From positions 50,570 to 114,569 of the forward strand of contig JAFMAI010000003.1 in NCBI GenBank assembly GCA_029785085.1: a stretch of 64,000 nt of DNA. The letters are read 5' to 3'. How positions within the stretch are numbered: position 1 is the first letter of the stretch; every line of letters begins with the position of its first letter. The stretch comes from Nitrososphaerota archaeon. Lineage in GTDB: Archaea > Thermoproteota > Nitrososphaeria > Nitrososphaerales > Gagatemarchaeaceae. The notes beneath the pieces are model-generated. The model made no database searches and was not told the DNA's origin. It saw only the letters and a list, made by a program, of their open reading frames with translations. The translations under genes were made by a program, and so were the position numbers. This document shows positions 1 to 64,000 of this stretch, one piece after another.

Positions 1-641
1 CGAGGCTTGTCCTAGGCGCGGGCAACTTCCTCACCGCTAGCAACTTCGTCACCCCCCTGGCGGGGATGATGTTCGGCCCCTATGTGGGGGGGTTCGCGGC
101 CCTGGTGGGGGACATCATGGACATCTATGCCGGCAGCGTAGCGTTCAACGGCATCGGCATCTCGATTCTTGCGGCCGACCTTGCCACGGTGGCGGTGGCC
201 GGCCTAGCATACAGTGGGAAGAGGAAGGCGGCCCTTGCGGTTCCTCTCATAGTCATCGCGCTGTATTGGGCCGACCCGATATCTGTGCTCTTCATCGGGC
301 CGGTCCCCTTCACGTGGCTGCACGTGGCTTCCCTGTTCCCCCTGGCGGGGGCTCTGTGGCTGGAGGGCTCCGGGAGGATGTCAAAGCTCAACCCGGCGTT
401 CGTGGTGAGCATCACATTCGCAGCCCTTCTCTGCGGACAGCTCACCGGGACCCTGGTCGGCCAGGAGCTTTCGGTGAGAGTGTTCGGGACGCTGTCACTG
501 CAGGCCTGGCGGGGGACGGTCGAGCTCTTCTTCCCCCTTTATCCTCTAGAACGCACGTTCTTCACCGCTGTGGGGTCGGCCATATCTCTCCCGGTCCTCC
601 GCGCGGTCTCGCGGAGACGCAGCCAGAGCCCGCCAGCCTGA
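1..641 (+). CDS. multi-pass membrane protein, 5' end outside the window
   Basis: Frame of ORF 66..641 stays open back to base 3. Gly/Ala/Leu-rich hydrophobic segments. No catalytic motif recognised. Confidence 0.5.
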   Translation, partial: RLVLGAGNFLTASNFVTPLAGMMFGPYVGGFAALVGDIMDIYAGSVAFNGIGISILAADLATVAVAGLAYSGKRKAALAVPLIVIALYWADPISVLFIGPVPFTWLHVASLFPLAGALWLEGSGRMSKLNPAFVVSITFAALLCGQLTGTLVGQELSVRVFGTLSLQAWRGTVELFFPLYPLERTFFTAVGSAISLPVLRAVSRRRSQSPPA

Positions 642-698
642 GGTTCGGCGGCTTCTTCGGGAGCACCCTTTAATGGTCTGACAGGAAGGCGGAGACTC

Positions 699-1904
699 AT
701 GGCTGGCGAAGACGTCTCCCTCGCGGAGGCGGCCGAGCGCTTCCGGGGGCTGCTGCAGGAGCAGATCGAGAGAGCCAAGAGGATCAGCAGGCCCGTCGAG
801 TGGCTGGACTACTCGAAGCTAGACAGAGTAGTGATCGGGGTCATCGGAGGAGACGGCATCGGCCCCGTCATAGCGAAGGAGGCGACGAAGGTGATGGAGA
901 CACTCCTCCAAGACGAGCTCAAGGCCGGCAGGGTGGAGATCAGGGAGATAGGCGGGCTCACCATCGAGAACCGGGTCAAGCAACTGAAGTCGCTCCCCGA
1001 GGAGGTCCTTGCGGAGATCCGGAAGTGTCACGTCCTCCTGAAGGGGCCGACGACCACCCCAGAAGCAGGGAGCGGGATGCCGAACATCGAGAGCGCGAAC
1101 ATCGCGATCAGGACGGCGTTCGACCTTTTCGCCAACGTGCGGCCCGTGAAGATGCCGTCCGAGGGGATCGACTGGGTATTCTTCAGAGAGAACACCGAGG
1201 GGGAGTATGTCCTCGGCAGCAAGGGGTTCATGGCCACCCCTGACCTGGCCGTAGACTTCAAGGTAATCACCCGGCCGGGGGCGGAGAGGATAATCCGGCT
1301 CGCCTTCGAGCACGCTAGGAGAACGGGGAGGAAGCGGGTGACGGTCGTGACGAAGGCCAACGTGATCAAGGCCACCGACGGGCTGTTTCTGGACGCGGCG
1401 AAGCGCGTGGCAGGGGGCTTCCCGGAGATCAAGTGGGACAGCTGGTACATCGATGTGTTCACCGCGAAGCTCATAGACGAGAAGAGGAGGCGCGACTTCG
1501 AGGTGGTCGTCCTCCCGAACCTCTACGGGGACATCGTGACCGACGAGGCCGCAGAGCTGCAGGGCGGGGTCGGAACCGCGGGGAGTGCCAACATCGGGGC
1601 GAGGTTCGGCATGTTTGAGGCGATCCATGGGTCGGCGCCGAGGATGGTCACCGAGGGGAGAGAGAGCTACGCGGACCCGCTCAGCCTCATGAGGGCGGCG
1701 GTCATGCTCCTCGAACACATCGGGATGCTGGAGAAGAGCAGAAGGCTCGCGATGGCCCTCGACCTCTGCTCGTTATACGAACAGAAGGTGAAGATCACAG
1801 GGAGGTCCGACGGAGCGACAGCCGCACAGTTCGGGAGCTACGTGACCTCGGCGCTCTCCGATCCGCACCTCGACGGGAAGTGGGCATCCCATCAGAGAGG
1901 GTGA
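699..1904 (+). CDS. isocitrate/isopropylmalate/homoisocitrate dehydrogenase family protein
   Basis: 401 aa. Carries LKGPTTTP and NLYGDIVTDEAAELQGGVGTAGSANIG, the signature of beta-decarboxylating dehydrogenases. Confidence 0.85.
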   Translation: MAGEDVSLAEAAERFRGLLQEQIERAKRISRPVEWLDYSKLDRVVIGVIGGDGIGPVIAKEATKVMETLLQDELKAGRVEIREIGGLTIENRVKQLKSLPEEVLAEIRKCHVLLKGPTTTPEAGSGMPNIESANIAIRTAFDLFANVRPVKMPSEGIDWVFFRENTEGEYVLGSKGFMATPDLAVDFKVITRPGAERIIRLAFEHARRTGRKRVTVVTKANVIKATDGLFLDAAKRVAGGFPEIKWDSWYIDVFTAKLIDEKRRRDFEVVVLPNLYGDIVTDEAAELQGGVGTAGSANIGARFGMFEAIHGSAPRMVTEGRESYADPLSLMRAAVMLLEHIGMLEKSRRLAMALDLCSLYEQKVKITGRSDGATAAQFGSYVTSALSDPHLDGKWASHQRG

Positions 1905-1911
1905 GGCCCCG

Positions 1912-2184
1912 TCAGCCGTGGATGCGGAAGTCGCGGTGGTTTCTCGGAGAGGCCGCCTTTACGTCGACCCGGTCAACCCTGGCCCGGGGCGGGCCTAGCT
2001 TGGCCCAGTCTATGACCCTCTGAACCATCATATCATCCCCCTCCAAGAAAGCTTCCACGGAACCGTCCGGGAGGTTGCGGACCCAGCCGTGGACGCCTGC
2101 ATCCGCCGCCAGCCTGACCATGCTCGCCCGGAAGGAGACGCCGTGGACGAGTCCCACTATCCTGACGCGGACCGCTCTGGTCAT
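1912..2184 (-). CDS. acyP: acylphosphatase
   Basis: Internal ATG at 2184 of ORF 1912..2361 gives about 90 aa: VRVRIVGLVHGVSFRASM...GWVRNLPDGSVEAFLEG, typical acylphosphatase. The upstream part of the ORF is Arg-rich and overlaps the neighbouring gene region. Confidence 0.8.
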   Translation of the reverse strand: MTRAVRVRIVGLVHGVSFRASMVRLAADAGVHGWVRNLPDGSVEAFLEGDDMMVQRVIDWAKLGPPRARVDRVDVKAASPRNHRDFRIHG

Positions 2185-2192
2185 GGCCGCCA

Positions 2193-2810
2193 CTATAGCA
2201 CGGGGAACAGTCCCTTCAGCCCTTCGGCTACGAATGCGACTGCCAGGGCCGCGATCAGCAGGGCGGTTATTCTGGAGAGGGCGACGGTCCCGTTCTGTCC
2301 CATGAACCTGCTCACCCAGTCGGAGCTGGAGAGGACGAAGTAGGCCACGGCTGCGTTGCACCCCACCACGAGCAGGGCCAGGAGCGGGCTGTAGGGAGGG
2401 GCAGATATGATGATCACCGTGGAGATCGCACCAGGTCCGGCCAGGAGGGGGGTGGCGAGCGGGAAGGCGGCGATGTCAGATGGGGCCAGCCCTCTCTGCC
2501 GGTCCTGCTCCCCCCTGAGGTGGTCGACGGCGACGATGAACAGTATGATCCCCCCTGCGACCCGGAAGTCGTTGATGTTGATGCCGAAGATTTCGAAGAT
2601 CAGCCATCCGAAGAGCGCGAAGAGTACGAGTATGACAGTCGAGATGACGACCGCCTGCTTCACTATCTTCTTTCTGGATCCCCCGGACCCCTCGGTGAGC
2701 CCGATGAATATGGGGACCGTCCCCACGGCGTCGATTACAGCGAACAGAAGCACGAAGGCCTCCACGAAGAGCCCGACGTCGAAGGCGAAGAAGGAAGCGA
2801 AAGCCGGCAT
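2193..2810 (-). CDS. MarC family (UPF0056) integral membrane protein
   Basis: 205 aa, six hydrophobic segments, MarC-like layout with TPLLAGPGAISTVII. Confidence 0.7.
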   Translation of the reverse strand: MPAFASFFAFDVGLFVEAFVLLFAVIDAVGTVPIFIGLTEGSGGSRKKIVKQAVVISTVILVLFALFGWLIFEIFGININDFRVAGGIILFIVAVDHLRGEQDRQRGLAPSDIAAFPLATPLLAGPGAISTVIIISAPPYSPLLALLVVGCNAAVAYFVLSSSDWVSRFMGQNGTVALSRITALLIAALAVAFVAEGLKGLFPVL

Positions 2811-2866
2811 CGCTACATGGCCTTCGCCGCCAAACGGATAAATAATCAGTTGAGCACAATGAGCCG

Positions 2867-3178
2867 TTGTCCCAGGTAGATCAATCGGCCATCGACGCGG
2901 CCATGGCCAAGATCATGGACCCCGAGCTCGGGAGGCCCATCACCGACCTCAAGCTCATTGACAAGCTGGCGGTCAGCGGCGGTTCCGTGGACCTCGAATT
3001 CCACCTGACGGCGCCTTTCTGCCCCCCCATGTTCGCGCTGAAGATTGCCAGCGACATCAAGGCAGGATTGATGTCAGTACCTGGGGTCACCGAGGCCAGG
3101 GTCACCCTGCGCGGCCACTATCTGGCTGAAGCGGTCAACAAGCAGGTGAACAAGGCCGCCCCCGCCCCGGCGCAGTAG
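2867..3178 (+). CDS. DUF59/MIP18-family Fe-S cluster assembly-related protein
   Basis: 103 aa with IMDPELGRPITDLKLI...LTAPFCPP, typical of DUF59. TTG start 22 nt after the TATA-like ggataaataat. Confidence 0.7.
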   Translation: MSQVDQSAIDAAMAKIMDPELGRPITDLKLIDKLAVSGGSVDLEFHLTAPFCPPMFALKIASDIKAGLMSVPGVTEARVTLRGHYLAEAVNKQVNKAAPAPAQ

Positions 3179-3230
3179 AGCCGCGGGCTCTCCGAATGAC
3201 GTATAGAGAGCGGGTACCAGCCATAGAGAC

Positions 3231-4220
3231 GTGCCTGCGAGGAAGGCGATAGAGATGGGGAGGGGGACGATCCTGGTTTCGCTCCCCAAAGACTGGATCA
3301 GGAAGAACGGGATCAGAAAGGGGGCGGACCTTTCGGTGGAGGAGCTCTCTCCGCGCAAGCTGATCGTAAGGCCCTACGAGGGTGCTGAAGAGGAGCAGAG
3401 GCAGTTGGTCATCGAGCACACGGGGAAGGACTTCGCCCAGGTGGTCAACGACGTCACCGGGGCGTACCTCCTGGGCTACGACCTGATTAAGGTCGTAGGC
3501 ACGAAGACGATCACCAGGGAGGAGAGGCAGGTCATCAGGGACACCATGCGGAGGCTCGTCGGCCTGGAGGTGCTCGACGAGGACTCCAGGCGGATCACCC
3601 TGCAGTTCCTCCTCGAGCCGACCGCCATCACCCCTGAGAACATCGTCAGGAGGATGTCTGGGCTCCTAGACGGGATGCTCAAGGACACCGCAGACGCCCT
3701 CTCAAAGGGCGACTCCAAGCTGCTCACCCTCGTGAGCGAGCGGGACGACGAGGTGGACAGGCTCTACTTCCTCCTCGTCAGAGCAACGAGGGCGGCCATC
3801 GTCAGGGCAGAGGTCGCAGAGCGATACGGCCTCTCCCCGGTCGACCTCCTCGACTACAGGGTCCTGGCGACCTTTCTCGAGAGCGCAGGGGACGCGGTCA
3901 GCGAGCTCTCGGCGAAGTTCCATGAAAGCCGAGTCCCGAAGCATCTCGCCAGAGAGTACTCGAGGTGCGTCGCCAAGCTGAAGGTGATGAACGACCTGGC
4001 CACCCAGGGGTTCCTGTCGAGACGGGCCGGGAGGCCTAGGACAGTCAACAGCCGGATGGATGCTATGGCGAAGGACGTCACGTCCAGCCTCGCCTCGATA
4101 GCGAAGGCAGCCGCCGGGGATAGCGCCAGCACGGCCGAAATCTTGGCTTCGCTGGAGCGGGTGAGCAAGCTGCTGGTGGACGTCTCGGACCTGGCTGTGA
4201 TCACCCGGCAGGTGACCTAG
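3231..4220 (+). CDS. AbrB/SpoVT-domain plus PhoU-repeat regulator (archaeal PhoU-like)
   Basis: N-terminus GRGTILVSLPKDWIRKNGIRKG is an AbrB/SpoVT swapped hairpin. It is followed by two helical PhoU-like repeats (ERDDEVDRLYFLL...). Confidence 0.75.
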   Translation: MPARKAIEMGRGTILVSLPKDWIRKNGIRKGADLSVEELSPRKLIVRPYEGAEEEQRQLVIEHTGKDFAQVVNDVTGAYLLGYDLIKVVGTKTITREERQVIRDTMRRLVGLEVLDEDSRRITLQFLLEPTAITPENIVRRMSGLLDGMLKDTADALSKGDSKLLTLVSERDDEVDRLYFLLVRATRAAIVRAEVAERYGLSPVDLLDYRVLATFLESAGDAVSELSAKFHESRVPKHLAREYSRCVAKLKVMNDLATQGFLSRRAGRPRTVNSRMDAMAKDVTSSLASIAKAAAGDSASTAEILASLERVSKLLVDVSDLAVITRQVT

Positions 4221-4268
4221 GTCAAGAGCCTCGCAACCCTTAATTAACGTGAACTGTAAAGTTGTAAC

Positions 4269-5897
4269 TTGCCCAAGTACCTGTTTGTCACCGGCGGGGT
4301 CATGTCGGGGCTAGGCAAAGGCATCATCACGTCTTCTGTCGCCAAGCTGCTCCAGTTGTCCGGGGTCAGGGCCACCTGCCTGAAAATCGACCCCTACCTC
4401 AACTTCGACGCCGGCACCATGAACCCCTATACCCACGGCGAAGTCTTCGTCACCGACGACGGCGGAGAGACCGACATGGACATAGGAAACTACGAACGGT
4501 TCCTGAACAGAGACATGTCGAGGGCCAACAACATAACTACGGGCCAGATCTACAAGAAAGTAATCGACGACGAGCGGAGGGGGCTGTTCCTGGGCAAGTC
4601 CGTGCAGATCATCCCGCACGTCACGGATGAGATCAAGAGGAGGATAAGGGACCTGGCGGAGAAGGAGAAGGTCGACGTCCTGGTGGTGGAGTGCGGGGGG
4701 ACGGTCGGGGACATAGAGAGCCTCCCCTTCCTTGAGGCGTTCAGGCAGATGAGGATGGAAGACGGCCCCTCGAAGACCCTCTTCCTCCACGTCAGCCTCG
4801 CGCCGGAGCTGTCTGTGGTGGGGGAGATGAAGACGAAGCCCACGCAGCATAGCGTCCAGGAGATGAGGAGGATAGGGGTCCAGCCCGACGTCATGGTGAT
4901 ACGCGGGTCCCGTCCGCTCCCCCCAGACGCCAAGGAGAAGATAGCGCTGTTCACCAGCGTTCCGATAGAGAGCGTGGTCTCAGACCCAGACGTCGAGTCG
5001 ATCTATCTGGTCCCCAGGCTCCTGGAAGGCGAAGGCGTCCTGGCACCGATCAGGAGGCAGCTCGGGCTGAAGGCAAGGGGCTCGATGCGCGCCTGGAACA
5101 CGGTCGCCGACAGGTTCGTCGGCCACGGGTCGACGGTCAGGATCGCCATGGTGGGGAAGTACGCCAACCTGGCTGACAGCTATGTCAGCGTGAATCAGGC
5201 GCTCGCCCATGCTGGCGCGGTCAAGGGGGCAGACGTCAGCATATCCTGGATAGACTCCGAGACGATCGAGAAGGACGAGTCGCAGCTCCGCCAGATAGAC
5301 GCCTACGACGGGGTCGTCCTCCCTCAGGGGTTCGGAGGGAGGGGGATAGAGGGGAAGATCGCCGCGGCCAACGTGGCGAGGGTGGACAAGGTACCGTTCC
5401 TAGGACTGTGCTACGGCTTCCAGCTGGCGAGCGTTTCCTTCGCCCGGAACGTCCTGGGGCTGAAGGGGGCCAACAGCACAGAGGTCGACCCGAAGACGCC
5501 GCACCCGGTGATCGACCTTCTCCCGGAGCAGCGAGACGTAGCCGACCTTGGCGGGACCATGAGGCTCGGGGGCCATGATGTCTTCATCGAAAGGCCCAGC
5601 AGGGCGTTTGACATTTATGGGGAGGAGAAGATCAGGGAGAGGCACAGGCACAGGTACGAGCTTAACCAGACGTACCTCAAGCGGTTCGAAGAGAAGGGGA
5701 TGAGGTTCACCGCGTTCAGCGACGGCAGAAGGAGGGCAGAGGTGATGGAGCTCGAAGGGCACCCATTCTACATGGGGACGCAATACCACCCGGAGTACGT
5801 CAGCAGGCCCGAAAGGCCTGAGCCTATCTACGTCGCCTTCGTTGAGGCCTGCGTCAAGCGGGCCCGAAGGTCCAGGGCGCCCGAAAGGCGCCGATAG
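4269..5897 (+). CDS. pyrG: CTP synthase
   Basis: 542 aa. KYLFVTGGVMSGLGKGI at the N-terminus and a glutamine amidotransferase domain with GLCYGFQ. TTG start. Confidence 0.95.
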   Translation: MPKYLFVTGGVMSGLGKGIITSSVAKLLQLSGVRATCLKIDPYLNFDAGTMNPYTHGEVFVTDDGGETDMDIGNYERFLNRDMSRANNITTGQIYKKVIDDERRGLFLGKSVQIIPHVTDEIKRRIRDLAEKEKVDVLVVECGGTVGDIESLPFLEAFRQMRMEDGPSKTLFLHVSLAPELSVVGEMKTKPTQHSVQEMRRIGVQPDVMVIRGSRPLPPDAKEKIALFTSVPIESVVSDPDVESIYLVPRLLEGEGVLAPIRRQLGLKARGSMRAWNTVADRFVGHGSTVRIAMVGKYANLADSYVSVNQALAHAGAVKGADVSISWIDSETIEKDESQLRQIDAYDGVVLPQGFGGRGIEGKIAAANVARVDKVPFLGLCYGFQLASVSFARNVLGLKGANSTEVDPKTPHPVIDLLPEQRDVADLGGTMRLGGHDVFIERPSRAFDIYGEEKIRERHRHRYELNQTYLKRFEEKGMRFTAFSDGRRRAEVMELEGHPFYMGTQYHPEYVSRPERPEPIYVAFVEACVKRARRSRAPERRR

Positions 5898-6845
5898 CTA
5901 GCTCGCCGAGTAGGACGCAGCCAGCCTCAAAGCCAGGGAGGCGACCTCGCGCGCGCCCGAAGCGAAGAGATACAGGTTGGGCTCTATGCCGTTCCCGCCT
6001 TCGTCAACCACGGCGTCGAATGCATCAGGCGAGCTCTCCAGCCTCCTCCGGAGGGCTTCGACCGTCGGGTCGTCCGTCGAGGCGCGCGACCGGCCGCCGA
6101 CCGAGAGGACGCGCAGGCCAAACCGCTTCAGCACCGACGCGACCTTGTCGTCGTACCGCAGGTTGATGCAGGCCTTGAACTCTGGACGGACCGCCCGGGC
6201 GAGGAGCAGGACCCTGGCCATGTGTGCCGACGCCCCGGCCTCGGGCGGGAGCATCGCCTTCGCCCTGCCCCGGACCTTCACGATCCGTCCGGGTATGGCC
6301 ACCACGTCAGACGGGCTCGTCGCCTCTCCGGCCGCGAGGGCCAGATTGACAGACACCTCAGGCATCACGCTGACGAAACTGGCCGCCGACTCCAGCAGTC
6401 GGACGGCCTCTGAGACGTCTGCCACGGCCCGGGCCTTGGCGCCGGCCTGGCCCCCATAGGCCCTGACGCATACGTCACAGTCGGCGAGGCCCGGATACAG
6501 CGTCCTGTGGGCACCGCAGGCGGCGCCGCTCCCGAGGATCCCCGTCCATATGGAGGCGAGGGTCCCGACCCCTTCCGCCGCACCGCTGGAGACAGCCGAA
6601 GCCAGTCGGGCAGAGTAGAGTTCGGCGTCAGCCTTGGAGACTGAGAACCGCGACAGCGCAGAGTCGGCCTTGGCTGACCCTGACGAGAGATACATGCTGA
6701 CAGAGGCTTGGGTCGTGCCGAGGAGCCGCGCGATTCTGCTCTGAGAGAGCCCCTGTGACCGTAACCGGATCGCGACCAGCTGGCGCATGGCTGGGAGGAA
6801 GAACTGGGACATCAGCTCGTCAGGAGGCTGCACGCTATAATTCAC
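5898..6845 (-). CDS. HTH plus ThiN-domain protein (ThiR-like thiamine regulator candidate)
   Basis: N-terminal HTH (GLSQSRIARLLGTTQASVSMYLS). C-terminal ThiN-like segment MPEVSVNLA...AIPGRIVKVRG...GASAHMARVLL. Confidence 0.7.
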   Translation of the reverse strand: MNYSVQPPDELMSQFFLPAMRQLVAIRLRSQGLSQSRIARLLGTTQASVSMYLSSGSAKADSALSRFSVSKADAELYSARLASAVSSGAAEGVGTLASIWTGILGSGAACGAHRTLYPGLADCDVCVRAYGGQAGAKARAVADVSEAVRLLESAASFVSVMPEVSVNLALAAGEATSPSDVVAIPGRIVKVRGRAKAMLPPEAGASAHMARVLLLARAVRPEFKACINLRYDDKVASVLKRFGLRVLSVGGRSRASTDDPTVEALRRRLESSPDAFDAVVDEGGNGIEPNLYLFASGAREVASLALRLAASYSAS

Positions 6846-6885
6846 TTATTAGGTAACTTATAAACGAGTCCCCTGACGGAAGAGT

Positions 6886-7494
6886 GTGGGAGAGACAGGC
6901 CCGCGGCCCGCTGGCGCGCCCGGGGTTCGGCCAAGCATCAAACTGTCCGTGGTGACAGTGTTCTCCGCGCTGATAACCGCGAGCGTCGTGTTCTCAATCC
7001 CGCTGCCGCCCCCGGTCTACGAAATCACCTGGTCCCCCGCGATCATAATGGTGCTGGCGGTGTTGATAGACGTGCCCACAGCAGCCGCGGCCACCGGAAT
7101 AGGCGGTTTCATAGGCGAGGCATACAACGTGGCATTCAAGGGAGGGGGGTCCCCCATCTACCCATTCGGGATGATCTGGGCCCGGGTCCCGGAGGTCATC
7201 ATCATAGCGTGGGCCAGGAACCGTGGGACGAAGACGTTGGTCGCAGCCATGGTGTGCGCGACCGTATTTGAGACGCTTGCGTTCTTCTTCTCCGACTGGT
7301 TCTTCTACGCCTATGGCCTCTTTTCCTACAGCGTCCCTGCAGGGCAGTCGCCGCTCGGGCTCGCCTCGTTCGACTTCGCCACCATGGTGGACCTGGTCTA
7401 CATCCCCGCCGCCCTCGCGATAATCCGGGCAGCCGCCCCCGCCTTCCGCAAGCTGGGGTTCATGCAGTACCACGGCGGAGCCGCCAAGCCTTGA
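6886..7494 (+). CDS. multi-pass membrane protein (possible vitamin/precursor transporter S-component-like)
   Basis: 202 aa, 5-6 hydrophobic segments. Divergent from the ThiR-like gene. Its stop overlaps the next start (TTGA). Confidence 0.45.
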   Translation: MGETGPRPAGAPGVRPSIKLSVVTVFSALITASVVFSIPLPPPVYEITWSPAIIMVLAVLIDVPTAAAATGIGGFIGEAYNVAFKGGGSPIYPFGMIWARVPEVIIIAWARNRGTKTLVAAMVCATVFETLAFFFSDWFFYAYGLFSYSVPAGQSPLGLASFDFATMVDLVYIPAALAIIRAAAPAFRKLGFMQYHGGAAKP

Positions 7495-8534
7495 GCGCCG
7501 CTGGGAAGCTTCCACCGAGCTCGATGGAGGCCGTCTACGGGCACCTCGGCGCGCGGTCGGAGAAGGTCGTCCACGGTCCAGGCAAGGGACTCGACAACGG
7601 CGTGCTGCGCCTGGGCGGTGGTAAGGTCATGATAGTCTCGGCCGACCCGGTTTCGGTCATGCCGGTGGTGGGCATGAGGCGCTCTGCCTGGATGAGCGTG
7701 CACCTCATCGCGTCGGACTTCACCGCCGCGGGGGTGGACCCCGAGTTCGCTGTCTTCACCTATAACTTCCCACCAGATATGAAAGCCGGCGACAGGGTGG
7801 AGTACGTCGGCGCCATCGGGGACGAATGCGCGGAGCTCGGGATCACAATAGCAGCCGGCCACAGCGGGAGCTACCCGGGCGCAGGGTACACGGTGATCGG
7901 TGGGGGGGTGATGTTCGGACTCGCTCCCGATGACGGGTACGTCACCCCCTCCATGGCGCGGGCGGGGGACGTCGTCCTGGTGACCAAGCATGCTGCCATA
8001 GAGGCGGCTGCGTCCTTGGCCTTGTCTTTCCCCGAGTTCACAGAGAGGGCGGTCGGCGGAAAGGAGGCCAGACTGGCCCGGTCCTTGCTCCAGCGGTGCT
8101 CCACGGTGGCCGACGCCAGGGCGGCCCGCAGGGCCGGACTGAAGACTGCTGTCACCTCCATGCACGACGCAACCGAGGGCGGGGTGCTGGGGGGGCTGGA
8201 CGAGATGTCAGCGGCGTCAGGCAAGTCGTTCGTGGTGGACGCGGACAGGATCCCCGTCCCGCGGGAGGCAGCCGACGTCTGCGCTGCATTCGGCGTCGAC
8301 CCTCTCCGCACCATGGGGGAGGGGGCGCTCCTCATCACCTGCAGGCCCGGCCGGGCGAAGAAGCTAGAGGAGACCCTCGGTGGATCGGGGGTCGGCGCGA
8401 CGGCGGTTGGCCGAGTGTCAGCCGGGAAGGGCCTCTGGGTCAGCAGGGGGGACGGTCGGCCGCGGCGATTCGAAGAGGCCCCAGATGCCTACTGGGCGGC
8501 ATATGCCAGGGCTGCGGCCGAGGGGCTACGCTGA
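7491..8534 (+). CDS. AIR synthase-related (PurM-superfamily) protein
   Basis: 347 aa with GKLPPSSMEAVY...LDNGVLRL...VSADPV and a C-terminal PurM-like domain. The exact family (ThiL, HypE or SelD-like) cannot be resolved by eye. Confidence 0.6.
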   Translation: MSAAGKLPPSSMEAVYGHLGARSEKVVHGPGKGLDNGVLRLGGGKVMIVSADPVSVMPVVGMRRSAWMSVHLIASDFTAAGVDPEFAVFTYNFPPDMKAGDRVEYVGAIGDECAELGITIAAGHSGSYPGAGYTVIGGGVMFGLAPDDGYVTPSMARAGDVVLVTKHAAIEAAASLALSFPEFTERAVGGKEARLARSLLQRCSTVADARAARRAGLKTAVTSMHDATEGGVLGGLDEMSAASGKSFVVDADRIPVPREAADVCAAFGVDPLRTMGEGALLITCRPGRAKKLEETLGGSGVGATAVGRVSAGKGLWVSRGDGRPRRFEEAPDAYWAAYARAAAEGLR

Positions 8535-8576
8535 ACCGAGAAAGCTCAATTACGATGCCCCGCCGAGGGGCGAACC

Positions 8577-9263
8577 ATGGACAAGAGGCCCCCAGACCCG
8601 GAAGCGTTTGCGAAGAGGATACATGACACGTTGGTGGCACCCGAAGCCACGCTTTCTGACCTGAAGGCGTTCTGCGCCGCGGCGAGGGAGTACAGGTTCG
8701 GTGCCGTGGTGGTCCAGGGGTGCTGGGTGAAGCAGGCCAAGCAGTTCGTCGGGGACGACGTGAAGGTCTCTGCAGGGGTGGGATTCCCCATGGGAGGGGT
8801 GACCACCAGCGCGAAGGTGGCGGAGATCAGGGAGACCGCCGGGCTCGGCGCGGACATGTTCGACGTGATGCCCAACATAGGCTTCCTCAGGTCAGGGATG
8901 GATGAGGAGTTCAGGGACGAAGTGGCAGCGATGGTGGAAGAAGCCCGAGGCAGGCCCGTGAGGGTGATGCTGGAGTTCACGGTGCTCGACCGGGAGCAGA
9001 AGGTCAGGGCGGCGAAGCTGAGCGAGCAGGCCGGGGTGGCAGGGGTGAAGAACTCGAGCGGTTGGGGGAGGGGTGGACCTGCGACGGTGGAGGACATCAG
9101 GCTCCTCAGGGAGTCGGTCAGCCCGAAGGTGCACGTGAAGGCGTCCGGCGGGATTCGGGACCTCGACAACGCCCTCAGCCTGGTGGACGCCGGGGCCGAC
9201 TACCTGGGGACGAGGGCCGGAGTGGCGATCATCGACGAGCTGAGGGAGCGGCTCGCCCGGTGA
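8577..9263 (+). CDS. deoC: deoxyribose-phosphate aldolase family protein
   Basis: 228 aa with GFPMGG, VMLEF..., VKNSSGW and VKASGGIRDL motifs of the DeoC TIM barrel. Confidence 0.8.
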   Translation: MDKRPPDPEAFAKRIHDTLVAPEATLSDLKAFCAAAREYRFGAVVVQGCWVKQAKQFVGDDVKVSAGVGFPMGGVTTSAKVAEIRETAGLGADMFDVMPNIGFLRSGMDEEFRDEVAAMVEEARGRPVRVMLEFTVLDREQKVRAAKLSEQAGVAGVKNSSGWGRGGPATVEDIRLLRESVSPKVHVKASGGIRDLDNALSLVDAGADYLGTRAGVAIIDELRERLAR

Positions 9264-10165
9264 AGCCGATAGTAGTCGTAGGGAGCTACCTCACCGGGGT
9301 GACGATGCGGGTGGACCGCCTCCCGAAGATTGGGGAGACCGTGGCCGGTTCAAGGTACCAGCGGGTCCCCGGGGGAAAAGGCTCCAACCAGGCGGTGGCC
9401 GTCAGGAGGCTCGGAGGGAAGGCGAGCATCGTCGCCTGCGTCGGCTCGGACGAGGATGGCGACCAGGCCATGGCTATGTGGCTGCGGGAGGGCGTGGACA
9501 CGGACCAGGTGAGACGGACATCCAAGCACACTGGCCTTGGCTTCGTGATGGTCGACGGCGAGGGTGCCAACTCCATAGTCATCGACCCTGGGGCAAGCTG
9601 GGAGCTGGCGCCGTCAGACATCGAAAGGGCCTCCGGGACCATTGCCCGGTCTGGGATCATGCTCGTGCAGCTGGAGATCCCCCCAGAGACAGTGGCCGCG
9701 GCTAGGCGGATCGCGAAGGAGCGCGGACTCACGGTCATCCTCAACCCGGCCCCATGCGTGGGAGGGGGCGCCGACCTCTCGGGCGTAGACATCGTCACCC
9801 CGAACGAGGAGGAGTTCCGGGAGCTCACTGGGGAGGCCGAGTTTGAGCCAGGAGCAAAGGCGCTCCTGGCCAGGGGGGCCGGGGCAGTCGTCGTCACGCT
9901 CGGCAGCCGCGGAGCCAGGGTGATGACTCGGGGGGACTCCTATTCTGTCCCCGCGCCCTCCGTGAGGGCTGTCGACTCCACAGGCGCCGGCGACGCTTTC
10001 AATGGCGCGCTGGCGGTGGCCCTCAGCGAGGGCGAGCCGCTGAGGCAGGCGGTGAGATTCGCGAACTATGCAGGGGCGCTCTGTGCCACAAAAGCAGAGG
10101 TCGTGGCCGCCATCCCCAGACGGGGAGAAGTAGACGGTTTCCTGAGGTCTGACCCGCTGGAGTAG
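9260..10165 (+). CDS. rbsK: ribokinase (PfkB family)
   Basis: GTG at 9260 overlaps the deoC stop (GTGA). Carries VVVGSYLTGVTMRVDRLPKIGETV..GGKGSNQAVA and C-terminal DSTGAGDAFNGALA. The upstream 66 codons of ORF 9062..10165 are Arg/Gly-rich off-frame deoC sequence. Confidence 0.8.
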   Translation: MKPIVVVGSYLTGVTMRVDRLPKIGETVAGSRYQRVPGGKGSNQAVAVRRLGGKASIVACVGSDEDGDQAMAMWLREGVDTDQVRRTSKHTGLGFVMVDGEGANSIVIDPGASWELAPSDIERASGTIARSGIMLVQLEIPPETVAAARRIAKERGLTVILNPAPCVGGGADLSGVDIVTPNEEEFRELTGEAEFEPGAKALLARGAGAVVVTLGSRGARVMTRGDSYSVPAPSVRAVDSTGAGDAFNGALAVALSEGEPLRQAVRFANYAGALCATKAEVVAAIPRRGEVDGFLRSDPLE

Positions 10166-10167
10166 CT

Positions 10168-11112
10168 CTAGACCCGGCCGCCCCTGAGCATCTCATACAG
10201 CATGCGGCGGAAGGCCTGCTGCGAGGCCTGGTAGACCACCCTCACGTTGGGCTTCTTTTTCAGGGCCCCCAGCTCGTCGACCCAGGTCACCCCCCTCGAG
10301 ATTCCGTCGCCGGCGTCGACTTCGACGAAGCGGTCCCGGGTTTCGGTCGCTACCTCCGGGTTCAGCACGATGGCCATGGTGATGCTGTCAGGGCAGCTGG
10401 TCCCGTCTATCCCCCGCTCGATCTCCATGAACTTTCTCACCTGCCTGTTCACAGCCAGATAGAACTCCGACTCCTTGGTCTTCATCCTCTCGATCTCTTC
10501 CAGTTCGGGGACCCCGATGAGCCCGTGCCGCATCACTATCTCCCATCCCACCATGGTGATCGGCATCCCCGAGTTCAGGACTATGCTTGCGGCGTCCGGG
10601 TCGACCCAGATGTTGAACTCGGCGGCCGGGGTGACGTTGCCGAGGTACTGGTTGGCGCCCCCCATGAAGTAGAACTCCTTCACCTTCTTGGCTATCCCCG
10701 GGTCTTTCCTCAGGGCGAGGGCGACGTTGGTCATGGGCGCTATCTCGACGAGCGTGATCTCTCCGGGGCTCTCGTTGATGGCGTCGATGATGGCGTCCAC
10801 CGCGTGCTTTCGCTCGGGCCGCTGCCTGGCCCGGGGAAACATCGAGTTCCCCATGCCGTCGGTCCCGTGGATGTCCTCCACGGTCCTCCACTCCTTGAGC
10901 AGAGGGTGCCTTGCACCAGGATAGACAGGGACCTTCCCGGACTCCCCCGCGACCTCGATGGTGTAGAGGGCGTTCTCGACCTCCTGGTCGAAGTCGATGT
11001 TCCCGCAGTTGATGGTGATGCCCTCGAGCCTCGCGCCCTTCGCCCTCATCGCCATCATGATGGCGATCGTGTCGTCGCCCGCCGTGTCCGTGTCGAGGAT
11101 GATCCGCTGCAA
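10168..11112 (-). CDS. inosine/uridine-preferring nucleoside hydrolase
   Basis: RIILDTDTAGDDTIAIMMA (DxDxxxDD signature). I prefer the TTG at 11112 because the longer ORF (to 11208) overlaps the divergent rio2 start and a TATA-like box lies about 30 nt upstream of 11112. Confidence 0.85.
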   Translation of the reverse strand: MQRIILDTDTAGDDTIAIMMAMRAKGARLEGITINCGNIDFDQEVENALYTIEVAGESGKVPVYPGARHPLLKEWRTVEDIHGTDGMGNSMFPRARQRPERKHAVDAIIDAINESPGEITLVEIAPMTNVALALRKDPGIAKKVKEFYFMGGANQYLGNVTPAAEFNIWVDPDAASIVLNSGMPITMVGWEIVMRHGLIGVPELEEIERMKTKESEFYLAVNRQVRKFMEIERGIDGTSCPDSITMAIVLNPEVATETRDRFVEVDAGDGISRGVTWVDELGALKKKPNVRVVYQASQQAFRRMLYEMLRGGRV

Positions 11113-11201
11113 GGCGTATGGGTACGGAGGGGCGGCTGATAAGAACGATGGCCGGCCCGCGGTGGCAACATCAATAGGGAGGGCGTCCGAGCGGCGGACG
11201 G

Positions 11202-12089
11202 ATGTCAACTACGGAGAAGGCGGCAAGGGTCCTGAAGTCGCTGAAGGACGAGGAGTGGAGGACCCTGGCAGGGGTAGAACGCGCGTCCACTGGATATGGG
11301 ACCCCCGACGCCGGAAGGCTGTCGCGCATGAGCCGCCTCCCTCCTGAGAGGGTGAGTTTTGCCACGGGCGACCTGGAGAGGAAGGGGCTCCTGACGAGAA
11401 AGGGCCAGGGCTTCGCCCTGACGAGGGAGGGGGTGGAGGTGATGGCCCTGAAGGACTATGTGAAGAAGGACCTCATCTTCGCGCTGGGGGCAATCATCGC
11501 GAAGGGGAAGGAGTCAGACGTCTACGAGGCACTCAGTGAAGAAGGGTCGGCCTACGCCCTCAAGCTCTACAAGATAGGGAGGACGTCGTTCACTAGCGTC
11601 AGGAAGAAGCGGGCCAGGGAAGACGCGGCGTTCAGGAGCTGGATGACAGCCAACTATGAAGCGGCAAGGCGGGAGTATCACGCCCTGAGGAAGCTTGAGG
11701 GGCTCTCCCCCTCGTTCCCCCGGGCCGTGGCATACAGCAGGAGCACTGTCCTGCTGGAGGAGGTCTCCGGGGTGAGGCTGTCCCAGCGTCCGGGCCTCGA
11801 GGACCAGAGTGGTGCCCTGGGCGTCATCCTCGGCCTCATGCGGACGGCGTACATGGTGGCCGGGCTGGTGAACGCCGACCTCAGCGAGTACAACATACTC
11901 ACCGACGGCGCGTCATTCTGGCTGATCGACTGGCCTCAGGCGGTAGACGCCTCGCACCCCAACGGCAACGAGTTGCTGATGCACGACGTCAAGAGCGTCA
12001 CCAGCTTCTTCAGGAGAGCCTATGGGATCACGGTGGACCCTCAGAAGGGCTTCGACTACGTCACAGGCAGGTCGCAGGCACTGGAGTAA
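11202..12089 (+). CDS. rio2: RIO-type serine kinase, Rio2-like (N-terminal winged helix)
   Basis: 295 aa. N-terminal wHTH, then a RIO kinase core (GKESDVYEA..., NADLSEYNIL, LIDWPQAV). Confidence 0.85.
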   Translation: MSTTEKAARVLKSLKDEEWRTLAGVERASTGYGTPDAGRLSRMSRLPPERVSFATGDLERKGLLTRKGQGFALTREGVEVMALKDYVKKDLIFALGAIIAKGKESDVYEALSEEGSAYALKLYKIGRTSFTSVRKKRAREDAAFRSWMTANYEAARREYHALRKLEGLSPSFPRAVAYSRSTVLLEEVSGVRLSQRPGLEDQSGALGVILGLMRTAYMVAGLVNADLSEYNILTDGASFWLIDWPQAVDASHPNGNELLMHDVKSVTSFFRRAYGITVDPQKGFDYVTGRSQALE

Positions 12090-12116
12090 GACTGAGATAT
12101 CCTTCGAGACGCGTGC

Positions 12117-12377
12117 CTACAGGCGGTCTTCTATCTTCACGTACAGCACGTTGTTGCCCCTGATCACGACCTTGCCGTAGTTCGCAATCTTGTTCCCGTT
12201 CTCCGACTCCTCGGCGTCGACCAGTATGACGTTCATGTAAGGGTCGACGTTGGCCATCTTCCCTCTGTACTCGATCTCGTTCTTCAAACGGACAGAGACC
12301 TGCTTGTTCATGGACTTCTGTAGTATGGTGAGAGGGCGCTTTGACTGCTGAGGTGGCTGGAACGGCTGTGGGCTCAC
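12117..12377 (-). CDS. Sm-like (Lsm) RNA-binding protein
   Basis: Sm1/Sm2 pattern VSVRLKNEIEYRGKMANVDPYMNVILVDAEE...GKVVIRGNNVLYV. GTG at 12377 is preferred because a TATA-like box lies 27-37 nt upstream. The ORF track extends to 12482. Confidence 0.85.
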   Translation of the reverse strand: MSPQPFQPPQQSKRPLTILQKSMNKQVSVRLKNEIEYRGKMANVDPYMNVILVDAEESENGNKIANYGKVVIRGNNVLYVKIEDRL

Positions 12378-12441
12378 TTTCGGATTCCGCGTGGCCCGAC
12401 TCACAGTTAAAAAGACATCGGTGCTGAAACAGCTCGGATAG

Positions 12442-13155
12442 GGGGAGAAAACGGCCGGGACCGAGACCGCCGCGGAAGCCATCAGGTGGGTCGCTTCGTT
12501 CCCCAGCTATACGTCAGGGTCCGAAGGGCTCGACGCACTGCTCTCCGGCGGATACAGGGCCGGCACCCTGACTGAAATCTATGGGAGGAGCAACAGCGGC
12601 AAGTCACAGCTGGCGATGCAGGCGGCACTCTGCGCGGCCAGGAAGGGGGACAGCGTCCTGTACATCGACACCGAGGGAGCATTCAGGCCGGAGAGGCTCG
12701 AACAGATCGCCGGGGCCAGAGGGTGGGACACGGAGGGGGTCCTCGAGAGGGTGGTGTACATGAGGTCAGACTCTGCCCCGGAACAGATGGAGACCGTCAG
12801 GGGGATGCAAGGCAGGGGCGTGACAGCCAGATGCAGGCTGGTGGTCGTGGACACGCTCACGCGCAACTTCTCTGTGGCGCTCCCCGGGCGGTCCAACACC
12901 CCGAGCAGGCAGGGAGCCCTGGACATCCACCTGAGCGAGATGGCCAGAGACGCGTACGCCAATGCCAGGGCGTACCTCCTGACGAACCGGGTCACGTTCG
13001 GCGCCATCGGGGACGTCGGGATAGGAGGGAGGACTGTGGAGCAGCTGGTCCACAGGTCCATCCTCCTCGAGCGTCAGGGCGGGAGGGTGACAGCGACCGC
13101 CTCACCCCCAAGGGCGAAGGCAACCCTGGAGATCGGGGTACTCGGGGTGACCTGA
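12442..13155 (+). CDS. radB: RadB-like RecA-family recombinase paralogue (start unresolved)
   Basis: Walker A GRSNSGKSQ and the LDALLSGGY motif are encoded upstream of the first ATG (12616). Walker B is RLVVVDTL. The frame is open from the stop at 12439-12441 but has no ATG, GTG or TTG before 12616. Confidence 0.7.
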   Translation, partial: GEKTAGTETAAEAIRWVASFPSYTSGSEGLDALLSGGYRAGTLTEIYGRSNSGKSQLAMQAALCAARKGDSVLYIDTEGAFRPERLEQIAGARGWDTEGVLERVVYMRSDSAPEQMETVRGMQGRGVTARCRLVVVDTLTRNFSVALPGRSNTPSRQGALDIHLSEMARDAYANARAYLLTNRVTFGAIGDVGIGGRTVEQLVHRSILLERQGGRVTATASPPRAKATLEIGVLGVT

Positions 13156-13389
13156 AGCCGACGGGACCGCACGCCTGAAGCGAGGGCGTCGGCGGTCAGC
13201 CGCTGGAACTGCGGCAGGGTCAACTGGGTGCGGACGAGGTGCAGGGCTGCAGTGGCCGGCTGGCAGGTCGAGCCCACAGAGAGCGCCGCGCGGCACAGGA
13301 GGCTCTGAGACCCGTGCGAGAGCAGGACATGGCTCGGGGCCGAGGATGGTTAAATATCTCAGGAAGTGCTGGTGTAAACGGGTAGGACT

Positions 13390-13707
13390 GTGCAGGCCAA
13401 CATCATGTCGATACTAGACTCCCTTGTGAAGTCCGACCTTGATGAAGCGAAGCGGAAGATACAGGCGCTTCAGCCTGAAGTGAGGTCCGAGAAGGAGAGA
13501 GGGAGCCTGGCGGCGGCCGCCGGGATACTCACGAGCATGTCCAAAGGGAAGGACGGGACGCTGCAGGCCTGGGACAGCGCCAAGGTGGAGAGGGCGGCGA
13601 AGTCCATCGCGTCGAGCCAGATGGCAGACGACTTCGATGCGGGCTACGCGGACACTCTGCTGACCTACTCGAAGCTTACAGCGGGTACCCAGCAGTCTGC
13701 AGAGTGA
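13390..13707 (+). CDS. hypothetical small soluble protein
   Basis: 105 aa, helical and charged. TATA-like ggttaaatatc upstream. No family recognised. Confidence 0.4.
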   Translation: MQANIMSILDSLVKSDLDEAKRKIQALQPEVRSEKERGSLAAAAGILTSMSKGKDGTLQAWDSAKVERAAKSIASSQMADDFDAGYADTLLTYSKLTAGTQQSAE

Positions 13708-14020
13708 AGCCGAGCATCCAAGTGAACAGGAAGACCATCACATATCCGCCGACACCGGTCGTGTAGACCTTCCCCTGCAGCTCCCTTGGAGCTCCCCGGT
13801 ACCACCCATACAACGCGAGATAGTAGGAGATGAGATAGACGCCTATCCCTATGCTGACCCCGAAGGACCAGTCGAAGCCGTAAGCCTGGTTGAGGGCCTG
13901 GGTACCGACCCCCGCGAGGGCCGCCATCCCTATCCTCGTCCAGTATAGCTTATCAAACGCCGCCGTCGGCTGAGGCTTCGTGGCCGAATTATCCGGCTTT
14001 GAAGTCTTGGTGCTCGCCAA
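13676..14020 (-). CDS. small membrane protein (2-3 TM)
   Basis: 114 aa with Gly/Tyr-rich TM segments. The 5' end overlaps the divergent NFACT start, so the internal ATG at 13927 is an alternative start. Confidence 0.45.
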   Translation of the reverse strand: MASTKTSKPDNSATKPQPTAAFDKLYWTRIGMAALAGVGTQALNQAYGFDWSFGVSIGIGVYLISYYLALYGWYRGAPRELQGKVYTTGVGGYVMVFLFTWMLGFTLQTAGYPL

Positions 14021-15764
14021 AGAAATCGACTCGACGTTGCGCGGAACCTACGTTAATAACATTTACAGAAGAGGAGGCGCCCAGCTCTTCCGTTTCAGGA
14101 GGCCAGGGGGCGAAGACGTGTGGCTGGTCGCGTCCCCGAAGAAGGGCGCCTGGATTTCAAGCAGGGTGCAGGAGAGGGACGACACGACGGAGTTCACTAC
14201 GAAGCTGAGAGGAGAGCTGGAGAGGGCGAAGTTCGTCGGCGCTACGCAGCTGGGCCTGGACAGGGTGTTCCAGCTAGACCTGGATGGGAGGGAGCGGCGA
14301 AGGATGGTGGTCGAGCTGATGCCCCCGGGGAACATCATAGTGCTCGACCCAGAGGGCACGATCCGTCTCGCGCTGAACGAGGTGCGCGCCGAGGCAAGGC
14401 GGGTGGTCAGGGGGGTCCCCTATCGGCCCCCGAGCCAGAGCAGGCGCAGCCCGCTCGAAGTCGGGCCTGAGGACGTCGAAGGGATGCTGAAGACGGAGAC
14501 GACCCTTGGGAGGGCCATCGGCAGGCATATCGCACTCCCCAGGAAGTACGTCGCCGAGGCCCTGAAGAGGGTGGGCGCGACCGAGGGCGACCCGGCCTCG
14601 AGCTTCTTAGGGAGAGGCGCGGAGATAGCGAAGGCCGTCGAGGACATGGTCGCTGAAGCGAGGGAGAGGCCGCGGCCCTGCGTGTGCGGCACCCCCGCTG
14701 GGGACGAGATCTTCGCGTTCCCCCCGAGCGGGCTCAGCGTCAAAGAGGAGGCCGAGACGGTCTCCGAGCTCTGCGACCGCCTCTTCCTCGGGGAGGCGCT
14801 GTCTGAGCCTGTGCAGCCTGGCCCCGAGGAGGTGAAGCGGAGAGAGCTCGAGGCGACGGTCGCAAAGCTCAGGGAGGAAGCGGGGTCGCTGGTCGCAGAG
14901 GCAGCGAGGGCCCGGGCCGCCGCGGCCGAGGCCAGGGGTGCGACCCTGGAGTCGGCGCTGAATGTCCTGAGGGGTGCGGGAGTCAGGTCGCAGAAGGACC
15001 CGGTTTCTCCGGCGGCGGTGGCGTCGGCCCTCTACGACCGCGCCAAGGAGCTCGAATCGAAGTCTTCGCGGGGGCTTGAGGCGGCGGCCAAGCTCGAAAA
15101 GAAGGCATCCAGGGTGGCCCCCGGGGCCCCGGCGCGAAGCCGGACGCTGGCCAGGAGGAGGGGGGAGTGGTACGAGAAGTTCAGGTGGTTCGTCACAGTC
15201 GAGGGGAAGCTGGCGGTGGGTGGGAGGGACGCCCAGACCAACTCCGCGCTCCTCGGCAGGCACATGGACTCCAACGACACGGTGTTCCATGCCGACCTGT
15301 TCGGCTCGCCCTTCTTCATACTGAAGGGAGGAGCTGGACAGACCGAAGAAGAGGCCAGGCAGGTCGCCCAGGCAACAGTGGCGTTCAGCAGCGCCTGGAA
15401 GACAGGCCTCGGCTCCGCCGACGCCTACTGGGTGGCACCAGACCAGGTCGGCTCGGCTGCTCCCAGCGGCGAGTACCTGCCGCGAGGCTCCTTCGTGATC
15501 AGGGGGAAGAAGAACTTCATCTCGAGGATGATCGTCGAGGTGGCGGTGGGCCTGGACCAGGAAGGTCGGGTGATGGCCGGACCCGAGGACTCGGTCAGGA
15601 AGAGGTGCGCCAACTACGTCGTCCTGCGACCCCACAACGAGAAGGGCTCAGAGACAGCCAAGCGGGTCCTAAAGGACCTCGGCTCAGAGCCCAGGGAACC
15701 AACCCTCGAAGAAGTGCAGAGAGCGCTCCCCGCCGGGGGAGGAAAGGTCGTCAGACGAGGCTGA
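13980..15764 (+). CDS. NFACT-family protein (Rqc2/NEMF/FbpA homologue, DUF814)
   Basis: 594 aa. NFACT-N-like N-terminus, a central coiled coil, and the DUF814 region GGRDAQTNSALLGRHMDSNDTVFHADLFGSPFFILK. Confidence 0.8.
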   Translation: MAELSGFEVLVLAKEIDSTLRGTYVNNIYRRGGAQLFRFRRPGGEDVWLVASPKKGAWISSRVQERDDTTEFTTKLRGELERAKFVGATQLGLDRVFQLDLDGRERRRMVVELMPPGNIIVLDPEGTIRLALNEVRAEARRVVRGVPYRPPSQSRRSPLEVGPEDVEGMLKTETTLGRAIGRHIALPRKYVAEALKRVGATEGDPASSFLGRGAEIAKAVEDMVAEARERPRPCVCGTPAGDEIFAFPPSGLSVKEEAETVSELCDRLFLGEALSEPVQPGPEEVKRRELEATVAKLREEAGSLVAEAARARAAAAEARGATLESALNVLRGAGVRSQKDPVSPAAVASALYDRAKELESKSSRGLEAAAKLEKKASRVAPGAPARSRTLARRRGEWYEKFRWFVTVEGKLAVGGRDAQTNSALLGRHMDSNDTVFHADLFGSPFFILKGGAGQTEEEARQVAQATVAFSSAWKTGLGSADAYWVAPDQVGSAAPSGEYLPRGSFVIRGKKNFISRMIVEVAVGLDQEGRVMAGPEDSVRKRCANYVVLRPHNEKGSETAKRVLKDLGSEPREPTLEEVQRALPAGGGKVVRRG

Positions 15765-15772
15765 CCTCGCGA

Positions 15773-17602
15773 TCAGATGCACTCGGCGACGATCTCGGCC
15801 ACATCGCGGACGTCCATCCCCGAGTTCGACACCTTGGTGGCATCGTCGAGCATGGAGAGGCAGAAGGGACACTCGGTAGCGATGGTCTTCGCACCGGTCC
15901 CTGCGGCCTCCTGCGTCCTGATACCGGCTATGGACTCCTGCTGGGGGACCTTGAACCAGTAGTTGGACCCGCCCGCGCCGCAGCAGAAGGTCTTCTCCTT
16001 CCTCCTGCCCATCTCGCGCAGGTCGTCGACCGAAGCCTTGAGCATCGCCCTCGGCTGGTCGAAGACGCTGTTGTACCGCGAGGCGTAGCAGGCGTCGTGG
16101 AGGGTCACGGAGATCTTCTGCACCTTCTCTGGAGGGATGGACAACCTCCCTTCCCTGATGAGGTCTGAGATCAGCTGGGTGTGATAGACCACTTCGAACT
16201 CTCCCCCGAACTGGGGATATTCGTTCTTCAGCGCGTTGAAGCAGTGGGGGCAGGTGGCGATTATCTTCTTCACGCCGTAGGACTTCAGCTTCTCTATGTT
16301 CTGGAAGACGAGCTCCTGATACCGTCCCTCTTCGCCCAGCCTGCGAGCAGGGTCGCCGACGCACATCTCTTCCGCCCCCAGGATTGCGAAGGATACGCCA
16401 GCGCCCTTCAGTATCTTCGACAGCGCCTTCGCGATCCTCTGGGCCCGCTGGTCGAAGGAAGAGACGCAGCCGACCCAATAGAGATACTCGGCCTTCGGGT
16501 TTGATGACAGGGTGTCGATGCCCAGCCCCTCGGCCCAGGCGGCCCTGGTGGAGTTCTTGAAGCCGTATGGATTCTGGCTCTGGGCGAGGTTCGCAAGCAT
16601 CCCTGACTTCTCTTTGTCCAGCCTCCCCTTGGAGACAAGCTCTCTTCGGAGGTCGTAGACCAGGTCGAGGTGCTTGACGCTCACCGGGCAGCTTGCTACG
16701 CATGCCCCGCAGGAGGTGCAGGACCAGAGCTCATCCTCCGACACCGAGGACAGCACCTCCGACTCTCTGCCGGTGCCGGTCCTGGAGAGGAGGCTGACCT
16801 TCCTGACGAGGATCCGAGGCGAGAGGGGACGCCCGGCTGCCGTCGCCGGGCACGACGCCTCACAGGCCCCGATCTCTACGCAGGAGTCGAAGGACAGCGA
16901 CTGGTCGGCGGGGAACTCTGAGACCTTGCTTACCCCCACGCGGATGGCCTCCGGGTCGGTCTTCCCTGCCATGACGTCCGCCAGGTTGAACGGGGCCCTG
17001 ATGGAGTGTAGGGGGCGGTCGAACTTGGCGATCAGGTTGACGCTGGGCCTGGCGTAGTAGATAGTGATCAGGGTGTTCCTGAGGGCGCCCAAGAGGAGGT
17101 CCGCCCAGCCAAGGGCAGGGAACCAGAGGAGGACGAGCTCCGAGGTGGTGAGGGCGATGGCGCCCATGAGCACCAGCTGGAGGGTAGCCGACGCCGACGC
17201 GAAGCCCTCGGTGACCCCGAGCCCCCGACCTATCCGCATGCTCTGGGAGTACCTCTGGACGCGCCATCCGAAGGCTACCACCAGACCGGCGACAAGCGGG
17301 ACAGACGCGGCCCTGAAGATGTCCAGGAGGAGAAGGGCCCCGCCCATGAAGGGGGCGATGATCGCGTCGGCGATCGTAACCCCGACGCCGAGCGCAATGG
17401 ACAGGTGCATCAGGAAGACCGGGTCCCCGGTCCTTAGGCGACGCATCTCGTCCCGGCCCAGGCCCGCGACCCGCCCCGGGCCGAGGCTGATGGACAGCCT
17501 GTGGGCAAGGGAGGCGCCTGCAAGAGCAAATGCGGCCACGCTGGCGAGGGAGAGCGCGTACGCGGCCAGGTACCCGACGTCGAGCCCAGCCATGCTTGTC
17601 AC
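15773..17602 (-). CDS. membrane-anchored Fe-S oxidoreductase (HdrD/GlcF-like, two CCG domains); candidate ETF-oxidising partner
   Basis: 609 aa. About 200 aa of N-terminal TM region, two ferredoxin-type Cys clusters (CVEIGACEASCP, CTSCGACVASCP), then CCG-type Cys motifs including CCGAGG. Lies immediately downstream of etfBA. Confidence 0.8.
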   Translation of the reverse strand: MTSMAGLDVGYLAAYALSLASVAAFALAGASLAHRLSISLGPGRVAGLGRDEMRRLRTGDPVFLMHLSIALGVGVTIADAIIAPFMGGALLLLDIFRAASVPLVAGLVVAFGWRVQRYSQSMRIGRGLGVTEGFASASATLQLVLMGAIALTTSELVLLWFPALGWADLLLGALRNTLITIYYARPSVNLIAKFDRPLHSIRAPFNLADVMAGKTDPEAIRVGVSKVSEFPADQSLSFDSCVEIGACEASCPATAAGRPLSPRILVRKVSLLSRTGTGRESEVLSSVSEDELWSCTSCGACVASCPVSVKHLDLVYDLRRELVSKGRLDKEKSGMLANLAQSQNPYGFKNSTRAAWAEGLGIDTLSSNPKAEYLYWVGCVSSFDQRAQRIAKALSKILKGAGVSFAILGAEEMCVGDPARRLGEEGRYQELVFQNIEKLKSYGVKKIIATCPHCFNALKNEYPQFGGEFEVVYHTQLISDLIREGRLSIPPEKVQKISVTLHDACYASRYNSVFDQPRAMLKASVDDLREMGRRKEKTFCCGAGGSNYWFKVPQQESIAGIRTQEAAGTGAKTIATECPFCLSMLDDATKVSNSGMDVRDVAEIVAECI

Positions 17603-17652
17603 CGGGTGTCCCTCGGTTTATAGGGTGTTCGAGCCCGCAGGCGCCCGGGGGC

Positions 17653-18585
17653 TCATCGCCGCGCGGCGAGGGCGCGTTCGAGCGCTGGGATCACCTGGTA
17701 GAGGTCTCCCACTATGCCATAGTCTGACGCCTGGAAGATGGGGGCGTCCTTGTCCGTGTTTATTGAGGCGACGACCTTGGAGTCTTTCATCCCGGCCACG
17801 TGCTGCAGCTGGCCGGAGATGCCCACCGCTAGGTAGAGGTCTGGCTTGACAGTCACTCCAGTCAGCCCGATGTGGTGCTCCTCAGGCAGCCAGCCAAGGT
17901 CAGCTGACAGCGGACGTGAGCACCCGAGGGCGCCGCGCATGGCGGTAGCGAGCTCCGCCAGGATGGCCAGATCCTCCTTCTTCTTGACCCCCCTCCCGGC
18001 GGAGACGATCACCTTGGCGGACCTCAGGTCGACGGCGCCGGCGGGCTTCTTCTCCCTGCCGACGGTCTTCGTCTGGTCCGAGACCGGGCCGACGTCCTTC
18101 TCCTGGCTCTCCCCGGGCTGTGCGGCGGCTTTCGGGTAGGCGCCGACCTTCACCGTCGCGACCGCGGGAAACTGGCACCTCACCTTCGCCACCACCTTCC
18201 CGGCGAAGACGTTCCGCTCCCCCGTCATTCCCTGGCCGTCGGACGCGAGCCCGGCCACCTCTGCCATGCACCCTATCCCGAGCTTTGCCGCCAGCCTCGA
18301 CGCCACCTCCCTCCCGTCCCTCGTCGCCCCCAGCAGGACCGCCAAGGGCGCGAGGTCCTTTGCTGCCCGGGCGAGGGCCTCGGCCGCTACGGCGGGGGAG
18401 ACCTCGTGACCGGCGGGCCCCTTCAGCAGGAGCCTCCCCCCCGAGCCCCTAGTCGCGGGCCGGACCGACCCGATGTCCACCATTCGGACCTCCGCCGACG
18501 CCCCCTGGGCTACCGCTGCTGCCGCTGTGGCGACTTCGTTGGCCACCGGCTCCGACTCGGAGTATACCCAGACCTGCCCGCTCAC
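17653..18585 (-). CDS. etfA: electron transfer flavoprotein alpha subunit
   Basis: 310 aa with a C-terminal FAD-binding region: PEEHHIGLTGVTVKPDLYLAVGISGQLQHVAGM. Confidence 0.9.
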   Translation of the reverse strand: MSGQVWVYSESEPVANEVATAAAAVAQGASAEVRMVDIGSVRPATRGSGGRLLLKGPAGHEVSPAVAAEALARAAKDLAPLAVLLGATRDGREVASRLAAKLGIGCMAEVAGLASDGQGMTGERNVFAGKVVAKVRCQFPAVATVKVGAYPKAAAQPGESQEKDVGPVSDQTKTVGREKKPAGAVDLRSAKVIVSAGRGVKKKEDLAILAELATAMRGALGCSRPLSADLGWLPEEHHIGLTGVTVKPDLYLAVGISGQLQHVAGMKDSKVVASINTDKDAPIFQASDYGIVGDLYQVIPALERALAARR

Positions 18586-19346
18586 TTCAGGACACCCTCC
18601 TTCGATAGCGCGTCCAAGAGCTTCGCAGCGGCCTCGTCTGGGCTCCCATCGATCATGACGTGCTTCCTCGCCGTGGGCTGGGACGACATCGACAGCACCT
18701 CGACCCCCCTGCGGCTCCCGGCCGGGGCGATCTCCTCGCCGTTGAGCTCTTCGACCGGTTTCTTGGAAGCCTGCATTATCTGGATGAGCGTCGGATAGCG
18801 CGGGTCGTTGATTTCGCTCACCACGGACGTGGCGAATGGGACAGCTGCTTCGACTGACTCGACGCTGTCCTCGAGCGACCGTTCGATCTTCGCCGCTTTG
18901 CCGTCGATCTCTATCTTACGGGCGTAGCCCACATAAGGAATCCCCAGCAGCTCGCCGACCATCGGGGGGACCTGCCCCGTGTAGGTGTCCGACGCTCCCT
19001 CCGAGCATATGACCACGTCGAAGCGCCCGGACCTCTTCATGGCGGCTGCGAGCATGGTGGCGGTGCGGAGGGCGTCGATGGCCACCGTGTCGGCGGTCAC
19101 CAGCACCCCTCTGTCGGCGCCCATGGCTAGGGCTTCCTTCAGCGTCTTCTTCGACTCTGTCCCGCCCACCATGAAGACCACCACCTCTCCCTGGTGGGCA
19201 GCCTTCAGCCTGAGCCCCTCTTCGACGGCGTTCTTGTCGAAGGTGCTCATCTTCCCGGCAGCCCCTGCCAGCAGCGGGCTCCCTCCAGGGCCGATTTTGA
19301 GCTCTGCCTCGTCGACGGCATGCTTCACGCAGACGGCGATCTTCAT
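18582..19346 (-). CDS. etfB: electron transfer flavoprotein beta subunit
   Basis: 254 aa, MKIAVCVKHAVD... typical EtfB. 4-nt overlaps with both etfA and acd. Confidence 0.9.
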   Translation of the reverse strand: MKIAVCVKHAVDEAELKIGPGGSPLLAGAAGKMSTFDKNAVEEGLRLKAAHQGEVVVFMVGGTESKKTLKEALAMGADRGVLVTADTVAIDALRTATMLAAAMKRSGRFDVVICSEGASDTYTGQVPPMVGELLGIPYVGYARKIEIDGKAAKIERSLEDSVESVEAAVPFATSVVSEINDPRYPTLIQIMQASKKPVEELNGEEIAPAGSRRGVEVLSMSSQPTARKHVMIDGSPDEAAAKLLDALSKEGVLK

Positions 19347-20512
19347 TGGGCCCTCGCCAGCTCTCGCCTGGATATCAGCATCCTGAGCACCTCAGAGGTG
19401 CCCTCGCCGATGGTCAACAGCCGGGCGTCCCTCCAGTGCCTGTGAATGTCCTCTGTGGTGTAGCCGTATCCGCCGTGTATCTGGATGGCGTCGTCGCATG
19501 CCTTCAGCGACATCTCGGTGGCGAAGACCTTGGCCTGTGACGCCTCTGACGAGTAGTCTCCTCCCAACTCCTTGATCCTCGACGCGTAGAGATAGAGGAG
19601 TCGGCCCGCGTTTATCCCTGTCTTGGTGTCAGCTATCTTCTCCCTGACGAGCTGGAAGTCCGAGATGGTCCTTCCGAAGGCGTGCCGCTGTCGCGCGTAG
19701 GCCAGCGCCTTGTCGTAGGCGAGCTGAGAGATGCCGACGTTGAGCGCCGCGACCACTATCCTCGCCCCGTGGAGTATCGCCTTCGCGTAATCCGCCCCCT
19801 TCCCCTCCTCGCCGACCAGGTTCTCTTCGGGTATCCGGCAGTCAGAGAAGATGACCTCGCGCGTCTTCGATCCCCTCATCCCAAGCTTCTTCAGCTCGGC
19901 GCCGAACTTCAGCCCGGCGCTGGGTGGCTCCAGCAGGAAGCAGGAAGGGCCCTTCGAGGTCTTGGCGAAGACCAGGTAGACGTTAGCCTCCCCGGCGTTG
20001 GTAATGAACATCTTTGAGCCGTTCACGACGTACTCCCCCGCGCGCTTTTCCGCAGTCGTGGCCATGTTGCCCGCGTCGGAGCCGGAGGCGGGCTCGGTAA
20101 GCGCGAACGAGGCTAGCCTCCGCCCCGTGATCATCGGCCCGAGATACCGCTCCCGCTGAGGTTCCGACCCGAACCTCAGCACCCCCTCCGCCACGGCGTT
20201 GTGTATCTCGACGCTCAGCGCTACGGAGGCGTCCGCGGTACCGAGGAGCTCCACGGCCATGGCGTAGACTGAGAATGGGAGCCCGAGCCCTCCGTACTGG
20301 GCCGGGAACGGGATCAGGCTCATCCCCTGGGCGAAGAGCGCGCTCCTGGGCCTGTCTATCGGCTCATCTCCGGAGTCCAGCTTCGGGGAGAGCGGAAGAA
20401 GCTCCTTCTCCATGAAGGAGCCAAGGGAGGTCAGGACGTCAGAGTACTCCTGGTGCCTGCCCGGATGGAGCATCTGCATGAGCTGTCTGTGTTCGGCTGT
20501 GAATATCGTCAA
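19343..20512 (-). CDS. acyl-CoA dehydrogenase
   Basis: 389 aa. FALTEPASGSDAGNM, a catalytic-base region, and C-terminal IHGGYGYTTE..RDARLLTIGEGTSEV. TTG start. Confidence 0.9.
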   Translation of the reverse strand: MTIFTAEHRQLMQMLHPGRHQEYSDVLTSLGSFMEKELLPLSPKLDSGDEPIDRPRSALFAQGMSLIPFPAQYGGLGLPFSVYAMAVELLGTADASVALSVEIHNAVAEGVLRFGSEPQRERYLGPMITGRRLASFALTEPASGSDAGNMATTAEKRAGEYVVNGSKMFITNAGEANVYLVFAKTSKGPSCFLLEPPSAGLKFGAELKKLGMRGSKTREVIFSDCRIPEENLVGEEGKGADYAKAILHGARIVVAALNVGISQLAYDKALAYARQRHAFGRTISDFQLVREKIADTKTGINAGRLLYLYASRIKELGGDYSSEASQAKVFATEMSLKACDDAIQIHGGYGYTTEDIHRHWRDARLLTIGEGTSEVLRMLISRRELARAQ

Positions 20513-20552
20513 TTCGAGGCGCTGAGCCGCGTTCGCCCCACGACAGATTTAA

Positions 20553-20572
20553 TCGTTCTCACTAAAGAACGA
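20553..20572. promoter_or_regulatory. perfect 7-bp inverted repeat TCGTTCT-N6-AGAACGA in a divergent promoter region
   Basis: Read directly in the AT-rich spacer between the acd start (20512) and the prpD-like start (20607). Confidence 0.4.
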
Positions 20573-20606
20573 GAATTCCTATTAGAGCCAGGGGCGGACG
20601 CGGGTC

Positions 20607-21977
20607 GTGGACCTAGCCGGCCGCCTCGCAGAGTATGTGTCCTCTGTCAGGTACCGGGCCTTGGACGCGGGCACCGTCAAGGAGATGAAGGCAAGAGTGG
20701 TAGACGCCGTAGGGTGCGCCATCGGCGCCTACCGCGAGAAACCCATCGCCATGGCAAGGAAGGCAGTCCTGGGCCTGCGGAACGGCGGGCCATCGAGCGT
20801 CTTCGGGACGGGAGAACGCACCTCGCCCGACCTCGCCACGTTCGTGAACGGCTTCATGCTGCGGTACTTCGACTACAACGACACGTACCTGTCAAAGGAG
20901 CCCGCCCACCCCAGCGACAACATCGCCCCCTGCCTTGCGGTGGCGGAGGCGGAGGGCTCGACGGGGAAGGAGCTCATCTCAGCCGCGGTGGCGGCCTATG
21001 AAATCCAGTGCAGGCTCTGCGACGCGGCTGACATCAGGCACAGGGGGTGGGACCACGTCAACTACGGGCTCGTGTCGTCGTCGCTGGCGGCGTCGAAGCT
21101 GATGGGGCTGGACGCGAAGCGGGCTGAGCAGGCGGTGAACATTGCGCTGAACGGCCATGAGGCCATGCGCCAGGTCAGGGCCGGAGAGCTCTCTATGTGG
21201 AAGGGAGCCTCGTTCGCCAACGCCGCCAGGAACGGGGTGTTCGCGGCCGTCCTGGCCAGGGACGGCATAACGGGGCCGTCGCCCATCTTCGAGGGCGAGA
21301 TGGGCTTCTTCAACCAGGTCTCGGGTCCATTCGACCTGGACACCGGCGAGTTCGGAGGACGCCATGGGAGGTACAAGGTGAAGGACACCTATGTGAAATA
21401 CTGGCCCGCCGAGTACCACGCGCAGTCGGCCATCTGGGCCGCGCTGGCGGTGAGGGAGGGACTGAGGGGGCCGGAGGACGTGGAGTCTGTCCTGGTCGAA
21501 ACGCACGAAGCTGGGTATACGATCCTGGGCAAGGACCCCGAGAAGTGGCGGCCCGCGACCAAGGAGACGGCGGACCACAGCCTCCCATACATGGTGGGCA
21601 TGGCGCTCCTGGAGGGGAAGGTCGACAACGGGACATACTCTGAGCGGAAGATCCGGTCCGAGAGGACCCTCCGGTTCCTGCAGAAGGTGAGGGTGAAGGA
21701 GGATCCAGGCCTGACGGCGCTCTACCCCGCGAAGGGGATGGCCAACAGGGTGACCGTAGTCACGAAGTCTGGGGCCACCCTCTCGAAGGAGGTGGACGTC
21801 CCCCGGGGACACCCCCTGGATCCCATGGGGAGAGAGGAGCTGGAACAGAAGTTCATGTCCCTGACGGCCGGAAGGCTATCCCCCCGGAGGGCGAAGGAGC
21901 TCCTCGGCCTGCTGTGGAAGCTCGAAGCGGTCGAAGACATCGGAGAGGTCTTCCCTCTGATGAAAGCCTCGGCCTAG
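20607..21977 (+). CDS. MmgE/PrpD family protein (2-methylcitrate dehydratase-like)
   Basis: 456 aa with a typical PrpD N-terminus (LAEYVSSVRYRALDAGTVKEMKARVVDAVGCAIGA) and length. Confidence 0.85.
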   Translation: MDLAGRLAEYVSSVRYRALDAGTVKEMKARVVDAVGCAIGAYREKPIAMARKAVLGLRNGGPSSVFGTGERTSPDLATFVNGFMLRYFDYNDTYLSKEPAHPSDNIAPCLAVAEAEGSTGKELISAAVAAYEIQCRLCDAADIRHRGWDHVNYGLVSSSLAASKLMGLDAKRAEQAVNIALNGHEAMRQVRAGELSMWKGASFANAARNGVFAAVLARDGITGPSPIFEGEMGFFNQVSGPFDLDTGEFGGRHGRYKVKDTYVKYWPAEYHAQSAIWAALAVREGLRGPEDVESVLVETHEAGYTILGKDPEKWRPATKETADHSLPYMVGMALLEGKVDNGTYSERKIRSERTLRFLQKVRVKEDPGLTALYPAKGMANRVTVVTKSGATLSKEVDVPRGHPLDPMGREELEQKFMSLTAGRLSPRRAKELLGLLWKLEAVEDIGEVFPLMKASA

Positions 21978-22022
21978 CCGCGCCTGTCTGACCTATATCA
22001 TCGTCCGGCGTCCCCCCTGGTC

Positions 22023-22796
22023 ATGGAGTCTGAGGAGCTCCTCAGGGAGGCTTTCGGCCTGAACTCCTACGAGTCGAAGCTCTACATCACCCTGCTGGGC
22101 CGCGGGATGAAGGCAGGCGAAGCGGCCCAGGCTTCGGGGGTCCCCCAGTCGCGCACCTACGACACCCTGCGCTCTCTCGAGCAGAAGGGATTCGTCGTGG
22201 AGTCCGACGGGGTCTACCAGTCTGCGACCCCTTCGGCCGCCCTCGGCTCCAGGATAGCGAAGTACGTGGCGGACTTCGAGGCCAGCCTCGCGGGGAGGCA
22301 GTCCGCCATGAAGAAGATAGTCGTGGAGCTGGAGCCGCTCGCGGGGCCCGGGCACGGAGAGCAGGAGCCCGTGATGCTGAAGGGATTGGAGAGCATCGCC
22401 GCAGCCTTCCTCGAGGTCCTCCGCGCCTCGGAGGACGCATTCCTCCTCGTGAGGAAGGGGATCGAAGCCAAGACAGCGTTCCTAGGGGTCCTGGGGCAGG
22501 CGAGCAGGAAGCCGAAGAGCGTCAAACTCATGATCCCGGCGAATCAGAGGCTGTCGCAGGCTGAGCTGCGGGACGCCCAGAAGCGCGGGCTGGAGGTACG
22601 CCGGTCCGAGGGCGTCCTCCTCGACATGATGGCCGGGGACCGGGGCGGGGTCATCATAGGGGTCCCCGCCAGGGGCAAGGACGAGTCGTTCGCAGCGGTG
22701 GCGATATGGGTGAGGAGCCCCTCGTTCGCCATGTCGGTTATCGAGTCCCTCGAACAACAGTGGAAGGCCGCCCGGCCCCTTCAGGGGAACCCCTAA
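22023..22796 (+). CDS. TrmB-family transcriptional regulator
   Basis: N-terminal wHTH: FGLNSYESKLYITLLGRGMKAGEAAQASGVPQSRTYDTLRSLEQKGFV. Confidence 0.8.
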   Translation: MESEELLREAFGLNSYESKLYITLLGRGMKAGEAAQASGVPQSRTYDTLRSLEQKGFVVESDGVYQSATPSAALGSRIAKYVADFEASLAGRQSAMKKIVVELEPLAGPGHGEQEPVMLKGLESIAAAFLEVLRASEDAFLLVRKGIEAKTAFLGVLGQASRKPKSVKLMIPANQRLSQAELRDAQKRGLEVRRSEGVLLDMMAGDRGGVIIGVPARGKDESFAAVAIWVRSPSFAMSVIESLEQQWKAARPLQGNP

Positions 22797-22817
22797 TTAC
22801 CACTATCTAGTGGTAAT
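22796..22817. promoter_or_regulatory. perfect 10-bp inverted repeat ATTACCACTA-TC-TAGTGGTAAT
   Basis: Fills the 24-nt gap between the trmB-like stop and the GTG start of the LLM oxidoreductase. Confidence 0.4.
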
Positions 22818-22820
22818 CAT

Positions 22821-23810
22821 GTGAAGCTCGCCCTGGGTTTCAACCCGATAATCAGCGTGAGGGACGCCGTGGCCGAGGCGTCGCGCGCAGACTCCCTAGG
22901 CTACGACTCGGTCTGGATGCACGAGAGCTTGTACCAGAGGGACGTGGTCACTTATATCTCAGCCATGGCGTCTGGCACTACGAGGGTCAAGCTCGGTTCC
23001 GGGGTGATAAACACGTTCACCCGCCACCCTGTCACCACGGCGACGACCTTCGCCACGCTCTCCGAGCTGTCAGGGGGGAGGGTGACGCTCGGGCTTGGGC
23101 TCGGGAGCTTCCCGACAGTCCCGCTCATAGGCCACCGGATCTTCCCCGTCGGAGAGACGAAGCCGATCCGCAGGATAAGGGAGTACGTCGAGGTGGTCAA
23201 GAAGACCTGGGAAGGGGAGAGGGTCGAGTTCGACGGCGACTTCTTCCAGGTCCATGGCCTCGCCCTGGGTTTCGAGGTGGCCCACGCGATACCGATCTTC
23301 GTGGCTTCCCTTTCGCCGAGGACGCAGGCGTTCGCAGCCACCGTCGCCGACGGCGTGATCCTCTCCCCAGCCCTGGGCACGGCCCGCGGGACCGAGGCCA
23401 TGGTAGAGAACGTCAAACGGGGGGAAGCTAAACGGGGCCGAGGGGTGGAGCGGGCGTCCTACCTGCTGACCTCGGTGGGCCGGGACCCCGCCAGGGCTGC
23501 CCAGGCAGTCAAGGACTACTACTTCTTCGCCTACCAGCTGTCCGAGGTGATACAGCCCGAGACACTCTCCTCCTACGGGGTGACGGAGGAGGACCTCCGC
23601 CCGTTGAAGGAGGCATGGAGGAGAGGGGACGAAGCAGGGGCGCGGCGGCTTATCCCTGAGGAAGCCGTAGAGGCGCTCACGGTCACAGGTACGCCGGACC
23701 ACGCCATCGAAAGGATCAAGGAGTACAGGAAAGCGGGCGTCACCCTCCCCATACTGATGCCGATAGGGGACGTGAGCTACGCGGTCAACGAGCTCGCGCC
23801 GGAAGCGTGA
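22821..23810 (+). CDS. luciferase-like monooxygenase (LLM) class oxidoreductase, probably flavin/F420-dependent
   Basis: 329 aa, TIM-barrel LLM pattern (MKLALGFNP..., DSLGYDSVWMHE, RVTLGLGLG). Confidence 0.8.
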   Translation: MKLALGFNPIISVRDAVAEASRADSLGYDSVWMHESLYQRDVVTYISAMASGTTRVKLGSGVINTFTRHPVTTATTFATLSELSGGRVTLGLGLGSFPTVPLIGHRIFPVGETKPIRRIREYVEVVKKTWEGERVEFDGDFFQVHGLALGFEVAHAIPIFVASLSPRTQAFAATVADGVILSPALGTARGTEAMVENVKRGEAKRGRGVERASYLLTSVGRDPARAAQAVKDYYFFAYQLSEVIQPETLSSYGVTEEDLRPLKEAWRRGDEAGARRLIPEEAVEALTVTGTPDHAIERIKEYRKAGVTLPILMPIGDVSYAVNELAPEA

Positions 23811-23822
23811 GGCGGTCGGCCT

Positions 23823-24809
23823 CTAGACAACTGGCAGAAAGATGGCGAGCGCCAGGGACACCATGTACAGGACTGAGAACTGAAGCGCCAGGGCCGCTGT
23901 CTTCGGGTCGGCGTTGTCTGGTATCGGCCCCCTGAACATCCTCCACAGCGGAAAGGCACCGGGGAGGGTGACGAGGACGAGGAGGGACCAGGCACTGACG
24001 AAACCCGAAAGGACCTCGGCCAGGACGAAGGCGTATGCAACGCCCAGGAGCCATCCGTAGGCCCTGGAGGCAGCCTTCAGTCCCAGGCGGACGGCAATCG
24101 TCCTCGTGTTGACCGACCCGTCGTAGTCGATGTCCCTGATGTTGTTGGCGAGGAGGACCAGGGCGACGAAGATGCCGATTGGGACTGCGCCCACCAGAGG
24201 GACCCAGGAGAAGGCCCTGGCCTGCACCAGGTAGGCGCCCAGCGGGATGAGGAGCCCCCACATGACGAACACGGTCGCCTCGCCCGCGCCCCTGGCTTTC
24301 AGGACTACCGGGTCGGCGGTGTATAGGACGCTCCCCAGCACGCCAGCCGCTGTGATGAACAGGATTACCGGCCCGGCGACCGACGCGAGGTAGGCGGCCG
24401 CGATGAGCGTGACGGCATAGAGGCCCAGGGCGAAGTACAATATGGTGGAAGGGCGGACCTCGCCGGCCGCGCCCGGATGCAGCCTGTACCTCGTAGTCGG
24501 CGCACCTTCCTTGTCTACCCCGTGCCTGACGTCATAGTAGTCGTTGAGGATGTTGGTCGCCGCGTGGAAGGCCACCATCCCCCCAAGGGTCAGGAGATAG
24601 AGCGGGAGGTCGAATTCTCCGGCCAGGGTCGCGAAGAGGGTGCCCATGGTGACCGACGAAAAGGTCATCGTGAAGGACCAGGGCCTGGCAGAAAGAAGCG
24701 CTGTCCTAGCGCCGAGACTACGGCGCGGGGCCGTCGAGGCGGCCAGGGCCGCACCGGCGATGGGGCGGAACGAATCCCTCGGCGCGGCGCCTGATGACCT
24801 TGTCAGCAT
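23823..24809 (-). CDS. UbiA-family prenyltransferase, MenA-like
   Basis: 328 aa, multi-TM, with NILNDYYDVRHGVD (MenA-type Asp-rich motif). TATA-like taatattaag about 25-30 nt upstream of the ATG. Confidence 0.8.
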   Translation of the reverse strand: MLTRSSGAAPRDSFRPIAGAALAASTAPRRSLGARTALLSARPWSFTMTFSSVTMGTLFATLAGEFDLPLYLLTLGGMVAFHAATNILNDYYDVRHGVDKEGAPTTRYRLHPGAAGEVRPSTILYFALGLYAVTLIAAAYLASVAGPVILFITAAGVLGSVLYTADPVVLKARGAGEATVFVMWGLLIPLGAYLVQARAFSWVPLVGAVPIGIFVALVLLANNIRDIDYDGSVNTRTIAVRLGLKAASRAYGWLLGVAYAFVLAEVLSGFVSAWSLLVLVTLPGAFPLWRMFRGPIPDNADPKTAALALQFSVLYMVSLALAIFLPVV

Positions 24810-24933
24810 GTGTGATTACCACCTGCCAGTAGTAATATTAAGATTGACAGAGCGTGACTTCGGGGACGGAACCCCAGGCAAGGGTCCGCAGCTGTGCGAT
24901 GAGGATTTAACGTCGGCCCTGTGGGGAGAGAAA

Positions 24934-25551
24934 GTGGACAAGGCGCGAAGGTCCGCGCTGGGGCTGGCCATTGTCGCGGCCGGGATGATGCCACTCTTCT
25001 TCCTCCCCAAGGACGACTTTGCCCTATCGACCTTCATAGCCACAGGGTGCATGGCCGCGGTGGCCGTGGCGTCGGGCGGCTACCGCAGGCTCTTCGCTCC
25101 CCGGGTGTGGACCCTGGGGGTGGGGGCGGTGTCGGCCGCAGGGCTCTATGCCCTGTTCTACGCCGGGAACCTAGCCGTAGTGGCGTTCCATCCCCTCGGC
25201 GTCGGGGCCCAGGCGGAGACGTCCATCTACGCTCTGATAGCGTCATCGGGCAACTTGCTCCCGCTGCAGGTCCTTGTGCTGGCCTGTGACTCCGTAGGCT
25301 TCGAGTCGTACTTCAGAGGGACGCTGCAGTCTCTCGCGGCACCCAGGCTCGGGCCAGCGGCCCCCTTTGCCGTGGCCGCCGTGGACGCTCTGATTCACGC
25401 CGCCAGCTTCAACATCCTCTGGGTCGTCGCCACGTTCCTCGCCGACTCCGTCTGGGGCCTCACATACTACCGGACCGGCGACCTGAGCTCGAGCATGCTG
25501 AGCCACTTCGCGTGGGACGTCGCGATATTCATGGTCGCCCCCATAGGCTGA
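24934..25551 (+). CDS. CPBP-family intramembrane metalloprotease (CAAX protease/Abi)
   Basis: Motifs GFESYFRG, HAASFN and SHFAWDVAIF. I prefer the GTG at 24934 (or ATG at 24985) because the longer ORF (from 24640) runs antisense through the menA-like gene and its promoter. Confidence 0.7.
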   Translation: MDKARRSALGLAIVAAGMMPLFFLPKDDFALSTFIATGCMAAVAVASGGYRRLFAPRVWTLGVGAVSAAGLYALFYAGNLAVVAFHPLGVGAQAETSIYALIASSGNLLPLQVLVLACDSVGFESYFRGTLQSLAAPRLGPAAPFAVAAVDALIHAASFNILWVVATFLADSVWGLTYYRTGDLSSSMLSHFAWDVAIFMVAPIG

Positions 25552-25613
25552 GGCGCACAGGGGCAGGACCAGTCTCCGCCTCGGCGCTTATAACTCCCAG
25601 AAAGGCGCGGTGA

Positions 25614-27575
25614 GTGGATACGATGCCTGAAGGGAAGCTGCTCTGGGAGCCCGACTCGGGCTTCGTCAGGAAGACCGCCATGACAGCCTACACGAAGTGG
25701 CTGGAGAAGCGAGGCTTCGCCTTTGAAGGATACGACGACCTTTGGCGTTGGTCAGTGGAAGACCTGGAGGGATTCTGGGGGTCCATCTGGAAGTACTTCG
25801 ACGTGGCGGGCGCCGACTATCCGGTGCTGGCGGAGAGGAAGATGCCCGGAGCCAAGTGGTTCGAGGGGGCCGAACTCAACTTCGCCGAACGCGTCTTCGC
25901 CAGGGAGAGAGAAGGACCGGCGCTCATATGCAGAGGGGAACGCGGCTCAGAGAAGACGGTCACATGGCAGGAGCTGCGGAAGAAGACGGCGGCCCTGGCC
26001 ACGAGGCTGAAGGAGTCCGGCGTGGAGCGCGGGGACAGGGTGGCGGCGTTCCTTTCGAACGGGGCCGAGGCCGTTGTGGGCGTCCTGGCCACGGCGAGCA
26101 TTGGAGCCGTCTGGTCGAGTTGCCCTCCTGAGTTCGGCACACAGTCGGTGATAGACAGGTTCGGTCAGATACGCCCGAAGGTCCTAATCGCGGCCGACGG
26201 CTACGGCTACGGAGGCAAGTGGACCGACAGGACAGAGGAGGTCGCTTCGGTAGTGAAGGCGATCCCAAGCATAGAGAAGACCGTCGCGGTTTCCGGCGGG
26301 AGCAGAAGCAGGGGGATCCAGGGGGCGGAGGACTGGGAGGAAGCGACGGAAGGCAAGTCAGGATTCGACAGTGAGTTCGTACCCTTCGACCACCCGCTTT
26401 GGGTCCTCTACTCGTCGGGGACCACGGGACTCCCGAAGCCGATTGTGCACTCTCATGGAGGGATACTCGTGGAGCTCCTGAAAGCTCTGGCGCTGCACAA
26501 CGATGTGAGGGAAGGAGACCGCTTCTTCTGGTATACCACGACCGGGTGGATGATGTGGAACTACCTCGTGGGGGGCCTGCTCCATGGCGCCACGCTCGTC
26601 CTTTACAGCGGCCACCCCGCCTGGCCGCACCCTGACTCCCTCTGGTCTGTGATGGAGCAGACAAAGACGACATACATGGGTACAAGCGCCGCCTACATCT
26701 CAGGCTGCGCGAAGGCCGGGATCGAGCCGCGGAGCACACACAGGCTGGGCTCACTCAGGGGGATCGGCTCTACTGGGTCGCCGCTCTCGACGGACGGCTT
26801 CGAATGGGTGTACGCCAAGGCGAAAGAGGACGTCTGGCTCGAGTCGCTCAGCGGCGGGACTGACGTGTGCACCGCCTTCGTCACCGGGTCGCCGACCCTC
26901 CCCGTCCACTCAGGGGAGCTGCAGTGCAGGGCCCTGGGGGCCAGCGTCAAGGCCTTCGACGACGGCGGGGCACCGGTGGTGGGGAAGGTGGGTGAACTGG
27001 TCATCACCGAGCCGATGCCCAGCATGCCTGTGTTCTTCTGGGGGGACGAGGACGGGAGCCGCTACAGGGAGAGCTACTTCGACGCGTTCCCGGGGGTCTG
27101 GAGGCACGGGGACTGGATCAAAGTGACCAGCCGTGGGACGTGTGTCATCTACGGCCGCTCCGACGCCACGATAAAGAGGCAGGGGGTGCGGATAGGGACC
27201 AGCGAAGTCTACAGGGCCGTCGAGAAGGTGCCTGAGGTCTCGGACTCCCTCGTGCTCGATGTCCCCACCGGCTTGGGAGGAGACGAGATGGTCCTTTTCG
27301 TGTCTCTGAAGGAGGGCACATCACTGGACCAGGAGCTCCTCACGAAGATCAGGGCTCAGATAAAGTCTGACCTTTCGCCGCGGTATCTCCCCGAGAAGGT
27401 GGTCGCCGTCCCTGCCATCCCCCGGACCCTGAATGGGAAGAAGCTCGAGGTGCCCGTGAAGCGGATCCTCGCCGGGGCTGACCCCGACCGGGTCTTGAAC
27501 AGGGGGTCCCTGGCAGACCCTGCTTCTCTGGACTACTTCGTGAAGCTGGCAAAGGAGACCGCCGCAGGCGCCTAG
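25614..27575 (+). CDS. acetoacetyl-CoA synthetase (acetoacetate-CoA ligase)
   Basis: 653 aa. N-terminus LWEPDSGFVRKTAMTAYTKWLEKRGF...DLWRWSVEDLEGFWGSIW is typical of AACS. AMP-binding motif YSSGTTGLPKPIVH. Confidence 0.85.
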   Translation: MDTMPEGKLLWEPDSGFVRKTAMTAYTKWLEKRGFAFEGYDDLWRWSVEDLEGFWGSIWKYFDVAGADYPVLAERKMPGAKWFEGAELNFAERVFAREREGPALICRGERGSEKTVTWQELRKKTAALATRLKESGVERGDRVAAFLSNGAEAVVGVLATASIGAVWSSCPPEFGTQSVIDRFGQIRPKVLIAADGYGYGGKWTDRTEEVASVVKAIPSIEKTVAVSGGSRSRGIQGAEDWEEATEGKSGFDSEFVPFDHPLWVLYSSGTTGLPKPIVHSHGGILVELLKALALHNDVREGDRFFWYTTTGWMMWNYLVGGLLHGATLVLYSGHPAWPHPDSLWSVMEQTKTTYMGTSAAYISGCAKAGIEPRSTHRLGSLRGIGSTGSPLSTDGFEWVYAKAKEDVWLESLSGGTDVCTAFVTGSPTLPVHSGELQCRALGASVKAFDDGGAPVVGKVGELVITEPMPSMPVFFWGDEDGSRYRESYFDAFPGVWRHGDWIKVTSRGTCVIYGRSDATIKRQGVRIGTSEVYRAVEKVPEVSDSLVLDVPTGLGGDEMVLFVSLKEGTSLDQELLTKIRAQIKSDLSPRYLPEKVVAVPAIPRTLNGKKLEVPVKRILAGADPDRVLNRGSLADPASLDYFVKLAKETAAGA

Positions 27576-27622
27576 GCGCATTTTGGAAGGAAATTAATAC
27601 CTGTGCCGAGCCGGCGGAAGTA

Positions 27623-28975
27623 ATGCCGGCGCCTAGGAAGGTCTACATGATATCCGGCGGCGTGACCAAGTTCGCCAAGGCACACCCGGACATGGACTTC
27701 CGCCTGATGGTCAAGCGGGCCTTCGACTACGCCATGAAGGACATCCCCGAACTCAGGACGTCGGACATCGAAAGCAGCAGGATTTCTTACTTCTCGGACC
27801 ACTTCGCACGGCAGTTGAAAGCCGCCTCGATGGTCCAAGACTATCTTGGCCTCAACCCGAAGGATTCGCGGAGGATCGAGTGGGGAGGAGCCACCGGCGG
27901 GCAGGCGATCCAGGCGGGGTGGGAGACGGTCGCCAGCGGGAGGAACGAGGTCTGCCTGGTCGCAGGCTTCGAGACAATGTCGCACGTCGAAACCTGGAAG
28001 GGGAACGAGTTCATCGCCCTCGCCTCAGACACCAACTTCGACTACCCTGTGGGAGGGTTCTACACCGGCTACTATGCGCTCATGGTCCAGCGGCACATCT
28101 ACGAGTACCTGAGGAAGACGAAGTTCGCCCACGTCAAGGACGAGAAGAAGGCGCAGAGGGAGGCCACCCAAGAGGCGAAGAGAATCATGGCCATGGTCTC
28201 CGTGAAGAACCACGTCAACGCGGAGCACAACCCGTACTCCCAGTATCCTGAGAAGCTGACGATGAAGGAAGCCCTCGGGAGGGAGATGGTGGCCTATCCG
28301 CTGAACAGGCCAATGATATGCACCATGAGCGACGGAGCCGCGGTGGCCATACTAGCCTCCGAGGACGTCGCTTTCAAGTACACAGACCACCCCGTGCTGA
28401 TCAAGGGGGTCGGGTGCGGGACAGACACCATGAGGCTGGCAGACAGGCCCCACGGGAGCGTGCCGCTCTTCCCATGGGAAGAGGCTGGATACTACTCCGA
28501 CCTGAGGTATCCCGGCGTCCATTCTTTCCGCGCAGGGAGGGCCGCGGCACTCGAGGCGTACAAGAACTCAGGCATAAGGGACCCGAAGAAGGAGCTGGAC
28601 TTCGTCGAGCTCCACGACGCCTACGCGAGCTCAGAGATACAGACGTACGAGGACATCGGCCTGTGCAGGTACGGGGAAGGATACGAGTTCGTGGACCAGG
28701 GCCACCCGTTCCTCGAGGACATAGACTATGGGCTGGACCTCCCCCACAGGGGGACCATACCAGTCAACCCCTCTGGAGGGCTGATCGCCTGCGGGCACCC
28801 GGTGGGGGCGACCGGGATAATGCAGGGGGTCTTCGCGTTCTGGCAGCTTCAGGGAAGCATACGCAAGCACTTCGGGAACGACAAGCTCCAGATTAGAGGC
28901 GCGAAGCGCGGGCTGATTCACTCCCACGCTGGGACCGGGAGCTCGGTGACCGTCACGATCATGGAGAGGGCCTAG
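27623..28975 (+). CDS. thiolase-fold protein (archaeal SCP-x-type acetyl-CoA acetyltransferase)
   Basis: 450 aa with a thiolase C-terminal signature NPSGGLIACGHPVGATGI. Followed after 1 nt by a DUF35 gene. Confidence 0.8.
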   Translation: MPAPRKVYMISGGVTKFAKAHPDMDFRLMVKRAFDYAMKDIPELRTSDIESSRISYFSDHFARQLKAASMVQDYLGLNPKDSRRIEWGGATGGQAIQAGWETVASGRNEVCLVAGFETMSHVETWKGNEFIALASDTNFDYPVGGFYTGYYALMVQRHIYEYLRKTKFAHVKDEKKAQREATQEAKRIMAMVSVKNHVNAEHNPYSQYPEKLTMKEALGREMVAYPLNRPMICTMSDGAAVAILASEDVAFKYTDHPVLIKGVGCGTDTMRLADRPHGSVPLFPWEEAGYYSDLRYPGVHSFRAGRAAALEAYKNSGIRDPKKELDFVELHDAYASSEIQTYEDIGLCRYGEGYEFVDQGHPFLEDIDYGLDLPHRGTIPVNPSGGLIACGHPVGATGIMQGVFAFWQLQGSIRKHFGNDKLQIRGAKRGLIHSHAGTGSSVTVTIMERA

Positions 28976-28976
28976 C

Positions 28977-29510
28977 TTGGCCCAGCCGAGGAAGTTCACG
29001 AAGTTCAGGGACGTGATGAAAGAGGTCAACACCAAGGGCGCTGCCCTCTACAAGAACCCTGCGGGGACCGAGGACCTCGTCATACTCTCCCCCTACGCCA
29101 TCAACTACATCCACAGCTACGCGGAGGACTCGCCATTCTTCCTCGGGCTGGCGAAAGGGAAGATCCTGGGGAGCGAGTGCAAGAGCTGCCACTACAGGTA
29201 TGCCACGCCGCGGAGCCACTGCATGGCCTGCGGGGCCGAGACGGAGTGGTTCGCCCTCCCGAAGGAGGGGCGGGTACACTCCTGGACGACCTGCTACTAC
29301 GGAGGGGAAGAGTTCCTGAAGGAGACCCCATTCAACCTGGCGCTGGTCGAGTTCGACGGTGTGGACACGCTCCTCCTGACGAGGCTGAAAGATGCCAAGG
29401 AGGCAGACATATTCATCGGGATGAAGGTGAAGGCTGTGTTCCGCCACCCCCCGCGGTATCTCATCTCCGACGTGCACTTCGTGCCCTCGGAGAAGCCAAG
29501 GAAGAAGTGA
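28977..29510 (+). CDS. DUF35 OB-fold/zinc-ribbon protein (thiolase partner)
   Basis: 177 aa. Zn ribbon CKSCHYRY...CMACGAE followed by an OB-fold region. Confidence 0.8.
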   Translation: MAQPRKFTKFRDVMKEVNTKGAALYKNPAGTEDLVILSPYAINYIHSYAEDSPFFLGLAKGKILGSECKSCHYRYATPRSHCMACGAETEWFALPKEGRVHSWTTCYYGGEEFLKETPFNLALVEFDGVDTLLLTRLKDAKEADIFIGMKVKAVFRHPPRYLISDVHFVPSEKPRKK

Positions 29511-29519
29511 ACCCGACCC

Positions 29520-30434
29520 CTAGGGGCTGACAGGGGTCAGCCACTTCGAGTAGCGTCTGACCTTCCCGTGGATGGTCTGCTCGTAGAGCTTCGCCAGTCT
29601 GTCCGTGATCGGGGTCCCGTTGTCTCCGATCTGCCTGCCGTCAATCTCGCTCACCCTGGCGATTCCGGCCGCGGTGCCGCTGAAGAAGACCTCGTCGGAG
29701 GTGTAGAGCTCCTCCTTGGTGGCGTCGTTCCTGTAGAAGGTGATCTTCTCGTCGCGGGCGAACTGGATGACTGTGTCTCGGGTTATCCCCCGCAGTATCC
29801 CTGAGCTGGCGGGAGGGGTGCTGAGGATGCCGTCCTTGACCCGGAATATGTTCTCCCCCGGTCCCTCGGCCACCATGCCATTGACGTTCAGGAGAATCGC
29901 CTCGTCGTACCCCGCCGCCACGGCCTGCATCTTGGCCAGGGCCGAGTTGGCGTAGTTGGCCGCGCACTTCGCCTGCACCGGCATCGCCCTCGAGTCGATC
30001 CTGACCCAGTTGGTGATGGTCGCCCTCACCCCCTTCTTTGAGGCGTCGCCGAGGTAGGCCCCCCACTCCCAGGATGCGATCGCCACTGATATCTTGCTGG
30101 TAAGCGGGTTGAGGCCCATCTCCCCGTAGCCCGTGTACGCTATGGGACGGAGGTAGCACTCCTCCGCCGGGTTGTTCCTGACGAGGTCCACGCAGGCCTG
30201 GGCTATCTCCTTCGCCGAGAAGCCCAGGTTCATCCGGTAGATCTTCGCGCTGTTCATGAGGCGCTCGATGTGTTCAGGGAGCCTGAAGATCGCGGTCCCG
30301 CTGGGTGTCTTGAACGCCCTGATACCTTCGAATATCGCCATGCCGTAGTGTAACCCGTGAGTGAGGACGTGTATCTTCGCGTCGTCCCAGGGGACAAGCT
30401 TCCCGTCCATCCAGATCTCCTTTTGCGGCTTCAT
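29520..30434 (-). CDS. ilvE: branched-chain amino acid aminotransferase
   Basis: Internal ATG at 30434 gives MKPQKEIWMDGKLVPWDDAKIHVLTHGLHYGMAIFEGIRAF, a class IV aminotransferase. The upstream 173 codons of the ORF are antisense to the thiolase gene. Confidence 0.9.
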   Translation of the reverse strand: MKPQKEIWMDGKLVPWDDAKIHVLTHGLHYGMAIFEGIRAFKTPSGTAIFRLPEHIERLMNSAKIYRMNLGFSAKEIAQACVDLVRNNPAEECYLRPIAYTGYGEMGLNPLTSKISVAIASWEWGAYLGDASKKGVRATITNWVRIDSRAMPVQAKCAANYANSALAKMQAVAAGYDEAILLNVNGMVAEGPGENIFRVKDGILSTPPASSGILRGITRDTVIQFARDEKITFYRNDATKEELYTSDEVFFSGTAAGIARVSEIDGRQIGDNGTPITDRLAKLYEQTIHGKVRRYSKWLTPVSP

Positions 30435-30519
30435 ACCTGAACTCGGCCCTGGGGATTCGGTATTTAGGGAAAGCGATTTCCGCTGACCGGTTCCGTTTAA
30501 AACGAAGTATTGACGAAGT

Positions 30520-31704
30520 ATGGCCATGGCCGAACCAGTCATACTGTCTGCCTGCAGGACCCCCATCGGGAAGTTCGGGAAGAGCTTGGTGGGGGTGGCG
30601 GCCACCAAGCTCGGGGCCCTGGTCATAGAAGAGGCGATGAGGAGGGCCAAAGTCGCCCCTGGGGAAGTCGACGAAGTGATTATGGGGAACGTCGTGTCGG
30701 CGGGCCTCGGCCAGAATCCTGCGAGGCAGGCCGCCGTGCACGCGGGGGTGCCTTTCGGCGTGGGTTCGTTCACGGTCAACAAAGTCTGCGGGTCCGGCCT
30801 GAAGGCAGTGATGCTGGCCGCGCAGTCGGTCAAAGCCGGGGACAACGAAGTCGTGGTCGCCGGGGGGATGGAGAACATGAGCAACGTCCCGTACCTCGCC
30901 AAGGGCGTCAGGTGGGGGACGAAGTTCGGGGACGCGCGCCTCCTCGACGGCATGATAGTGGACGGCCTTTGGGACGCCTATCATGACTACCACATGGGGG
31001 TCACGGGCGAAAACGTGGCCAGGAGGTTCCACATCTCGAGAGAGGAGGCGGACGAGTTCGCCTACTCCAGCCACATGAAGGCGGCCAAGGCCTCCGAAGA
31101 GGGCGCGTTCGATCTGGAGAAGGTGAAGGTGAGGGTCAAGCGCGAGGGAGGGGAGATCGCCGAGTTCTCGGTCGACGAATGCGTGAGAGAGGACACCACC
31201 CGGGAGAAGCTGGCCAGGCTCAAGCCGGTCTTCAAACCAGACGGCGTGCTGACCGCGGGGAACTCATCTCAGCTGAGCGACGGCGCCTCGGCCCTTGTCA
31301 TCGCGTCGCAGGAGGCCGCGGACAGGCTGGGAGCCAAACCGCTCGCGAAGGTCATAGGGTACGAGACCGGAGGGCTCGAGCCTGCGAGGGTCATGGAGGC
31401 GCCCATCCCTACGACGAAGGCGCTCCTCAGGAGGCTGAAGATGGACGTCGGCGACATCGACGTCTTCGAGCACAACGAGGCATATTCCACGGCGTCCATA
31501 GCCGTAAGGAGGGCCCTAGGCGTCGACCAGTCCAGGTTCAACGTCTGGGGCGGGGCCGTGGCGCTCGGGCACCCCATCGGGTGCAGCGGGGCGCGGGTGC
31601 TCACCACGCTGATCTACGGGCTGAAAAGGAAGGGCAGGAAGACAGGTCTTGCGACGCTCTGCCTGGGCGGCGGGAACGCTGTCTCTATGGTTGTGGAGGC
31701 TTGA
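30520..31704 (+). CDS. acetyl-CoA C-acetyltransferase (thiolase II)
   Basis: 394 aa with VNKVCGSGLKAV (active-site Cys), NEAYSTASI and GGAVALGHPIGCSGARV. Confidence 0.9.
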   Translation: MAMAEPVILSACRTPIGKFGKSLVGVAATKLGALVIEEAMRRAKVAPGEVDEVIMGNVVSAGLGQNPARQAAVHAGVPFGVGSFTVNKVCGSGLKAVMLAAQSVKAGDNEVVVAGGMENMSNVPYLAKGVRWGTKFGDARLLDGMIVDGLWDAYHDYHMGVTGENVARRFHISREEADEFAYSSHMKAAKASEEGAFDLEKVKVRVKREGGEIAEFSVDECVREDTTREKLARLKPVFKPDGVLTAGNSSQLSDGASALVIASQEAADRLGAKPLAKVIGYETGGLEPARVMEAPIPTTKALLRRLKMDVGDIDVFEHNEAYSTASIAVRRALGVDQSRFNVWGGAVALGHPIGCSGARVLTTLIYGLKRKGRKTGLATLCLGGGNAVSMVVEA

Positions 31705-33367
31705 GCTCCCTTAGCTTCCTGCGGAGGACCTTCCCTATCAGGGTCTTCGGCAGCTCCTGGACGAACTCCACCTCCTTGGGGACCTTGAACTTCGCGAGCC
31801 TCTCCTGACAGAACGCCGTGATCTCCTGGGCGGTGACCTTCTTGGCAGGGTCCTTCAGGACCACGAACGCCTTCACGGCCTCACCGCTGAAGTCGTCGGG
31901 GATTCCGACGACCCCGGCCTCCTTCACGTCGGGGTGCTCGAAGAGGACGTCCTCCACCTCTCTCGGGTACACCTTGAGCCCGCCCACGTTCACCATGTCC
32001 TTCTTCCTGTCCACGATGTAGAAGTAGCCTTCGGGGTCCATCTTGGCCACGTCGCCGGTGATGAACCATCCGTCCTTCAGGACGGCGTCTGTCTCCTCCT
32101 TCTGGTTCCAGTAGCCCTTCATGACCTGCGGCCCCTTCACGGCGAGCTCTCCGACCTCGCCCGCCTTGAGGACCTTGTCCCTGTCTGACAGGTCGACTAT
32201 CATGGCGTCCGTCTCGCTGAACGGGGGCCCGATGGACCCGTCCTTCACGACCCCGCCGCTCACGGGGTTGCAGTGCGTCACGGGGCTGGTCTCCGAGAGC
32301 CCGTACCCTTCGACGAGGTTCCCCCCGGTCAGCTCGATGAACTTCTTCCTGACAGCCGGTGGGAGGGCCGACCCGCCCGAGAGGCAGGCACGGACGGAGC
32401 GCAGGTTGAACTTGCTTGCTTCGGGCTTGCTGTTGATGGCCACGTACATGGCAGGCGCACCGGAGAAGATGGTCACCTTCTGGCTCTGGATGGTCTTCAT
32501 CACCTCGTCCACGTGGAAGCTGGGGAGCAGCACCATCGCCGCGCCCGCTGCCAGGGGGGCGTTCATGGTGACCGTGAGCCCGTAGATGTGGTAGAGCGGG
32601 AGGACGCAGAGAGAGATGTCGCGCCCTGTGATGGGGAAGAGGGAGACGCCGTACTCCGCGTTGGAGACGAGGTTGTAGTGGGTGAGCATAGCGCCCTTCG
32701 ACACCCCTGTGGTCCCCCCGGTGTACTGCAGGACTGCGACGTCGCTGACAGGGTCGACAGAAGCGTAGGTCGCGATGGGGGCGCTGGACCCGACAAGGTC
32801 CACGAAGTCGAGGGTGTCGCGCCGGGGGACATCCTTGATCCCGGCGAGGCCCGCGAGGCGCCTCTTCAGGCCCGGCAGGTAGTCCCCGAGCCCGGTGACT
32901 ACGACATGCCTGAGGCTGAGCCTCCCCCGGCACCCTTCGAGGCTGCTGAACAGATCCATCCCCCTGGCTACCGTCCGACTCGCAACGACTACCTCCGCAC
33001 CCGAGTCCCTCAGCTGGTGCTCCAGCTCCCTCTCCTTGTAGACCGGGTTGCACATGACGACGATCCCTCCGCACTTCAGGGTCCCGAAATAGGCGATGAC
33101 CAGCTGCGGGATGTTCGGGAGGAAGACAGCCACCCTGTCCCCTTTCTTTACGCCGAGCCCCACCAGCGCGGATGCGAACCTGGAAGAGAGCTCGTCCACC
33201 TCGGCGTACGTGAAGTCCCTTCCCTGGTAGTGGAGGCAACGATCCCTGGGATGCAGCTTTGCAGAGTCGGTCAGGAGCGCATAGAGCGGCCTGACCCGAG
33301 GCCGTGGGACAGAGTACCTGTTCCCGACCTGCGCCTTGAGCCATGGACGCTCGAGAGGCTCCGGCAT
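31685..33367 (-). CDS. long/medium-chain fatty-acid-CoA ligase (AMP-dependent synthetase)
   Basis: YTGGTTGVSKGAMLTH AMP motif and a C-terminal GDVAKMDPEGYFYIVDRKKD. The ATG at 33367 (MPEPLERPW) has a TATA-like box about 30 nt upstream. Confidence 0.85.
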   Translation of the reverse strand: MPEPLERPWLKAQVGNRYSVPRPRVRPLYALLTDSAKLHPRDRCLHYQGRDFTYAEVDELSSRFASALVGLGVKKGDRVAVFLPNIPQLVIAYFGTLKCGGIVVMCNPVYKERELEHQLRDSGAEVVVASRTVARGMDLFSSLEGCRGRLSLRHVVVTGLGDYLPGLKRRLAGLAGIKDVPRRDTLDFVDLVGSSAPIATYASVDPVSDVAVLQYTGGTTGVSKGAMLTHYNLVSNAEYGVSLFPITGRDISLCVLPLYHIYGLTVTMNAPLAAGAAMVLLPSFHVDEVMKTIQSQKVTIFSGAPAMYVAINSKPEASKFNLRSVRACLSGGSALPPAVRKKFIELTGGNLVEGYGLSETSPVTHCNPVSGGVVKDGSIGPPFSETDAMIVDLSDRDKVLKAGEVGELAVKGPQVMKGYWNQKEETDAVLKDGWFITGDVAKMDPEGYFYIVDRKKDMVNVGGLKVYPREVEDVLFEHPDVKEAGVVGIPDDFSGEAVKAFVVLKDPAKKVTAQEITAFCQERLAKFKVPKEVEFVQELPKTLIGKVLRRKLRELKPPQP

Positions 33368-33471
33368 AGGCCGCCAACGGCTCAATACACGCCTTAAGGA
33401 TATCCCCGAAGCGCCAGCGAGGCGGTCTAGGCTTAAGTATGGACAGCCAGGGCGATGAGTCGAGCCCGAAC

Positions 33472-34593
33472 ATGCCTCAGACAGAGGAGAAATATCTCGT
33501 CCTCTGCGTCGACAGGGACGACGACCTCGGATCAAAGGCCAGGGTCGAGTCTCCGGTGGTGGGAAGGAAGGCGGCGGTGGAGGCGGCGACCAAGCTGGCG
33601 CTCGCAGACCCCGAGGAGGCCGACGCCAACGCTATCTTCGCGGCGGTCAAGAAGTACGACGAGTTGGTCGAATCGAACACCCCCTGCGAGGTCGCGGTGG
33701 TGTGCGGCGACCCTGACAGAGGTTTCCAGGCCGACAGGAGGGTCGGGAGGCAGGTGAGGTCGATCGTCCAGGGCGGGTCCTACTCCGGTGTGGTGCTGGT
33801 GTCCGACGGAGGCGAGGACGAGCAGGTGATACCCGTAATCCAGAGCCAAAAGCCGATCGTTTCGGTGCACAGGGTGACGGTCAAGCACAGCCAGACGGTG
33901 GAGGAGACCTACGAGATCCTCGGCCGGTACCTTAGGATGCTGGTGTTCGACCCCCACTATTCGAAGTACGCGCTGGGGGTCCCTGGGCTCATCCTCGTCC
34001 TGGCAGGGATCCTTATAGTCGCCAACAGGACATTCGAGGCAGGGATCGCAGCCCTCCTCATCATAGGCGGGGCGTTCCTGGTCAGGGGGTTCAGCATAGA
34101 CAGGAACGTCACCGGCCTGCTTCACAGGGGCCCTACCGGCTTCCTCAGGTTCTTCTCTCTGGTGGCCGGGATAATCGTGGCCCTGGTGGGCATCCTCACA
34201 GGGTACGGCTCCATGCTCAGTGACACGGTGGCGGTCAAAGCCATATCAGCCAACCCGGCGAACATCCTGGTCTACGGAGGGGTGCTCGTGGGGAACTTCA
34301 TCGGAGGGAGCATAGACTTCGTGTGGGGAGGCATAGCCATCTACGCCGCCGGAGCCCTGCTGTCTCACCTTGCCAGGGGGAGCGCCCGCTGGAACAGGGA
34401 CGTCTTCGTCCTGGTGATGCTGGCCATACTGTATCTCCCGCTTCAGACGTTCTCAGCCTACCTCGTGAGCGGAAACGCCCAGTCGATCTTCCTGCTGGTC
34501 TCCGCTGTCCTCGTGGGCCTGGCTGCAATCTTCGCGCTCACCACAGCCATTTATCCGCGGGTCCGGGTCAGGGGCCCTGCGGAAAACGAATAG
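33472..34593 (+). CDS. DUF373-family archaeal membrane protein
   Basis: Soluble N-domain YLVLCVDRDDDLG... followed by about 6 TM segments. The ORF track starts at 33439, but the TATA-like gcttaagta abuts that ATG, so 33472 is preferred. Confidence 0.6.
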   Translation: MPQTEEKYLVLCVDRDDDLGSKARVESPVVGRKAAVEAATKLALADPEEADANAIFAAVKKYDELVESNTPCEVAVVCGDPDRGFQADRRVGRQVRSIVQGGSYSGVVLVSDGGEDEQVIPVIQSQKPIVSVHRVTVKHSQTVEETYEILGRYLRMLVFDPHYSKYALGVPGLILVLAGILIVANRTFEAGIAALLIIGGAFLVRGFSIDRNVTGLLHRGPTGFLRFFSLVAGIIVALVGILTGYGSMLSDTVAVKAISANPANILVYGGVLVGNFIGGSIDFVWGGIAIYAAGALLSHLARGSARWNRDVFVLVMLAILYLPLQTFSAYLVSGNAQSIFLLVSAVLVGLAAIFALTTAIYPRVRVRGPAENE

Positions 34594-34596
34594 CAC

Positions 34597-35379
34597 ATGT
34601 TAGAGTCAGCGCTGAGGTACCTGGGCGCATACAAGGTCTACGAGGGGAGGCTGAAGGCCCAGGTCGAAGGGGACGAGATACCGGGACACGTAGGCATCAT
34701 CCTGGACGGGAACAGGCGCTGGGCTCAGATTCAGGGGATATCCAACGGGCTAGGCCACGAGGAAGGGGCGAACAGGGCGGAGGAGCTCCTTGACTGGTGC
34801 CACGACCTGGGGATCAAGACAGTCACGCTGTATGTGCTGTCCACGGAGAACCTGGACAGGACCCCGAAGGAGCTGGCTGCCCTGTTCCGCCTCATCGAGG
34901 CGAGGCTCAACAGGCTGCTCAGCGACGCTAGGATATCGAAGTACAAGGTCAACGTCAGGGCCATCGGGCACCTTGACCTCCTCCCCCAGTCGATCGTCGA
35001 CCTCCTTCGGGCCATCGAGAGAAAGACGGAAGGTTACAGCGACCACTACCTCAACATCGCAGTCGCCTATGGAGGACGCGCGGAGATCACCGACGTTGTA
35101 CGGTCCGTCGCCCAGGACGTGAAGAGCGGGAAGCTGAGCCCGGAGGCCATAACCGAAGACACCGTCTCGAGGAGGCTCTACACGGCCTATCTCCCCAACC
35201 AAGAGCCGGACCTCATAATCAGGACGTCGGGGGAAGAGAGGACGAGCGGGTTCCTCCTCTGGCAGGGCGCCTACTCGGAGTTGGTGTTCGTGGACGTCTT
35301 CTGGCCTGCCTTCCGGTACATCGACCTGCTCAGGGCCATCAGGACCTACCAGAAGCGGAGACGAAGGTATGGCCGATAA
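34597..35379 (+). CDS. uppS: cis-prenyltransferase (undecaprenyl/tritrans,polycis-diphosphate synthase)
   Basis: HVGIILDGNRRWA, the IRTSGEERTSGFLLWQ motif, 260 aa. Confidence 0.9.
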   Translation: MLESALRYLGAYKVYEGRLKAQVEGDEIPGHVGIILDGNRRWAQIQGISNGLGHEEGANRAEELLDWCHDLGIKTVTLYVLSTENLDRTPKELAALFRLIEARLNRLLSDARISKYKVNVRAIGHLDLLPQSIVDLLRAIERKTEGYSDHYLNIAVAYGGRAEITDVVRSVAQDVKSGKLSPEAITEDTVSRRLYTAYLPNQEPDLIIRTSGEERTSGFLLWQGAYSELVFVDVFWPAFRYIDLLRAIRTYQKRRRRYGR

Positions 35380-35417
35380 GAAAACATATAGCATGACCTG
35401 GTGAGAGGGAGCCCAAG

Positions 35418-35873
35418 TTGAAGGTAACCCTCGGTACGCTCAAGGGCAAGGGGGATGAGCTGGCGGCGTTCCTGGAGCCGCGGGTCGGCACCAAACCTTC
35501 TGTCTCTGGCGACTCCATGGAGATAGAGGACGAGGGCCTCAGGGACGGAGTGAAGCCCAGGGACGTGAAGACCTACATCAAGCGTTTCCTGTTCATGAAC
35601 GGGGTCAGAAAGAAGTACAGGGTGTTCGTCGCTGGGAAAGAACTCACGATTCAAGAGATAGTGCTGGGAGAAGAGTCTGAAGAGGAGAAGGAGAAGAAGA
35701 CGCCGAAGGAACCCGAAGCCGTCGAGGATACACCGAAGGCCCCGGAGGCCGAGCCCAAGGAGGAAGAAGCGAAGGCCCCCGAGTCTGAGAAGCCCGAAGG
35801 CTCTGGAGAGAAGCCGAAGAAGGCAGCCCCCAAGAAGCCTAGGGCAAGGAAGAAGAAGTCAGAAGAGCCCTAG
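35418..35873 (+). CDS. small basic/acidic-tailed protein, possible ribosomal protein L22e-like fold
   Basis: 151 aa, TTG start about 26 nt after a TATA-like box. The N-terminal 85 aa align by eye to the eukaryotic L22e pattern (KVTL...FLEPRV...KTYIKRFLFMNGVRKKYRVFVAGKELTIQEI), followed by an E/K/P-rich tail. The call is weak. Confidence 0.35.
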   Translation: MKVTLGTLKGKGDELAAFLEPRVGTKPSVSGDSMEIEDEGLRDGVKPRDVKTYIKRFLFMNGVRKKYRVFVAGKELTIQEIVLGEESEEEKEKKTPKEPEAVEDTPKAPEAEPKEEEAKAPESEKPEGSGEKPKKAAPKKPRARKKKSEEP

Positions 35874-36133
35874 GCAGGCCTAGGTCTCCGCGCCCGCTTC
35901 AGCCGCTTGGCCCTGAGTAGGGCCCTCAGATAGTTCCTTGATTCGCGTAGCCCTTTCAACGACTGGCGGAAGTCGCCGAGGGAGAAGTCGCCTGACCCCT
36001 TCCTGAGGCTGCTCAGGGCGAACTTGAGCGCCTGCCTCTCGTCGGGTACGGCGTACTGCTTCAGCTCGACGAAGCGGCCAGGGTTCTCCTCGTCTAGGTC
36101 GAGCCTGATGAAGCCGATGCTCTTCTCCACCAT
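35870..36133 (-). CDS. hypothetical helical protein (frame stays open and coding-like up to 36316)
   Basis: 87 aa from the ATG. The same frame upstream reads LDAFLRREPVSTLSEWREETAKDLADAASRLEAALASISGEPSEEQIRSVWIAYL, with no ATG, GTG or TTG. Confidence 0.4.
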   Translation of the reverse strand: MVEKSIGFIRLDLDEENPGRFVELKQYAVPDERQALKFALSSLRKGSGDFSLGDFRQSLKGLRESRNYLRALLRAKRLKRARRPRPA

Positions 36134-36351
36134 CAGGTAGGCGATCCAGACAGATCGGATCTGCTCTTCGGAAGGCTCCCCCGATATGGAAGCCAGGGCC
36201 GCCTCCAGCCTCGAGGCTGCGTCTGCGAGGTCTTTGGCAGTCTCCTCCCTCCACTCGCTCAGGGTCGAAACGGGCTCCCTCCGCAGGAACGCATCAAGGG
36301 TTGCTTCCTCTTCCGATTATTTATAACCAAGACAGGGGCGGCCGGCGATGG

Positions 36352-37029
36352 TTGCCGAAGAAGGAAGACCAGAGGATCGGAGGCGCATGCTACATCGGCC
36401 TGGACTCCCTGCTCGACCTCGGGAGACTATCCTGCGCGCTCGAGAGGGCCCCGTTCCCCCTCTTCGCGTTCAAGCAGGGGAAGGCGACGAGGATCGCCGC
36501 CCAGGCGGACCTGTTCATGGGGACCCCTATCTTCTACTACTTCGACAACGGGACAGTCGACGAGTTTCTCGCATACAGGATAACCGGGGAGGGCGAGGAG
36601 GTGCAGTTCGTGAGCTCGGCCAGCAACGCGTCGTACCTCTACGCGCCAGTGATAAGGGTCCAGAAGATGCCCAAGCCCCTGGAAGAGAAGAACGGATTCC
36701 AGGACAAGTTCATGTCCGTCGAGGTGGAGAACGTGCCGAGCCTCGTGAAAGTGGGCGCCTACAAGACCCTCTTCGAGGAGCCGCCTCTCCCTCTGTTCGC
36801 ATTCAGAGAAGGGAGCGGATGGATTCTCGGGACCTTCGCCCGCATCGACGACTATGAAGAGGCATCCATATTCTTCTACGCGCGGCTGAAGGATGAGCCC
36901 TCGGGGTTCCTGAAGTACACCTACGACAGGATAACTGAGACCACCTACGTCAAGCGCACGGACGAGCCTGGGTTCCACTACATCAAGGTGGTGAAGCTCA
37001 TGGGGGGCCACCCTCTGGTGGAGTTCTGA
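36352..37029 (+). CDS. hypothetical protein with an internal two-fold duplication
   Basis: Two copies of a roughly 90-aa unit, each opening with ERAPFPLFAFKQG / EEPPLPLFAFREG and continuing to ..IFYY/IFFY. The TTG at 36352 follows the TATA-like gattatttataacc. The ORF track starts at 36301. Confidence 0.5.
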   Translation: MPKKEDQRIGGACYIGLDSLLDLGRLSCALERAPFPLFAFKQGKATRIAAQADLFMGTPIFYYFDNGTVDEFLAYRITGEGEEVQFVSSASNASYLYAPVIRVQKMPKPLEEKNGFQDKFMSVEVENVPSLVKVGAYKTLFEEPPLPLFAFREGSGWILGTFARIDDYEEASIFFYARLKDEPSGFLKYTYDRITETTYVKRTDEPGFHYIKVVKLMGGHPLVEF

Positions 37030-37438
37030 GCCCGTCCCTCACGAACTTCTCGGCGTCTGTCAGCGTGAACTTTGAGTTGTCGTAGGACGCCCTGTGCAGC
37101 GCTTCGCCGTACCTGAACCATCCGAAGCCCTGGTGCTCGAAGGATATCTTCACGCTCTCGGTGTCCGTGGACGCGAGCATGTACACGACCTGCTTGTGCA
37201 CGTTCTTCCTGCCGCGGCGGTAGTAGTACTCTATCACCTTCCTGAAGCCCGGGATTATCTTGATCCGCTTCAGCCCCGTCTCTTCTTCTACCTCTCTCAG
37301 GACGGTCTGTAGCTCGCTCTCCCCCTTTTCGACGCCCCCCTTGGGGAAGTCCCACCGGCCGGCGTTTAGCAGCAGCAGGTACATCCTCCCTCCAGGCGTG
37401 TCCCTGAAGACCACCGCCCCGGCTGACTTCTCCTCCAC
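36998..37438 (-). CDS. NUDIX hydrolase
   Basis: Nudix box GGVEKGESELQTVLREVEEETGL. 146 aa. Confidence 0.85.
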   Translation of the reverse strand: MEEKSAGAVVFRDTPGGRMYLLLLNAGRWDFPKGGVEKGESELQTVLREVEEETGLKRIKIIPGFRKVIEYYYRRGRKNVHKQVVYMLASTDTESVKISFEHQGFGWFRYGEALHRASYDNSKFTLTDAEKFVRDGLRTPPEGGPP

Positions 37439-37540
37439 GGCCGCAGCGACAGCGGCGACGGATTAATATGATTCACCGGTAGTCGGGCGGCTGATGCCCC
37501 TGGGGGAACCGTTCAGGCACGATAGCCCGCGGGACTCGGA

Positions 37541-37864
37541 ATGAGAGCGACAGGAGTGCGGTTCGTGGAGCGGCTGAAGCTGAAGGTCCAGAAAGAGAAC
37601 CTGTGGTTCTTCATCCTGCTCCTCCTCTCGACCGAAGAGAGGTACGGCTTCGAGCTCAGGGAGTTGATCAACGAGAAGTTCGGGTTCTGGAGCGGGAGCG
37701 TGACGGCGTACCGCGTCCTCTACGACCTCGAGGGGTCAGGGATGGTGAGGGCCGAGGCGAAGGACAGGCGGAAGTACTACCAGATCACCGAACTCGGCCG
37801 CCAGGAGGTGAAGGAGGCCAAGGCGTTCCTGCAGACCCTCCTGACGGAGCAAAAGACAGGCTGA
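37541..37864 (+). CDS. PadR-family transcriptional regulator
   Basis: 107 aa, wHTH ERYGFELRELINEKFGFWSGSVTAYRVLYDLEGSGMV...YYQITELG. Confidence 0.8.
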   Translation: MRATGVRFVERLKLKVQKENLWFFILLLLSTEERYGFELRELINEKFGFWSGSVTAYRVLYDLEGSGMVRAEAKDRRKYYQITELGRQEVKEAKAFLQTLLTEQKTG

Positions 37865-37866
37865 GT

Positions 37867-37888
37867 CTATTTTACAATAGTAAAATAG
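37867..37888. promoter_or_regulatory. perfect 9-bp inverted repeat CTATTTTAC-AATA-GTAAAATAG
   Basis: Starts 3 nt after the padR-like stop and ends 36 nt before the inositol-1-phosphate synthase ATG. Confidence 0.45.
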
Positions 37889-37923
37889 GGGCTGATATAC
37901 CCTCGGCGACGAGGGAGCGATAG

Positions 37924-38985
37924 ATGGCCAAGATCAAGGTAGCCGTTGCCGGTGTGGGCAACTGCGCCTCGGCGCTGGTCCAGGGCCTCCGTTACTACTC
38001 GAAGAACGGGCCGGACGAGGGCCTGACCTACTGGAACGTTGGGGGATACACCCCCAAGGACCTGGAGTTCGTCGCCGCCTTCGACGTCAACGCGAAGAAG
38101 GTGGGCAAGGACCTCTCTCAGGCGATTTTCCAGCCGCCAAACAACACAGTCAAGGTTGCCGATGTCCCCAGCATGGGGGTCAAGGTGATGAAGGGCCCGG
38201 TGCTCGACGGCATAGGGAAGTATCTCAAAGACGTCGTGCCGCTCTCGCCCCAGCCGGCTAAGGACATCGTGCAGGAGCTGAAGGACAGCGGCACCGATGT
38301 CCTGGTGAACTATCTCCCGGTGGGGAGCACCGCCGCGACCCAGGCCTACGCCGAGGCAGCCCTGAAGGCGAAGGTCGCCTTCGTGAACGCAATACCGGTG
38401 TTCATCGCATCAGACGAGCGCTGGTCCGGCAGGTTCGCGGCCGCCGGGCTCCCCGTGGCCGGGGACGACGTCATGAGCCAGGTCGGGGCTACAGTACTCC
38501 ACAAGACGCTGGTCAAGATGGCCATAGACAGGGGGGTGAAGGTGGACGAGACGTATCAGCTGAACATAGGAGGGGATACCGACTTCCTGAACATGTTGGA
38601 AGAGAGCAGGCTGAAGGACAAGAGAGAGAGCAAGACCAGCGCGGTGAGGGCCATGTCACCCTATGAGGTGCCGACGAGGATAGGGCCGAGCGACTACGTC
38701 CCCTTCCTCGACAATGACAAGGTGTGCTACATCTGGTTGAAGGGGAGGTACTTCGGCGGAAGCGTAGTGAAGGTCGACGTGAAGCTGCACGTGGTCGACG
38801 CCTACGACAGCGGCGGCGTGATGGTCGACGCCATCCGTGGGACGAAGGTCGCGCTGGACCGCGGGGTCTCGGGGCAGCTCGAGAGCCTCTCGGCCTACTG
38901 CTTCAAACACCCCCCGACCCAGATGCCCTACCCCGCCGCAAAGGCCGCCTTCGAAGAGTTTACTTCAGGGAAGCGGGAACGGTAG
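37924..38985 (+). CDS. myo-inositol-1-phosphate synthase (archaeal type)
   Basis: 353 aa. N-terminal Rossmann KIKVAVAGVGNCASALVQGLRYY and the conserved SKTSAVRAM region. Confidence 0.9.
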   Translation: MAKIKVAVAGVGNCASALVQGLRYYSKNGPDEGLTYWNVGGYTPKDLEFVAAFDVNAKKVGKDLSQAIFQPPNNTVKVADVPSMGVKVMKGPVLDGIGKYLKDVVPLSPQPAKDIVQELKDSGTDVLVNYLPVGSTAATQAYAEAALKAKVAFVNAIPVFIASDERWSGRFAAAGLPVAGDDVMSQVGATVLHKTLVKMAIDRGVKVDETYQLNIGGDTDFLNMLEESRLKDKRESKTSAVRAMSPYEVPTRIGPSDYVPFLDNDKVCYIWLKGRYFGGSVVKVDVKLHVVDAYDSGGVMVDAIRGTKVALDRGVSGQLESLSAYCFKHPPTQMPYPAAKAAFEEFTSGKRER

Positions 38986-41689
38986 CCGCCGCCTTCCTGA
39001 CGTAGAAGGCCGCGGCGAGCACGGCTATCAGCACGAAGACAGACGGGATAGTATAGCGGATCAGTACGTTCGCCGTGATGGTCAGCGAAGAGGGTGCGGA
39101 GGGCACATCCCCGTTGATCGTGGCCCCGTCGTAGACGAAGGTGAGCTTGGCGCCGCTCAGTGGGATCGTCTGACCGGACCCGGCCACTACGCTGGCGTTG
39201 GCCACGGCCACTCCCCGGGGTCCCAGGCTGGAGAAGTAGACCGTGATCCCCTTGGACGTGGCCTGCATATTCTGTAGGTCGGAGAAGGTCAGCCCGATCG
39301 GTAAGGGGAGGGTGAAGTTCACGCCCGACACCTGGACGGCAGACGGGTTGGTTATCCGCACCGAGAGTGTGAACGTCTTCCCTTCCTCCGGAGTCGAAGG
39401 GGAAGATGTCAGGGCCGCCGAGAGCGGCTGATATATTTGGACGGTCGAGGAGCCTCCCTTGACTGAGAAGGAGGTCCCTCCGAAGTAGAAGGAAGCCGAG
39501 ACCGGGGCAGCAGACCGGTTCCCATAGCCCTGAAACGTTGACACGTGGTAGGAGAATGTGACGTTCCCTCTGTCGCCGATCGACCCCACTGTCTGGCGCA
39601 AGACGGAGCTGGAGTTAGTCAGCGAGTCGAAGGAGTCCGGGGTAGTGCTCACGGTCGCGTTGTAGACAGGGGTGGGCCCGTAGTTCTCAGCCACGACGGA
39701 CACCAGGGACGTCATCCCGCTGAAGAGCTCCTGAGGCGAGTACTGCTTGGTCAACGCCAGCCCTGCGGGGACCGGGACCGGGCCCGACGAGCCGGACACT
39801 GAGGCCCCGGCCGCCTGGCCGGTGAAGGTGAACGGCTGGAGCATGTAGTTGGTTCCGCTTGTGAGGTTGTAGCTCATCGAAGTCCGAATCGTGGTCGAGG
39901 CGTTGAGCGTCTTGTAAGATATGGTGACTGTGCCGGACGAGCAGCTGATCCCTAGGCCGCTGACGTGACCGCACCCCAGCCCGGCCGGGAGAGTGCCGGT
40001 AGCCACGAAGTCGGACACCCCCACCGGGGCTATGTCTGATGCGGCGAAGTTGAGCGTGAGGTTGGTCTCGCTCGCGGAGAGGGCGTTGAACGAGGGGGAC
40101 ACTTCGAGCATAGGCAGCGCGACCTGCATGCCGCTCTGCGAGAAGACGTCCGCGACCGTGTTCGTGGTGGCATTGAGCGCGACCCCCGCAGGGTTCTGGT
40201 AGACCACGTTGTAAGACCGCGTGACGTTGATGTCGGTCATGCTCGGCGCCGACTGCGAGACAGTTACGGTCGCGGTCCCACCCCCTGCTGCCAAGCCTGG
40301 CACCGACTTGCCGGCAACGACCACCGAAGACGCGGGCTGGGTCCCCACGTTGACTAGTGTTATGTTGAACAGCTGGGTCTTGCCGACCGGCTTGCCGAGG
40401 CTCCCGGACGGGGAAGGCTGAAGGGTCGCGTATACCACTGCGTTGTCAGCCCCCAGCGACAGCCTGATGGGGTTGATGTTCGCTGTCGCGTTGAAGGTCG
40501 CTCCACTGACCTGGTACTGATACCTGACCACAGAGGCTGGGATCGTGACTGAACCAGGGGCAGTCCCCGTGTACTCGAGCCTGTAGACCGGGGTGATGCT
40601 GCCCGACGGTGCCAGCGATATCGAGCTCACCGAATCGTTGCCGCCTAGGAAGGTGAACTCACCCGTGCTCTTCCACCAGTTGTCTGAGAAGGAGAGGCTG
40701 GTGATGGTCGCGGTAGGCGAGAGGTTGGCGAAGGTGAGTGTCACGGCAAGGTCCCCGTTGGTGTAAAGGACGCCCACGTCAACCGCCCTGGTGGCGAGCA
40801 GTGGAGCCGGCTGCTCGACGATGGTTGCGTTGGTGCTGTGCAGGGTGTGCCCCGGGGCGAGAGTCAGCGAGTAGGTCCCGGTGAAGGCGGCGACGTCGTT
40901 GCTTATCGTTGCCTTGTCATGGGAGCTTATCGTCCCGCCCAGTACCTTCACGCGGATGTCTGAAGAGGAGCTGCCGGGCGCGGCCGTCAACGAGGTCACC
41001 GCGCTGCCGAAGAGCGCGGCTACGTTCAAGCTCCCCGCGGAGGTGAGGGCTGAGGGCGTGATGGAACCGACCACCAGATTGTGAGTGAATCCGTTGCCGG
41101 AGGCCGACTTCGCCCCTTCCAGCACGACGAAGGGGGACCCGGAGGAGGTGAGAAGCGACGCCGATATGGCCTTGGTGAACCCCCCCTCAGACCTAGGAAG
41201 GAACCCGCTGAGGAGCGTCACAGGGACAAGTCTGGAGAAGGAGACAGGGCTGAAGAACGAGTACACCCCGGTGCCGTTCGACATCGAGACGAAGTCGGTG
41301 AGGAGATACGAGTCCAGGGCGTCAGCGGCCGCCGAGGCGTGCGAAAAGGAGTCGGCGCCCACCGTCAGGAACATCCCCTGGGGGACGATGGAAGGGACGG
41401 GCAGAAGGTTGTACCCCTGCGGGCCGAACACCTGGAAGTCGGAGCTCCAGCCCAGGGTGCTGATCGCTGTGACGTTGTACCAGCTGAGCCCCGGGGTCGA
41501 CTCCAGGGCCGAGAGGTGGCTGGAGCCGTTCACGCCGTCGAAGGTGAAGTACCATAGGGCGTTCGAGCCCGCCACGTAGACGTTGAGCTTCTCCGAGTAG
41601 GGGCTCTGGGCGTGGGCCAGCTGCAGTGGGACCGCCGAGAAGACCATGAGGGCAACGATGACGAACGCTAACAGCCTGGAGTGCTTCAA
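38960..41689 (-). CDS. large secreted, C-terminally anchored surface protein (S-layer/cell-surface glycoprotein candidate)
   Basis: 909 aa. Signal peptide MKHSRLLAFVIVALMVFSAVPLQLAHA, Ser/Thr/Val/Gly-rich beta-type composition, about twenty N-x-S/T sequons by eye, and a C-terminal TM segment IPSVFVLIAVLAAAFYV followed by basic residues. Confidence 0.6.
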   Translation of the reverse strand: MKHSRLLAFVIVALMVFSAVPLQLAHAQSPYSEKLNVYVAGSNALWYFTFDGVNGSSHLSALESTPGLSWYNVTAISTLGWSSDFQVFGPQGYNLLPVPSIVPQGMFLTVGADSFSHASAAADALDSYLLTDFVSMSNGTGVYSFFSPVSFSRLVPVTLLSGFLPRSEGGFTKAISASLLTSSGSPFVVLEGAKSASGNGFTHNLVVGSITPSALTSAGSLNVAALFGSAVTSLTAAPGSSSSDIRVKVLGGTISSHDKATISNDVAAFTGTYSLTLAPGHTLHSTNATIVEQPAPLLATRAVDVGVLYTNGDLAVTLTFANLSPTATITSLSFSDNWWKSTGEFTFLGGNDSVSSISLAPSGSITPVYRLEYTGTAPGSVTIPASVVRYQYQVSGATFNATANINPIRLSLGADNAVVYATLQPSPSGSLGKPVGKTQLFNITLVNVGTQPASSVVVAGKSVPGLAAGGGTATVTVSQSAPSMTDINVTRSYNVVYQNPAGVALNATTNTVADVFSQSGMQVALPMLEVSPSFNALSASETNLTLNFAASDIAPVGVSDFVATGTLPAGLGCGHVSGLGISCSSGTVTISYKTLNASTTIRTSMSYNLTSGTNYMLQPFTFTGQAAGASVSGSSGPVPVPAGLALTKQYSPQELFSGMTSLVSVVAENYGPTPVYNATVSTTPDSFDSLTNSSSVLRQTVGSIGDRGNVTFSYHVSTFQGYGNRSAAPVSASFYFGGTSFSVKGGSSTVQIYQPLSAALTSSPSTPEEGKTFTLSVRITNPSAVQVSGVNFTLPLPIGLTFSDLQNMQATSKGITVYFSSLGPRGVAVANASVVAGSGQTIPLSGAKLTFVYDGATINGDVPSAPSSLTITANVLIRYTIPSVFVLIAVLAAAFYVRKAAATVPASLK

Positions 41690-41742
41690 ACGAGACGAAG
41701 GAGGGCGCCCCGTTCACCATATAAAACCGTTTGAGGGATTGG

Positions 41743-44235
41743 TCATCGCTTTCTGGGCGTCTCTTCCGAAGGGTCGTCGACCCCCCGGTCGTTGAGGACG
41801 AAGACCGTGTCCCTCTCAGGATGGTATGGGCTGTCCACCATCCTGGCTATGCGGTTCTTGGCAGCCTTCCTGAGGTACAGCCTGTAGGTGCTCGTGTGAG
41901 CGACCACGTGCCCGCCAGTGGGCCTGGTGGGGTCCCCGAAGAAGGAGTCCGGGGCGGCCTGCACCTGGTTCGTGACCACCACGGCTATGTTGTAGATTTC
42001 TGCTGTCCTCAGGAGCTGGTGCATGAAGCGGTTGAGCCTCTGCTGCCTTTCGGCGAGGGTCCCCCTCCCGAGGAACTCGGCCCTGTAATGCGCAACGGCG
42101 CTGTCCAGGATGACCAGCTTCACCTTGTTGGGCTCGATGATGCGTCCGAGGTCTTTCACGATGAGCTCCTGGTGCGCGCTGTTGTAGGCCCTGGCCACGG
42201 TGATACGAGAGAGTACCTTCTCGGCGTCCATCCCCCTGGCCTCGGCTATCTCCTGTATCCTCTCCGGCCTGAAGGTGCCTTCGGTGTCGATGTAGATCGA
42301 CCCTGCGTCCAGTCCTCCCTCCCCCCTTGGCTGCTGCGCCATGACGCAGAGGGTGTGACAGATCTGGCTGTTGTGGAGTATGGTCGGGATGTTGCCACTG
42401 ACGAACGCGTGGCCTTCCGGTACCTCGAAGTCGTACACGTAGTCGTTGTACTTCTCTTCACGTATCTCCGTTATCGTGTCCCAGTTGAACTCCATCGCTT
42501 TCTCGAGCGCATCCACGGCGCCTTCAAGCATCTGGATGCGCCTCTCGGCCTCTTTGGCCGCGGCCGTTTTGAAGGCCGCAATCCTCTCTTCCGGGAGCCC
42601 GCGCTTGAAGTAGTTATTGAAACCCGCCTTTGAAACGCCGAGGGGTTTAGCCAGGACGTTTGCTGAGAACGACAGCGAAAGCGCATACCTCCGGAAACCG
42701 TCCGGGGATTCGAGCTCGGCCCGCTGTAGATCCCTCAGGTTCCGGGCAAGCGAATCGGAGACGCTTTTCAGGAAGTTGACTGCCGCCTCCACCTGGGCGT
42801 CGGTCATCCCAGTCTTGCCGTACGCTGACCTGGCCAGCGCCTCGTAGAGGACACCGTTCTTCCTCAGAACGCCCTCGCGTCTGATGTGTCTCGAAGAAAC
42901 AGCAGACCTGTACGTCGCCCTAAGCAGGTCCCCTGCAGGGGTGCCGTACTTGCTGTTCCTCGCCTTCACCCTCCGGACTCTCTTGCTCTTGAAAGGGACC
43001 TGTGACATCTTGTCCCTATCTGAGCCGGCGACATGCAACCTGTAGTGGGGCCCCGTGCCTGCGTCTTCGACGCTGAAGGTCGATGATATGCCGAGCCTAG
43101 AAAGAAGATACGATACCCCTTCAATCAGCACTTTACTGTCCGAGGAAACTTCGACGTCTGGGCCTTGGACGCGCCCATCCCCCTCGAAGTAGCCCGCGAG
43201 GAAGTAACGTACGATGTCGTCGCTGCCATTGAGAACGCAGTCGGGAACGCACTTCGAATAGGAGTCGCACTCGATCAGCTTCCCGAGCAGCCTCTTCACC
43301 GGAGACCTGAGCAGAATCAAGGCGGAACGGTCTTCCCTGCGGGAGATGGTCGGCTCGAAACCAAATCTGTTCTTGAGATACTCCTTCGTCCATACGACCA
43401 GTTTCTCGTCGGTGTTCGTAATTGACAGGGGGTTCCTCGTCCCTTCTGCCACAAAGAACCCAAGGAAGAAGGCGTCGTCGTCCGTGATGTCAGACCTCCC
43501 CGATATGACCAACGTCTTTGGGGTCGCGATCTTGTCGCCGACCGAAAGGGAGGCCGAAGGGACCCATTGGATACCACTGCCTGAGAAGACCATCGCCATA
43601 TGGAGCCTGGCGAGCCTCAGGTCTCTCCCGCGCTCTGTCTTGACTACCAGAATTGATGAAACGCGCTCCCGGTAGAGGTACGATGCCGGAGTGGGTCGCG
43701 AGTTCAGGCCGACGACGTTGACCCCTTTGAGCGGGACGACGTAACCTGAGTCGAGGGGCTTCTCGCCATACAGGCCCTTGTACTTCTCATAGGTCGCTGC
43801 GATCGGCTCGAAGTGCATGTTGGCATCGTTGCTGTAGAGAACCTTCGTGTCTCCGCCGACGCACTTTCCGCTCCCGAACTCGCCGAAAAATTCGGTCATC
43901 GCCCAGGTCTCGATGCCCCCACCCAGGAGGTCGTCGAGGTTCTTGGAACCTGTGGAGACCCTGTCGATGGCCTTCCGCTTGACTAGGAGGTCCGCGGCGT
44001 TGATGAAGTCAGGCTCGAGCCGGTGCAGCTCCACCAGCTTCTTTCTGGCCTTGTTGTTCAGCTCTACCGCCTTGGAGACGTCGATGTCTACGGCGTCGGC
44101 GATGTCCATGGGCCCCGAGGTGGCCAGGTCGAGTATCGTCTCGATCCCGGCGTCCTTCAGCTTGGCCTTGGTGGCAGGCCCTACACCCGGGAGGGTGTCG
44201 AGCTCCAGGTCGTCTCCGACTTCGGCTTCAGGCAA
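41743..44235 (-). CDS. radA: DNA repair and recombination protein RadA, intein-containing precursor
   Basis: 830 aa. N-terminal HhH (LPGVGPATKAKLKDAGI). Walker A GEFGSGK is interrupted and resumes at SQICHTLCV. Walker B is KLVILDS. The exteins total 332 aa. Confidence 0.95.
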   Translation of the reverse strand: MPEAEVGDDLELDTLPGVGPATKAKLKDAGIETILDLATSGPMDIADAVDIDVSKAVELNNKARKKLVELHRLEPDFINAADLLVKRKAIDRVSTGSKNLDDLLGGGIETWAMTEFFGEFGSGKCVGGDTKVLYSNDANMHFEPIAATYEKYKGLYGEKPLDSGYVVPLKGVNVVGLNSRPTPASYLYRERVSSILVVKTERGRDLRLARLHMAMVFSGSGIQWVPSASLSVGDKIATPKTLVISGRSDITDDDAFFLGFFVAEGTRNPLSITNTDEKLVVWTKEYLKNRFGFEPTISRREDRSALILLRSPVKRLLGKLIECDSYSKCVPDCVLNGSDDIVRYFLAGYFEGDGRVQGPDVEVSSDSKVLIEGVSYLLSRLGISSTFSVEDAGTGPHYRLHVAGSDRDKMSQVPFKSKRVRRVKARNSKYGTPAGDLLRATYRSAVSSRHIRREGVLRKNGVLYEALARSAYGKTGMTDAQVEAAVNFLKSVSDSLARNLRDLQRAELESPDGFRRYALSLSFSANVLAKPLGVSKAGFNNYFKRGLPEERIAAFKTAAAKEAERRIQMLEGAVDALEKAMEFNWDTITEIREEKYNDYVYDFEVPEGHAFVSGNIPTILHNSQICHTLCVMAQQPRGEGGLDAGSIYIDTEGTFRPERIQEIAEARGMDAEKVLSRITVARAYNSAHQELIVKDLGRIIEPNKVKLVILDSAVAHYRAEFLGRGTLAERQQRLNRFMHQLLRTAEIYNIAVVVTNQVQAAPDSFFGDPTRPTGGHVVAHTSTYRLYLRKAAKNRIARMVDSPYHPERDTVFVLNDRGVDDPSEETPRKR
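42370..43863 (-). mobile_element. RadA P-loop intein with LAGLIDADG homing-endonuclease domain
   Basis: 498 codons. Begins CVGGDTKV immediately after GSGK and ends PTILHN followed by Ser+1. LAGLIDADG blocks FFLGFFVAEGT and YFLAGYFEGDGRV. Confidence 0.85.
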
Positions 44236-44272
44236 CGAAGTGCGCGAGGCTCTTCCGGTAGATAAGCATGCT

Positions 44273-45568
44273 TCAGGGAGAGATGCGTGAAAGTGTTCTA
44301 GGGAACAGGCTGGCCGAGCGGATGTGCTTCAGCCCGGCGATCCATCGCGTCGTCCTCTCCACCCCGATACCGAAGCCGGAGTGAGGAGGCATGCCGAACT
44401 TTCTCAGCTCCAGGTACCATGCGAATGACTCGGTGGGGAGGTCCTGGCTCGAAATCCTCTCCATGAGCTGAGCGTATTCGTGTATCCTCTGCCCTCCGGT
44501 TGCGAGTTCCCCGACCCCCTCGGGGGCGATCAGGTCGGCCGACTTCGTCACGTTCGGCCTGTCCGGGTAGGTCATGTGGTAGAACGACCTCGCGGTGAGA
44601 GGGTAGTCGGTGATGAAGAATGGAGCGTCCTGGGTCTGGCTCACGGCCCTCTCCGCTTCTGTGGGGAGGTCGTCCCCCCACTCGAACCCGAAGCCCTTGC
44701 TCTCGGCGATGGACCGGGCCTCGTCGTAGGATATCCTGGCGAACGGGATCCCGGGCTGCTTGAGCTTCCTGCCGAGGGTCTTCAGGTCAGTCTGTCTGTT
44801 CGCCAGCACCCTCTCCACCATCATGGAAAGGAGCTCCTCCTGGACCCTCATGTTGTCCGCCTGCTCGGCGAAGGCCTGCTCGGCCTCGATCATCCAGAAC
44901 TCGGTCAGGTGTTTCGCTGTCTTCGACTTCTCCGCCCTGAACGCGGGCTGGAATATCCATACCTTCTGCAGCGCGGGGAGGGCGGCCTCCTCGTAGAACT
45001 GCGCGCTCTGGCTCAGGCTGGCCTTCTTCCCGAAATAGTCGACCGAGAAGAGGGTCGACCCGCCCTCGACGGCGGCCTGGACGAAGGTAGGAGCGCTGAT
45101 CAGGTGGAACCCGTTCTGTCTGAAGTAGTCGAACGCCGCCCCTATCACCTCCTCCCTTATCCTCATTGCCGCGATGGCCTTGGGGCCACGGATGCTGAGG
45201 TGCCTCTTGTCGAAGAGGAAGGACGACGACTTGACCGCGGTCCTGGTTATCGGCCAGCTCTCGGCGGGCGCCACTATGGTGAACTCGCTGGCGGAGACTT
45301 CCTTCCCCCCGGGGGCGCGCCTGTCGTCGCGGACCTCACCCCTCGCCACCACCGCCGACTCCTTGGTGGCGCCCTTCGCCGCGTCGTAGGCGGCGTCCGC
45401 AGACCCCTTACGCACTGACACCTGGACGAACCCGGTGCCGTCCCTGACGAGGACGAAGATGAGCCCTCCCACCGTGTGCTTCCTGGCCACCCAGCCTCTG
45501 ACCTCTACGGCCTTCGGCGTCCGTCCTTCGATGATCTCGGATGCGCTCGAGGGCGCGAAGACATCCAC
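44273..45568 (-). CDS. asnS: asparaginyl-tRNA synthetase
   Basis: 431 aa, class IIb. FRAEKSKTAKHLTEFWMIEAEQAF (AsnRS-type motif 2 region) and motif 3 PHSGFGIGVERTTRWI. GTG start. Confidence 0.8.
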   Translation of the reverse strand: MDVFAPSSASEIIEGRTPKAVEVRGWVARKHTVGGLIFVLVRDGTGFVQVSVRKGSADAAYDAAKGATKESAVVARGEVRDDRRAPGGKEVSASEFTIVAPAESWPITRTAVKSSSFLFDKRHLSIRGPKAIAAMRIREEVIGAAFDYFRQNGFHLISAPTFVQAAVEGGSTLFSVDYFGKKASLSQSAQFYEEAALPALQKVWIFQPAFRAEKSKTAKHLTEFWMIEAEQAFAEQADNMRVQEELLSMMVERVLANRQTDLKTLGRKLKQPGIPFARISYDEARSIAESKGFGFEWGDDLPTEAERAVSQTQDAPFFITDYPLTARSFYHMTYPDRPNVTKSADLIAPEGVGELATGGQRIHEYAQLMERISSQDLPTESFAWYLELRKFGMPPHSGFGIGVERTTRWIAGLKHIRSASLFPRTLSRISP

Positions 45569-45604
45569 GGTTCGGGCTCGGCCCGCTCATGCTAAAAGCG
45601 TGAC

Positions 45605-46624
45605 GTGCGAGGACTCAACGTTATAGGTGCCTCCGGCCGACCGGAGGCAAATCCATTGCCTCGGAGAGCGACTATAGCGAGGTGGGCCGGAAGCGGGAGC
45701 ATCGCCGACCTGCAGTCCTCGGCGGAGCACATGCTCGGCGCGGAGGGCATCAGGGGGGAAGTGGAGAGGCTCGGAAGCTCTCTCGTCGTCTCTGGGCCCG
45801 AGCCTGCCCGGGCGTGCACCCTCTTCAGGCACCTTCCGGGGGTCAGCTGGCTCGCCGCAGGCTATGCCGTCCACGGGGCCGCAGAGCTCTCAACCGCGGC
45901 TGGGGAGCTGGCCAGAAGATACCTCCGCGGAGGCGGGACATTCGCCGTCGAGGCAGAGGTCACCACCGGCGCGGCCGCCTCCGACCTGGAAGGGGCGCTC
46001 ACCTCCCACGTCTTGGACTTGAAGGGCGCTCGGGTGTCCTCTTCGTCTCCACGGGTCACGTTCAGGGCGGCCCTGGACACAGCAGGTGGCGCCGTGGGGG
46101 TGGAGCTGTGCCGGGGTCCTGGGGGAGTCCCGACAGGCAGGAACGGCGCGTCATGCCTGGTCTCCGGAGGGAGGCACAGCTCGGTCATGGCGTGGCAGGC
46201 CGTGCTCATGGGGTACAGGGTGCGCCTCGTCCATGCTGCGGAAGGTGGAGACGGGCTGCTCGCTGCGGCAGAGCTCTACTCTGAGCTTTCCTACCGGTCT
46301 GACCCCCGATGGCTGAGCCTTTCGGTGATCGAGGAGGGGCAGGTCTGGCAGGGGCTCCGCAGACTTTCCCCAGGGGGGCGCGACCCGGTCTTCTGCGGCC
46401 TCACCGCGTCTACGGGGAGGTCGACCTGGCTTGCTGAAACTGGGGCGGCGAGCCCGCTATACCTCCTCTCCACGGAGTGGTTCGACTCTGAATTCAAGAA
46501 ACTGGGCATTAGAGAATGTAGGTCGGCCCCTGATCGAGGCCCTGCTAGACCCGCGAAGATTGTCGTGAAATCGTTCGGAGGCAGAAGGGCAGACGTCAGC
46601 GAGGTCCTCGACGGCCTCTCGTAG
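45605..46624 (+). CDS. ThiI-like THUMP/PP-loop paralogue with a degenerate PP-loop
   Basis: N-terminal ferredoxin-like/THUMP-like region (..GTFAVEAEV..) followed by CLVSGGRHSSVMAWQAVLMGYRV where ThiI has SGGxDS. Shorter and far more divergent than the canonical thiI at 53074..54297. The start is uncertain. Confidence 0.45.
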   Translation: MRGLNVIGASGRPEANPLPRRATIARWAGSGSIADLQSSAEHMLGAEGIRGEVERLGSSLVVSGPEPARACTLFRHLPGVSWLAAGYAVHGAAELSTAAGELARRYLRGGGTFAVEAEVTTGAAASDLEGALTSHVLDLKGARVSSSSPRVTFRAALDTAGGAVGVELCRGPGGVPTGRNGASCLVSGGRHSSVMAWQAVLMGYRVRLVHAAEGGDGLLAAAELYSELSYRSDPRWLSLSVIEEGQVWQGLRRLSPGGRDPVFCGLTASTGRSTWLAETGAASPLYLLSTEWFDSEFKKLGIRECRSAPDRGPARPAKIVVKSFGGRRADVSEVLDGLS

Positions 46625-47762
46625 CGGCCGACTCGAGTTCGGCCACCATAGAATCCTTGGCATCGTACTCGGCAGCCAGACCGCCGAGGACGGACGCCCT
46701 GATGCGATACCTCTCGTCTGAGAGCCTGGCGAGGGACTGTTCGAGGACGTCGAAGGTCAACTCTTCCTGTTTCACGACGAGCGAGACGCCCAACCTCGCT
46801 GCCTTGTCTGCGTTCCCCTCCTGCTCGGGCTGCTTCGGGATCGGCACGAGGATCGACGGCTTCGCCGCGAGCATCGTCTGGCCCACGGTCCCATGCCCCG
46901 CCCTGGACACGACGAGGTCGCAGTTGCGGAAGTAGAAGCCGGCGATCTCGCACCATCCGTAGAACCAGCCGCCTGGGATGTGGATCGCAGTCGTGTTCCC
47001 TGCGGGGTCGCCTCCGGTCACCACGAAGACATACCTGTCGCTCAGCCCTTCTGAGAGTTCCAGGGCCTTACGCAGGAATGGGAGCCTGGTCCTGGGGGGG
47101 CCGGATACCTGCCAGAAGACCTTGGTCCTGGTGTCCCTGACGAACTCTTGTGCGGGCCCGTCGGGGGCCGTCCCCCCGGCAGGGGAGATGAAGCCTACGT
47201 AGCGTGCCTTGGCCACGCCACTCCCCCACAGGTTCTTCTCGCTGACGGTGTAGGGCGGAGGCAGGTCTGGGAGGAAGATGCCATCGCTCAGCTTCCACAG
47301 CCTTCCCATGCCGGTTGAGATGCCGACGGAGAGCAGCCTGGACAGGGGGTTTGTCTTGGAGTGCGAGCTGGTCAGGTTGAGCTGGTTCAGGACTGTGAAC
47401 GTCGGAAGACGGAGGATCTTCCCGGCGAGCACCGTTGGCAGCGCAGAGTCTCCCAGGACGGCGTCAGGCGCGAATCTCCTGATGTTGGCGAGTTCGCCTG
47501 CAAGCTGCCTGTACGACCTCGCCAAGATGGCTGGCGTGTCCAGGAGGGTCTCCTTCACCAGGAACTCGCCGTCCTCTGAATAGCGCACGTCCGCTAGCGG
47601 GAGGCTGTTGCACCTGTACCCTCTGCCCCTGACGAGCTCCGCCGCCTCCCCCGAGGACGAGAACTCTACCTTCGCGCCTCGTGCAGAGAGCGCGCCCGCC
47701 ATCTCCAGCATCCTGCTGGCGTGGCCGAGACCAGAGCCGAAGCAGCCAATATACACCTTCAT
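46596..47762 (-). CDS. glycosyltransferase (GT28/GT1, MurG-like fold)
   Basis: The ATG at 47762 gives MKVYIGCFGSGLGHASRMLEMAGAL. C-terminal GHGTVGQTMLAAKPSILVPIP..EQEGNA. ATGA overlap with the upstream gene. Confidence 0.75.
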   Translation of the reverse strand: MKVYIGCFGSGLGHASRMLEMAGALSARGAKVEFSSSGEAAELVRGRGYRCNSLPLADVRYSEDGEFLVKETLLDTPAILARSYRQLAGELANIRRFAPDAVLGDSALPTVLAGKILRLPTFTVLNQLNLTSSHSKTNPLSRLLSVGISTGMGRLWKLSDGIFLPDLPPPYTVSEKNLWGSGVAKARYVGFISPAGGTAPDGPAQEFVRDTRTKVFWQVSGPPRTRLPFLRKALELSEGLSDRYVFVVTGGDPAGNTTAIHIPGGWFYGWCEIAGFYFRNCDLVVSRAGHGTVGQTMLAAKPSILVPIPKQPEQEGNADKAARLGVSLVVKQEELTFDVLEQSLARLSDERYRIRASVLGGLAAEYDAKDSMVAELESAATRGRRGPR

Positions 47763-48379
47763 CTCCGGGTCGCTTGTTCCACCCTTTCGGCGGTCCCGCC
47801 CGGCGAGGTCTCCGCGAAAATCTCTGCCTGGAAGACCTGCACCCTGGTCCCTTCTCTGAGCCAAGCATCCATTGGCAGCCCGGCTTTCGCGCAAGCCTCG
47901 GAGAGGAATGCTTCCCGGTCCCATCCCTGCTCGGTGGCGACCTGGGGCAAGAGGAGCCCACTGGCGTAGCGGTTGGAGACGATCAGGCCGTCCACGCCCA
48001 GCTTGATCTTCGAAGGGAGGTCCTTGCGGGCGGGGGCTGAGATGTCTCTGGGAGCGGTCAGCACGCTCACCTCTATCACTATGTGGTCGAGCTCCTCGGC
48101 GGCTATGGGGGACGGGAAACGTGGGTCTTCCGAGGCAAAGACAGCCACGTCCCTTATGGCCCGGCCCAGGGGCTTGACGGCCTCAGGGTAGCCTATGCAG
48201 CCTCTGAGGGCCTTCGTCCCCTCCAGTTCGGTGTTGACGGTGACGAAGACGCCATGTTTCTCGGAGAAGACTCCCGAGTCCGGGGGCCGTGAAGGAGGGG
48301 GCACCCTCCTGACGTGTGCCTCAAGGGTCTCCCTCGCCAGCGCTACCGCCGTCTTCCCCTCGGCGATTGTTAGTGGCAA
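47759..48379 (-). CDS. AMMECR1-domain protein
   Basis: 206 aa with GVFVTV...LRGCIGYPE, the AMMECR1 signature. Confidence 0.85.
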   Translation of the reverse strand: MPLTIAEGKTAVALARETLEAHVRRVPPPSRPPDSGVFSEKHGVFVTVNTELEGTKALRGCIGYPEAVKPLGRAIRDVAVFASEDPRFPSPIAAEELDHIVIEVSVLTAPRDISAPARKDLPSKIKLGVDGLIVSNRYASGLLLPQVATEQGWDREAFLSEACAKAGLPMDAWLREGTRVQVFQAEIFAETSPGGTAERVEQATRR

Positions 48380-48869
48380 GCTGCTTCTGACCGAGGCGGC
48401 CCGCGAGCGACCTTAACTTTTTCCAGTGGCTCCCCTTCCAGTAGACATGGCCACATCTGACACACCTGAAGAACGCTCTGTGGCTTCGCTGCACGCTGGC
48501 AGGGACCTCCGCCGACACCCCTGCCTTCCCCACCCTTTCGAGGGCGCTCCCGCACAGCGAACAGAGCGGATCGCCCGTGACCAATGCCAGGCCCAACGGT
48601 CCCGCGGCGTCCGCTATCTCAGAAAGTCTCTTGCCGTCGCTCCCCCCTCTCAGCAGGATCGCGGGGACCCCCCTCGCCCTGGCGAAGCCCGCCAGTTCGC
48701 GGTCGGCGGTCAGAACGACCCTCCCTTCCGTGGCCGCGAATCTGACCAGCTGGGCGTCCTCCCCGCTGCCATAGTAGGAGGTGTCGAAGCCCAGCGCCCT
48801 GAGCTTTCTCGCCAGCGACCCGAGCATGGCGTCCGCGGCGAAGGTCGGTCTCGCCCTACCAGTCGCCAT
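48321..48869 (-). CDS. Mut7-C/DUF82 PIN-like RNase-domain protein with C-terminal zinc ribbon
   Basis: FAADAMLGSLARKLRALGFDT..., then CSLCGSAL...CVRCGHVYWKGSHW. Confidence 0.75.
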   Translation of the reverse strand: MATGRARPTFAADAMLGSLARKLRALGFDTSYYGSGEDAQLVRFAATEGRVVLTADRELAGFARARGVPAILLRGGSDGKRLSEIADAAGPLGLALVTGDPLCSLCGSALERVGKAGVSAEVPASVQRSHRAFFRCVRCGHVYWKGSHWKKLRSLAGRLGQKQLATNNRRGEDGGSAGEGDP

Positions 48870-48881
48870 GGGGCGCAGGAC

Positions 48882-49316
48882 CTACCTTGTGGTCTCCGCG
48901 GTCTTCACGGACTCGTAGAGCCTGCGCGCCGCAGGGTCTTTCTCGAAGTGTTCCCTGATTGGCGCGATTATGGCGTCGAGGGCGCCGGCCACCCCCTTTT
49001 TGAGGTCAGCCGGGTGCAGCTTGCCAGCCAGGTACGCCTCTTCAAGCTCCGCATAGGCGGTAAACTCTACCGTTCCGCCGTACTTCTCCGGCCTTTCTAT
49101 CCTGAGGGTCTTTAGCTTCCTGAAGATGATGTACTTCGAGTAGTCCATCAGCGCATTGCCTGCCGCGACCTTGGGCGGGCAGTAGGCCGAGTTCACCTTG
49201 CGGGAAATCACTTCGACCCCGTCGTGGACGAAGATGGAACTCTCAGGCTTGCTCTTACTCATCTTGCTCGCTATCTCCGAGTCCAGGGCACGCATGTCAG
49301 GGCAAAACACTTTCAC
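48882..49316 (-). pseudogene. tyrS: C-terminal fragment of the resident tyrosyl-tRNA synthetase gene (KMSKS loop to C-terminus)
   Basis: Encodes KVFCPDMRALDSEIASKMSKSKPESSIFVHD...IERPEKYGGTVEF...LHPADLKK, high-GC like the flanks. Upstream of 49316 the frame loses all TyrRS similarity and hits a stop at 49374-49376. Confidence 0.8.
49307..49315. repeat. left copy of a 9-bp inverted repeat (ACACTTTCA) at the insert junction
   Basis: Reverse complement of 51799..51807. Coincides with the left homology and composition breakpoint. Confidence 0.4.
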
Positions 49317-49353
49317 ACACGTCTCGAGGCAGATGGCACGGGAACGCCTGATG

Positions 49354-49370
49354 CTTTTATCGATTATGAA
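49354..49370 (+). promoter_or_regulatory. TATA-like element upstream of the endonuclease gene
   Basis: cttttatcgattatgaa lies 16-32 nt upstream of the GTG at 49386. Confidence 0.3.
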
Positions 49371-49385
49371 TGACTACAATTCGAC

Positions 49386-50495
49386 GTGTTGGACGAGGTC
49401 ATCCTACGCGGCACGGCAGAGCCCTGGGAGAACGATTACTCGGACATCAAGCGATGCTGGCTCTGCGACCTCCCCAGCGAAGCAGAGATTTGCTCATACT
49501 GCACAATAAAACCAAAGCCAAAGCGCCAACCCTCTGAGCTGAGGTGGCCGCCATCAGAGGGTGACCTGGAAAAGCTCTACAATGATTCGGGGATGAGCCT
49601 TCATGATATCGCCAGATTCGTGGGCAGGGGATACGCTACTGTCCATTATTGGTTTCGCAAGTACGACTTGGTGAGAAGAAACCGTGAGGAAGCGTCGAGG
49701 TCGATCGTGAGAAAGTATCCGGTAAGAGGGTTTTCTGGCCGCATTTCAGAGAAGGCATACATGTTTGGGATTGCATTTGGCGATTTGCACGTCAAAAAAT
49801 CGCACAAATCGATTGAGGTCTACACATCTACGAGCGTACCTTCGATGGTTGATCTGTTGATAGACACGTTCGCCAAATACGCTCGGGCCAAGATTACACC
49901 CACTATCTATTATTTGAAGGGGAAGAAAATTGGCGGATGGCGTGTAAGGGCGTTCTTGGATCGGTCTTTCGCCTTCCTCCTAGAGAAGTACTCCGCTACC
50001 GTGCCTGATTGGGTCACATCATCAGATGATACATTTTGGTCATTTCTCGCTGGGCTTTTCGACTCGGAAGGCCATTCCGGAATATACAACAGCGAGAGAC
50101 ACCACGGAGGTTCTACAACACAACTGACTATAGTCAACACGAATCTGAAACTTATTCGATGGCTTCGTTCACGAATGGAGGCGCGTGGTTTCCATCCGAT
50201 AATCTCATCAGAACGATCTAACACAAGTGTATGGTACAGGCTGGAATTCGGACGGAGAGAAGAGCTTCAAACGCTACTCAGGATTCTACCGTCCCGTCAT
50301 CCAAAGAAGAAGGTCGTCGCCCGACTGTTGCTCAAGATACCTACAAGGATGGATGCGGAAACAAGTTCGAGAATTATCCAGGAATACAAGTTGCTAAAGC
50401 AGGCGATGAAGGAGGATGACAGAAGACAGGGGTTGTCTTCCATCTTTGTCCTTGAACAAACGTTTCACTCGAAGGACCAGAAGGACCAAGGCTAG
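49386..50495 (+). CDS. free-standing LAGLIDADG-family homing endonuclease-like protein with N-terminal CxxC..CxxC and HTH
   Basis: 369 aa with two LAGLIDADG-type motifs (AYMFGIAFGDLHV and FLAGLFDSEGHSG). N-terminus has CWLC...CSYC, then an HTH-like MSLHDIARFVGRGYATVHYWFRKY. It is not embedded in any host ORF. Confidence 0.75.
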   Translation: MLDEVILRGTAEPWENDYSDIKRCWLCDLPSEAEICSYCTIKPKPKRQPSELRWPPSEGDLEKLYNDSGMSLHDIARFVGRGYATVHYWFRKYDLVRRNREEASRSIVRKYPVRGFSGRISEKAYMFGIAFGDLHVKKSHKSIEVYTSTSVPSMVDLLIDTFAKYARAKITPTIYYLKGKKIGGWRVRAFLDRSFAFLLEKYSATVPDWVTSSDDTFWSFLAGLFDSEGHSGIYNSERHHGGSTTQLTIVNTNLKLIRWLRSRMEARGFHPIISSERSNTSVWYRLEFGRREELQTLLRILPSRHPKKKVVARLLLKIPTRMDAETSSRIIQEYKLLKQAMKEDDRRQGLSSIFVLEQTFHSKDQKDQG

Positions 50496-50545
50496 CCTCG
50501 GTGGAGACGGGGAGACGGGGTCGTGCGAATCCAATCCCGCAAATG

Positions 50546-50556
50546 CTCTTTAAGAG
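50546..50556 (+). promoter_or_regulatory. TATA-like element upstream of the cassette tyrS
   Basis: ctctttaagag lies about 20 nt upstream of the ATG at 50574. Confidence 0.3.
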
Positions 50557-50573
50557 CGCTCGAGAGCCGTAGT

Positions 50574-51665
50574 ATGTTGGCTTCGAGATTGGAATCCCTC
50601 AAGGCGACTCCAACTGAGGAGTTGCTCCAAGCGGATGAGTTTGCGGAACTTGTGGAACGGGAAACCCGTCCGAAGATGTACGTCGGGTTTGAAATCAGCG
50701 GGCAAGTGCACCTTGGCACGGGGATATTGAGCATGGCGAAAGTGAGAGACTTTCAAAGGGCCGGGTTCGAATGCACAATTTTCCTAGCCGATTGGCACAG
50801 TTGGTTGAATGGAAAGTTGAATGGAGACTTGGAGACCATTAGAGAGGTCGCAGGTGGCTATTTCAAAGCGGCGCTCGGAATCGGACTGAAGAGTGCCGGG
50901 GGCGATTCGGAATCTGTTAAGTTCGTAATGGGGAGCCAAATCTATGACCAGGAATATTGGGCACGCTTAGTCAATGTCTGCAAGAACCTGACGCTCAAGA
51001 GGGTCCAAAGGATGATCACCATTATGGGTCGCAAGGAGGGTGAAGAAACCAACTTCGCCCAGTTAGTCTATCCACCGATGCAAATAGCGGATATTTTCCA
51101 ACTCGGTGTGCACGTCGCCCAAGGAGGCATGGATCAGCGCAAAGCCCATGTAGGCGCAAGGGAGGTGGCTGACAAACTGGGGTTGCAGAAGCCGTTGGCT
51201 TTGCATCATCATCTACTCCTGGGCCTTACAGCGAGCGGTAGATCAATGCTGCCTTCTGGCGGGGATTTAACCGAACTCAAGACTGAGTTGAAAATGAGCA
51301 AGAGCAAGCCCCGTTCGGCCATATTCATCCATGATTCCCCTGAGGAAATAGAACGGAAGATTATGGCAGGGTACTGCCCTGAGAAGGAAACTGAGCTCAA
51401 CCCGGTGATTGACATACTTGAGTACGTTGTGCTCCCTGTAAAGCACAGGATTAAGATTGAACGTTCTCAGAAATATGGGGGAGACTTTGAGGTAAGGGAC
51501 GCGGCAGAACTCAAATCAGCCTATGCCCAAGGCAACTTACACCCGCTTGACCTGAAAATATCCACAATCAGGCTCTTGGTAGATTTGTTGCGACCAGCAC
51601 GAGAATTCTTTGAGGGCCACAGAGAATTGCTCTCGGTATTCCCCCGGGTCCAGACCAAAGAGTAA
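50574..51665 (+). CDS. tyrS: tyrosyl-tRNA synthetase (intact, cassette-borne, divergent from the resident fragments)
   Basis: Complete archaeal-type TyrRS: YVGFEISGQVHLGT, FLADWHSWLN, YPPMQIADI, KMSKSKP, IERSQKYGG, LHPLDLK. The ORF track starts at GTG 50523; the ATG at 50574 is preferred because of the TATA position. Confidence 0.9.
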   Translation: MLASRLESLKATPTEELLQADEFAELVERETRPKMYVGFEISGQVHLGTGILSMAKVRDFQRAGFECTIFLADWHSWLNGKLNGDLETIREVAGGYFKAALGIGLKSAGGDSESVKFVMGSQIYDQEYWARLVNVCKNLTLKRVQRMITIMGRKEGEETNFAQLVYPPMQIADIFQLGVHVAQGGMDQRKAHVGAREVADKLGLQKPLALHHHLLLGLTASGRSMLPSGGDLTELKTELKMSKSKPRSAIFIHDSPEEIERKIMAGYCPEKETELNPVIDILEYVVLPVKHRIKIERSQKYGGDFEVRDAAELKSAYAQGNLHPLDLKISTIRLLVDLLRPAREFFEGHRELLSVFPRVQTKE

Positions 51666-51798
51666 TCCTGATTACTCGAAGAACGATTCGACTCTGAAGT
51701 GGACATCGCAGTTTTAGACGGCGATTCCTTCATCAAGCTAAAGACATGTTCGCCTTAGGCTACTGCAGATTTGAATTGGAAATGGGACTTCGCCGAAT

Positions 51799-51807
51799 TG
51801 AAAGTGT
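51799..51807. repeat. right copy of the 9-bp inverted repeat (TGAAAGTGT) at the insert junction
   Basis: Reverse complement of 49307..49315. Spans the codons for His48-Phe49 where TyrRS similarity ends. Confidence 0.4.
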
Positions 51808-51947
51808 GCAAGCCCGCTAGGCTCGAAACCGTCGTAGGCCGTCGGGTGCTCATTCGTCTCGAGCAGAGCCCTCAGCTCGGCCTCCGTGATCACCTCCTCC
51901 CCCACCCCCTTGACAAGCTCCAGCCTCGATTCCAGGTCCATCTGCAC
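51804..51947 (-). pseudogene. tyrS: N-terminal fragment of the resident tyrosyl-tRNA synthetase gene (to the first His of the HIGH region)
   Basis: Encodes MQMDLESRLELVKGVGEEVITEAELRALLETNEHPTAYDGFEPSGLAH, then unrelated residues and a stop (ORF 51738..51947). A TATA-like ctgttttaacc lies 25-35 nt upstream of the ATG. Confidence 0.8.
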
Positions 51948-52057
51948 CCGGTCTCCGCGGCTCCGGTTAAAACAGTTGACAGCGAGGGGTGTAGGATGCG
52001 ACCCAGCAGCTAGAAAGTCTTAACTACGTTCAGGAGCGGCTGGCTTTCCGAATTCTA

Positions 52058-52531
52058 TTGCCCAACGCGAGGCACTGGGTGTACGGAGCCGCGATAGCTA
52101 CCTATGTCCTCAGCGTCTGGGGTGCCTACGTCACCGTAGGCGACTTCGGTGCCGGGTGCGGGACGGGGTTGGGAGCCAGCTGGCCTCTCTGCAACGGCGC
52201 CCTCTTCCCGAGCTTCGCCCACTACGCCACCCTGATAGAGTATATCCACAGGATGCTGAGCGTGGTCGCGGGGCTGGTGATTCTCTACGCCACCGTCAAG
52301 GTCTGGAGGGTGAAGCCGAGGCCGTCCCTCCCGTCCAAGCTCATGCTCCTAGCCATTGTGCTGATACCCATCCAGGTCGGAATCGGCGGAGGGGTCATAG
52401 CGTCAGGGCTGGCCCCGACCGTCGCGACGACGCACTTCGCCTTCGCCCTCGTGATCTTGGCGATCATAGTCTTCGCGGGGGCCCTGATGTTCGCGGAAGC
52501 GAGGCAAAGGGGCCTGCCAGCGAAGAGTTAG
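52058..52531 (+). CDS. ctaA: short (4-TM) heme A synthase, CtaA/COX15 family
   Basis: 157 aa with GAGCGTGLGASWPLCNG and IEYIHRML (His ligand), resembling the half-size archaeal CtaA type. Confidence 0.65.
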   Translation: MPNARHWVYGAAIATYVLSVWGAYVTVGDFGAGCGTGLGASWPLCNGALFPSFAHYATLIEYIHRMLSVVAGLVILYATVKVWRVKPRPSLPSKLMLLAIVLIPIQVGIGGGVIASGLAPTVATTHFAFALVILAIIVFAGALMFAEARQRGLPAKS

Positions 52532-52712
52532 CGCCGCCGTCGCCGCTCCTCGGGACGCCTGACCTGCTGGAGCAGGACCTCAGGACGTCGAGGCTACGGC
52601 CGCGAGGGACAGCCCTTTGACGGGCGAGGAGGCGGCAGCGTGTGTTGTGAGCGACCGCGGGAGACGCGTCAAATCCAGGCCCAGCGCCGCCATCAGAGAG
52701 CCGAGTTCTAGC

Positions 52713-53048
52713 CTATGCTTTCTTGATCAGGGTCTCGACCTTCGACTTCAGCACCGTCGAAGGGACGGCCCCCACCACTATGTCTTCCACTTTGCCCTTC
52801 GAGAAGAACATGACGGTGGGGATGCTCATTATGCCGAACTGCGACGCGAGTTCCTGGTTGGCGTCCGTGTCCACCTTCACGAACTTTACTCTGCCGTCAT
52901 ACTCCTTGGAGAGCTGATGGATCACCGGCTCCATCATCTTGCAGGGGCCGCACCAGTCGGCGTAAAAGTCCACGACCACAGGCTGGGAGGCTTTCACGAC
53001 CGCGTCCTGGAACCCGCTCGACTTCACTGAGATAACTGAATCTGTCAT
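52713..53048 (-). CDS. trxA: thioredoxin
   Basis: VVVDFYADWCGPCKMM active site. The ATG at 53048 gives 111 aa. Confidence 0.9.
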   Translation of the reverse strand: MTDSVISVKSSGFQDAVVKASQPVVVDFYADWCGPCKMMEPVIHQLSKEYDGRVKFVKVDTDANQELASQFGIMSIPTVMFFSKGKVEDIVVGAVPSTVLKSKVETLIKKA

Positions 53049-53073
53049 GTGCTGAACCAACCCGTTTCCCTGT

Positions 53074-54297
53074 TCATAAATCTGCCTTGGGCCCGACTGC
53101 ACAGGCCCTGGGCATGGACTCGGCCAGGTTGGAGCTCTTCAGCACGTCCCCGACCGGGTTGTAGGAGACCAGGGTACCCTGGTCGAGAACCGTCTGCACT
53201 AGTTCCGGGAGCCTCAGCCTCCGGACGTATTCGTCGACAAGGTCAGACTTGACCCGCGTCCGAGGATGTCTGGTTATGATGGCGCAGCAGTCTTTGTACT
53301 CCTCAAGAGAGAGGTCGTACGTCGAGATGCGCCTGGCCATGCCTATGATCTCGTCCTTGTCGTAGGCAAGGAGCGGCCTGAGTATCGGCAAAGAGGAGCC
53401 GTGGTCGAAGGACGCCAGGTTCCACAGAGTCTGGGAGGCCGCCTGGGAGAGGGAGTCGCCGGTAGAGACGGCGACGGCGCCGAGGGCAGGCGCCAGCGCC
53501 TCCGCGGTCATCCGCATGAATCTTCGGAAGAGCGACGGCTCAAGGTCCCCCGGCCCCTCGGCGGTTGCCAGCTGGTACTCCGCGAATGGGATTAGGATCA
53601 AGGTGCTCTTCCCACCATAGGAAGAGAGTACCTTGACCTGCTTTGTGACCTTGCTGTCCAGAGCATTCCTGGGGGTCGGCGCGAGATAGAAGTGGAGGTA
53701 GACGGGCACGCATCCCCGCTTCATCAGGAGCCACGCCGCCACCGGGGAGTCGATTCCTCCGGAAAAGAGATGCAGGACCCGGCCTGCCGTCCCCACAGGG
53801 AGACCGCCTGGTCCGGGGGTCTTGTTGGAATAGACGAACGCGTTGGACTTCGTCACGTCGACACGGATCACGACCTCCGGATTGGTGAGATCCACCTTCA
53901 TCCCTGTCTCCTCCTGGACGGCTGCCCCAAGCCTCACCGCCAGATCCCTCGAGGTCAACGGGTAACCCTTGTCGGAGCGCCTCGGCTCGACCTTGAAGGT
54001 TCTCCCACTCGACGTCCTGGCCGCGTCTAGCACCGCCCGCCGGATCGTGCCAAAGTCGAGCCCCACCGGCGTGACCTCCGAGAACCAGGCTATGCCGAAG
54101 GTCCTCCTCAGCCGTGCCGTGACTTCCTGGGTGGTCCCAGCCGCGTTGACCACGAACCTCCCCTCTCTGAGCTCGACCTCGGGGGCGAGCCCGCTCAGCG
54201 ACCGGGCTATGTTCCTGCGGAGCACGCGGACAAACTCGGGCCTGTTCTTCCCCTTCAAAGCGACCTCAGAGTAGTGGACCACGTATGCGGGGGCCAT
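53074..54297 (-). CDS. thiI: tRNA 4-thiouridine synthase ThiI (THUMP plus PP-loop)
   Basis: 407 aa. N-terminus YSEVALKGKNRPEF, a THUMP region, and PP-loop LFSGGIDSPVAAW. Confidence 0.85.
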   Translation of the reverse strand: MAPAYVVHYSEVALKGKNRPEFVRVLRRNIARSLSGLAPEVELREGRFVVNAAGTTQEVTARLRRTFGIAWFSEVTPVGLDFGTIRRAVLDAARTSSGRTFKVEPRRSDKGYPLTSRDLAVRLGAAVQEETGMKVDLTNPEVVIRVDVTKSNAFVYSNKTPGPGGLPVGTAGRVLHLFSGGIDSPVAAWLLMKRGCVPVYLHFYLAPTPRNALDSKVTKQVKVLSSYGGKSTLILIPFAEYQLATAEGPGDLEPSLFRRFMRMTAEALAPALGAVAVSTGDSLSQAASQTLWNLASFDHGSSLPILRPLLAYDKDEIIGMARRISTYDLSLEEYKDCCAIITRHPRTRVKSDLVDEYVRRLRLPELVQTVLDQGTLVSYNPVGDVLKSSNLAESMPRACAVGPKADL

Positions 54298-54351
54298 GGG
54301 CAGGTTCGGCCTCCGCCTGAGCGACGATTAAGCCGTTCGGCCTGGGAAAGG

Positions 54352-55218
54352 TCAGCGCAGGACTGCGGCCACCATCGCGACCAGGAAAATGATCGCAAGG
54401 TACGGGCTTGAGAACTTGAACGCTAGCCATGCGTTGTCCTTGGTCGGGTCCCTGAAGAGCTTGATGTTGGTCCCCAAGAGCAGCAGGTCGAAGACGAGAG
54501 CAGCAGCGAGGTATACGAAGAACCCAGGGCCGCGGAAGTAGAACACGTATGCGAGGCTCACGGGTATGAGGAGGAGGGTGTTGAAGACGATATATCTCGA
54601 AGCAGCCACGGGGCCGACCACCGACGGGAGCATCGGCACGTTGACAGCAGAGTAATCCTCCTCGGTGATGACTGCGAGGGACCAGAAGTGGCTCGGGGTC
54701 CACACGAAGACGAGGGCGCCGAGCAGCCAGCCAACTTCCGCGCTGCTGTAGGTGACGGCGTACCACCCCGCCAGGGCCGCGCAGCTGCCTGCAAACCCGC
54801 CCAGCACGATGTTCCAGCTCGTCCTGGGCTTGAGGAAGAGGGTGTAGACAGGGACATAGACGAAGGCGCCGAGGGCGATGAAGAAGGTCGCGAAGAAGTC
54901 CAGCGTGAGGGCCGCGACCACGATCCCGGCGGCGAGCAGCCCGAGTCCCAGCATGAGGGCATGCGACGGCTGCACTATCCTCCCGGCCGGGAGCGGCCTC
55001 CCCATCGTCCTCTTCATCTTCGCGTCCATTCCCATCTCGAGATAGCTGTTCAACGCCAGGGCTCCGCTGGATGCCAGCGCCCCCCCCACAAGCACCCCGG
55101 CCAGGGTCAGGAGCGGAGGGAGCCCCCTCGCTGCGACGACGGCTGAACCCAGAGCAGCCATGAGAAGCAGCGGCGTGATCTTCGGCTTCGTGAGGGCGAG
55201 ATAGTCAGAGAAGCTCAA
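54352..55218 (-). CDS. ctaB: protoheme IX farnesyltransferase (heme O synthase)
   Basis: 288 aa UbiA-fold protein. Typical N-terminus DYLALTKPKITPLLL. TTG start. Confidence 0.85.
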   Translation of the reverse strand: MSFSDYLALTKPKITPLLLMAALGSAVVAARGLPPLLTLAGVLVGGALASSGALALNSYLEMGMDAKMKRTMGRPLPAGRIVQPSHALMLGLGLLAAGIVVAALTLDFFATFFIALGAFVYVPVYTLFLKPRTSWNIVLGGFAGSCAALAGWYAVTYSSAEVGWLLGALVFVWTPSHFWSLAVITEEDYSAVNVPMLPSVVGPVAASRYIVFNTLLLIPVSLAYVFYFRGPGFFVYLAAALVFDLLLLGTNIKLFRDPTKDNAWLAFKFSSPYLAIIFLVAMVAAVLR

Positions 55219-55313
55219 ACAATCGACTCCGGTTGTGCTTGGGCGTATGCGTTGTGTATTTTGGTCTTGCTCGTGCGGCTCTGGGCGGCTACGCGTGCCA
55301 GACCGTTGAAACG

Positions 55314-55323
55314 CTTAAGAAAT
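55314..55323 (+). promoter_or_regulatory. TATA-like box upstream of tRNA-Tyr
   Basis: cttaagaaat is centred about 27 nt upstream of tRNA position 1. Confidence 0.35.
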
Positions 55324-55367
55324 CTCTGCATTCTGGGCGACCGTCCCGCGGTAGCTCAGCCTGGTAG

Positions 55368-55385
55368 TCCCCTAGAGGGGCCAAT
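55368..55385 (+). other. tRNA-Tyr intron 1 (D-stem, non-canonical position)
   Basis: The 18-nt tcccctagaggggccaat splits the 3' D-stem G|AGC and contains the hairpin CCCC-TAGA-GGGG. The exact splice point is ambiguous by 1-2 nt. Confidence 0.6.
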
Positions 55386-55400
55386 AGCTTCCGGCTGTAG

Positions 55401-55445
55401 AGGTCGGCCATCGGCTGACCCGTCCAGCCTACACAGGCCACAGTG
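55401..55445 (+). other. tRNA-Tyr intron 2 (canonical 37/38 position)
   Basis: A 45-nt insert between CTGTAG and A of the anticodon loop. Confidence 0.7.
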
Positions 55446-55467
55446 ACCGGAGTGTCGCAGGCTCAAA

Positions 55468-55488
55468 AGGTGCCTTGGCACCTGACAA
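55468..55488 (+). other. tRNA-Tyr intron 3 (T-loop, non-canonical position)
   Basis: About 21 nt containing the hairpin AGGTGCC-TTG-GCACCT, inserted in the T-loop between GCAGG and CCTGC. The boundaries are approximate. Confidence 0.55.
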
Positions 55489-55610
55489 TCCTGCCCGCGG
55501 GACACACTACTGCTGCGCGTGCGCTCCCCGTCACCTCCATCCGCGGTGTGGCGCCAGGCCCGGTGCTCAAGGAACCGTTTTATCCCCCGCTTGTGCGGGC
55601 TGAAAGAGCG

Positions 55611-56156
55611 TTGAGTTCAGCGTCCCAGAAGAGCACGAAGGCCAAGAAGAGAGGGGCCAAGGTGGTCGAAGAGATGGAGAAGACGGTCAAGAAGGAAGTG
55701 AAGAGGGTGGAAAAGGCGGCGCACGAAACGCCGAAGAGGCCGAAGGCGAAGGCTCTGGGTCCGACAGGGAAGGTCCCCGCCGCCTCGGTCTTGTCCAGGC
55801 ACGGGACGGAGATGATTGCGAGGGAGGGGAGAGGCTTCTCAATCGGCGAGCTGTCCGGCGCAGGGCTCACCCCGGCGGGGGCTGCGGAGTGGGGGGCGAG
55901 GGTCGACTACAGGAGAAGGAGTGTCATCGAATCGAACGTGAGCGCCCTCAAGGGGTGGGCCGCCCGGCCTGCTGCCGCGGCCAAGGCGGAGACCGAGCCT
56001 GAGAAGGCAGGCAGAGTCCTGGAGAGAGTCGGAGAGGAAGTGGTCGTGGAGGCTGAGAAGGCCGAGAAGGTTGTGAAGAGGGCGGCCAAGAAGGTCGAGA
56101 AGGGGGCCAAGCAGAAGCTTGAGAAGAAGCCCCGGGCCAAGAAGTCCGGGGCGTAG
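55611..56156 (+). CDS. ribosomal protein L13e with Lys/Glu/Ala-rich extensions
   Basis: Core AREGRGFSIGELSGAGLTPAGAAEWGARVDYRRRSVIESNVSALKGW matches the L13e signature (GRGFS..EL..AG...VD.RRR). ORF 55443 overlaps the tRNA, so a start at TTG 55611 or ATG 55674 is preferred. Confidence 0.7.
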   Translation: MSSASQKSTKAKKRGAKVVEEMEKTVKKEVKRVEKAAHETPKRPKAKALGPTGKVPAASVLSRHGTEMIAREGRGFSIGELSGAGLTPAGAAEWGARVDYRRRSVIESNVSALKGWAARPAAAAKAETEPEKAGRVLERVGEEVVVEAEKAEKVVKRAAKKVEKGAKQKLEKKPRAKKSGA

Positions 56157-56157
56157 C

Positions 56158-57069
56158 TCACTCCTCCGAGCGTATCGCCATGTACAGGTACTGCTGGGCG
56201 TAGCCTGCGTACCCGCCGAAGTAGCCTCTGACGGAGGCAGAAAGCCTCACGTAGTCCCCGGCGGCCATCCTGACCTTACCCTCGCGCTTCAGTCGCGCCC
56301 TGAGAGACGAGTCCATCAGCCGGGGGTACGACCGAGCCACCGCCCTCGCTATCCACACGTCTATGGGGAAGGCCTCGTCCTTCCCGCACGAGTACAGGAG
56401 GACGCAGTCTGCCACCTTGGGCCCGACCCCCAGGAGCACCTTCTCCCCGAACAGCTCCCTGAGGAGCAGCCTCCGCGACTCCTCGTAGGGGAGCGAAGCG
56501 ACAGCGCTGAAGTCGACGTCCCCCCTCGCGACCGAAGCCGCGACTTTTTTGAGGAATGGCGCCCTGTACCCCAGGCCGCAACCCCGGAGGTCAGAGACGG
56601 TCGAACCGCCCAGCGCTTGGGGGCTAGGGAAGCGGTGGTAGACATCCCCCTCGAACTCGAAGGCCTCGCCGTACTTCGCGCAGACGGCCTCCACCATCTT
56701 CTCTATGCGAGGGATGTTGGCGTTGGTCGCCAGGACGAAGGACGCCAGGCACTCCCATCTGTCCTGCCTGATCAGCCTGAGTCCATAGAACCGCTCCACG
56801 GCTCGGGTGATGGGGTCGTCCCTGGAGATAGAAGCGAGCACATGCTCTAGATCCTCGTCCAGCCTGAAGTAGTCCGACACCCATGAAGCGCCGAGCGCGC
56901 CTGTACTGGACACGCACTTCAGGACGTCACCCTCCTGCCGCACCTTGAGCACTCCGCCTCCGACGACCCCGTACCACCAGTCTCCCCTCCTGCTCCACCT
57001 GAACGCCTGCCCGCTGACGAGTGTGTGCTCCAGGCTGAACGGCGAGCTGATCGGCACGGTGAACTCCAT
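56158..57069 (-). CDS. ogg: 8-oxoguanine DNA glycosylase/AP lyase (Ogg, HhH-GPD superfamily)
   Basis: OGG-N-like FSLEHTLVSGQAFRW and HhH-GPD LLGVGPKVADCVLLY...FPIDVWI. The ATG at 57069 is preferred. Confidence 0.8.
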   Translation of the reverse strand: MEFTVPISSPFSLEHTLVSGQAFRWSRRGDWWYGVVGGGVLKVRQEGDVLKCVSSTGALGASWVSDYFRLDEDLEHVLASISRDDPITRAVERFYGLRLIRQDRWECLASFVLATNANIPRIEKMVEAVCAKYGEAFEFEGDVYHRFPSPQALGGSTVSDLRGCGLGYRAPFLKKVAASVARGDVDFSAVASLPYEESRRLLLRELFGEKVLLGVGPKVADCVLLYSCGKDEAFPIDVWIARAVARSYPRLMDSSLRARLKREGKVRMAAGDYVRLSASVRGYFGGYAGYAQQYLYMAIRSEE

Positions 57070-57157
57070 CCCGGTGTGGCGGTTCGGTGCTCCCGCGCTG
57101 ATATATCCTTGCGGATGGGATGCAGTTGAAATACATGCCCGGAGGCCGGGGACACCC

Positions 57158-58462
57158 ATGCCTGGCTCCTATCCCGAGGCCACGCGGCGCTCGGGCAAGC
57201 TCTTCGAGCGGGCGAAGAAGGTGTTCGCAGGGGGGGTCAACCACAACGCCCGGTTCTACCAGCCCTACCCCCTTTTCGTGAGCAGGGCCGGGGCCCAGCA
57301 CGTCTGGGACGCGGATGGGAACAGGTACACTGACTACTGGATGGGGCACATGGCCCTGATTCTCGGCCACTCGCCGAGGCCGGTTGTGGACGCGCTCCGC
57401 GGGCAGATCGGCCGCGGGACCCACTATGGGATGGGGAGCGGCCTCTCCGTCGAGCTCGCTGAGGAGATACAGAAGACGGTGCCCTGTGCGGAGATGATGC
57501 GCTTCTGCAACACTGGCGCTGAGGCTACCATGTACCTCGTGAGGCTCGCCAGGGGGTACACCGGCAAAAGGACAGTCATCAAGATGGCCGGAGGATGGCA
57601 TGGTTACAACACGGAGCTGAACAAGGGGGTCCACAGGCCCTTCGACAAGTCGGAGAGCGCGGGCATCCTTGGAGAGGAGCAGGCATTCGTCAAGAACGTG
57701 AGGTTCAACGACCTGGGGGCGGCCGAGCATACGATCAAGGAGGCCGAAGGGGACGCGGCTCTGATCTTCCTCGAGCCGGTGCTTGGGGCAGGGGGGTGCG
57801 TCCCGGCGGACCCAGACTACCTGAAGGGTCTGAGAGAGCTGGCGGACAGGCACGGAGTGCTCCTCGCGTTCGACGAGATCATAACAGGCTTCCGCGTCTC
57901 GTTGGGCGGGGCGCAGGGATACTACGGGGTGACACCCGACCTAGCCTCCTTCGGGAAGATCGCAGGCGGGGGGCTCCCGCTCGGCCTGGTGGCTGGTCGG
58001 AAGGAGATCATCTCCCTCGCGGACCCGACGAGGAAGGAGAACTTCGTGTCGATCGGCGGAGGGACGTTCTCGGAGAACCCCCTGAGCATGGCCGCGGGGC
58101 TCGCGACGGTGAGGCATCTGAGAAGGCACGCGGGGAGCGTCTATCCAATGCTCGACAAGGCAGGGAGAGGCATGAGGAAGGCGGTGGACAAGGTCTTCGC
58201 AGCCGAGGGCGTCGACGCGCACACCACAGGCCTGGGCTCGCTCTTCCTCACCCACTTCGGCGTGGCGCCCAAGAACGCCGAGGAGTCTGCAGAAGGGGAC
58301 AAGAAGGCGAGGCTGGACTATTGCCTCGAGCTGATGACCAAGGGCATCTTCGTCCTCCCGGGGCACCCCGGAGGGATCTCGACGTGCCACACGCCACAGG
58401 ACCTGAAGGAGTTCGTCGAGCAGAGCGGCAAGTTCGCCGCAAGGCTGTCCAAGGCAAGGTAA
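57158..58462 (+). CDS. hemL: glutamate-1-semialdehyde 2,1-aminomutase-like class III aminotransferase
   Basis: GGVNHNARF..., FDEIITGFRV and SFGKIAGGGLP (PLP Lys). The ATG at 57158 lies downstream of the TATA-like ctgatatatcc. Confidence 0.8.
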   Translation: MPGSYPEATRRSGKLFERAKKVFAGGVNHNARFYQPYPLFVSRAGAQHVWDADGNRYTDYWMGHMALILGHSPRPVVDALRGQIGRGTHYGMGSGLSVELAEEIQKTVPCAEMMRFCNTGAEATMYLVRLARGYTGKRTVIKMAGGWHGYNTELNKGVHRPFDKSESAGILGEEQAFVKNVRFNDLGAAEHTIKEAEGDAALIFLEPVLGAGGCVPADPDYLKGLRELADRHGVLLAFDEIITGFRVSLGGAQGYYGVTPDLASFGKIAGGGLPLGLVAGRKEIISLADPTRKENFVSIGGGTFSENPLSMAAGLATVRHLRRHAGSVYPMLDKAGRGMRKAVDKVFAAEGVDAHTTGLGSLFLTHFGVAPKNAEESAEGDKKARLDYCLELMTKGIFVLPGHPGGISTCHTPQDLKEFVEQSGKFAARLSKAR

Positions 58463-58582
58463 GGACAAGGCGCCCTGCCCTCGTCATGTCAGGCTCCTGG
58501 CGGCTGCGGACGCCGCCGGCCCTGTTGTTGGAGAGGATGCTTTGCGCGTGCGCGGTTCACAAAAAGGCTGTAGGGAAAGTAC

Positions 58583-59188
58583 TCACTTTGAGACTTTCCC
58601 AAATCTTGCGTCTGCTTCCGACCAGTTGATTACGTTCCACCAAGCCTCGACGTATCTCGCTTTGTCGTTGAGGTACTGGGCATAAAACGAGTGCTCCCAG
58701 AGGTCTGAGCACACGATGACGTGCGCTTGTGCGATGTGGTTCAGATTGTGTTTCTCTACCTGAGATATGATGAGCTGTTCGCTGACCGGCTCGTAGATCA
58801 ACATCGCCCAGCCGCTTCCCTCTACGGTCTTGGATGCGTCCGAGAACTGAGCCTTGAACTTGTCGAACCCGCCGAAGTCCTTGTTGATCTGGTCCGCGAG
58901 CTTCCCACCGGGGGCGCCACCGCCCTTGCCGGCAGGGGCCATGTTCGGCCAGAAGAGGGAGTGGAGTATGTGGCCGTCCGCGTTGAATCCGAAGTCTCGG
59001 AGCACCCCTTTGATGTCAATCTGGATCTCGCCCTTCCTGGCCTTCTCCAGCTTCTCCATCGCGGCGTTGGCCCCGCTGACGTAGCCCTGGTGGTGCTTGT
59101 CGTGGTGCAGAGTCATGATCTGCTTCGAGATGTGCGGCTCGAGCGCCTCGTATGTGTAAGGCAGTGGTGGAAGTGTGTATGTCTTCAT
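58583..59188 (-). CDS. sod: Fe/Mn superoxide dismutase
   Basis: MKTYTLPPLPYTYEALEPHISKQIMTLHHDKHH...DLWEHSFY. Confidence 0.95.
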   Translation of the reverse strand: MKTYTLPPLPYTYEALEPHISKQIMTLHHDKHHQGYVSGANAAMEKLEKARKGEIQIDIKGVLRDFGFNADGHILHSLFWPNMAPAGKGGGAPGGKLADQINKDFGGFDKFKAQFSDASKTVEGSGWAMLIYEPVSEQLIISQVEKHNLNHIAQAHVIVCSDLWEHSFYAQYLNDKARYVEAWWNVINWSEADARFGKVSK

Positions 59189-59291
59189 CGGAGCGAGCCG
59201 AAGGCCATTGCGTAAAAATGTTGCCTTCAGGCGCACCCCCGACCCGCCGTCCCTGAGCCTGCCGGTCCCGGCCCGTCTGCTGTGATGACTT

Positions 59292-59957
59292 CTAGGCGGC
59301 GACCGACTGCTTCGATTTCTTGGCCCTGTCCCAGTCGTCGAGAAAGCGCTTCAGCCCCGAGTCAGTGAGGGGGTGCTGCATCATCTTCTCCATGACCTCG
59401 GGGGGCATCGTGGCGATGTCCGCCCCCACCTTCGCCGCTTCGAGGACGTGCTGCGGGTGCCTTATGCTCCCCACGAGGACCTCGGCCTTCATCCCGTAGT
59501 TGTCCCGGATCTTTACAAGGTCCTCCACCAGCTCCATCCCTCGCTGCCCTATGTCGTCCAGCCTGCCTATGAACGGGCTGATGAAAGATGCCCCCGCCTT
59601 GGCGGCCAGGAGACCCTGGTTCGCCGAGAAGACGAGCGTCATGTTGACTCTCATCCCCATGCCGCTTATGGCCTTCGTGGCCCTGAGGCCCTCCGGGATT
59701 ATCGGTATCTTCACCACCACGTTGGGGGCTATGGTCGAGATCCTCTTGGCCTCGGCGACCATCCCGTCGAAGTCCGTGGCCACCACCTCGGCGCTCACGT
59801 CTCCCTTGACCTCCTTGCAGATCGCCGCTATGATCTCCTCGAACTCCCCCGGCTCCTTGGCCACCAGGGTGGGGTTCGTGGTGATCCCGTCGACCACCCC
59901 CATCTGGTTGAGCCTCCTTATCTGCGCCAGGTTAGCCGTGTCGAGGAAGAGCTTCAT
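59292..59957 (-). CDS. tal: transaldolase (short, fructose-6-phosphate aldolase-like type)
   Basis: MKLFLDTANLAQI...GVVDGITTNPTL. 221 aa. Confidence 0.9.
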   Translation of the reverse strand: MKLFLDTANLAQIRRLNQMGVVDGITTNPTLVAKEPGEFEEIIAAICKEVKGDVSAEVVATDFDGMVAEAKRISTIAPNVVVKIPIIPEGLRATKAISGMGMRVNMTLVFSANQGLLAAKAGASFISPFIGRLDDIGQRGMELVEDLVKIRDNYGMKAEVLVGSIRHPQHVLEAAKVGADIATMPPEVMEKMMQHPLTDSGLKRFLDDWDRAKKSKQSVAA

Positions 59958-59990
59958 CGTGTCGGAGTTTTCGGGTTTTGATAATTAAGC

Positions 59991-60929
59991 CTACTGCCCC
60001 TTCAGCCCGAGGGCGGCCTGCTCGATGTTCGCCGCCGTCAGCCCGTACTTGCGGAGCAGCTCCCCTGCTTCGCCGCTCTCCCCGAAGGTGTCCATCACGC
60101 CGACGCGGCGCATGGGGACCGGATACTGCTCGCCGAGGACCTCTGCCACCGCAGAGCCCATCCCGCCCATGATGTTGTGTTCCTCGGCCGTCACCACCCG
60201 CCCGCAGCGCCGGGCGAGCTTGACCAGGACCTCGGAGTCTATGGGCTTGATGGTGTGCAGGTCCACCACCGACGCTGCTACCCCCTTCGCCTTGAGGGAC
60301 TCGGCAGCCTTGAGCGCCTCGGGGACCATTATCCCGCAGGCGACTATGGCCAGGTCCCCTCCCTCCCTCAGGACATTTGCCCTGCCGAGCTCGTACTGGA
60401 AGCCGGCGTCGTAGACGACCGGGGTGGACGACCTCGTCAGCCGGACGTAGAAGGGCCCCGGGATGGCCGCTATCGCCTTGACGGAGGCCCTGGTGGAGAC
60501 GGCGTCCGCGGGCACGATGACCTTCATCTTCGGCACCGCCCTCATTATCGCTATGTCCTCGACCTGCTGGTGGGACGCCCCGTCGGGCCCCACGGAGATC
60601 CCTCCGTGCGAGCAGACGATCTTTACGTTGAGGTTCGGATACGCGATGTTGTTGCGTATCTGGTCCACCGACTTGCCCGGGACGAAGATGGCGTACGTCC
60701 CGGCGAAGGCGACCTTTCCGGCCAGGGCCATCCCCGCGGCGATGGAGACGAGGTTCTGTTCCGCGATCCCCACGTTGAAGAACCGCTCGGGGAACTTGCT
60801 CGCGAAGACCCCGGATTTCAGCGACCCCGTGGTGTCCGCCCCCACGACGACCACATCGGGGTTGGTGGCCCCAAGGTCCAAGAGGGCCTCGCCGTAGGCG
60901 TCTCTCATGGCCGCGGTCTTCGAAAGCAT
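59991..60929 (-). CDS. transketolase, C-terminal (pyrimidine-binding) subunit
   Basis: The ATG at 60929 gives MLSKTAAMRDAYGEALLDLG...FFNVGIAEQNLV. The upstream 103 codons of the ORF are Arg/Gly-rich and antisense to rpe. Confidence 0.9.
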   Translation of the reverse strand: MLSKTAAMRDAYGEALLDLGATNPDVVVVGADTTGSLKSGVFASKFPERFFNVGIAEQNLVSIAAGMALAGKVAFAGTYAIFVPGKSVDQIRNNIAYPNLNVKIVCSHGGISVGPDGASHQQVEDIAIMRAVPKMKVIVPADAVSTRASVKAIAAIPGPFYVRLTRSSTPVVYDAGFQYELGRANVLREGGDLAIVACGIMVPEALKAAESLKAKGVAASVVDLHTIKPIDSEVLVKLARRCGRVVTAEEHNIMGGMGSAVAEVLGEQYPVPMRRVGVMDTFGESGEAGELLRKYGLTAANIEQAALGLKGQ

Positions 60930-61615
60930 TACGTCGGCCTCCGCGCCCTCTCGGCCTCTGCCTTCAGCACCGATATAGCTCTGACAGGGTCTTTCTTGGC
61001 GTATACCCCTGCGCCAGCCACTAGGACGTTCCCTCCCCTCTTCACGACCTCGCCCGCGTTCTCCGGCTCGACGCCTCCGTCGACCTCGATGTCCGTCCCC
61101 AGCCCCCGCTCCCTCACAAGGGTGCTCAGGCGCTGGAGCTTGGGCATCACGGACATGTCCATCCTCTGGCCGCTGAACCCGGGGTTGACAGTCATTACCA
61201 CCAGTGTTGATATCTTGTCCAGGCGGTCCGCGGCCCACTGTGGCAGGTCCGTCTGGGGCTTGATGGCGACGCCCACTTCCTTCCCCCTCGCCCTGACCGT
61301 CTTGTGGAGTTCGTCGAACATCCCGCCGTCGAGGACCTCGGCGTGGAACGTGAGGAGGTCAGACCCGGCGTCGAGGAACTTGTCGACGTATGCGTCAGGC
61401 CTGGCGATCATGAGATGGGTGTCGAACTTCAGGTCGGTAAGGTGCCTGAGCGCCTTCACGGTCCCTGGCCCGAAGGTGATGTTGGGGGCGAAGTTCCCGT
61501 CTATGACGTCGAGGTGAATCTGGTCGGCCTTCCCCTCGACAGATATCTCCACCGCCCTCTCGAGGTTCCCAAGGTTCCAGGCGAGTACCGACGGGGCTAT
61601 CCTGATCCCGTTCAT
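60929..61615 (-). CDS. rpe: ribulose-phosphate 3-epimerase
   Basis: IAPSVLAWNLGNL...IHLDVIDGNFAPNITFG...MTVNPGFSGQ. Confidence 0.9.
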   Translation of the reverse strand: MNGIRIAPSVLAWNLGNLERAVEISVEGKADQIHLDVIDGNFAPNITFGPGTVKALRHLTDLKFDTHLMIARPDAYVDKFLDAGSDLLTFHAEVLDGGMFDELHKTVRARGKEVGVAIKPQTDLPQWAADRLDKISTLVVMTVNPGFSGQRMDMSVMPKLQRLSTLVRERGLGTDIEVDGGVEPENAGEVVKRGGNVLVAGAGVYAKKDPVRAISVLKAEAERARRPT

Positions 61616-61619
61616 CCCA

Positions 61620-62438
61620 TCACCCTAGCTCGCTCAGGACGTCACGGAGCTTGTCTTTGGCCGGAGGGGTGCCGTGGTAGTGGGGCGACCACTCCATGAA
61701 TGAGATCCCCTTCCCCTTCACCGTGTGGGCGATGATCACCGTCGGCCTGTTCCTGGTGCCCATGGCGAGGTCGAAGCCGTCCATCAGCTGCGGAAGGTCG
61801 TAGCCGTCCACCTCGATCACGTTCCAGTTGAACGCACGCCACTTCGCAGCCAGGGGCTCAAGAGGCATCACCTGCTCGGTCAGGCCATCCTGCTGGATGC
61901 CGTTCCTGTCGATTATGGCAGTGAGGTTGTCGAGACGGAACTTCGAAGCGGCCATGGCGGCCTCCCACACCTGGCCCTCCTGCTGCTCGCCGTCCCCCAT
62001 GAGGACGTATGTCCGGTAGGGCCTCCCGTCGAGCTTGGCCACCAGGGAAGTCCCCACGGCGAGCGAGAGCCCTATCCCCTCGGACCCGGCTGGCGCCTCG
62101 ACCCCGGGGATGCCCATCGACGGATGCCCCTGCAGCCTGGAGCCCATCTTCCTGAGGGTCATCAGCTCCTCGACCGGGAAGTATCCGGCCTGGGCGAGGA
62201 CCGAGTAAAGCAGGGGTGCCGCGTGCCCCTTGCTCAGGAAGAACCGGTCCCTGTCGGGCCACTTCGGGTTCTTTGGGTCGTGGTGCATCACCCGGAAGTA
62301 GAGGGTGACCAGGAGCTCGACCGCGGAGAGCGAGCCTCCCGGATGGCCGGACCCGGCCTCGGCCAATGCCTCGAGTATCAGCCTGCGGGTGTTCCTGGCC
62401 GTCTCCTTGAGCCTGATGACCTCCTGGGCGGTCTCCAC
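61620..62438 (-). CDS. transketolase, N-terminal (TPP-binding) subunit
   Basis: SGHPGGSLSAVELL...LSKGHAAPLLY...GDGEQQEGQVWEA. Confidence 0.9.
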   Translation of the reverse strand: METAQEVIRLKETARNTRRLILEALAEAGSGHPGGSLSAVELLVTLYFRVMHHDPKNPKWPDRDRFFLSKGHAAPLLYSVLAQAGYFPVEELMTLRKMGSRLQGHPSMGIPGVEAPAGSEGIGLSLAVGTSLVAKLDGRPYRTYVLMGDGEQQEGQVWEAAMAASKFRLDNLTAIIDRNGIQQDGLTEQVMPLEPLAAKWRAFNWNVIEVDGYDLPQLMDGFDLAMGTRNRPTVIIAHTVKGKGISFMEWSPHYHGTPPAKDKLRDVLSELG

Positions 62439-63478
62439 TATCTCCTCACCGGCACCTGCACTATCCTGCTGACGAAGTCCCCGGCGTCCATGGCCTTCTC
62501 CTCGAGGTTGTGCAGCGAGAGGGAAGCTATCCTGGGGAGCTCGCTCTTGGCCTGCCCTGCAATGTTGCTCAGGACGGCGGCCTGGTAGGAGTTCCCCCCC
62601 GCCGCCACCGCCAGGCTGAACACCCCCGTCATGGCGTCCCTGACGCCGACCTTGCTGAACAGGTTCTTCTTCCCCTCGATGGGCGGGAACAGGGTGACGT
62701 TCTCCTTGTCGAAGAGGGTCACCCCCTGTTCCCCGCGGGTGACGAGTATTGCCTTCGACTCCAGGCGGCTGAGGAGGTTTACCCCCATGTTCCTGAGGCT
62801 CGTCTCGTTGACCATGGCCATCCCTGTGGCGTGCTCCGCCTCCTCGAGGTTGGACTTCACGTAGGTGACGCCGGAGAAGTCGAGATAGTGCCTCATCTTG
62901 GGCTGGCCCACGACTATCTTCCCTAGGGAGTGGGCAGCCGCAACTACCCCCCCGATCAGGAAGCTGGTCACGGCCCCCCGGTCGTAGTCAGAGATTATCA
63001 CACAGTCTACGTCCTTCATCTGGGGCTCGGCCTCGGCGAGCAGCTTCTTGGACAGGGCAGCCGGGGCGTCCTTCCTGTCCTCCTTGTCGACCCTGAGGGC
63101 GTGGAAGTTGTTGACCAGGTACCATGTCCTGAGCGACGTCGGCCTGGTGGCGTCCGTGACGACCCCGCCGAAGGCGAGCCCGTACTTCGTGAACTCTGCT
63201 TTGAGCCAGTTTCCATACTCGTCTGACCCGACAAGGCCTACCAGGCTGACGGACGCCCCCAGCGACACTAGCTCTCTGGAGAGGTTTGCCGCACCGCCTG
63301 GGAGGAGGGTCTGGCCCACAAAGTCCCCCGCTGGCACCGGGGCCTCTCTGGCGAGCTTGCGGGCTGCTATCTCTACGAAACGGCTTACTAGCAGGTCGCC
63401 GATCACTAGGACCCGACGGCCCTGGAACTTGCGGAGGACAGAGGCCAGCTTCTCCCCGTCGACCGAGTCCAACGGCAA
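62438..63478 (-). CDS. PfkB-family sugar(-phosphate) kinase, RfaE/HldE kinase-domain-like
   Basis: 346 aa. RVLVIGDLLVSRFV... and GGAANLSRELVSLGASVSLVGLVGSDEYG, with a C-terminal DAMTGVFSLAVAAG-type motif. TTG start. First gene of the pentose-phosphate cluster. Confidence 0.65.
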   Translation of the reverse strand: MPLDSVDGEKLASVLRKFQGRRVLVIGDLLVSRFVEIAARKLAREAPVPAGDFVGQTLLPGGAANLSRELVSLGASVSLVGLVGSDEYGNWLKAEFTKYGLAFGGVVTDATRPTSLRTWYLVNNFHALRVDKEDRKDAPAALSKKLLAEAEPQMKDVDCVIISDYDRGAVTSFLIGGVVAAAHSLGKIVVGQPKMRHYLDFSGVTYVKSNLEEAEHATGMAMVNETSLRNMGVNLLSRLESKAILVTRGEQGVTLFDKENVTLFPPIEGKKNLFSKVGVRDAMTGVFSLAVAAGGNSYQAAVLSNIAGQAKSELPRIASLSLHNLEEKAMDAGDFVSRIVQVPVRR

Positions 63479-63487
63479 CCTTTTTTC

Positions 63488-63493
63488 AAAAAA
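63488..63493 (-). terminator. oligo-T tract downstream of the 63513..63989 gene
   Basis: T6 on the minus strand, about 20 nt after the stop. Archaeal terminators are typically oligo-T. It is part of a T6-C-A6 palindrome. Confidence 0.35.
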
Positions 63494-63512
63494 TACTTGT
63501 CCGTGCCACTAG

Positions 63513-63989
63513 TTAAAGCTTGGTCGGTTTCTTCTTGCCTGTCTCCTGCTCCTTCCACTTCTCTTCCAGTAGCTCGCCCAAGACCTCGACCGCCTTCCTC
63601 ATCTCTCTGTCCATGGCCAAGGGGTCATACCCCTTGGGCTGAGGGAAGTCTAGGAACTTTTGGTTAGGGTCGGCCCCGAGGAAGTCCTTGCTCGCCTCGT
63701 AGATGGCCATCAATGTGGGTCCGTCCAGCCTCCTAAGCTCGGATTTCCACGAGTGGTGGAACCCCTTGTCTGAGAGGAAGGTCACCTTCACGTCCCCTTC
63801 TGCTTCCTTCTTCACGTCCTCCCAGAAGATCCTGTCGAACTCGCTGGGTGATACGTTCCCCGACTTCAGCTTGGCCCCGTATGCGCCGATGAGGCGGGAG
63901 ACCTTGTCTGGGGTCACTTCGAAGTGGGCCGCTATCTGCCCCTCTGTCAGGCCGAGGCCCTTGAGATGGTAGGCACCTTCTTCCAGCAC
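63513..63989 (-). CDS. hypothetical protein with possible N-terminal HTH
   Basis: 158 aa. GLTEGQIAAHFEVTPDKVSRLI is HTH-like and the tail is Lys/Glu-rich. No family recognised. Its start lies near the window edge. Confidence 0.4.
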   Translation of the reverse strand: MLEEGAYHLKGLGLTEGQIAAHFEVTPDKVSRLIGAYGAKLKSGNVSPSEFDRIFWEDVKKEAEGDVKVTFLSDKGFHHSWKSELRRLDGPTLMAIYEASKDFLGADPNQKFLDFPQPKGYDPLAMDREMRKAVEVLGELLEEKWKEQETGKKKPTKL

Positions 63990-64000
63990 ATCCTCGCTGA

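Follow-up and report, generated by a model that had tools for sequence, protein, structure and literature searches.

The window, i.e. the whole 64-kb stretch of DNA that was analysed, contains an essential tyrosyl-tRNA synthetase (TyrRS) gene in two pieces, and the question arose what lies between these pieces and how it came to be there. The intervening DNA encodes an endonuclease and a second, complete TyrRS, and we consider it probable that the two genes form a selfish cassette inside the resident gene, tyrS-A, in which a LAGLIDADG endonuclease and a xenologous gene, tyrS-B, act together as a natural home-and-rescue-like drive. Related loci are denoted by L and a number. The features of the locus are:

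48882..49289, minus strand: C-terminal remnant of tyrS-A (codons 228-362 and stop codon)
49290..49385, plus strand: left end of the cassette and upstream region of the endonuclease gene (GC 0.48)
49386..50495, plus strand: gene of a free-standing LAGLIDADG homing endonuclease of 369 aa (from motifs and predicted fold)
50496..50576, plus strand: spacer with the promoter-like box of tyrS-B (TCTTTAA at 50547-50553)
50577..51665, plus strand: tyrS-B, complete xenologous archaeal-type tyrosyl-tRNA synthetase gene (362 aa; from PRK08560 and Pfam)
51666..51780, no strand: right end of the cassette, non-coding spacer (GC 0.44; homologous spacer in L026 and L027)
51781..51947, minus strand: N-terminal remnant of tyrS-A (codons 1 to about 55)

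tyrS-A encodes the standard Nitrososphaerota TyrRS; its remnants on the minus strand extend over 51941..~51781 (residues 1-~55) and 49289..48885 (residues 228-362). That these fragments belong to a TyrRS, as claimed in the original prediction, was confirmed by the NCBIfam profile PRK08560, which matched the 48-aa N-terminal piece at positions 1-46 of 342 and the 144-aa C-terminal ORF at positions 217-337, and by tblastn with the intact TyrRS of L019 (362 aa), which matched on the N side with residues 1-~50/62 (51941..51753) and on the C side across residues 228-362 with 86% identity. The gap amounted to ~172-177 residues in this comparison and not to the ~140 assumed before. The C-terminal ORF had been read from 49316; its TyrRS part was correct, but the first nine residues (KVFCPDMR..) belong to the cassette. 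The C-terminal remnant has retained KMSKS, the anticodon-binding domain and an open reading frame, and a dN/dS of 0.085 at a dS of 0.98 against L019 indicates that it turned into a pseudogene recently. Translation of the N-terminal remnant probably started at the ATG at 51941; in an alignment with L027, whose N-fragment still reads ..AHLPFGVLRPM, a 4-nt deletion shifts the frame past ~codon 49. A further tyrS was not found by tblastn within the 64-kb window.

The cassette occupies 2.49 kb between the tyrS-A fragments (49-51% GC), with the left junction at 49289/49290 and the right junction near 51780-51793. The lower GC content that had been predicted for it was found (0.47-0.54 vs 0.62-0.69 in the flanks), and it is the sole stretch below 0.56 GC in the whole window. 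Its left end carries a CACTTTC motif (49308-49314) that is invariant in 8/8 endonuclease-bearing loci. Both plus-strand genes have, as proposed, a promoter-like box of their own: the TATA-like TTTTATCG at 49355-49362 is located ~25-30 nt 5' of the start codon of the endonuclease gene, in whose upstream region a TTTTAT box is common to the window, L001 and L023, and TCTTTAA is located 24-30 nt 5' of the ATG of tyrS-B and is invariant in 7/7 aligned cassettes. An assembly or binning artefact, by which a foreign low-GC fragment had been joined into a broken tyrS, would also fit the metagenomic source of the sequence and its abrupt change in composition, but both junctions are crossed by nine contigs from nine sequencing runs, assembled independently, that match the window from 47093 to 52463 at 99.9%, and the same architecture recurs in at least five other lineages. 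Chimerism is thereby excluded, and we give the artefact next to no weight.

The endonuclease comprises an N-terminal CxxC..CxxC element, a helix-turn-helix (HTH) and the LAGLIDADG motifs FGIAFGDLH and LAGLFDSEGH, of which the acidic residues D133 (FGIAFGD133LH) and E228 (LAGLFDSE228GH) are invariant in 10 homologues. The score for Pfam LAGLIDADG_3 was 18.3 bits, below the cut-off of 22.5, and HTH matches were also present; several homologues carry a precomputed PF14528 match, and a profile search of the PDB matched PI-PfuI (1dq3) with E=1.4e-5. The AF2 model (pLDDT 77, core >85) has the alpha-beta-beta-alpha-beta-beta-alpha double-domain fold, and the best 50 matches listed by Foldseek against the PDB were all of the LAGLIDADG family (E 4e-9 to 3e-7, probability 1.00), including PI-PfuI, I-OnuI, I-Tsp061I, I-DmoI, I-SceI and the bI3 maturase. 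Motifs and predicted fold thus support the LAGLIDADG endonuclease-like gene of the original prediction, with the features of the monomeric, two-motif type. The gene is under purifying selection (dN/dS 0.14-0.17) and, together with its intact ORF, the invariant catalytic D and E and the modelled fold, the enzyme looks active. It is encoded by a separate ORF that is embedded neither in an intron nor in an intein; an Intein_splicing/Hint domain was not matched in the protein, and introns or other RNAs were not matched by Rfam in the window. An intein or a group I intron was therefore rejected as an identity of the element, also since splicing could not restore a gene from which ~172 codons have been deleted. 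Close relatives of the endonuclease were found solely at the tyrS locus among the loci sampled, including loci that lack tyrS-B. The wider HTH-LAGLIDADG family comprises 75 clusters at E<=1e-30 and may hold more cassettes of an endonuclease plus an essential gene.

The second gene, tyrS-B, had been described as a full-length TyrRS with the signature motifs, and, indeed, it matched the equivalog-level model PRK08560 with 410 bits (cut-off 220) over profile positions 6-335 of 342 and Pfam tRNA-synt_1b with E=5e-38 and contains a HIGH-type region (..SGQVHLGTG..) and KMSKSKP. It is a xenologue and not a duplicate, as also stated before: it belongs to a clade of about 14 clusters separate from the resident type and shares only 40% identity with full-length tyrS-A and 38-44% with the resident C-terminal fragment. 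Selection on tyrS-B is strongly purifying (dN/dS 0.07-0.08), and the gene is kept without the endonuclease in L026 and L027 and without any trace of tyrS-A in L014. Judged from these sequence features, i.e. full TyrRS signatures, selection and persistence where the endonuclease or tyrS-A is gone, tyrS-B is functional.

A search of relatives for an uninterrupted tyrS between Mut7-C and ctaA had been proposed, and an intact tyrS-A is present there in L018-L022. The loci sampled have one intact tyrS type each, in the order ctaA, tyrS, Mut7-C. L001 and L019 differ at the strain level: they share flanks of 7.4 kb and 6.8 kb at 99.9% identity, but L019 has an intact tyrS-A where L001 has the cassette, with 2430 bp in place of 337 bp (tyrS-A codons 120-232). 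The endonuclease-tyrS pair, for which a search elsewhere had also been proposed, was found at this site in further lineages. The related loci range from an empty site through a fresh insertion and fragments in decay to sites without fragments, and loss of the endonuclease with tyrS-B kept occurs as well. The host of L026 is distant from that of the window (ctaA 40% and AMMECR1 61% identical at the amino acid level), yet the tyrS-B proteins are 94% identical; at the nucleotide level, the cassettes of the two loci share an identity of 0.89-0.93, whereas the value is 0.83 for the right spacer, 0.69 for the N-fragment and 0.49 for ctaA. Likewise, the host of L015 is nearest to L023, but its cassette is nearest to that of L014. 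Whatever the host, whose own GC is 0.60-0.69, the cassette has a GC of 0.49-0.53, and the N-side junction at ~codon 55 is common to the window, L026 and L027. Since the relatedness of the cassettes conflicts with that of the hosts and identity steps down at the cassette edge, these sequence comparisons clearly speak for a mobile cassette that has been transferred horizontally between host lineages. A vector was not found in viral, phage or plasmid collections.

Transfer as such could also be ordinary xenologous displacement under positive selection, in which a beneficial tyrS-B (e.g. one conferring resistance to a natural TyrRS inhibitor) was moved by plain homologous recombination within the conserved neighbourhood, with the endonuclease as a passenger or irrelevant. 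Homeoalleles of aminoacyl-tRNA synthetases (aaRS) are known to swap in syntenic context by flank recombination (PMC3191353), and the strong selection on tyrS-B after loss of the endonuclease in L026 and L027 fits as well. The identity breakpoints, however, lie at the cassette edges and in the tyrS-A remnants and not in the flanking genes, and a merely beneficial gene need not land inside the gene it replaces. The endonuclease is itself under purifying selection and, among the loci sampled, its close group was confined to the tyrS locus even where tyrS-B is lacking; furthermore, a change point of GC3 at an endonuclease-only locus coincides with the insertion junctions (see below). We regard displacement of this kind as improbable.

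Where would a homing endonuclease cut? The N-fragment of L023 ends at codon 186 and the C-fragment of L015 begins at codon 187-189. In L012, which has the endonuclease gene only, GC3 of tyrS-A changes after codon 185 from 0.85 to 0.58, a change point that was reached by 0/2000 permutations, and the tract starts ~530 bp from the endonuclease gene. Because the two insertion junctions and the GC3 change point converge, they point to codon 186/187 (GLDQRR|ANIL), in a conserved motif of the catalytic core, as the putative break point. Around it, tyrS-B differs from tyrS-A in 9/22 bases, the putative recognition site being drawn solely from the junctions. The junction codons in tyrS-A vary by lineage (49, 55, 119 and 186 on the N side; 187, 228, 233 and 339 on the C side), which can be explained only by assuming additional deletions or illegitimate repair on one side. 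Moreover, the putative target sequence of L012 looks ordinary, so either its endonuclease has another specificity or codon 186/187 is not the precise site.

A genuine homing endonuclease might instead have another target, either tyrS-B alleles or the Mut7-C intergenic region plus the 3' end of tyrS; disruption of tyrS-A would then have been a single accident, passed on afterwards by vertical inheritance and general recombination. Indeed, L011 and L012 have an apparently intact tyrS-A whose core is free of the endonuclease gene; the gene is found on its 3' side, with Mut7-C as the other neighbour. The cassette, moreover, is inverted relative to tyrS-A wherever it occurs, as would fit one founding event. 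Against this stand the junctions of L015 and L023, which abut at codon 186/187. The conversion tract of L012 likewise begins there, ~530 bp away from the endonuclease gene, which is what a cut at this codon would produce; in addition, L001 represents a very recent event in which the tyrS-A core alone was replaced. We therefore consider another target quite unlikely.

Under the preferred reading, a home-and-rescue-like drive, we infer that the endonuclease would cut intact tyrS-A within the GLDQRR|ANIL codons. The break would be repaired off a cassette-bearing copy that had reached the cell by some route of DNA between cells, with the tyrS-A remnants on either side as homology arms, and repair would copy the endonuclease gene and tyrS-B and remove the tyrS-A core. 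tyrS-B is presumably spared from cutting by its divergence near the putative site and would supply TyrRS activity, so that the cell survives but now depends on the cassette. Later, the tyrS-A remnants would decay and the endonuclease could be lost, leaving tyrS-B as the sole tyrS, which amounts to a homeoallele switch. The constant inverted orientation argues for a single illegitimate insertion at the outset, after which the cassette spread via the arms, rather than for repeated de novo captures. The cargo may be exchangeable: some relatives would carry the whole of tyrS-B, others the 3' part of tyrS-A.

The free-standing endonucleases of T4-like phages (seg, mob) likewise reside outside introns and inteins, beside or within conserved essential genes, and spread by double-strand-break repair with co-conversion of the flanks (intronless homing). 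Presence/absence polymorphism at one site is seen here in L001 vs L019 and in L018 and L020-L022, and mosaic tracts are seen in L011, in L012, where the tract starts at codon 185, and in the identity step between the window and L026. Unlike the GIY-YIG or HNH enzymes of the phages, the present enzyme is of the LAGLIDADG type and encoded in an archaeal chromosome, and whereas the phage enzymes convert their target to a resistant allele, the cassette destroys the resident copy and brings a complete substitute that is non-homologous at the DNA level. Intein- and intron-borne LAGLIDADG endonucleases share the fold and target the codons of conserved catalytic motifs in essential genes, but there the host gene is saved by splicing, whereas the cassette brings a spare gene and has neither a splicing domain nor an intron RNA. 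A RadA intein with a LAGLIDADG endonuclease is encoded in the same window (41743..44235).

The closest known relatives are mobile endonuclease ORFs of fungal mitochondria in which a foreign C-terminal segment of a gene is included, as described for atp6 of Allomyces macrogynus and atp6, atp9, cox2 and nad3 of Glomus (PMC3630166). In these, too, the endonuclease travels with a replacement coding sequence, the native part persists downstream as a relic that is not expressed, and the insert is divergent while the relic is nearly identical to the sequence of a sister taxon, which is the pattern of L001 and L019. In the fungal ORFs, replacement is limited to the 3' part, which continues in frame from the resident 5' part, whereas the cargo in the window is complete, is encoded on the opposite strand and has a start and a promoter box of its own. 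In the archaeal chromosome a whole inverted aaRS gene with ~40% protein identity thus takes the place of a resident gene that is lost. The endonuclease-only relatives (L012) come nearer to the fungal type.

In the synthetic gene drives Home-and-Rescue (HomeR) and Cleave-and-Rescue (ClvR), a nuclease is directed against an essential gene and linked to a cleavage-insensitive rescue copy (PMC7968924). By the logic of such drives, cleavage products that are not rescued are lost, and HomeR, too, resides in the gene against which it is directed, where homology-directed repair copies it. The original prediction is supported, but, with rescue by the linked tyrS as a presumed part of it, homing with rescue as in HomeR fits better than the distant-site design of ClvR, because the cassette lies within the putative target gene and was seemingly copied through the tyrS remnants as homology arms. 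In contrast to the synthetic drives, the cassette is natural, uses a protein-guided LAGLIDADG enzyme in a haploid prokaryote, would spread by lateral DNA transfer and not in sexual heterozygotes, and carries a xenologue in place of a recoded copy. aaRS homeoalleles, for which divergent types of TyrRS, ThrRS, SerRS and LeuRS are swapped within syntenic context, resemble the two divergent tyrS types that alternate between ctaA and Mut7-C among related lineages. Flank recombination or transient coexistence was invoked for them in a study that makes no mention of endonucleases (PMC3191353); here a linked homing endonuclease would be the active driver, and remnants of the old allele are left behind. 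A published description of such a cassette was not found, and we lean slightly towards regarding it as a prokaryotic gene drive of undescribed design, in which an endonuclease carries a complete cleavage-insensitive xenologue and drives aaRS homeoallele switching among lineages of archaea.

If this is true, homing endonucleases would have a third strategy beside introns and inteins, in which a spare gene permits colonisation of an essential gene without death of the host. The cassette may also yield a new tool, namely a LAGLIDADG enzyme whose target is defined and belongs to a motif that is conserved universally. It would be the natural counterpart of cleave-and-rescue and home-and-rescue drives and, since public metagenomes preserve all stages of its life cycle, would open the persistence, resistance and decay of drives to study in nature. 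Replacement of aaRS homeoalleles is a pattern long known and has so far been explained by passive flank recombination or selection; the cassette would provide an active, selfish mechanism for the horizontal replacement of these enzymes at conserved chromosomal positions.

The resident tyrosyl-tRNA synthetase gene (tyrS-A) is present in the window as two pieces, which both matched one model, the NCBIfam archaeal TyrRS equivalog PRK08560, in a profile search. They are separated by a 2.49-kb insert of lower GC, the cassette, which encodes a LAGLIDADG endonuclease and a second, xenologous TyrRS (tyrS-B):

49316..48882, minus strand: C-terminal ORF of tyrS-A, PRK08560 profile positions 217-337
49386..50495, plus strand: endonuclease ORF, 369 aa
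50577..51665, plus strand: tyrS-B, 362 aa, PRK08560 410 bits (cut-off 220), HIGH-type and KMSKS motifs
51947..51804, minus strand: N-terminal piece of tyrS-A, PRK08560 profile positions 1-46 of 342

Thus, the original prediction was right in that both flanking fragments are TyrRS and that the cassette carries a full-length TyrRS, and the lower GC was confirmed (0.47-0.54 within the cassette versus 0.62-0.69 outside); nowhere else in the 64 kb does the GC fall below 0.56. Since tblastn with an intact 362-aa relative as query placed the N-terminal piece (residues 1 to ~50/62) at 51941..51753 and the C-terminal piece (residues 228-362) at 49289..48885, ~172-177 tyrS-A codons, which comprise the entire catalytic core after the HIGH region, are absent from the window and not ~140 as assumed before; the first nine residues of the C-terminal ORF, previously read as TyrRS, are cassette sequence. 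The N-terminal fragment already has a 4-nt frameshifting deletion, as revealed by alignment. A split but functional tyrS-A was rejected in view of the missing catalytic core and of fragment boundaries that vary from lineage to lineage. In the C-terminal fragment, tyrS-A and tyrS-B share 38-44% identity, and over the full length 40%; no further tyrS was found in the 64-kb window by tblastn.

The identical endonuclease protein was found on ten contigs. Nine of them, each from a different sequencing run, were fetched and matched window 47093-52463 at 99.9%; both junctions were crossed by several of the nine. A chimeric assembly, against which the original prediction had to be checked, was ruled out because these independently assembled contigs span both junctions. 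The endonuclease gene is free-standing and is preceded by a TATA-like box of its own; neither Rfam nor tRNA matches were found in the window and a domain search of the protein revealed no intein splicing domain, which rules out an intron or intein.

In Pfam, the endonuclease matched LAGLIDADG_3 with 18.3 bits, below the cut-off of 22.5, and a helix-turn-helix (HTH) as well. An alignment of ten homologues revealed an N-terminal CxxC..CxxC element, the HTH and two LAGLIDADG motifs with invariant acidic residues D133 and E228, and the family profile matched the PI-PfuI intein endonuclease (1dq3; E=1.4e-5). In a Foldseek comparison of the AlphaFold model (pLDDT 77, core >85) with the PDB, the best 50 matches listed were all LAGLIDADG-family proteins, including PI-PfuI, I-OnuI, I-Tsp061I, I-DmoI, I-SceI and the bI3 maturase (probability 1.00, E 4e-9 to 3e-7). 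The dN/dS of the endonuclease, taken only from comparisons with unsaturated synonymous divergence, was 0.14-0.17. Close homologues are rare (8 clusters) and every one whose context was examined is located at the tyrS locus; when genomes and metagenomes were scanned with the endonuclease profile, no more than three loci were added, of which two were new. Among 1.84 billion representative proteins, a profile search retrieved 75 clusters with E<=1e-30 and 687 with E<=1e-10; HTH-LAGLIDADG proteins therefore form a large, mostly unexplored family. The tyrS-linked group had just 3 representatives in this search (493, 314 and 203 bits; next best 181).

Two other LAGLIDADG proteins were encountered. 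L015, a related locus with its own cassette, has a second free-standing gene (11008-11991, minus strand, 327 aa, GC 0.52 versus 0.59-0.63 nearby) that is flanked by UbiA and two membrane-protein ORFs and lies upstream of rpl13e; the protein shares only 22% identity with the tyrS-linked endonuclease and a duplicated host gene was not evident there. In the window, the RadA/Rad51 gene (41743-44235, minus strand, 830 aa) contains an intein that carries a LAGLIDADG_3 endonuclease domain (Pfam 66 bits) and is also present in L001, L014 and L018-L021. Since this intein is located ~5 kb from the tyrS cassette, one genome region holds both the splicing and the spare-gene solution to the invasion of an essential gene.

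tyrS-A is the ordinary Nitrososphaerota TyrRS, with hundreds of intact 362-aa sequences that are 78-86% identical. Related loci were found in the following states:

States of the tyrS locus in the window and in related loci (L numbers) from other genomes or contigs
Empty site: L018-L022
Cassette with tyrS-A remnants: window
Cassette with tyrS-A remnants: L001, residues 1-119 and 233-362
Cassette with tyrS-A remnants: L015 (same sequence as L013), residues 1-49 and 187-362
Cassette with tyrS-A remnants: L023, N-fragment 1-186, left side beyond contig end
Cassette with tyrS-A remnants: L025, 23-residue C-terminal relic
Cassette, no recognisable tyrS-A remnant: L014
Endonuclease lost, tyrS-B kept: L026, 46-aa endonuclease relic with stop codon, radical-SAM gene in place
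Endonuclease lost, tyrS-B kept: L027, no endonuclease upstream of tyrS-B
Endonuclease only: L011 (2869-3657) and L012 (3578-4399), with Mut7-C on one side and the 3' end of a seemingly intact tyrS-A on the other

The uninterrupted tyrS looked for in relatives does exist: in L018-L022, which include the 1.16-Mb contig CP070275.1, tyrS-A lies between ctaA and Mut7-C/AMMECR1 without an endonuclease. Likewise, the endonuclease-tyrS pair recurs at the tyrS locus of L001, L014, L015, L023 and L025. In L026, a 547-aa radical-SAM gene of host-like GC (1140-2783, minus strand, GC 0.61) is found where the tyrS-A C-fragment and the larger part of the endonuclease gene would lie; of the endonuclease gene, only the 46-aa 3' relic with its in-frame stop is left.

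The flanks of L001 and L019, an intact tyrS-A relative, are 99.96% identical over 7.4 kb and 99.87% over 6.8 kb, and their sole difference is a 2430 bp cassette that replaces 337 bp of L019 (tyrS-A codons 120-232); the tyrS-A remnants of L001 match the intact gene at 99-100% identity. Therefore, the cassette is a strain-level presence/absence polymorphism, which speaks for recent mobility at a specific site. Furthermore, cassette relatedness does not follow host relatedness, which is evidence of horizontal transfer. The hosts of L026 and of the window are distant from each other (ctaA 40%, AMMECR1 61% and Mut7-C 57% amino acid identity), yet their tyrS-B are 94% identical, and the close L027 host (ctaA 89%, Trx 92%) has a tyrS-B with 90% identity. 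The host nearest to that of L015 is L023 (ctaA 77%, ThiI 75%), whereas its cassette is nearest to that of L014 (tyrS-B 85% versus 69%, endonuclease 74% versus 51%). Vertical inheritance of one ancient insertion as sole explanation was rejected because of the L001/L019 polymorphism and this conflict. The nucleotide identity between window and L026 is stepwise: it is 0.89-0.93 from the endonuclease relic across the spacer to tyrS-B, then drops to 0.83 in the right spacer, to 0.69 in the N-fragment of tyrS-A and to 0.49 in ctaA; between window and L027 the trend is opposite. The N-side junction at ~codon 55 is common to all three. Shared junction and identity steps are as expected if the cassette were copied by recombination within the tyrS-A remnants as homology arms. 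The cassette has a GC of 0.49-0.53 in every host (hosts 0.60-0.69). As to the route by which the DNA presumably passes between cells, no virus or plasmid vector was found: neither gene matched IMG/VR, and the endonuclease had no match in GenBank phages and PLSDB plasmids.

Three independent observations converge on one putative break position in tyrS-A: the N-fragment of L023 ends exactly after codon 186 (..GLDQRR), the C-fragment of L015 starts at codon 187-189 (..(AN)ILAREIA) and, in the endonuclease-only locus L012, tyrS-A GC3 falls from 0.85 to 0.58 with a maximum-likelihood change point after codon 185, whose likelihood was reached by 0/2000 permutations. The positions of the breakpoints and the endonuclease-only conversion tract weaken the two main rival explanations, namely that tyrS-B spreads by positive selection with the endonuclease as passenger, and that the real endonuclease target is elsewhere. 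The putative break site encodes the conserved GxDQ motif, and conserved motifs of this kind are favoured targets of intein and intron endonucleases. Around it, tyrS-B differs from tyrS-A in 9/22 bases, which is compatible with immunity of tyrS-B to the putative cleavage. The differing junctions elsewhere can be explained by repair that was homologous on one side and used end joining on the other, as in L015 and L023, or alternatively by later deletion. The 3' part of tyrS-A has an abnormally low GC3 in L011 as well as L012, and both contigs end inside tyrS-A; the L011 change point near codon 246 is weaker and non-significant (p ~0.1). L022 (962-2050), an "empty" allele without endonuclease nearby, has a change point after codon 188 (GC3 0.89 to 0.74, permutation p ~0.01, weaker than in L012) and a 3' part unusually similar to that of L012, which may be the footprint of an earlier homing event followed by endonuclease loss.

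Upstream of the cassette genes, two motifs are invariant. CACTTTC (window 49308-49314) is located ~45 nt upstream of the TATA-like box before every endonuclease gene, in the window and seven loci (L001, L011, L012, L014, L015, L023 and L025), with a conservation of only ~30% around it. The motif may serve in regulation, perhaps through the HTH domain of the endonuclease itself, or it may be a co-opted relic of tyrS-A codons ~218-220. The 40 nt to its left are collinear with tyrS-A codons ~215-232 in a MAFFT alignment, which is only suggestive of a relic. A low-stringency blastn for tyrS relics in the cassette ends gave only noise; by tblastn, the single credible relic was that in L025 (residues 339-361, E=1e-4), and the spacers of L011, L012 and L014 had only non-significant matches (E >0.1). 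TCTTTAA (window 50547-50553), 24-30 nt upstream of the tyrS-B start in 7/7 cassettes aligned, is probably the archaeal TATA element of tyrS-B.

tyrS-B has a dN/dS of 0.07-0.08, indicative of strong purifying selection, and outlives the endonuclease in L026 and L027. The C-fragment of tyrS-A in the window, compared with L019, has a dN/dS of 0.085 at a dS of 0.98. Most of its divergence therefore accrued while tyrS-A was still functional and, hence, the insertion is recent compared with the separation of the two species. The nearest tyrS-B relative outside cassettes (57% identity) is L016 7001-8086, in an unrelated gene context (SHMT, a Ras-like GTPase and pyruvate:ferredoxin oxidoreductase) and without an endonuclease; the next-nearest (~50%) are from Geothermarchaeales, DPANN archaea and Thermococci.

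In sum, a "home-and-rescue" cassette driven by a homing endonuclease is the best explanation. The endonuclease would break the essential tyrS-A; during repair, both cassette genes would be copied into the break and the tyrS-A core deleted, and tyrS-B would thereafter keep the cell alive. The locus states reproduce the classical homing-endonuclease cycle of invasion, fixation, degeneration and loss, but the end product differs, since it is a permanent switch of the TyrRS type. The data show the anatomy, the polymorphism, the transfer, the convergence on one site and selection on both genes; cleavage, its exact position, tyrS-B immunity and the route of the DNA from cell to cell are inferred. 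The nearest described systems are mobile endonuclease ORFs of fungal mitochondria, which carry a foreign C-terminal segment of the invaded gene, whose native end persists as a relic (Allomyces atp6; Glomus atp6, atp9, cox2 and nad3; PMC3630166); the endonuclease-only loci L011 and L012 resemble those with a replacement gene 3' end. Phage intronless homing is also close, and the logic is that of the synthetic Home-and-Rescue (HomeR) and Cleave-and-Rescue (ClvR) gene drives (PMC7968924). Replacement of aminoacyl-tRNA synthetase homeoalleles within a syntenic context is documented (PMC3191353), but that paper never mentions an endonuclease, whereas the cassette has a linked one; full-text searches found no literature linking a homing endonuclease to archaeal aminoacyl-tRNA synthetase gene replacement. 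New here are the cargo, a whole essential gene that is xenologous, inverted and transcribed independently, and the setting, a cellular archaeal genome.
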